Source: a virus (taxonomy: Duplodnaviria > Heunggongvirae > Uroviricota > Caudoviricetes). From it: 13,968 nt of DNA. The notes beneath the pieces are model-generated. The model was not told the DNA's origin, made no database searches, and saw only the letters and a list, made by a program, of their open reading frames with translations. Positions within the stretch are counted from its first letter, which is position 1. Each line of letters opens with the position of its first letter. Shown one piece after another: positions 1 to 13,968 of the stretch. The stretch lies in the IMG/VR virus record IMGVR_UViG_2537562191_000040, positions 1 through 13,968 of that record; one strand, 5' to 3'. Both the position numbers and the translations under genes were made by a program.

Positions 1-6665: not shown

Positions 6666-6955
6666 TGGTGAATTTACGTAAAGCGGCTAAAGGCCAGATA
6701 TGCCAGATCAGAATCCCTGGCTACTGCAATCACAATCCCGAAACCTCTGTGCTGGCGCATTACAGGCTGGCGGGAACGTGCGGAACAGCGATAAAGCCAC
6801 ACGATATGCAGGCAGCGATTGCCTGTAACTCATGCCACGATTTAATCGACGGGAGAGTAAAAACCAGCGATTACACCAAAGAAGAATTGCGCCTGATGCA
6901 TGCAGAAGGTGTTTTTCGCACACAAGAGATCTGGAGAAAGGACGGTTATTTATGA
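6665..6955 (+). CDS. YbcO-like (DUF1364) Cys-rich putative nuclease (96 aa)
   Basis: 96 aa with conserved cysteines (CQIRIPGYC ... CGT ... CNSCHD) and ...NPETSVLAH..., matching the DLP12 YbcO pattern as I recall it. Its stop overlaps the next gene's start (ATGA). Confidence 0.7.
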   Translation: MVNLRKAAKGQICQIRIPGYCNHNPETSVLAHYRLAGTCGTAIKPHDMQAAIACNSCHDLIDGRVKTSDYTKEELRLMHAEGVFRTQEIWRKDGYL

Positions 6956-7506
6956 TTTACCCAACGAACACAGGAAAAAGCGGAGAGCACCTTCGTCTCA
7001 CCACGCTGGAAAGTGTCTGGATTCAGGGGAAACTACGTATGTGGGGGCGCTGGTCGTATATTGGCGGCGGTAAGACGGGAAATATGTTCAACCAGTTGCT
7101 GACCTCTAAAAAGCTGACAAAAACGGCAATTAACGAGGCGCTCCGGAGGATGAAAAAAGCAGGTCTGGACAAACCTAAACTTGAGGCTTTTTTGCGGGAT
7201 ATGATCAACGGCAAGCAAAAAAGCTGGCTGGTGCATTGTACCGATTCAGAGGCGTTAATAATCGACAGGGTTATTGGTGAAGTACTGGCAGGTTATCCCG
7301 GGCTGCTCAATGTTCTGAGTCAGCGTTATGTGGGGCGGGGGATGACTAAGCGCAAAATGGCTGAACTGCTGAATGATGCACATCCGGAATGGAGTTTAAG
7401 AACCTGTGAAAGACGCATTGAGCATTGGCTAAAGGTGGCAGAATTTATTTTGTACAAACCAATGGTTATGGCTTTTGGTATAGAGAAAAAAGTTATTGCT
7501 TTTTGA
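6952..7506 (+). CDS. Putative late-gene antiterminator Q-like protein (184 aa)
   Basis: Assigned mainly from position: just upstream of the tR'-like hairpin, the tRNA genes and the lysis cassette. The start at ATG 6952 is chosen over the ORF-track start at 6832 because of the ATGA overlap with the upstream stop. Confidence 0.5.
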   Translation: MIYPTNTGKSGEHLRLTTLESVWIQGKLRMWGRWSYIGGGKTGNMFNQLLTSKKLTKTAINEALRRMKKAGLDKPKLEAFLRDMINGKQKSWLVHCTDSEALIIDRVIGEVLAGYPGLLNVLSQRYVGRGMTKRKMAELLNDAHPEWSLRTCERRIEHWLKVAEFILYKPMVMAFGIEKKVIAF

Positions 7507-7583
7507 CGTAAAAACTGCTTCAATTCCGGTAAGCTTCGCAAAGCTGTATCGCGAGGCGAACCAAACGCATGAACTTTACCAGA
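7503..7583 (+). promoter_or_regulatory. Putative late promoter (pR'-like) and Q-utilisation region
   Basis: A TTGACG -35-like hexamer overlaps the Q stop (7503-7508). I found no convincing -10. The call rests on position between Q and tR'. Confidence 0.25.
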
Positions 7584-7607
7584 ACCCGCCATTGAGCGGG
7601 TTTTTTA
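7584..7607 (+). terminator. Rho-independent terminator (tR'-like): ACCCGC-CATTGA-GCGGGT followed by TTTTTT
   Basis: GC-rich hairpin plus T-run read from the sequence, about 80 nt downstream of the Q stop and upstream of the tRNAs. Confidence 0.7.
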
Positions 7608-7645
7608 TTGCGGAATTAATTACGGACCGTTATTATTCTGCTCCC

Positions 7646-7721
7646 GGCCCTTTAGCTCAGTGGTGAGAGCGAGCGACTCATAATCGCCAGGTCGCTGGTT
7701 CAAATCCAGCAAGGGCCACCA
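7646..7721 (+). tRNA. ileZ: tRNA with CAU anticodon, most likely tRNA-Ile2 (ileZ-type, lysidine-modified) rather than tRNA-Met
   Basis: Cloverleaf folded by hand: acceptor GGCCCTT/AAGGGCC, D-stem GCTC/GAGC, anticodon loop CTCATAA, T-arm GCTGG-TTCAAAT-CCAGC, encoded CCA. Stx-type phages carry ileZ at this position. Confidence 0.8.
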
Positions 7722-7821
7722 TCACAAACCGCCATTAGCTTATCAGGAAGAGCAGACGACACCATAACAGGGTTGTTGGTGCGGGGGCGGGTCCCCGATG
7801 GCGGTCCATTATCGGTATTCT

Positions 7822-7898
7822 GCGTTGTTAGCTCAGCCGGACAGAGCAATTGCCTTCTAAGCAATCGGTCAGTGGTTCGACTCCACTACAACGCGCCA
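7822..7898 (+). tRNA. tRNA-Arg (anticodon UCU, reads AGA)
   Basis: Cloverleaf folded by hand: acceptor GCGTTGT/ACAACGC, D-stem GCTC/GAGC, anticodon stem ATTGC/GCAAT with loop CTTCTAA, T-arm AGTGG-TTCGACT-CCACT, encoded CCA. Confidence 0.85.
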
Positions 7899-7910
7899 CA
7901 CTTATTTTCC

Positions 7911-7936
7911 AGGCTCGCTTCGGCGGGCCTTTTTTG
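7911..7936 (+). terminator. Rho-independent terminator (8-bp stem AGGCTCGC/GCGGGCCT with one G-U pair, UUCG tetraloop, T5)
   Basis: Read directly from the sequence, immediately 3' of tRNA-Arg. Confidence 0.7.
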
Positions 7937-8067
7937 TATCTGCGCCACGCCCGGCGCATATCAACCACAGAGCCTTTCGGGGGTGAGCTTACGGAGTGGT
8001 CAGTGTGACTTTCTCTGTGGGCAGATCGCTCCCGGGCGTTGGCTCACCCACCCAAAGGAACGTCACG

Positions 8068-8499
8068 ATGTTTGGAATCTTCAAAAAGAAAACCCGCAGA
8101 GCGGCAGCGGAAATTAAAAAGTTTGAGAAACGCGATCTGGCACAGGCGGTGATTAACGCTGCATACCTGGTGGCCTATGCAGATGGTGAATGCGAGGCAT
8201 CCGAGAAAGCGAAGATCGAACAGGTCTTACGTAATCAGCCTGCGTTGTCTGCGTTTACCTCGGAAATTAATGCGATTAGCGCAACTATTATCGGTCAGCT
8301 GGATACCAATTTTAAAATTGGTCGTCGTGCCGCGTTACGCGAGATTGAGGATGTGAAACACGATACGCGTGAAGCGGAAGATGTGCTGGATGTGGCGGTG
8401 GCCATTGCGGAGGCAGACGGCGAAATTGAGCCGGAAGAGCGCAAGGTGCTGGAAGAGATTGCCGGTGTTCTGGGTCTTCGTCTGGAGAATCACCTGTGA
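8068..8499 (+). CDS. TerB-like (tellurite-resistance TerB domain) protein (143 aa)
   Basis: ATG at 8068 with an AAAGGAA Shine-Dalgarno sequence. Repeated AxADGE...E...L elements (AYLVAYADGECEASEKAKIEQVL, VAIAEADGEIEPEERKVLEEIAG) fit the TerB domain. It occupies the position where stxAB lie in Stx phages. Confidence 0.55.
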   Translation: MFGIFKKKTRRAAAEIKKFEKRDLAQAVINAAYLVAYADGECEASEKAKIEQVLRNQPALSAFTSEINAISATIIGQLDTNFKIGRRAALREIEDVKHDTREAEDVLDVAVAIAEADGEIEPEERKVLEEIAGVLGLRLENHL

Positions 8500-8663
8500 C
8501 GGTAAAACTGCGCCTGGCTGTGGCTGCACTCCTGCTGTTTCTGGTGGTGATGGTGGATTTCACCAGCAGAATCATGTCGGTGCTGGCGGATGGGGTGCTG
8601 GTCTGCGGCATTGTGGTATTGCTGTGGCCGGTGATAAAAAGAAACAGCCTGCATAATGCTTGA
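8496..8663 (+). CDS. Possible small membrane protein (55 aa, start GTG overlapping the TerB-like stop; alternative ATG at 8550)
   Basis: Strongly hydrophobic (LAVAALLLFLVVMV ... VLVCGIVVLLWPV). It is below the ORF-track cutoff and the start codon is uncertain. Confidence 0.3.
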   Translation: MTVKLRLAVAALLLFLVVMVDFTSRIMSVLADGVLVCGIVVLLWPVIKRNSLHNA

Positions 8664-8830
8664 TTTTTTTGTTTGCTGTTTATTAAAAACACTTCTGCAT
8701 GGTGAATCCCCCTGTGCGGAGGGGCGATCAGCAACCAGGTATATGGGATAATCGCGGATTCAGGTGCTGATACTGAATTCACCGGGAGGCACCCGGCACC
8801 ATGCAAGAAAAAGAATGTGCATGCAAACAT

Positions 8831-8854
8831 GCCCCTCTCCGGAGGGGCTTTTTT
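8831..8854 (+). terminator. Rho-independent terminator (perfect 7-bp stem GCCCCTC/GAGGGGC, loop TCCG, T6)
   Basis: Read directly from the sequence. It lies in a roughly 400-bp non-coding stretch and has no obvious upstream CDS. Confidence 0.6.
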
Positions 8855-8981
8855 ATGGGTAAAAAATGCCCGAATGGGTTCGGGCAATAGCATGAGATAC
8901 TGATATTGTTGTGTTGTTATCGTGTGGATTTTAACCAGGGTTTATCAGGCTGCGCAACTGCGTGGCCTTTTTTCATTTCTT

Positions 8982-9026
8982 GGGCTGTAGTCCCCGTGTG
9001 TCATTCAGGCTTCCGGACTACAGCCC
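8982..9026. repeat. Inverted repeat with 12-bp perfect arms (GGGCTGTAGTCC ... GGACTACAGCCC) around a 21-nt spacer
   Basis: Read directly from the sequence, about 45 bp upstream of the esterase start. Confidence 0.6.
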
Positions 9027-9069
9027 ACTCCATATCTGATTTAATACACTATCCCGGCCGGGAGGAATA

Positions 9070-10923
9070 ATGACATTTAAACATTATGATGTTGTCAGGG
9101 CGGCGTCGCCGTCAGACCTTGCGGAAAAGCTGACACACAAACTGAAAGAGGGCTGGCAGCCATACGGCGGACCGGTTGCCATTACGCCGTACACACTGAT
9201 GCAGGCGGTGGCTATTGAAGGAGAGCCACAGGTCGGCCCTTCATCTGAGCCGGATTGGTACTACGTCATCGTACTGGCCGGGCAGTCCAATGCCATGGCT
9301 TACGGTGAAGGGCTTCCGCTGCCGGATTCATACGATGCTCCGGATCCGCGCATTAAACAGCTGGCGCGCCGCAGTACAGTGACGCCGGGCGGGGCTGCCT
9401 GCAGATATAACGATATTATTCCGGCTGACCACTGTCTGCATGATGTGCAGGATATGAGTACGCTGAATCATCCGAGGGCTGACCTGAGCAAAGGGCAGTA
9501 CGGCTGTGTCGGCCAGGGTTTACATATTGCCAAAAAACTGCTCCCGTATATCCCGAATAACGCGGGGATCCTGCTGGTACCATGCTGTCGTGGTGGTTCG
9601 GCATTTACCCAGGGCGCGGAGGGGACATTCAGCGAGTCCACGGGGGCCAGTCAGGATTCGGCACGCTGGGGGGTGGGCAAGCCGTTATATCAGGATCTGA
9701 TTTCCCGCACAAAAGCGGCATTGCAGAAAAATCCCAAAAACGTTCTGCTGGCCGTCTGCTGGATGCAGGGTGAGTTTGACATGAGCGCCGCCACCCACGC
9801 ACAGCAACCTGCGCTGTTTACAGCCATGCTGACACAGTTTCGTGCTGACCTCTCCGTGTTTAACGCGCAGTGCCATGGTGGCAGCGCTGCAGATGTGCCG
9901 TGGATTTGTGGTGACACGACGTATTACTGGAAAAATACATACGCTACCCAATACGACACCGTGTACGGCGGGTATAAAAACAGGGAGAGTGAGGGCGTTT
10001 ATTTTGTGCCCTTCATGACAGACGGTAACGGCGTCAATACCGCCACTAACGCGCCGGCAGAAGATCCGGATATTCCGGCATCAGGATATTACGGTGCGGC
10101 ATCGAGAACGAATGGAAACCAGGTATCATCAAACCGCCCGACACATTTCAGTTCATGGGCGCGCAGGAGCATTATTCCGGATCGTCTGGCAACCGCTATT
10201 CTGAACGCAGCCGGGCGCACCTCCGCCTTCATCAGTGGTAAGGCACCGGAAATCAAACCCTCGCCCGGCGGCAACACGCCATCGGGTCCGTCTGCAGATA
10301 CGTCCGTTCGCACAATCTCCCTGCTGCCGGCAGCCGGAGAGGCTGCTGCGCAGGGCTGGAGCATTAAGGATGGCGGAATTCAGTTGTCAGATGGTGTATT
10401 TAAGATCACCAAGCAGAGCAATAAAACCTGGTCCCTGACGCATCCGGTGGATGACGCAATTACCCTGCTGACACAGGGCGGCAGACTGAACTGTAAGTTC
10501 CGCCTGTCAGGCGCACTGACCAACAATCAGTTCGGGCTGGGGATTTATCTGTATACGGATGCTCCCGTTCCTGATGGTGTGGCGATGACGGGTACCGGTA
10601 ATCCGTTCCTGATGTCGTACTTCACTCAGACCACTGACGGCAGAGTGAATCTGATGCATCACAGGAAAGCCGGAAACACGAAGCTGGGGGAGTTCGGCGA
10701 TTACGGTAACGACTGGCAGACGCTGGAGCTGGTGTTCACCGCCGGCAGTGCCACGGTTACTCCGAAACTGAATGGAGTGGCTGGCCCGGCATTCCAGGTT
10801 ATAAAAGACAGTCTGACACTGGGACTGAATGCGCTGACGCTGACGGATGTTACAAAAAATGCAGCGTATGGCGTTGAGATAGAAAGTCTGGTGCTGGAGA
10901 TAAATGCACCGGCATCATCATAA
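9070..10923 (+). CDS. Prophage NanS-p/YjhS-type sialate O-acetylesterase (SGNH/SASA hydrolase, 617 aa)
   Basis: GGAGG Shine-Dalgarno sequence. An N-terminal DUF1737-like region is followed by the SGNH motif [14 protein letters not shown]. The position between the Q/tRNA region and the holin is typical of Stx-type phages. Confidence 0.8.
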
Positions 10924-10997
10924 AAAGTGAGCCAGTCAAATGGAAGGTATCGTTAAACTCACCGGTAGTGTCAGTGGGTCGTCTGAGACGCCTGCAT

Positions 10998-11028
10998 GAG
11001 TTATCAGAGCCATCAGTAGTTAACTGGT
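10998..11028 (+). terminator. Rho-independent terminator (9-bp stem with one G-U pair, 7-nt loop, T6)
   Basis: AGCCATCAG-TAGTTAA-CTGGTGGCT followed by TTTTTT, between the esterase and the holin. Confidence 0.6.
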
Positions 11029-11072
11029 GGCTTTTTTATTGTTGTCAGCTTCCGGATAACGGGAGACGGGGT

Positions 11073-11288
11073 ATGTACCAGATGGAAAAAATCACAACAG
11101 GTGTGTCATACACCACGTCAGCGGTAGGGACGGGATACTGGTTACTGCAACTGCTGGACAAAGTCTCTCCGTCCCAGTGGGTGGCAATAGGTGTACTGGG
11201 GAGTCTGCTGTTTGGCCTGCTGACGTATCTGACTAACCTGTATTTCAAAATCAGGGAGGACCGCCGTAAGACGGCGCGGGGAGACTAA
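11073..11288 (+). CDS. S: Class II holin / pinholin (S21-like, 71 aa) with a dual-start motif (Met1...Met4: MYQMEK)
   Basis: 71 aa with two transmembrane helices and the motif [35 protein letters not shown], close to phage 21 S as I recall it. GGGAGACGGGG Shine-Dalgarno sequence. The true start lies inside ORF-track entry 10968..11288. Confidence 0.85.
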
Positions 11289-11292
11289 AGCG

Positions 11293-11637
11293 ATGAAGAA
11301 AAAATACGAACTGGTTGTTAAAGAGATAAATAATTACCCGGATAAGATTGCTGTTACTGTGGCACTTGAAATTGGCGGGCATCCGTCGTTGTTGTTGCCA
11401 CATGTGGCGATTAGTCTTGACCGTACTGAAGGTGCCACGCTGGAGTTTTACGAAGCTGAGGCGAAAAAGCAGGCGAAGCAGTTTTTCATGGATGTTGCTG
11501 CCGGGTTATGTGAAGGGGATGGTCCGTTACCGGAAAAGCGTCCCGTAATTTTAGAGGCGCAGGATGTGTTGATAACCTACAGAGGAAAACTACCGGGAAT
11601 AATTACGGGTTCTCTGAAGACTCCACCGCTGGCCTGA
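11293..11637 (+). CDS. Hypothetical protein (114 aa) inserted between holin and endolysin
   Basis: ORF with an upstream GGGAGA Shine-Dalgarno sequence. No recognisable motif, no lipobox, no transmembrane segment. Confidence 0.5.
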   Translation: MKKKYELVVKEINNYPDKIAVTVALEIGGHPSLLLPHVAISLDRTEGATLEFYEAEAKKQAKQFFMDVAAGLCEGDGPLPEKRPVILEAQDVLITYRGKLPGIITGSLKTPPLA

Positions 11638-11687
11638 AGACTTAACATATCCAGGGATTTGAAATCGATAAACCCTGATAAATATCC

Positions 11688-12221
11688 ATGAACGCAAAAA
11701 TCAGATACGGCCTGTCGGCTGCCGTTCTGGCGCTGATTGCCGCAGGTGCGCCTGCGCCTGAAATCCTCGACCAGTTTCTGGATGAAAAGGAAGGTAACCA
11801 CACCACAGCATACCGTGATGGTGCGGGTATCTGGACCATCTGCCGTGGAGCCACCCGGGTGGATGGTAAGCCTGTTATTCCTGGCATGAAGCTGTCGAAG
11901 GAAAAATGCGACCGGGTTAACGCCATTGAGCGTGATAAGGCGCTGGCATGGGTGGAGAAAAACATCAGAGTGCCACTGACCGAACCCCAGAAAGCGGGGA
12001 TTGCGTCATTCTGTCCGTACAACATTGGCCCCGGTAAGTGTTTCCCGTCGACGTTTTATAAACGAATTAATGCAGGAGATCGAAAAGGTGCCTGCGAAGC
12101 GATTCGCTGGTGGATTAAGGACGGTGGCAGAGACTGCCGTATTCGCTCAAATAACTGTTATGGTCAGGTATCCCGTCGTGACCAGGAGAGCGCGCTGGCG
12201 TGCTGGGGAATCGACAGATAA
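11688..12221 (+). CDS. R: SAR endolysin (T4-lysozyme-like, GH24; 177 aa)
   Basis: N-terminal signal-anchor-release segment (LSAAVLALIAAGA) followed by the catalytic E-x8-D-x5-T triad (EGNHTTAYRDGAGIWT). It is paired with a pinholin as in phage 21. Confidence 0.85.
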   Translation: MNAKIRYGLSAAVLALIAAGAPAPEILDQFLDEKEGNHTTAYRDGAGIWTICRGATRVDGKPVIPGMKLSKEKCDRVNAIERDKALAWVEKNIRVPLTEPQKAGIASFCPYNIGPGKCFPSTFYKRINAGDRKGACEAIRWWIKDGGRDCRIRSNNCYGQVSRRDQESALACWGIDR

Positions 12222-12330
12222 GCAGAATATTTTGCTGAAAAATGACGTTGGCCAGCGCGGGCGGATAACACGAAATCCTGCGAACTGGCAAAATGTAAGT
12301 GAATAAAGTTAGGCAGATTATTTCACGCAG

Positions 12331-12358
12331 AGGCACCGTAATGGTGCCTTTGTCATTT
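12331..12358 (+). terminator. Putative rho-independent terminator (7-bp stem AGGCACC/GGTGCCT, loop GTAAT, T-rich tail)
   Basis: Read from the sequence downstream of the endolysin gene. The T-run is interrupted. Confidence 0.45.
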
Positions 12359-12494
12359 CTGCGCTTCGCACAAGCGTAAATAAACCAAAGAACCTTTCAG
12401 GATGAGCCCTGGTGGATAACCGGCAGTGGTCTGGTTAACCCTCTTTGGGCTGGTTATTCCTGTGCGCAGGGTTCATCACTAAAAGGAATCAACC

Positions 12495-13034
12495 ATGAAA
12501 GAGATGATTTCTGTCGATCATGAAATATCCATGAGTAGTCTGGATTTTCTGAATAACATTATTAATCCAGCCCGGGCAGAAGCCGGAGAAGTCCCTCATG
12601 AACCGCGTAAGTTTCTTGCAAAAATTGAGGATGAGCTAGAGCTTGATGGAACCGGAAAAAAATTCCGGTTAAACAATAACCAGACAAGAACGGCATACTA
12701 TGATCTGGATTTTGACCAGATGATGCTCGTTGGCATGAGGGAGTCAAAGGCCGTTCGTCGTTCTGTGCTGGCAAGACTCAAAGCGATGCATGGTATTCAG
12801 ATCCCCCGGACTTTACCTGAGGCGTTGCGATTTGCGGCAAAACTGGCTGAACAGAAAGCAGTGCTGGAAAATCAACTGGCAATAGCAGCGCCGAAGGCTG
12901 AATTTGTTGATAACTATGTTGAAGCATCTGGTCTGATGGGATTCCGGGAAGTTGCTAAGTTACTCGGTATCAAAGAAACCGATTTCCGGCTGTTTGAACC
13001 GCCCCGGGTTTCCTGGAGAGTGTTTTATCTGTGA
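12495..13034 (+). pseudogene. Phage antirepressor-like protein (Rha-like N-terminal region plus KilA-C/Ant-like region), 3' end truncated by IS insertion
   Basis: AAAGGA Shine-Dalgarno sequence. Motifs YYDLDFDQMMLVGMRESKAVRRSV and FREVAKLLGIKETDF. From about 12995 the reading frame runs into the IS terminal repeat, so the last roughly 13 codons and the stop are IS-derived. Confidence 0.6.
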
Positions 13035-13768
13035 ACTCAGGCTGCCAGATCATCGTTTCCGATGGAAGCATAATAAGCTTTTTCTGCTTCTGCCGGAGGA
13101 GTATGGCCCAGCCTTCCCAGCAATCGTCGATTGTTATACCAGTCCACCCACGTTAGTGTGGCCAGTTCCACTTCTGCACGGTTTTTCCAGCTCTTACGGT
13201 GTATTACCTCCGCTTTGTAAAGACCATTGATGCTCTCAGCCATCGCGTTGTCATACGAGTCGCCTGTACTCCCTGTTGATGCCAGTAATCCGGCTTCTTT
13301 TAGTCGCTCCGTATAGGCCAGTGACACATACTGAGAGCCTTTATCGCTGTGATGGATGGTGCCAGACGGACGACGGGCCCACAACGCCTGCTCCAGCGCA
13401 TCCAGCACGAATGTCGTTTCCATAGACGATGAGACCCGCCACCCCACGATGTATCCGGCAAACACATCAATGATAAACGCCACATAGACGAAGCCCTGCC
13501 ATGTGCTGACGTAAGTAAAATCAGCCACCCACAGCTGGTCAGGTCGTTCTGCCACGAACTGACGGTTTACGCGGTCGCCTGCGGCAACGGCTTTCCGGCT
13601 GATGGTCGTACGGACCTTTTTACCCCGGAGAACACCGGCAAGTCCCATAACCGCCATGAGACGTGCCACTGTACATCTGGCCACCCTGATTCCTTCCCGT
13701 AACAACTGACGCCAGACTTTACGCACACCGTACACCTGATGATTTTCATCGTATACGCGCTGTATCAC
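12995..13768 (-). mobile_element. IS3-family (IS629/IS3411-like) element, 3' part only, inverted relative to the copy at 18-813
   Basis: Reverse complement matches positions about 43-813 in every segment I spot-checked, apart from the 1-bp G-run difference. Homology ends at 12995 (terminal ...TGAACC) and at about 13768, beyond which the sequence is unrelated to copy 1. Confidence 0.8.
13037..13768 (-). pseudogene. IS3-family transposase OrfB fragment (frame intact, N-terminal part and orfA missing)
   Basis: ORF-track protein 13037..13783 (248 aa). Only the first few residues are non-IS sequence. It carries the DDE-transposase region ending ...ASIGNDDLAA. Confidence 0.75.
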
Positions 13769-13803
13769 ACACGCCGGGCGCAATCCGTCTGTGCTGGCAC
13801 TGC

Positions 13804-13968
13804 GATAACCAGCTGCGCGATCAGTTCACGGAACGGCTGGAATCAATGGCAACGGATAACTGTACCCGCTGGGTGTTGTCTGTTGTGCGTCGGGATCTCG
13901 GTTTTGATGACAGTCACGTTGTGACAATGCCGGAACTGTGCTGGTGGCTGATTCGTAATGACCTGGCG
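13804..13968 (+). other. Unidentified partial ORF running off the window end (...NQLRDQFTERLESMATDNCTRWVLSVVRRDLGFDDSHVVTMPELCWWLIRNDLA)
   Basis: Open frame with no stop before the window edge, in a different frame from ORF-track entry 13739..13924. Identity unknown. Confidence 0.2.

Follow-up and report, generated by a model that had tools for sequence, protein, structure and literature searches.

A tciA-tciB gene pair occupies the stx slot in the late operon of a putative stx-negative lambdoid prophage of Escherichia coli O111:H8

In lambdoid prophages, the stx slot accepts cassettes whose cargo can be exchanged, which for Stx phages is textbook knowledge. What fills this slot in a prophage without toxin genes, and how might such cargo be expressed? 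No stx ORF is present in the window, that is, the whole stretch of 13,968 nucleotides analyzed here, or in the RefSeq annotation of the identical region. From 5' to 3', the locus consists of a Q-like gene, a tR' hairpin, tRNA-Ile2(CAU), a 100-nt spacer, tRNA-Arg(UCU), and a terminator, followed by a TerB-family gene, a gene for a 55-aa DUF3927 protein, and genes for a NanS-p esterase, a holin, and an endolysin (Table 1); each element of the order given in an initial annotation, from the Q-like gene through the tRNAs and the cargo to the lysis genes, was recovered in its place. Of the features of a lambdoid late operon, a Q-family gene lies directly upstream, and terminators, then holin and lysozyme genes, follow. 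A 1.7-kb region is a 100% match to many O111 genomes, including O111:H8 chromosomes. Judged by sequence, the prophage is a mosaic lambdoid one of enterohaemorrhagic E. coli O111:H8 that lacks stx, and the locus is its accessory ("moron") site in the late operon. Copies of IS1203 border this prophage and interrupt its ant gene, so that it is perhaps non-inducible.

Table 1 Features of the late-operon locus, with positions in the window
Feature	Position	Strand	Evidence
Q-like late antiterminator gene, DUF1133 type	6952..7506	+	Pfam, PHROGs, RefSeq CDS at same coordinates
tR'-like intrinsic terminator, GC-rich hairpin and U tract	7581..7609	+	RNA fold
Homologue of the 933W putative tRNA promoter pT	7608..7636	+	Alignment with annotated 933W pT
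tRNA-Ile2, anticodon CAU, ileZ type	7646..7721	+	ARAGORN; Rfam 72.5 bits; PGAP tRNA-Ile
argN relic (tRNA-Arg UCG)	7729..7808	+	Alignments to Nil3 and 933W argN; fold
tRNA-Arg, UCU, argO type	7822..7898	+	ARAGORN; Rfam 67.3 bits; aligns with 933W argO
Intrinsic terminator closing the tRNA unit	7911..7936	+	Terminator scan; fold; 933W alignment
Conserved tciA 5' leader, long imperfect hairpin at ~7970-8045	7937..8067	+	Comparison of 80 loci; fold
tciA, TerB-family protein, 143 aa	8068..8499	+	Pfam, PHROGs, PDB profile match, AF2
tciB, DUF3927 small hydrophobic protein, 55 aa	8496..8663	+	Pfam, PHROGs, P1 TciB alignment
STnc100-family sRNA gene, PasD-related	8668..8860	+	Rfam RF02076, 145.8 bits (gathering 47)
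AgvB anti-sRNA gene (GcvB sponge)	8861..8922	-	Rfam RF02702, 96.5 bits (gathering 56)
Further intrinsic terminator before the esterase	8947..8974	+	Terminator scan, 9-bp stem then T run
NanS-p-type sialate O-acetylesterase, DUF1737 + SASA + DUF6645	9070..10923	+	Pfam; RefSeq
P21-type holin	11073-11288	+	Pfam Phage_holin_2_1 1.7e-32; RefSeq
DUF1327/YdfR	11293-11637	+	Pfam DUF1327 7.4e-43; RefSeq
Lysozyme	11688-12221	+	Pfam Phage_lysozyme 1.4e-24; RefSeq

The equivalence of this position with the stx slot is seen directly at both of its boundaries. On the left, homology with the Stx2 phage 933W extends from pT through ileZ, the argN slot, argO, and the terminator and stops about 30 nt beyond the latter; what follows is stxA2 in 933W and, beyond roughly 100 nt of additional hairpin leader, tciA in the window, so that the TerB gene begins at the place of stxA2. 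On the right, Stx1 phages, in which stx1AB lies directly upstream of the sRNA-nanS-p flank, share this flank with the window at 86.7% identity from 20 nt past the stop codon of the small ORF. Because the left and right boundaries coincide, the TerB/DUF3927 pair fills the stx slot, which supports the initial proposal of an alternative cargo at the stx moron site. The order of the parts is that of 933W (AF125520), namely, pR'-tR'-pT-ileZ-argN-argO-stx2AB-L0105/nanS-p-S-R-ant-Rz. Shared with 933W are, at the level of nucleotide homology, pT, ileZ, argO, and the post-argO terminator (annotated in 933W as "terminator upstream of the stx genes") and, further downstream, the esterase, the P21-type holin, the lysozyme, and the ant gene downstream of R; the esterase is a "SASA family carbohydrate esterase" in RefSeq and matches yjhS/L0105 of Stx phages.

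The window differs from 933W in that the leader and tciA-tciB stand in place of stx2AB, argN is a relic, AgvB is found where 933W has AsxR, and Q together with the pR'/tR' segment is of another type. The Q-like protein matches Pfam DUF1133 (E = 8.7e-106), Phage_antitermQ (33.7 bits against a cut-off of 26), and phrog_753, "anti-termination protein Q-like" (2.6e-80), and no Stx phage is found among the best 25 of the 40 matching phage records. Given that this Q type is absent from the Stx phage records listed, the label "Stx-phage-type" that was given to the entire locus applies to the part from the tRNAs to the lysis genes but not to Q. The arrangement as such is already known: it is common and has been annotated in hundreds of genomes, so that the novelty implied at the outset is unsupported.

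Upstream of the cargo, a pT-like promoter, tRNA-Ile2, a dead argN, tRNA-Arg(UCU), and the terminator form a self-contained tRNA unit. The pT-like site, a putative promoter with few substitutions relative to 933W, combines a -35 TTGCGG and a -10 TATTAT across a 17-nt spacer and misses the -35 criterion of the promoter scan. The CAU tRNA matches the ileZ annotated in phage Nil3 at 76 of 76 positions and K-12 ileX at 69 of 76, with an identical anticodon stem-loop; homology assigns it as tRNA-Ile2. Exactly two tRNAs are predicted by ARAGORN, as the initial annotation had it, and no third tRNA was detected with ARAGORN in the window or with Rfam at E ≤ 10 in the 1.7-kb region and in the 100-nt spacer alone. 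The unit of three functional tRNAs, Ile2(CAU)/Arg(UCG)/Arg(UCU), is incomplete here, the argN slot being taken by a relic that retains the acceptor stem, D arm, and T stem, with the anticodon arm replaced and the T loop mutated. The earlier statement that this spacer holds no cloverleaf is correct insofar as no tRNA model matches, but the spacer is a decayed argN with three arms.

The argN-relic spacer is present in 1725 of 5426 E. coli genomes and is without annotation among the matches listed. Its three arms fold, and we considered whether it is a functional tRNA-like RNA, but its variants show slippage of a G-run (homopolymer) and uncompensated changes, and one sub-lineage has a canonical T loop, so that we read the spacer as a pseudogene. 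On a weaker second reading, the argN-derived element might persist as a structured RNA that does not decode, for example as a processing spacer or a decoy. The presence of only two tRNAs is independent of the cargo: the same TerB gene is also preceded by the full ileZ-argN-argO trio, in 33 of the 80 close loci; in commensal strains, the argN relic and a truncated tciB lie behind a different ORF.

The first cargo gene, tciA (start as annotated, ATG 8068; GTG 7996 in the longest ORF), encodes a TerB-family protein. It matches Pfam TerB (PF05099; E = 2.9e-16, 60.2 bits against a cut-off of 24.4) and phrog_632 (1.7e-69), and positions 12-137 of the family profile align with positions 18-144 of the Klebsiella TerB structure 2JXU (E = 2.3e-15), such that homology searches uphold the original TerB-like assignment rather than overturning it. 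The AF2 model of TciA is all-helical (pLDDT 88), and its best Foldseek matches are the TerB-like structures 2H5N and 2OU3 (probabilities 1.00 and 0.91, with E values of only 0.011-0.56). TciA contains two acidic D-G-x5-E motifs (D39/G40/E46 and D117/G118/E124); all six residues are invariant in one alignment of homologues, and in another D39 and G40 are nearly invariant and the others invariant. The GTG start of tciB overlaps the stop codon of tciA (GTGA). Described initially only as a hydrophobic ORF of 55 aa, tciB is a true family member that matches Pfam DUF3927 (E = 4.3e-17) and phrog_1470, "TciB-like" (4e-30); PHROGs places both tciA and tciB in the category "moron".

A TerB gene followed directly by a DUF3927 gene is the arrangement of the P1-type module, and the pair is homologous in sequence to tciA/tciB, first named in phage P1 (AF234172), with 43% identity for TciA and 50% for TciB. 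In P1 as here, tciA and tciB are adjacent, with stop and start abutting or overlapping, and lie among phage tRNA genes including tRNA-Ile2(CAU); unlike here, there is a third small gene, tciC, and the genes of this phage-plasmid belong to the C1-controlled early/ban region and not to a Q-dependent late operon. Function is assigned by homology only in both cases, the P1 annotation being [quoted passage not shown]. TciA also shares the near full-length profile match, the helical fold, and the paired acidic motifs with TerB of terZABCDE(F) (Klebsiella, 2JXU), but in the ter system the partner of TerB is TerC and the context is a ter island, whereas here the partner is a 55-aa DUF3927 peptide and the context is a phage. 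That TerB partners the integral membrane protein TerC is reported in the passage of PMC11003894 that cites Turkovicova 2016.

The pairing is conserved. A TciB-like small hydrophobic ORF lies 3' of TerB in 125/129, 80/80, and 5/5 loci of three enterobacterial clusters, an ORF with a DF[TS]S motif follows TerB in the distant clusters 9, 12, and 13, and the tciA-tciB adjacency persists where TerB identity is only 35-45%. A natural read-through fusion joins TerB and DUF3927 in one protein of 197 aa. Given this adjacency and a dN/dS of 0.00-0.04 for tciA (at dS 0.37-0.66), the genes are most probably functional; the sequence comparisons indicate that both are under strong purifying selection, yet their function is assigned only by homology.

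DNA of the TerB/DUF3927 pair is found in 1157 of 5426 complete E. coli genomes (21%), with a median of 4 copies. Many EHEC genomes contain 4-10 matching places each, including IS-disrupted prophages; hundreds of genomes carry identical, intact copies of both ORFs, and the same cassette is present in the complete deposited phage genomes JLK-2012, PPyecE_EH1910, and Evi. In non-EHEC strains (H77), a leader match annotated as "DUF3927 domain protein" is a pseudogene fragment in an IS-rich island. The leader and tciAB occur downstream of at least five contexts (three tRNAs, two tRNAs, Asn-(Thr)-Gly, Met-Lys-Arg, and no tRNA), and in the lambdoid contexts seen, tciAB is always within the late operon; in Klebsiella phages, the cassette directly follows the same Q type. 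Homologues are also encoded by Erwinia jumbo phages (~240 kb) and by ~70-kb phages of Salmonella, Shigella, and Escherichia, and genomes other than prophages, among them those of large Erwinia and Pseudomonas phages, also carry the pair. A tRNA lies within 1 kb of tciAB in 75/129, 56/80, and 5/5 loci of the enterobacterial clusters but in only 1/20 of the distant clusters, so that we reject a functional link between tciAB and tRNAs and ascribe the adjacency to shared accessory hotspots.

Between the small ORF and the esterase lies a pair of sRNA genes, unmentioned in the initial annotation, which is the experimentally studied part of the site. The STnc100-family gene has its own terminator (8831-8854, terminator scan). 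AgvB, identical to the consensus at 62 of 62 positions, scores above the gathering threshold, has a minus-strand terminator of its own (8886-8867), and lies at the moron site convergent with the plus-strand sRNA gene. AgvB and AsxR are anti-sRNAs of the lambdoid moron site; this site is a known cargo hotspot, and lysogens express the sRNAs next to the cargo (Tree et al. 2014, PMC4104026); a preprint of Zhu, Shabalina and Storz (2026, 10.64898/2026.05.13.724894) covers the PasD/STnc100 and PasA/PasC loci and reports TerB (PF05099) as a conserved neighbour of the PasA/PasC prophage sRNAs. As in the AsxR/AgvB and PasD/STnc100 loci, AgvB and the STnc100-family gene converge downstream of the cargo and upstream of the esterase. 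The subject of both studies (PMC4104026 and 10.64898/2026.05.13.724894) is the sRNAs, not the role of the TerB/DUF3927 genes.

How, then, would tciAB be transcribed? A consensus scan detected no plus-strand sigma-70-like promoter in 7400-9100, a range that includes the gap between Q and tR' (7507-7580). By eye, this gap, where pR' and a Q-utilization site (qut) would lie, contains only weak promoter candidates (-35 TTGCTT, TG-extended -10 TTCAAT). The tR'-like terminator is absent from the output of the simple terminator scan and is recognized from the fold of 7530-7615, as a 9-bp hairpin (7581-7604) followed by a U run; the plus-strand terminators that close the tRNA unit, end the STnc100-family gene, and precede the esterase come from the scan. 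The leader is matched 5' of TerB in 80/80 close loci, mostly with 98-100% identity and in some with 83-88%, and accompanies tciA regardless of the upstream context. It folds at -56.5 kcal/mol (z = -2.26) and retains a consensus structure; with several one-sided changes and a single compensatory pair, from a single lineage, the case for the hairpin as a conserved RNA element is too weak, and we do not adopt it. The plus-strand consensus scan of the leader found no sigma-70-like promoter, and by eye only 3/6 hexamers are seen, so that a recognizable promoter of tciAB's own was likewise rejected; a non-consensus promoter could be hidden in the conserved leader.

We propose, with a probability of about 80% for the explanation as a whole, that tciAB is a moron-site cassette in the stx slot that is expressed mainly by Q read-through and encodes an inner-membrane pair. 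For stx2 in 933W, Q read-through from pR' after induction is established. Given that no promoter of tciAB itself is recognizable and that two or more plus-strand terminators lie upstream, tciAB would be transcribed mainly by Q-modified RNA polymerase that reads through from pR' after induction; it is synteny that suggests Q-dependent expression here. TciA would be a cytoplasmic helical protein with a TerB domain, acidic motifs, and a conserved N-terminus (MFGIFKKK) that is hydrophobic and basic, and TciB a hairpin protein with two hydrophobic segments. Gene adjacency and hydrophobicity suggest that the two interact at the membrane, where they may form a peripheral-plus-integral pair analogous to TerB-TerC of the ter operon, which would condition the envelope or ion state of the cell in late lytic growth. 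A lytic-cycle role is plausible because of the homologues in the jumbo phages and the ~70-kb enterobacterial phages. A bolder version, in which TciA-TciB is a self-sufficient phage membrane module of late lytic growth that acts without a ter operon, seems to us quite unlikely.

Lysogenic conversion, exemplified by bor, lom, and the Fur-regulated stx1, offers a different and less likely account, in which tciAB would be expressed without induction, from a leader promoter or by read-through from pT, to the benefit of the host and not as a Q-dependent late function. The leader that always accompanies tciA, the terminator that insulates the cassette from upstream transcription, the 4-10 places in many EHEC genomes, even in IS-disrupted prophages, the strong purifying selection, and the expression of the neighbouring sRNAs in lysogens (PMC4104026) are all consistent with this account. 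However, the scan of the leader yielded no sigma-70-like promoter, and tciAB sits in the late operon in every lambdoid context seen. Conversion would also be meaningless for virulent phages, which we take the ~240-kb Erwinia jumbo phages with homologues to be.

Also conceivable, if improbable, is a defence, exclusion, or toxin module, in which TciB would depolarize the membrane in a holin-like or type-I-toxin-like manner and TciA would restrain or trigger it. TciB, with its 55 aa and two hydrophobic segments, would suit such a role, the GTGA overlap is consistent with translational coupling, the site is a known cargo hotspot (PMC4104026), and passages in PMC8123226 associate ter clusters with phage inhibition and colicin resistance. 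The outcome would be superinfection exclusion, abortive infection, or colicin/phage resistance like the Phi/PacB phenotypes of the ter operon, any of which we consider doubtful. Against this stand the PADLOC defence models, which gave no significant match (for TciA, the best was PDC-S48 with E = 0.0035 over 35 residues; for TciB, none) and led us to reject membership in a known defence system, as well as the occurrence of the pair outside prophages, for instance in large phages of Erwinia and Pseudomonas; we found no phenotype reports for the pair and no functional literature on TciA, TciB, or DUF3927.

The database name implies that the TerB-like gene confers tellurite resistance. It does belong to the same family as ter-operon TerB, but this reading is very improbable: terC, terD, terE, and terZ are absent from the window and from the annotated identical region, the smallest ter construct conferring resistance that is named in PMC11003894 is terBCDEF and not terB alone, and the P1 annotation is hedged as "by homology". 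The membrane pair that we favor would not be a tellurite-resistance determinant in its own right. That the cargo, like the odd spacing of the tRNAs, is decaying junk of a defective prophage, as the flanking IS1203 copies, the cut ant gene, and the dead argN might suggest, is hardly credible and holds for the argN relic only, being contradicted for tciAB by the low dN/dS of tciA, the intact and identical ORFs in hundreds of genomes, and the cassette in complete phage genomes.

As a genomic feature, the locus is of small importance and confirms the stx slot as a cassette site, among whose commonest cargoes is tciAB, often multicopy in EHEC. The dead argN element is widespread (about one-third of complete E. 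coli genomes) and unannotated; the cause of the variation in "phage tRNA" counts at this locus among prophages is trivial. For tciAB, labels assigned by automated annotation, such as "tellurite resistance protein", probably mislead. If TciA-TciB were indeed a self-sufficient membrane module, it might set lysis timing, ion or metal balance, or exclusion, and would have been selected repeatedly at the stx hotspot and beside phage tRNA arrays in lambdoid, P1-like, and jumbo phages.

The tciA-tciB pair, encoding TerB-family and DUF3927 proteins, occupies the slot of the stx genes, as the initial annotation had proposed in placing a cargo in lieu of the toxin genes. The left edge of the cargo is set by alignment with the Stx2 phage 933W. 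The two sequences are homologous from pT, the putative tRNA promoter, across ileZ, the argN slot, argO and the terminator labeled 'upstream of the stx genes' in the 933W annotation. Some 30 nt past this terminator the homology stops: 933W continues with stxA2, whereas the window has a leader of about 100 nt containing a hairpin, and then tciA. The right edge is set by the Stx1 phages, which are 86.7% identical to the window from 20 nt past the tciB stop codon to the esterase gene but carry stx1AB, rather than tciAB, directly upstream of this shared flank. The assignments of the Q-like, esterase, holin and lysozyme genes are all borne out by Pfam and PHROGs profile matches. The description of the locus as Stx-phage-type applies to the part from the tRNAs to lysis but not to the Q gene and its downstream terminator, which belong to a DUF1133 type; this type of Q occurs in 40 phage records, and the 25 of them that were listed include no Stx phage.

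Features of the window, by window position
Feature	Position	Strand	Remarks
IS1203, left copy	42-813		IS3 family
Possible modification or defense island	2067-5566
pT homolog	7608-7636		-35 TTGCGG, -10 TATTAT
tRNA(CAU)	7646-7721	+	ARAGORN; Rfam 72.5 bits
argN relic	7729-7808
tRNA-Arg(UCU)	7822-7898	+	ARAGORN; Rfam 67.3 bits
Terminator after argO	7911-7936
tciA leader	7937-8067		132 nt
Leader hairpin	~7970-8045		long, imperfect
tciA	8068-8499	+	143 aa
tciB	8496-8663	+	55 aa
STnc100-family (PasD-related) sRNA gene	8668-8860	+	Rfam 145.8 bits; own terminator
AgvB (anti-GcvB sponge)	8861-8922	-	Rfam 96.5 bits, 62/62 identical to consensus; own terminator
Additional terminator	8947-8974	+	between AgvB and esterase start
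IS1203, right copy	12994-13766		IS3 family

The count of two tRNAs holds: ARAGORN identifies two, and the Rfam tRNA model detects no third at E<=10 either in the 1.7 kb around the cassette or in the 100-nt spacer searched separately. Given that the CAU tRNA agrees with the ileZ annotated in phage Nil3 at all 76 positions and with K-12 ileX at 69 of 76, the latter with the same anticodon stem-loop, it is tRNA-Ile2 rather than tRNA-Met. The spacer, initially thought to contain no cloverleaf, indeed yields no tRNA in any search, but it is derived from argN, which both of its ends match in the alignment with Nil3 and 933W, and three of the four cloverleaf arms still form in the RNA fold. This relic retains the acceptor strands, D arm, T stem and CCA-proximal end, with an unrelated hairpin in place of the anticodon arm and the T loop changed to GCGGGT. 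Because variants of the relic differ by slippage in a G run and by substitutions that are not compensated, it reads as a pseudogene, and the spacer fits a dead argN. It is present in 1725 of the 5426 complete E. coli genomes, without annotation in every row listed. In a set of about 230 related loci, the middle slot holds an intact tRNA-Arg(UCG), a tRNA-Lys(UUU), the relic (including a sub-variant with the canonical T loop) or an 80-nt form resembling the Lys-type gene minus its anticodon loop. The anticodon region was lost in at least two different ways, as the 100-nt and 80-nt forms show. Of the 80 viral contigs whose TerB is at least 96% identical, three tRNAs are found in 33, two in 26, none in 15 and Asn-(Thr)-Gly in 4; the two-tRNA state is therefore not tied to the cargo. 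A pT homolog lies just 5' of tRNA-Ile2, so that the tRNA unit may be transcribed without Q up to the terminator after argO and probably has its own promoter and terminator.

Two further layouts bear on this site. Some prophages (L025, L031, L072 and some 15 further loci) have an additional cassette of roughly 600 bp, with a pair of ORFs of about 70 aa each, after the argO terminator and before the tciA leader. A repeated junction, 'terminator + TTTTTTGTATC[T/C]GCG', flanks it on both sides, which suggests that cassettes are exchanged there. In three loci from commensal and ExPEC E. coli (L239-L241), an unrelated 118-aa ORF comes after the tRNA-Ile/relic/tRNA-Arg unit, followed by a DUF3927 gene reduced to its 3' half, a pattern resembling the trace of a replaced cargo at this site.

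The window is a segment of a mosaic lambdoid prophage. Many E. coli O111:H8/O111 chromosomes match the 1.7-kb region (7400-9100) at 100% identity, and 326 complete genomes contain 80% or more of it. In RefSeq, the identical region reads, in order, DUF1367, DUF1364, DUF1133, tRNA-Ile, tRNA-Arg, 'tellurite resistance TerB family protein', 'DUF3927 family protein', SASA esterase, class II holin, YdfR, lysozyme and antirepressor. Strain 7-54 11A covers window 22-13766 at 100% identity and is the only one among the records listed to match the left of two inverted IS1203 copies; the other 11, including most other O111 strains among the matches listed, align from 813. The two copies enclose 12.2 kb of prophage, the right one interrupting the antirepressor (KilAC) gene, and this prophage may be defective or rearranged. 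In the nin region, a C5 DNA cytosine methyltransferase gene (+) opposes two co-oriented minus-strand genes, for a Methyltransf_35 'putative O-methyltransferase' (330 aa) and a GHKL-type HATPase_c_3 protein (463 aa), both without a match among the PADLOC models; together, the three genes may form an uncharacterized modification or defense island.

Directly 3' of the small ORF, we also observed a convergent pair of sRNA genes, STnc100-family and AgvB, absent from the initial annotation. Sakai prophages have convergent sRNA pairs of this kind at 'the moron insertion site', on the 3' side of pR', and GcvB is antagonized by AgvB (Tree et al. 2014, PMC4104026). STnc100 is related to PasD, and TerB (PF05099) is among the conserved neighbors of PasA/PasC (Zhu, Shabalina and Storz 2026 preprint, 10.64898/2026.05.13.724894). 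The additional terminator between AgvB and the esterase start is a hint of a further short transcript or of an attenuator within the nanS-p leader.

The TerB-like assignment of TciA stands: it passes Pfam TerB, the family profile matches Klebsiella TerB 2JXU over nearly the full length (E 2.3e-15), and the AF2 model is all-helical (pLDDT 88), with the TerB-like 2H5N and 2OU3 as the closest structural neighbors. The 55-aa hydrophobic ORF proved to be a DUF3927 member (Pfam E 4.3e-17; phrog_1470, 'TciB-like'), the GTG start of which overlaps the tciA stop (GTGA). The P1 pair, reportedly named in 2004, is homologous to that of the window (43% and 50% identity for tciA and tciB, respectively) and is annotated 'tellurite or colicin resistance or inhibition of cell division (by homology)'. 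The leader, TerB and DUF3927 DNA is found in 1157 of the 5426 complete E. coli genomes (at least 80% of its length in 790), at a median of 4 and a maximum of 10 places per positive genome, and also in the phages JLK-2012 (tciA, tciB), PPyecE_EH1910 ('TciA/TerB-like') and Evi. TerB homologs occur in 130 phage records, including Erwinia jumbo phages, P1-like phage-plasmids and phages of Klebsiella, Vibrio and Pseudomonas. Alleles of tciA with dS of 0.37-0.66 differ by just 1-6 nonsynonymous changes (dN/dS 0.00-0.04; 0.17 for tciB, one comparable pair), and a small hydrophobic ORF with a DF[TS]S[RK][IVL]LS motif follows TerB even in clusters at 35-45% TerB identity, which argues that both genes are functional. 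Two database entries, P0004 (E. coli PA11, 197 aa) and P0066, have the two domains fused as one ORF, by read-through or frameshift, a possible single-chain proxy for modeling the TciA-TciB complex. The pair adjoins phage tRNA genes in lambdoid phages (such as JLK-2012), P1-like elements (P1 among them; at least five tRNA contexts) and Erwinia jumbo phages (such as ChrisDB), with at least six tRNA contexts altogether, but in only 1 of 20 loci in distant clusters (Pseudomonas- and Vibrio-type relatives), so that a functional link was dropped and shared accessory hotspots are probable. The conserved leader is always 5' of tciA regardless of the upstream context, and its hairpin could be a processing site (for example, for RNase III) or a regulatory element; its structure is kept with only one compensatory pair, and a conserved RNA element was not upheld.

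An alternative cargo at the stx site is thus supported; as to its expression, the cassette lies inside the late operon with two plus-strand terminators upstream (terminator scan, RNA fold), and we infer that tciAB would be transcribed by Q-antiterminated read-through from pR', the established mode for stx2 in 933W. A rival reading is a lysogenic-conversion cassette with its own promoter, but homologs in ~240-kb Erwinia jumbo phages favor a role in lytic growth over pure lysogenic conversion; the promoter scan found no consensus promoter for the cassette. A small exclusion or toxin-type module receives no PADLOC support, and, as no further ter gene accompanies the pair, it is unlikely to confer tellurite resistance in itself. 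Our preferred reading is that TciA, which has two acidic D-G-x5-E motifs and an N-terminus of conserved hydrophobic-basic character, would act at the inner membrane jointly with TciB, which has two hydrophobic segments, in parallel with the TerB-TerC partnership of ter operons reported in PMC11003894.

The arrangement itself is ordinary and already known: it is annotated in hundreds of genomes, PHROGs catalogs tciA and tciB as moron, the P1 pair is homologous, and the cargo site is the moron insertion site described in 2014 (PMC4104026).

Follow-up and report, generated by a model that had tools for sequence, protein, structure and literature searches.

A probable convergent small-RNA pair module, an STnc100-family RNA facing AgvB, in the late operon of a lambdoid EHEC prophage

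The stretch between positions 8664 and 9069 of the window (the whole 13,968-nt DNA analysed, from virus record IMGVR_UViG_2537562191_000040) is very probably a convergent small-RNA pair module of the late operon of a lambdoid EHEC prophage. Both small RNAs (sRNAs) of the locus are already published, an STnc100-family RNA on the plus strand and, facing it on the minus strand, the anti-GcvB sponge AgvB, and the locus is therefore real but ordinary. The module is located between two moron genes (TerB-like and DUF3927) and the gene of a NanS-p sialate O-acetylesterase, in the gene order Q-like DUF1133, tRNAs, TerB, DUF3927, esterase, holin and lysozyme. In O157 prophages, a 'convergent sRNA pair' was mapped between moron genes and the esterase ORF, and convergent sRNAs lying between the moron CDS and the conserved ORF were described in Sp3, 4, 5, 9, 10, 11, 15 and 17 (Tree et al., 2014; PMC4104026).

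Positions 8600–9100 share 99.0% identity with Sp10 and 98.8% with Sp17 of strain Sakai, and the window is found in full, at 100% identity, in an E. coli O111:H8 chromosome. An STnc100-family RNA is present in all six related phages examined; in three of them it is paired with AgvB or AsxR, and in the remaining three its partner is a longer convergent sRNA for which no Rfam family reaches the gathering threshold. The analysis shows which two RNAs the locus contains, how they fold, that they are conserved and to which strand the leader hairpin belongs; the features are collected in Table 1. An earlier sequence-only reading of the same DNA, made without database searches, had not recognised it as a published, recurrent EHEC prophage module. 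Between 7400 and 9400, six terminator-like sites were counted, against 2.3 ± 1.5 in shuffled sequences. PADLOC returned nothing for the TerB-like and DUF3927 morons, and the Sakai Hfq peak EcOnc11, located ~5 kb downstream of AgvB1, had no sRNA-like terminator or match on the minus strand at 13740–13968.

Table 1. Features of the convergent sRNA locus and its surroundings (positions are those of the window)
Feature	Positions	Strand	Basis
Putative sigma-70 promoter of the STnc100-type sRNA	8660..8689	+	inferred, comparative
STnc100-family sRNA gene (Rfam RF02076; EcOnc06 type, Tree et al. 2014)	8668..8860	+	cmscan
Structured core of the STnc100-type sRNA	8697..8804	+	Rfam consensus structure
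A-rich linker AAGAAAAAGAAUGUGCAUGCAAACAU between core and terminator	8805..8830	+	7-phage alignment
T1, intrinsic terminator of the STnc100-type sRNA (GCCCCUC-UCCG-GAGGGGC-U6)	8831..8854	+	fold, shuffles, covariation
AgvB, anti-GcvB 'anti-sRNA' (EcOnc01; Rfam RF02702)	8861..8922	-	cmscan
Putative AgvB promoter	8928..8957	-	read from sequence, comparative
T2, second intrinsic terminator (AGGCUGCGC-AACU-GCGUGGCCU-U6)	8947..8974	+	fold, shuffles
Conserved RNA stem-loop in the leader of the esterase gene/late transcript	8981..9027	+	fold, covariation
Esterase translation start: Shine-Dalgarno GGGAGG 9060-9065, ATG 9070	9052..9072	+	sequence

No plausible coding sequence was found between 8664 and 9069, in agreement with the sequence-only reading: every frame contains 4–7 stop codons, Pfam gives no match, and homologous regions carry non-triplet indels, the ORFs annotated in them differing in frame and length. 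A protein-coding role has next to no probability, despite the 193-aa minus-strand ORF (8312–8893) annotated in Sakai as hypothetical protein ECs_1960 and the small hypothetical ORFs annotated in the phage records AP005153 and phi315. Neither this ORF nor a 54-aa TTG ORF (8906–9070) has a Pfam match; the former runs antisense across TerB and DUF3927, both with strong family matches, it is not called by RefSeq PGAP in the strain-2571 record, and 25 records contain a 100%-identical copy, none of which lists such an ORF under the match. Moreover, the sequence is fully explained by the two RNA families.

On the plus strand, the covariance model of STnc100 is matched along its whole length (model positions 1–206 of 206) with 145.8 bits (E = 5.7e-33), about three times the gathering score of 47 bits that defines membership. 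The region is 100% identical to the Sp10 copy of Sakai and 96.9% identical to the Sp17 copy, EcOnc06, for which an RNA of ~177 nt and an Hfq CRAC peak in five of five data sets were reported (PMC4104026). The EcOnc06 Northern probe (Tree et al., 2014) is exactly complementary to 8739–8773, published STnc100 qPCR primers match 8698–8717 and 8771–8790, and strain EDL933 has 11 STnc100 copies, one of them verified by Northern blot. The earlier proposal of a phage sRNA ending at the 8854 terminator is thus borne out by the family match and the probe complementarity, but this terminator is not the orphan it was taken for, since it ends the STnc100-family RNA. Transcripts from the window itself would be expected from the identity to Sakai and from family membership, and transcription, Hfq binding and anti-GcvB activity are, by extension, those published for copies that are 97–100% identical.

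The RNA body, most likely extending from ~8697 to 8855, folds into the STnc100 structure, with a closing helix (GCAUGGUG, 8697–8704, paired with CACCAUGC, 8797–8804), three internal hairpins (8709–8713/8720–8724, 8756–8763/8773–8780 and 8782–8786/8792–8796) and a 3' terminator; the minimum free energy of the region is -76.4 kcal/mol (z = -4.15). Among 133 distinct Enterobacterales copies, in an alignment fitted to the Rfam model and hence biased towards its structure, 90.2% of the cells are paired (40–52% in slid controls), compensatory changes are seen in 38 of 43 pairs, and the covariation score reaches 0.327, compared with 0.115 for shuffles (0/500). The covariation analysis across related prophages suggested by the sequence-only reading returned hairpins that are conserved and covarying. 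T1 was located exactly by that reading (GCCCCTC 8831–8837, TCCG, GAGGGGC 8842–8848 and T6 8849–8854); it folds with -16.3 kcal/mol (z = -3.9, 0/200 shuffles), and its helix remains 94% paired across the family, all eight pairs showing compensatory changes.

The first internal hairpin (CCCCU paired with AGGGG, loop GUGCGG) had also been noticed, though with coordinates (about 8711–8727) that were 2–3 nt off, the actual limits being 8709 and 8724. It is weak by itself (z = -2.0) and nearly invariant in seven phages, in which the terminator stem varies with compensatory changes. The motif GAGGGGC is indeed common to this hairpin (8719–8725) and to T1, as the description of the two as related had implied, but the resemblance holds within one subfamily only, and a riboswitch-like alternative pairing of the two elements was rejected for this reason. 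A tRNA-like or ribozyme identity of the core was likewise discarded, as no other Rfam family matches, even at E = 0.5.

A start at G8697, similar to that of PasD2, would give an RNA of ~160 nt, compared with ~177 nt by Northern blot, so that the 120–150 nt anticipated earlier was somewhat low; the 5' end is uncertain, a length of ~160–190 nt is proposed, and relatives have 187–247 nt. One published probe (EcOnc13) covers the proposed promoter, which suggests that some copies may start further upstream or arise by processing of longer transcripts. This putative promoter is composed of a -35 element TTGATT (8660–8665), overlapping the DUF3927 stop codon, an 18-nt spacer and a -10 element TAAAAA (8684–8689) that lacks the usual final T. 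The equivalent position of the -35 element is TTGACT in E2348/69, and Stx-phage copies have TTGnnn followed, after 16–17 nt, by TTAAAA/TTAGAA (17–18 nt to TAAAAA/TAGAAA), with a TG two bases ahead of the TA (TGnTA). The best promoter-like site ends 3–9 nt upstream of the core in 46 of 125 family members, and in a narrower 6-nt interval, 5–10 nt upstream of the core, 30 such sites were observed against 9 in shuffles. A strict promoter scan gave no plus-strand promoter at 8600–8700 and none for AgvB, and we regard both promoters as putative, on comparative evidence.

The linker between core and T1 is the most variable STnc100 segment in the 7-phage alignment, and is likely to constitute the Hfq-binding (A-R-N repeats) and target-pairing region; in E2348/69 the PasD seed UGUGAG sits in the equivalent linker. 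STnc100-family RNAs bind Hfq and, by likeness to PasD, would most probably act by trans base pairing through this variable linker. In addition, two motifs, GGUGAAUCCCCC and CACCGGGAGGCACCCGGCA, hardly vary, which may point to a conserved partner, or a conserved activity, in addition to pairing through a variable seed.

The plus-strand element could instead act mainly in cis, as a late-operon terminator/insulator cassette passed only by Q-modified polymerase, which would protect the lysogen from expression of the lysis genes and make the abundant RNA a by-product in the manner of lambda 6S RNA or StxS. The element invariably points in the direction of the late genes and lies between Q and those for lysis, four plus-strand terminators are present between Q and holin in the window, five tandem copies lie between NinG/ORF and holin-lysozyme in Pantoea and about five upstream of holin-Rz in Citrobacter braakii, and StxS is described as a termination by-product turned regulator (PMC7547250). 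Nevertheless, we consider a mainly cis role unlikely: the 3' hairpin would suffice for termination, but the 100-nt core hardly varies and shows covariation, copies come with a promoter-like site of their own directly ahead of the core, and the RNAs are abundant and Hfq-bound, PasD being represented in RIL-seq by many chimeras with mRNAs. The cis and trans roles are compatible with each other. The promoter-core-terminator unit may be a phage-intrinsic module, in one to five tandem copies between Q and holin, in lambdoid prophages of many Enterobacterales genera, of which we found no previous description.

It is very improbable that the plus-strand RNA is the short pR'-tR' leader transcript of the Q antiterminator, equivalent to lambda 6S RNA or StxS. 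It shares the late-operon orientation and the strong terminator at its end with such leaders, its size is similar to that of lambda 6S RNA (194 nt), and in some phages it lies a few hundred bases after Q. In the window, though, Q ends at 7506, and two tRNA genes, a terminator (7911–7930) and two protein genes intervene. In Stx phages the RNA follows the stx genes, whereas pR' and StxS come directly after Q, and tandem arrays of family members are seen in which every member has a promoter-like site of its own.

AgvB, the best-characterised element of the locus, lies on the opposite strand (8922→8861) and had been overlooked by the sequence-only reading, as had its minus-strand terminator (8886→8867 with a T-run at 8866→8861) and the plus-strand terminator T2 (8947–8968 with T6 at 8969–8974). 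The match to the AgvB model reaches 96.5 bits, above the gathering score of 56 bits that sets membership, and 62 of 62 positions agree with the consensus and with the Sakai copies AgvB1/AgvB2 (Sp10, Sp17). The 5' variable region is followed by a hairpin (8901→8889), the terminator stem and the U-run, and contains the GcvB R1 target consensus CACAACA (8913→8907, minus strand; nt 10–16 of the RNA). As in published AgvB, a conserved ~42-nt 3' part with a Rho-independent terminator is present, and the gene is convergent with a plus-strand sRNA between a moron and a conserved ORF. The energy of the whole-RNA AgvB:GcvB duplex (-28.4 kcal/mol, against -26.4 ± 4.1 for shuffled sequences, 142 of 500 shuffles being as good) is not discriminating, because composition alone favours pairing, and the assignment therefore rests on the motif and on the identity to a tested RNA. 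That RNA has 60 nt, is Hfq-dependent and had its 5' ends mapped by RACE, its function was demonstrated with compensatory mutations, a deletion and competition experiments in bovine rectal mucus, and relief of GcvB-mediated repression was shown experimentally for the identical Sakai sequence (PMC4104026).

Transcription of AgvB would start at C8922 (the first position of the Rfam model), 62 nt downstream, and run back to abut T1. The putative promoter has a -35 element TTGCGC (8957→8952), an 18-nt spacer and a -10 element TAAAAT (8933→8928); the same -35 element and spacing precede both convergent-sRNA families (128 occurrences, 60 distinct sequences, among the fetched loci and the window), with TAAAAT or TATTAT as -10 element. 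By mimicking GcvB target sites through CACAACA, AgvB would sequester the R1 seed of the core-genome sRNA GcvB, leading to de-repression of amino-acid and peptide transporters such as DppA.

T2 (-14.9 kcal/mol, z = -4.0) overlaps the -35 element of the putative AgvB promoter. Its upper stem is invariant among 26 variants, 12 of them, which have the other convergent-sRNA module, have lost the lower GG/CC pairs, and PasD2 of E2348/69 is terminated by a near-identical hairpin. T1 and T2 would stop unmodified RNA polymerase ahead of the esterase and lysis genes, and on induction Q-modified polymerase would read through both. Expression of nanS-p rises by 1–2.4 log on mitomycin C induction (PMC10462455), which implies such read-through.

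Downstream of T2, the inverted repeat that the sequence-only reading had placed at 8982–9026 with 12-bp arms is real, its arms having in fact 13 nt (8981–8993 and 9015–9027), 100% complementary and separated by 21 nt. It folds with -28 kcal/mol (z = -5.8, 0/200 shuffles), and the estimated chance expectation in 500 bp for perfect inverted repeats of 13 bp with loops of up to 60 nt is ~4e-4. Its two helices are 96.6% and 92.1% paired in the 26 distinct variants (slid controls, at most 42%), and five pairs have changes on both sides, a number reached by 1 of 500 shuffles. In the plus sense the pairing includes 34 G.U cells against 4 A.C cells, so the pairing is preserved on the plus strand only. 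Of the two possibilities raised earlier, a 5' UTR structure is thus favoured by the compensatory changes and the plus-strand G.U pairs, and a protein-binding site is not supported.

An action of the repeat as DNA, as a palindromic regulator site for the esterase or as a recombination site or module junction, is improbable. The repeat is a perfect 13-bp palindrome-like one close to the boundary of exchangeable modules, and some loci keep just its left arm, a different gene following downstream. However, the arm sequences change while the five compensatory pairs keep the pairing, which does not fit sequence-specific half-sites; besides the strand bias of the G.U pairs, common Stx2-type variants have an internal T.T mismatch, and no regulator gene is adjacent. 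The data support a conserved plus-strand RNA hairpin in the esterase leader, which, just upstream of the ribosome-binding site, would most likely be a 5'-proximal stabilising or processing structure. The Shine-Dalgarno sequence and ATG of the esterase are invariant in the 26 variants. UCCC (9052–9055) can pair with GGGA (9060–9063), a pairing kept across variants with different loops (GGCC, GGAAAG, GGCAAG and GACC) and weakly suggestive of Shine-Dalgarno sequestration.

The late transcript is perfectly antisense to AgvB, and cleavage of an AgvB/late-mRNA duplex on induction could free the esterase-lysis mRNA, with its new 5' end protected by the hairpin. That the leader hairpin and T2 form a cis unit on the late mRNA, and that the invariant STnc100 motifs reflect a conserved partner or activity, is a speculative reading to which we give rather little weight; such a cis unit may be without previous description.

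AgvB shows in textbook fashion how a phage rewires the post-transcriptional network of its host, and in bovine rectal mucus it provides EHEC with a growth advantage. Recognising AgvB and its STnc100 partner matters for correct annotation: neither RNA is annotated in the RefSeq record examined, and the Sakai record has a spurious ORF across the STnc100 gene. The locus leaves current understanding unchanged. The covariation of the STnc100 fold, the overlap of T2 with the putative AgvB promoter and the conserved plus-strand leader hairpin go beyond the cited papers, and the questions raised are modest ones, namely the role of the very widespread STnc100 core and a possible effect of the conserved nanS-p leader hairpin on late-gene expression.

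Among named systems, the closest is AgvB of O157:H7 Sakai (EcOnc01a/b in Sp10 and Sp17; PMC4104026), to which the window copy is identical in its 62-nt sequence, strand relation, CACAACA and terminator, as well as in its neighbours, a TerB-like moron upstream and the esterase ORF downstream; the RNA shows no difference, and the host chromosome is here of O111:H8 type, not O157:H7. AsxR (RF02703) and EcOnc03 are sister anti-sRNAs that occupy the slot of AgvB in Stx2 phages and Sp9. They share with AgvB the promoter and the conserved ~42-nt 3' part including the terminator, but the 5' variable region differs, and hence the target sRNA, AsxR acting on FnrS; the window scores 43 bits with the AsxR model, below its gathering score of 63.

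On the plus strand, the window resembles the EHEC copies of STnc100 (EcOnc06, EcOnc27, EcOnc13 and EcOnc05) in core helices, terminator and position convergent with an anti-sRNA; relative to Stx-phage copies it is ~18–20 nt shorter in the variable hairpin region, and its linker and leader differ from theirs. Relatives of STnc100 are the Hfq-dependent sRNAs PasD1 and PasD2, found by RIL-seq in EPEC E2348/69 (Pearl Mizrahi et al., 2021, PMC8550237; Zhu et al., 2026, preprint). The promoter region and the start of the core are homologous, 8530–8725 being 82% identical to the E2348/69 locus, and both RNAs lie between DUF3927 and the esterase gene. In contrast, PasD2 has a diverged core and a seed-bearing linker, UUCCUUGUGAG, that is absent from the window, and ends at a T2-like terminator, with neither a separate T1 nor a convergent anti-sRNA. 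The PasD arrangement, in which UUCCUUGUGAG is directly followed by the GGCUGCGCA..UGCGCAGCC terminator, was not found in the window, nor were the seed strings of PasA, PasD1 and PasD2, and its esterase-holin spacer is not similar to the one that contains pasA in E2348/69. Since the seed is absent and the similarity stops at 8725, the window RNA is a relative of PasD and not a member. StxS and lambda 6S RNA are, like the window RNA, late-region lysogen sRNAs ending at terminators that Q-modified polymerase ignores, but they start at pR', directly after Q, whereas the window RNA lies beyond tRNAs and morons, seemingly with a promoter of its own.

The non-coding stretch at 8664–9069 is a prophage sRNA pair that is already known, and the architecture of the whole locus is published; only the hairpin in the esterase leader, the overlap of a second terminator (T2) with a promoter, and the wide spread of the STnc100 family with its tandem arrays go beyond the searchable literature. 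An Rfam scan at gathering thresholds gave STnc100 and AgvB as its two matches, which lie side by side across the left half of the stretch. Region 8600–9100 is 99.0 and 98.8% identical to O157:H7 Sakai prophages Sp10 and Sp17, respectively, in both of which the AgvB sequence is identical; the entire 13,968-base window is 100% identical to one E. coli O111:H8 chromosome, and of 5426 complete E. coli genomes, 2869 contain some part of the 501-base query, with a maximum of 14 occurrences in a single genome. Both sRNA genes lack annotation in the RefSeq record of strain 2571, and in the Sakai annotation the hypothetical ORF ECs_1960 crosses the STnc100 gene.

In an Hfq–RNA crosslinking study of Sakai, Tree et al. 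(2014; PMC4104026) described convergent sRNA genes in lambdoid prophages Sp3, 4, 5, 9, 10, 11, 15 and 17, between a conserved hypothetical ORF and the moron CDS that follows PR'. The minus-strand members (EcOnc01a/b or AgvB1/2, EcOnc02 or AsxR, and EcOnc03) are 51–60 nt long, with a 3' part of ~42 nt in common and a differing 5' part of 14–18 nt. AgvB has the GcvB-target consensus CACAACA, binds GcvB and relieves DppA repression, an effect restored with compensatory mutations, and is required for competitiveness in bovine rectal mucus (PMC4104026). The plus-strand partners (Table S2 of PMC4104026) include EcOnc06 of Sp17, ~177 nt in Northern blots, whose Sp10 homologue is entered as "5' of ECs1961", and the Hfq-dependent EcOnc27 (235/247 nt), neighbour of AsxR. 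In EDL933, 11 STnc100 copies were counted and one was verified by Northern blot; one STnc100 copy is situated 75 nt past stx2B, and the family is related to the Hfq-dependent PasD1/PasD2 sRNAs of EPEC. In the window, we located CACAACA at 8913→8907 (minus strand) and the exact complement of the published EcOnc06 Northern probe at 8739–8773. The transcript put forward by the sequence-only reading is real and already named, as a published EHEC sRNA.

Features of the sRNA locus and its surroundings (window positions, unless a comparison locus, L-number, is named)
Feature	Position	Strand	Details
DUF1367, YbcO, then DUF1133/Q-type antiterminator	Q ends 7506
tRNA, CAT anticodon	7646–7721
tRNA-Arg(TCT)	7822–7898
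Terminator after tRNAs	7911–7930	+
TerB-like gene, then DUF3927 gene	DUF3927 ends 8663		then non-coding stretch
Putative promoter of STnc100-type RNA	TTGATT 8660–8665, TAAAAA 8684–8689	+	18-nt spacer; then G8697
STnc100 (RF02076)	8668–8860	+	145.8 bits, threshold 47; full length
Hairpin 1	CCCCU 8709–8713 / AGGGG 8720–8724	+	sequence reading
T1 terminator	GCCCCTC 8831–8837, TCCG, GAGGGGC 8842–8848, T6 8849–8854	+	sequence reading
AgvB (RF02702)	8922→8861	-	96.5 bits, threshold 56; 62/62 positions as consensus
Minus-strand terminator	8886→8867, T-run 8866→8861	-	terminator scan
Putative AgvB promoter	TTGCGC 8957→8952, TAAAAT 8933→8928	-	18-nt spacer; start 8922
T2 terminator	8947–8968, T6 to 8974	+	terminator scan
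Inverted repeat (leader hairpin)	8981–8993 and 9015–9027		perfect 13-nt arms; sequence reading
DUF1737-SASA esterase, NanS-p type	9070–10923
Strong intrinsic terminator	11006–11040	+	12-bp stem AGAGCCATCAGT/ACTGGTGGCTTT plus T-run
Holin, YdfR, lysozyme	3' of esterase
STnc100-like tandem array	L083 4087–5953	-
STnc100-like tandem array	L081 3718–5512	+
Further STnc100-like tandem arrays	L043, L067, L070, L073

The neighbouring genes match a lambdoid late region. In a related O157 prophage, three tRNAs stand at the place of the window's two, and the counterpart of the CAT-anticodon tRNA is tRNA-Ile in the RefSeq annotation. The terminator at 11006–11040 follows the esterase stop and precedes the likely holin start (~11082). 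Elsewhere, a C-5 cytosine DNA methyltransferase gene (2067–3218, plus strand; PADLOC type II MTase, E = 2e-98) is convergent with a PF20553 "putative O-methyltransferase" gene (3186–4178, minus strand), beside which lies a GHKL-type ATPase gene (4175–5566, minus strand); these genes may form a restriction-like or defence module, and PADLOC has no model for the latter two proteins. A sub-threshold match to sok antitoxin RNA (RF01794; 50.2 bits vs. gathering 59, E = 6.8e-9) was observed at 1757–1881 (plus strand), where a related O157 prophage has an annotated hokD (L001 2395–2550); the small ORFs there gave no Pfam hit. IS3-family transposase genes are found near both window ends (132–770 and 13037–13783).

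The hairpins, terminator and inverted repeat claimed from the sequence alone were confirmed in 8400–9300, and their regulatory interpretation is supported. T1 and the inverted repeat are far more stably folded than their shuffled counterparts (z = -3.9 and -5.8, respectively; 0/200 shuffles as good in each case), and hairpin 1 by itself is marginal (z = -2.0). The scan of 7400–9400 gave six terminator-like sites vs. 2.3 ± 1.5 expected, and it identified two terminators that had been missed, the minus-strand one and T2 (z = -4.0). The heptamer GAGGGGC forms the 3' arms of both hairpin 1 (8719–8725) and T1, which makes hairpin 1 a conceivable alternative pairing partner for the T1 5' arm; this likeness is confined to a subfamily (window, PhiR12, phi315 and a Stx1-converting phage). 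Two ORFs touch the stretch (8312–8893, minus, and 8906–9070, plus), and protein coding is contradicted, since neither has a Pfam match and indels are non-triplet; every frame is interrupted across 8664–9069, in agreement with the earlier view that no plausible CDS is present.

Seven phage versions of the STnc100-type RNA show hardly any variation in hairpin 1, in the hairpin CCGGG-AGGCA-CCCGG or in the closing helix GCAUGGUG/CACCAUGC; the T1 stem varies with compensation, and the linker preceding the terminator is the most variable part. Species-representative genomes throughout Enterobacterales contain the 20-mer TCACCGGGAGGCACCCGGCA, unchanged across genera, in a total of at least 120 loci. 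Searching with a covariance model derived from the seven copies gave 136 matches from 100 sources; in their alignment 90.2% of cells are paired, vs. 40–52% with slid partners. Fitting to the model biases the alignment towards the model structure, but we judged the slid-partner control decisive. Changes on both sides were observed in 38 of 43 pairs, with a covariation score of 0.327 vs. 0.115 in shuffles (0/500), and the hairpins are thus clearly conserved.

Regarding its 5' end, the homologous locus of E2348/69 reads TTGACT, 18 nt, TAAAAA, 8 nt, GCAUGGUG, and PasD2 RIL-seq fragments from that strain start at the G of GCAUGGUG; a start at G8697 would give an RNA of ~160 nt. Stx-phage copies have a weaker -35 and, two bases ahead of the -10, the TG that marks an extended -10 promoter. 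The best sigma-70-like site ends 3–9 nt 5' of the core in 46 of 125 family members and, for the 6-nt interval with a shuffled control (5–10 nt upstream), in 30 observed vs. 9 shuffled cases. This promoter evidence supports the STnc100 unit as a putative autonomous gene. We give the 5' end as uncertain, because Northern sizes (177–247 nt) and the EcOnc13 probe position suggest that some copies start farther upstream or undergo processing.

In prophages of Pantoea, Citrobacter, Superficieibacter and Enterobacter, STnc100-like units form tandem arrays of 4–5 copies, with NinG/Q-region genes on one side and holin-lysozyme or holin-Rz on the other; some of the matches are limited to the structured core (model positions 32–154). 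The most serious rival explanation, that the cassette acts mainly in cis as an insulator, is strengthened by the Pantoea and Citrobacter arrays, placed as they are between NinG/Q and holin, but leaves the conserved core, the promoters and Hfq binding unexplained.

On the minus strand, the AgvB-type -35 and spacing precede both convergent-sRNA families (128 occurrences, 60 distinct). The short anti-sRNA family also has, besides the AgvB, AsxR and EcOnc03 types, a fourth 5' variable region (CGAUUAUAAAAAUGUAUAUCUCAUGCUGUUGCCCGAAC...), in IMG/VR loci L183, L158, L159 and L161 (homologous to 8861–8922, minus strand).

The inverted repeat, ~42 nt 5' of the esterase ATG, is kept as structure and not as sequence among 26 distinct variants from IMG/VR and phage records. 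Its two helices pair in 96.6 and 92.1% of cases (slid controls ≤42%), and five pairs show both-sided changes, a number reached by 1/500 shuffles, as in the compensated arms GGGCUGCGGUUC/GGACCGUGGCCC (Shigella phage 7888 type) and GGGCUAAGGUUC/GAACCUGUAGCCC (comparison locus L216). Non-Watson-Crick cells in plus sense are G.U in 34 cases vs. A.C in 4, so the constraint acts on plus-strand RNA; covariation and strand asymmetry together contradict a repeat working at the DNA level. As no T-run follows on either strand, the hairpin is not a terminator. Mitomycin C induction raises nanS-p by 1–2.4 log (PMC10462455), which places the hairpin in the Q-dependent late transcript. We found no description of it in the searchable literature; the simplest guess at its role would be a 5'-proximal structure that stabilises the RNA or serves in its processing. 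In the Sp10 copy (L128), the counterpart of 9015–9027, the 3' arm, contains a duplication of four nucleotides (CAGC), one loop position is changed from T to A, and the predicted stem shifts to 11 bp.

We propose that, in the lysogen, each sRNA gene is most likely transcribed from its own promoter. AgvB would sponge GcvB, as experimentally shown for an identical RNA, and the STnc100-type RNA would bind Hfq and, by analogy with PasD, probably pair with targets via the variable A-rich linker (8805–8830). T1, T2 and the terminators at 7911–7930 and 11006–11040 would bar unmodified polymerase from the esterase and lysis genes; upon induction, read-through by Q-modified polymerase would produce a late mRNA antisense to AgvB and bearing the leader hairpin. 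A reading of the plus-strand RNA as the pR' leader RNA conflicts with the tRNAs, terminator and genes that separate it from Q.

The loop and 5' arm of T2 constitute the AgvB promoter -35 region. Among the 26 variants, the T2 upper stem shows zero variation, and the lower GG/CC pairs are gone in 12, those with the other convergent-sRNA module, indicating that a module junction passes through T2. In E2348/69, where the convergent sRNA is absent, a near-identical hairpin is PasD2's own terminator: at the EPEC PasD2 locus (L250 818–1120; NC_011601 741117–741419), an STnc100-like core and a seed-bearing linker lead directly to the T2-like terminator (GGCTGCGCATTGCGCAGCC-T8), and T1 is absent. That strain also has another, imperfect hairpin (ATGACCTGCCACTGGCAGATGGTCAT) at the place of the inverted repeat, and its esterase-holin spacer encodes PasA, whereas the window's spacer has no similarity to it. 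Relative to the PasD2 layout, these sequences suggest that a cassette of T1 and the anti-sRNA was inserted, or that its absence is a deletion.

What the first reader, a model, noticed from the sequence alone, without database searches (positions are those of the whole stretch)
11073..12494. Pinholin-SAR endolysin lysis cassette with an extra 114-aa ORF and no spanin (Rz/Rz1) genes
Seen in sequence: a dual-start pinholin (MYQM...) and a SAR endolysin are separated by an unrecognised 114-aa ORF. The 270 bp after the endolysin hold only a terminator-like hairpin and no ORF with a transmembrane N-terminus or lipobox. Established knowledge: phage 21-type cassettes normally run S-R-Rz/Rz1. Inference: the spanin genes were deleted, which fits a defective prophage, and the inserted ORF may be a lysis regulator or moron.
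Basis: partly seen in the sequence, partly recalled or inferred. Interest (0 to 1): 0.4.

Follow-up and report, generated by a model that had tools for sequence, protein, structure and literature searches.

The report
Ordinary Stx-phage lysis cassette, contig-truncated
This is the normal front half of a Shiga-toxin-type prophage lysis operon (holin, YdfR, endolysin, antirepressor); in this phage group the spanin genes lie further downstream, beyond an IS1203 insertion where this draft contig stops being reliable, so nothing shows they were deleted.

Summary
The ORFs are real and sit at the stated coordinates. They are a phage-21-family class II holin (11073-11288), a 114-aa ORF (11293-11637) and a lysozyme with a SAR-like N-terminus (11688-12221). 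No spanin-like ORF exists anywhere in the window.

The inference of a spanin deletion fails. The 114-aa ORF belongs to a named family, DUF1327/YdfR. It lies between holin and endolysin in K-12 Qin, BP-4795, Stx2-86 and PhiR5_1, and is cleanly absent from phage Lys8385Vzw.

The 273 bp after R is the conserved R-ant spacer, not a deletion scar. In this phage group the order is S-(ydfR)-R-ant-small ORF-Rz/Rz1, so the spanins start about 1 kb after R.

In the window, ant is cut at 12994/12995 by IS1203. In the two complete genomes examined (O111 strains 110512 and 7-54 11A, 99.99-100% identical), a full IS1203, the ant 3' part and embedded Rz/Rz1 follow.

The window is a whole 13,968-bp draft contig (AEZU02000036.1). 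It starts with what I recognise as a 454 linker remnant. Its last 974 bp are identical to a second prophage 3.2 Mb away, which suggests a repeat-mediated misjoin.

Verdict: already known, low interest. The only open point is what YdfR does; a 2026 paper reports that the K-12 homologue binds RNase E.

The parts
8668..8860 (+). STnc100 sRNA match. I read it as the late-promoter leader/terminator region that heads the late operon (context only).
   Evidence: Rfam RF02076, 145.8 bits, E 5.7e-33. Its reading as the pR'/tR' region is inference.
9070..10923 (+). NanS-p-like sialate O-acetylesterase, the gene that precedes S in Stx-type phages
   Evidence: Pfam DUF1737 + SASA + DUF6645. Same position in BP-4795 and Stx2-86.
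11006..11034 (+). Terminator-like hairpin with a T-run between the esterase gene and S
   Evidence: Consensus scan: 12-pair stem followed by TTTTTTATT.
11073..11288 (+). S: class II (phage 21 family) holin, 71 aa, Met1/Met4 dual start
   Evidence: PF04971 1.7e-32. phrog_20 holin. 76% identical to K-12 EssQ. One strongly hydrophobic segment at 36-58; residues 8-30 are weakly hydrophobic.
11293..11637 (+). ydfR-family gene (DUF1327), 114 aa, cytoplasmic accessory protein
   Evidence: PF07041 7.4e-43. phrog_406 7.4e-63. 43% identical to K-12 YdfR over residues 1-74. AF2 model: three strands plus a long helix over 1-72, tail 73-114 low confidence.
11688..12221 (+). R: lysozyme with a SAR-like N-terminal segment, 177 aa
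   Evidence: PF00959 1.4e-24. 90% identical to K-12 RrrQ. Matches PDB 3hde at 9.9e-17 and RrrD 4zpu at 2e-16. E35/D44/T50 motif and no Cys in residues 1-51.
12222..12494 (+). Conserved R-ant intergenic spacer with hairpin 12327-12353
   Evidence: 93% mean column identity with BP-4795, Stx2-86, Lys8385Vzw and PhiR5_1. Fold z = -3.5. No Rfam match at E<=1.
12495..12994 (+). 5' part (166 codons) of a KilAC antirepressor gene (ant), interrupted by IS1203
   Evidence: PF03374 2.7e-08, matching only profile positions 1-41 of 108. The intact allele is 231 aa in Lys8385Vzw. Annotated as a partial pseudogene in L001 and L010.
12995..13766 (-). 3'-terminal 772 bp of IS1203 (IS3 family), starting at its terminal inverted repeat TGAACCGCCCCGGG
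   Evidence: blastn against the full copy in L001 and the truncated copy in L003. rve/HTH_21 domains. Junction sequence.
13767..13968 (+). Sequence flanking a DUF968 pseudogene, belonging to a different lambdoid prophage; probable repeat-mediated misjoin
   Evidence: Window 12995-13968 is 100% identical to L003 5396-6369, at 4.896 Mb in strain 110512. No complete genome joins it to the lysis cassette.
22..813 (+). Second partial IS1203 copy, inverted relative to the right-hand one, inserted in a DUF4014 gene
   Evidence: This insertion site is shared with only one of 5,426 complete genomes, strain 7-54 11A.
1..21 (.). Non-genomic 21 nt (ATGCTATACGAAGTTATTACG) containing a loxP arm; tail of the 454 Titanium paired-end linker
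   Evidence: Diverges from IS1203 exactly here. The identification as the linker rests on my own knowledge.

Best explanation
The region is the first half of a standard late lysis operon of a lambdoid, Stx-phage-type prophage of E. coli O111. This prophage carries no stx genes.

Gene order: late promoter leader, nanS-p-like esterase, S, ydfR, R, ant, (small membrane ORF), Rz/Rz1.

Mechanism, inferred from the characterised phage 21 system:
- R is exported by Sec and held inactive in the inner membrane by its weakly hydrophobic N-terminal SAR segment.
- S accumulates, triggers and depolarises the membrane through small holes.
- R is then released, refolds and degrades the murein.
- The Rz/Rz1 spanin complex then disrupts the outer membrane.

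The spanin genes of this phage group are not adjacent to R. They start about 1 kb downstream, after ant. In this lineage IS1203 inserted into ant, which pushes them to 2.5 kb from R.

The window is an entire draft contig whose sequence past the IS end is not the true continuation. Rz/Rz1 are therefore out of view, and nothing in the window shows them to be deleted.

The 114-aa ORF is a YdfR/DUF1327 protein. It is soluble and dispensable for lysis, and it is present or absent as a clean cassette between S and R. [quoted passage not shown] That last step is inference.
For: Family assignments of S, YdfR, R and Ant.

Near-identity of window 813-13766 to complete O111 chromosomes: 99.992% to strain 110512. 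100% over window 9000-13766 in the listed top hits among the 176 complete genomes that cover at least 80% of the query.

What follows in the two examined (110512 and 7-54 11A): full IS1203, ant 3' part, a 43-aa ORF, and Rz with embedded Rz1. These pass Pfam thresholds (PF03245 1.9e-49; PF06085 6e-21).

Same S-YdfR-R-ant-x-Rz order in phages BP-4795, Stx2-86 and PhiR5_1. S-R-ant-Rz without ydfR in Lys8385Vzw, with a clean indel. essQ-ydfR-rrrQ-rzpQ/rzoQ in K-12 Qin.

The R-ant spacer is conserved in length and sequence.

The window is the whole contig AEZU02000036.1 of GCA_000194335.2.

Literature. Almost all (99%) of the Stx phages analysed have a predicted SAR endolysin plus pinholin, and the Rz family is in 277 of them (PMC8136144). 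BP-4795, Stx2-86, 933W and phage 21 are listed in the lambda embedded spanin families (PMC6139136). K-12 YdfR binds the RNase E N-terminal domain via residues 1-72, co-purifies RNA and gives no growth defect on overexpression (PMC13232886). The window ORF is 43% identical to it over exactly that part. The 72-residue core is what the family conserves.
Against: The window itself contains no spanin gene.

Its right-hand junction (ant 5' - truncated IS1203 - DUF968 flank) is a contiguous sequence in a public assembly. I could not inspect reads or the other contigs of that assembly, so a real rearrangement in this strain is not excluded.

No experiment on this S or R exists in what I read. Pinholin and SAR behaviour are predicted from family membership and composition only.

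The N-terminal extension Met-Tyr-Gln lacks the basic residue present in K-12 EssQ (Met-Lys-Ser). By my recollection that residue makes the longer phage 21 product an antiholin, so 'dual start = antiholin/holin pair' is unproven here.

Confidence: 0.85

Rival explanations
1. The junction in the window is real. In the source strain, recombination between the IS1203 in ant and the truncated IS1203 of a second prophage unlinked or removed ant 3'-Rz/Rz1. The S-ydfR-R cassette is then truly spanin-less, which is the reader's 'deletion' in a different form.
For: The sequence ant 5'-IS1203(772 bp)-DUF968 flank is contiguous in the deposited contig. IS1203 is present at about 35-40 places per O111 genome, so there is plenty of substrate for recombination.
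Against: None of 5,426 complete E. coli genomes has this join. The best matches all stop at window 13766. In strain 110512 the two IS copies lie in direct orientation 3.23 Mb apart; the same relative orientation holds in every genome listed in both searches. The junction would therefore need a megabase deletion, which would not be viable, or a 2-Mb tandem duplication. The contig begins with what I recognise as an untrimmed 454 linker and has a 1-bp indel in the other IS copy, signs of an unpolished draft. In O111 drafts most contigs are reported to end at IS elements or inside prophages (PMC6602927).
Confidence: 0.12
2. The 114-aa YdfR protein is a dedicated lysis regulator (for example of holin timing or endolysin activation), not an RNA-metabolism accessory.
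For: It is invariably placed between S and R. Its start lies 4 nt after the S stop, suggesting coupled translation. Inserting it separates R from the ribosome-binding region that R uses in Lys8385Vzw. A K-12 screen is cited as linking ydfR to envelope integrity (PMC13232886 citing Paradis-Bleau 2014).
Against: It has no transmembrane segment or signal sequence. Phage Lys8385Vzw lacks it in an otherwise near-identical cassette. Overexpression of K-12 YdfR causes no growth defect. The only biochemical data point to RNase E and RNA.
Confidence: 0.15
3. Lysis in this prophage uses a non-spanin outer-membrane disruptor encoded inside the window.
For: About 15% of phages are reported to lack spanins (abstract of bioRxiv 10.1101/515445, listed).
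Against: Identical prophages carry canonical Rz/Rz1. Every ORF of the cassette in the window is assigned to another family.
Confidence: 0.02

Closest known systems
Lysis region of Stx1 phage BP-4795 (NC_004813: S, ORF47 'YdfR family', R, ant, ORF50, Rz)
   Same: Same gene order and spacing. 92.6% DNA identity over window 11004-12499. 114-aa YdfR, 177-aa R and the same R-ant spacer with its hairpin.
   Different: BP-4795 has a different, intact ant allele (189 aa) and no IS1203, so Rz starts 994 bp after R. It carries stx1 upstream; the window has no stx.
E. coli K-12 cryptic prophage Qin: essQ-ydfR-rrrQ-rzpQ/rzoQ
   Same: Holin 76%, endolysin 90% and YdfR 43% (residues 1-74) identical. YdfR sits between holin and endolysin.
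   Different: Qin has no ant gene, so the spanin genes directly follow rrrQ. K-12 YdfR is 103 aa, and its C-terminal part did not align with the window protein's conserved tail in BLASTP.
Phage 21 S21-R21-Rz/Rz1 (pinholin / SAR endolysin paradigm)
   Same: S matches the P21 holin family over its full length. R matches the PDB chain 3hde at 9.9e-17 over residues 30-174 (that 3hde is R21 is my own knowledge). There are two in-frame start codons three codons apart.
   Different: In phage 21, as I recall it, S, R and Rz/Rz1 are contiguous, with no ydfR and no ant. The N-terminal extension here is Met-Tyr-Gln, without the Lys of Met-Lys-Ser. By E-value and score R is only distantly related to R21.
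Escherichia phage Lys8385Vzw (MT225100), from an O103:H11 host
   Same: 96.7% DNA identity, same ant allele (231 aa, intact) and the same kind of Rz ('lysis protein', 152 aa).
   Different: It lacks ydfR altogether: R starts 4 nt after S. This shows that ydfR is dispensable and is a clean indel.

Membership tests
Phage 21-type pinholin (class II holin, PF04971) | Sequence membership in the P21 holin S family over the full length | tested here: met
   PF04971 1.7e-32, profile positions 1-63 of 64. 76% identical to EssQ.
Phage 21-type pinholin (class II holin, PF04971) | Two transmembrane segments: a weakly hydrophobic, Gly/Ser/Thr/Ala-rich TMD1 that can leave the membrane, and a strongly hydrophobic TMD2 | tested here: met
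   Kyte-Doolittle 17-residue windows exceed 1.0 only for windows lying within residues 30-60 (peak 2.14 at 37-53). Residues 8-30 never reach 1.0. This is composition only; topology dynamics were not tested.
Phage 21-type pinholin (class II holin, PF04971) | Dual-start motif giving a longer antiholin whose extension carries an extra positive charge | tested here: inconclusive
   Met1 and Met4 are present. The extension is Tyr-Gln with no basic residue, whereas EssQ has Lys-Ser.
Phage 21-type pinholin (class II holin, PF04971) | Forms small holes that depolarise the membrane but do not pass folded endolysin | not testable with these tools
   Needs expression and physiology experiments.
SAR endolysin, R21 type | T4-lysozyme-like muramidase domain with the catalytic motif Glu-x8-Asp/Cys-x5-Thr | tested here: met
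   PF00959 1.4e-24. E35-x8-D44-x5-T50.
SAR endolysin, R21 type | N-terminal weakly hydrophobic segment rich in Gly/Ala/Ser, acting as an uncleaved signal-anchor | tested here: inconclusive
   17-residue windows starting at residues 5-11 have KD 1.3-1.8 and 47-59% Gly/Ala/Ser/Thr. The Rz transmembrane segment has KD 2.2-2.5 and about 35%. Absence of signal-peptidase cleavage was not tested.
SAR endolysin, R21 type | No regulatory Cys in the SAR segment (this separates it from the P1 Lyz disulfide-isomerisation type) | tested here: met
   The first Cys is at residue 52.
SAR endolysin, R21 type | Sec-dependent export and release from the membrane on depolarisation | not testable with these tools
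   Experimental property.
DUF1327 / YdfR family | Sequence membership | tested here: met
   PF07041 7.4e-43 against a cutoff of 25 bits. phrog_406 7.4e-63.
DUF1327 / YdfR family | Gene located between the class II holin and the endolysin of lambdoid lysis cassettes | tested here: met
   Window, K-12 Qin, BP-4795, Stx2-86, PhiR5_1.
DUF1327 / YdfR family | Binding to the RNase E catalytic domain through residues 1-72 (reported for K-12 YdfR only) | not testable with these tools
   PMC13232886. The window protein is 43% identical over residues 1-74.
Lambda-type embedded two-component spanin (Rz/Rz1) | i-spanin with an N-terminal transmembrane segment and a periplasmic coiled-coil domain (PF03245) | tested here: not met
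   Absent from the window. Present in the same prophage in complete genomes at L001 17742-18200, PF03245 1.9e-49, with the best 17-residue window (residues 4-20) at KD 2.5.
Lambda-type embedded two-component spanin (Rz/Rz1) | o-spanin lipoprotein with a lipobox, embedded in the +1 frame of Rz (PF06085) | tested here: not met
   No lipobox ORF in the window. Present at L001 17968-18138: MKLCVLMLPLVVSAC..., PF06085 6e-21.
Spanin-deleted (degraded) lysis cassette | A deletion scar: sequence missing after R relative to intact relatives | tested here: not met
   The 273-bp R-ant spacer aligns end to end with those of four phages that have complete cassettes, at 93% mean column identity.
IS1203/IS629 (IS3 family) insertion | Terminal inverted repeats and a 3-bp target duplication flanking a complete element | tested here: inconclusive
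   In L001 the element is complete, with GTT on both sides. In the window only the 772-bp 3' part is present.

The most novel reading that the evidence does not exclude
YdfR/DUF1327 proteins are late-operon phage factors whose 72-residue three-strand-plus-helix core docks on the catalytic domain of host RNase E, and possibly on RNA, to retune mRNA decay in the minutes before lysis. The natural presence/absence polymorphism between otherwise near-identical cassettes (this prophage or BP-4795 versus Lys8385Vzw) would then be a ready-made test system. The near-invariant but predicted-disordered C-terminal 40 residues would be a second binding motif.
Probability: 0.2. Interest if true: 0.5.

Novelty: already known. 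Interest (0 to 1): 0.1.

Why it matters
It matters mainly as a caution. In Stx-type lambdoid phages, 'no spanin next to the endolysin' is the normal layout, because ant lies in between. Draft contigs of O111 genomes end or misjoin at IS1203, so absence from a contig is not evidence of deletion. The one part with some research value is YdfR. It is a small, narrowly distributed family: 94 clusters at 50% identity among 1.84 billion representative proteins. It sits in lysis cassettes and now has a first biochemical lead, RNase E binding.

Tried and rejected
1. Spanins hidden in the window. Lipobox scans at two stringencies, a scan for ORFs with an N-terminal transmembrane segment, and tblastn with Rz, Rz1, the ant 3' part and the 43-aa ORF all found nothing.
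2. An RNA element in 10900-13000. Rfam gave no match at E <= 1.
4. Finding the source. An exact search for the left IS junction in viral contigs found nothing. A look-up of the 212-aa frameshifted transposase ORF found nothing. The 79-aa edge ORF succeeded.
5. A real IS-mediated deletion. Considered and down-weighted because of the direct orientation of the two IS copies 3.23 Mb apart and the absence of the join from all complete genomes.
Full report
**1. Observation**

- S is 11073-11288: 71 aa, MYQMEK..., with Met codons at positions 1 and 4.
- A 114-aa ORF is 11293-11637 and starts 4 nt after the S stop.
- R is 11688-12221 (177 aa).
- A 273-bp non-coding stretch follows, up to an ATG at 12495.

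Pfam places S in PF04971 'Bacteriophage P21 holin S' (1.7e-32, full length). It places R in PF00959 phage lysozyme (1.4e-24) and the middle ORF in PF07041 DUF1327 (7.4e-43). PHROGs agrees: holin, endolysin and an unknown-function family, phrog_406.

A hydropathy calculation gives the following.
- S has one strongly hydrophobic segment (36-58), preceded by a weakly hydrophobic stretch at 8-30.
- R has a moderately hydrophobic, Gly/Ala/Ser-rich segment at residues 5-27 (KD 1.3-1.8). The Rz membrane anchor scores 2.2-2.5.
- R has the motif E35-x8-D44-x5-T50 and no Cys before residue 52.

These features fit a pinholin plus an R21-type SAR endolysin. That is what a survey reports for almost all (99%) of the Stx phages it analysed (PMC8136144).

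Two lipobox scans, a scan for i-spanin-like ORFs and tblastn with a bona fide Rz/Rz1 pair find no spanin anywhere in the 13,968 bases.

One correction: the 114-aa ORF is a named family (YdfR/DUF1327), not an unrecognised ORF.

**2. What surrounds it**

The gene at 12495 is a KilAC antirepressor (ant). Only profile positions 1-41 of 108 are matched, because an IS3-family element begins at 12995 on the minus strand. Its terminal repeat there is TGAACCGCCCCGGG.

Upstream lie a NanS-p-like esterase (9070-10923), an STnc100 match (8668-8860), an AgvB sRNA (8861-8922, minus strand) and two tRNAs. This is the usual late region of Stx-type lambdoid phages, here without stx genes.

**3. Relatives**

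- Window 813-13766 is 99.992% identical to the chromosome of O111:H- strain 110512.
- Window 9000-13766 is covered at 80% or more by 176 complete E. coli genomes; the listed top hits, mostly O111, are 100% identical.
- In strain 110512 (L001) and in strain 7-54 11A (L010) the IS1203 in ant is full length. L010 is the only complete genome that shares the rare second IS1203 insertion at window 813.
- In both, the IS is followed by the ant 3' part, a 43-aa hydrophobic ORF and a 152-aa 'lysis protein'.
- That protein is Rz: PF03245 at 1.9e-49, with an N-terminal membrane segment.
- Its +1 frame holds Rz1: MKLCVLMLPLVVSAC..., PF06085 at 6e-21.
- The spanin pair therefore exists in this prophage, 2.5 kb downstream of R.

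**4. The layout is the norm for this phage group**

- BP-4795: S, YdfR family (114 aa), R, ant, a 48-aa ORF, Rz.
- Stx2-86: S, YdfR family (268 aa), R, ant, Rz/Rz1, bor.
- PhiR5_1: S, DUF1327 protein (211 aa), R, an ant-like gene, small ORFs, Rz.
- Lys8385Vzw: S, R, ant (231 aa, the same allele as here), Rz, with no ydfR.
- K-12 Qin: essQ-ydfR-rrrQ-rzpQ/rzoQ.

In these phages Rz starts about 1.0-1.4 kb after the R stop, because ant lies between them.

The 273-bp stretch after R aligns end to end with the R-ant spacers of four of these phages, at 93% mean column identity, hairpin included. It is therefore not a deletion scar.

BP-4795, Stx2-86, 933W and phage 21 are all listed in the lambda embedded i- and o-spanin families (PMC6139136). 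[quoted passage not shown]

**5. Why the window shows no spanins**

A look-up of the 79-aa ORF at the left edge shows that the window is the complete contig AEZU02000036.1 (13,968 bp) of draft assembly GCA_000194335.2.

- Bases 1-21 (ATGCTATACGAAGTTATTACG) diverge from IS1203 and contain a loxP arm. From my own knowledge this is the tail of the 454 Titanium paired-end linker.
- The left IS copy carries a 1-bp indel.
- At the right end the IS1203 sequence stops after 772 bp (13766) and continues into sequence next to a DUF968 pseudogene.
- Window 12995-13968 is 100% identical to a truncated IS1203 plus its flank in a second lambdoid prophage, at 4.896 Mb of strain 110512.
- Forty-two complete genomes have that junction, always in the second prophage where I looked. 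None of 5,426 complete genomes joins it to the lysis cassette.
- In strain 110512 the two IS copies are in direct orientation, 3.23 Mb apart. The same relative orientation holds in every genome listed in both searches. A real crossover giving this junction would need a megabase deletion or a 2-Mb duplication.
- In O111 draft assemblies most contigs are reported to end at IS elements or in prophages (PMC6602927).

I conclude, at roughly 85:12, that the contig is misjoined through the repeat and that the strain has the usual ant::IS1203-ant 3'-Rz/Rz1 continuation. I could not check the other contigs or the reads.

**6. The extra ORF**

ydfR is a clean presence/absence cassette. Its boundaries are the S stop codon and about the sixth codon of R. 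R begins MNAKIRYG when ydfR is present and MSRKLRYG in Lys8385Vzw, where it is absent. The phages also carry size variants of 114, 211 and 268 aa; the protein search adds 116-, 176- and 183-aa forms, and K-12 has 103 aa.

The family is narrow.
- 276 clusters at 90% identity; every hit that carries a source name is from Escherichia or Shigella.
- 94 clusters at 50% identity among 1.84 billion representatives. These include 72-76-aa proteins that match only profile positions 1-72.

AlphaFold2 predicts three strands and a long helix for residues 1-72 (pLDDT 70-89). The tail 73-114 has low confidence although it is almost invariant in the alignment. There is no transmembrane segment.

Structure searches gave nothing significant.

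A 2026 study found the following for K-12 YdfR (PMC13232886).
- It binds the N-terminal catalytic half of RNase E in two-hybrid and co-purification assays, through residues 1-72.
- It co-purifies RNA.
- On overexpression it causes no growth defect and little transcriptome change.

The window protein is 43% identical to K-12 YdfR over exactly residues 1-74.

My best reading is a dispensable cytoplasmic accessory protein acting on RNA metabolism. A role as a lysis-timing regulator is not excluded (about 0.15).

**7. Mechanism: shown versus inferred**

Shown here:
- gene identities;
- gene order;
- the IS insertion point;
- the presence of Rz/Rz1 in the same prophage in the two complete genomes examined;
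- conservation of the spacer;
- the contig origin.

Inferred from the phage 21 paradigm (established knowledge):
- Sec export and membrane tethering of R;
- depolarisation by S;
- release and activation of R;
- outer-membrane disruption by Rz/Rz1.

Uncertain:
- whether the Met1 product acts as an antiholin, since its extension (Tyr-Gln) lacks the basic residue seen in EssQ (Lys-Ser);
- whether late transcription reads through the 1.3-kb IS1203 to express Rz/Rz1.

**8. Verdict**

This is an already known, widespread cassette architecture. The 'missing spanins' are an effect of where the genes lie in this phage group and of a draft contig that ends or misjoins at an IS element. Interest is low. 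The only part worth following is the function of YdfR.

Noticed in passing
window 1-21: The contig starts with ATGCTATACGAAGTTATTACG, which is not IS1203 sequence and contains a loxP arm. I recognise it as the tail of the 454 Titanium paired-end linker, that is, untrimmed library sequence in a public assembly (the identification is from my own knowledge).
   Followed up: partly
window 22-813: A second partial IS1203 copy, inverted relative to the one at 12995-13766, is inserted in a DUF4014 gene. Only one of 5,426 complete genomes (O111:H8 7-54 11A) shares this insertion site. The copy has a 1-bp indel that splits orfB, either a sequencing error or a real frameshift.
   Followed up: partly
window 13767-13968 and L003 5396-6369: The right end of the contig belongs to another lambdoid prophage (ymfL - truncated IS1203 - DUF968 pseudogene - Q - tRNAs - esterase - holin). 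That prophage's own lysis cassette is also cut by an IS1203 just after its holin.
   Followed up: partly
window 8668-8922: Rfam finds STnc100 (8668-8860, + strand, 145.8 bits) immediately followed by the anti-GcvB sRNA AgvB (8861-8922, - strand, 96.5 bits), upstream of the esterase gene.
   Followed up: no
window 7646-8663: tRNAs lie at 7646-7718 and 7822-7895 (annotated tRNA-Ile and tRNA-Arg in the complete relative). They are followed by a TerB-family gene (8068-8499) and a DUF3927 gene in the position where Stx phages carry stx. This prophage has no toxin genes.
   Followed up: no
window 2067-5566: A type II C5 DNA methyltransferase (2067-3218, PADLOC MTase_II 2e-98) lies next to two convergent genes: a Methyltransf_35 protein (3186-4178, - strand) and an HATPase_c_3 ATP-binding protein (4175-5566, - strand). 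Neither convergent gene has a PADLOC hit. This may be an uncharacterised restriction- or defence-like island.
   Followed up: partly
window 11509-11637 (YdfR residues 73-114): The C-terminal 40 residues are almost invariant across the family alignment, yet they are predicted with pLDDT of about 32. Longer family members add a helical extension after them. This could be a binding motif, or simply recent shared ancestry.
   Followed up: no
L001 17599-17730: A 43-aa very hydrophobic ORF (phrog_4906, unknown function) sits between ant and Rz. BP-4795 has a 48-aa ORF in the same position.
   Followed up: no
L001 24327-26749: In the complete-genome copy of this prophage the portal gene is annotated as frameshifted. 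The prophage is therefore probably defective whatever the state of the lysis cassette.
   Followed up: no
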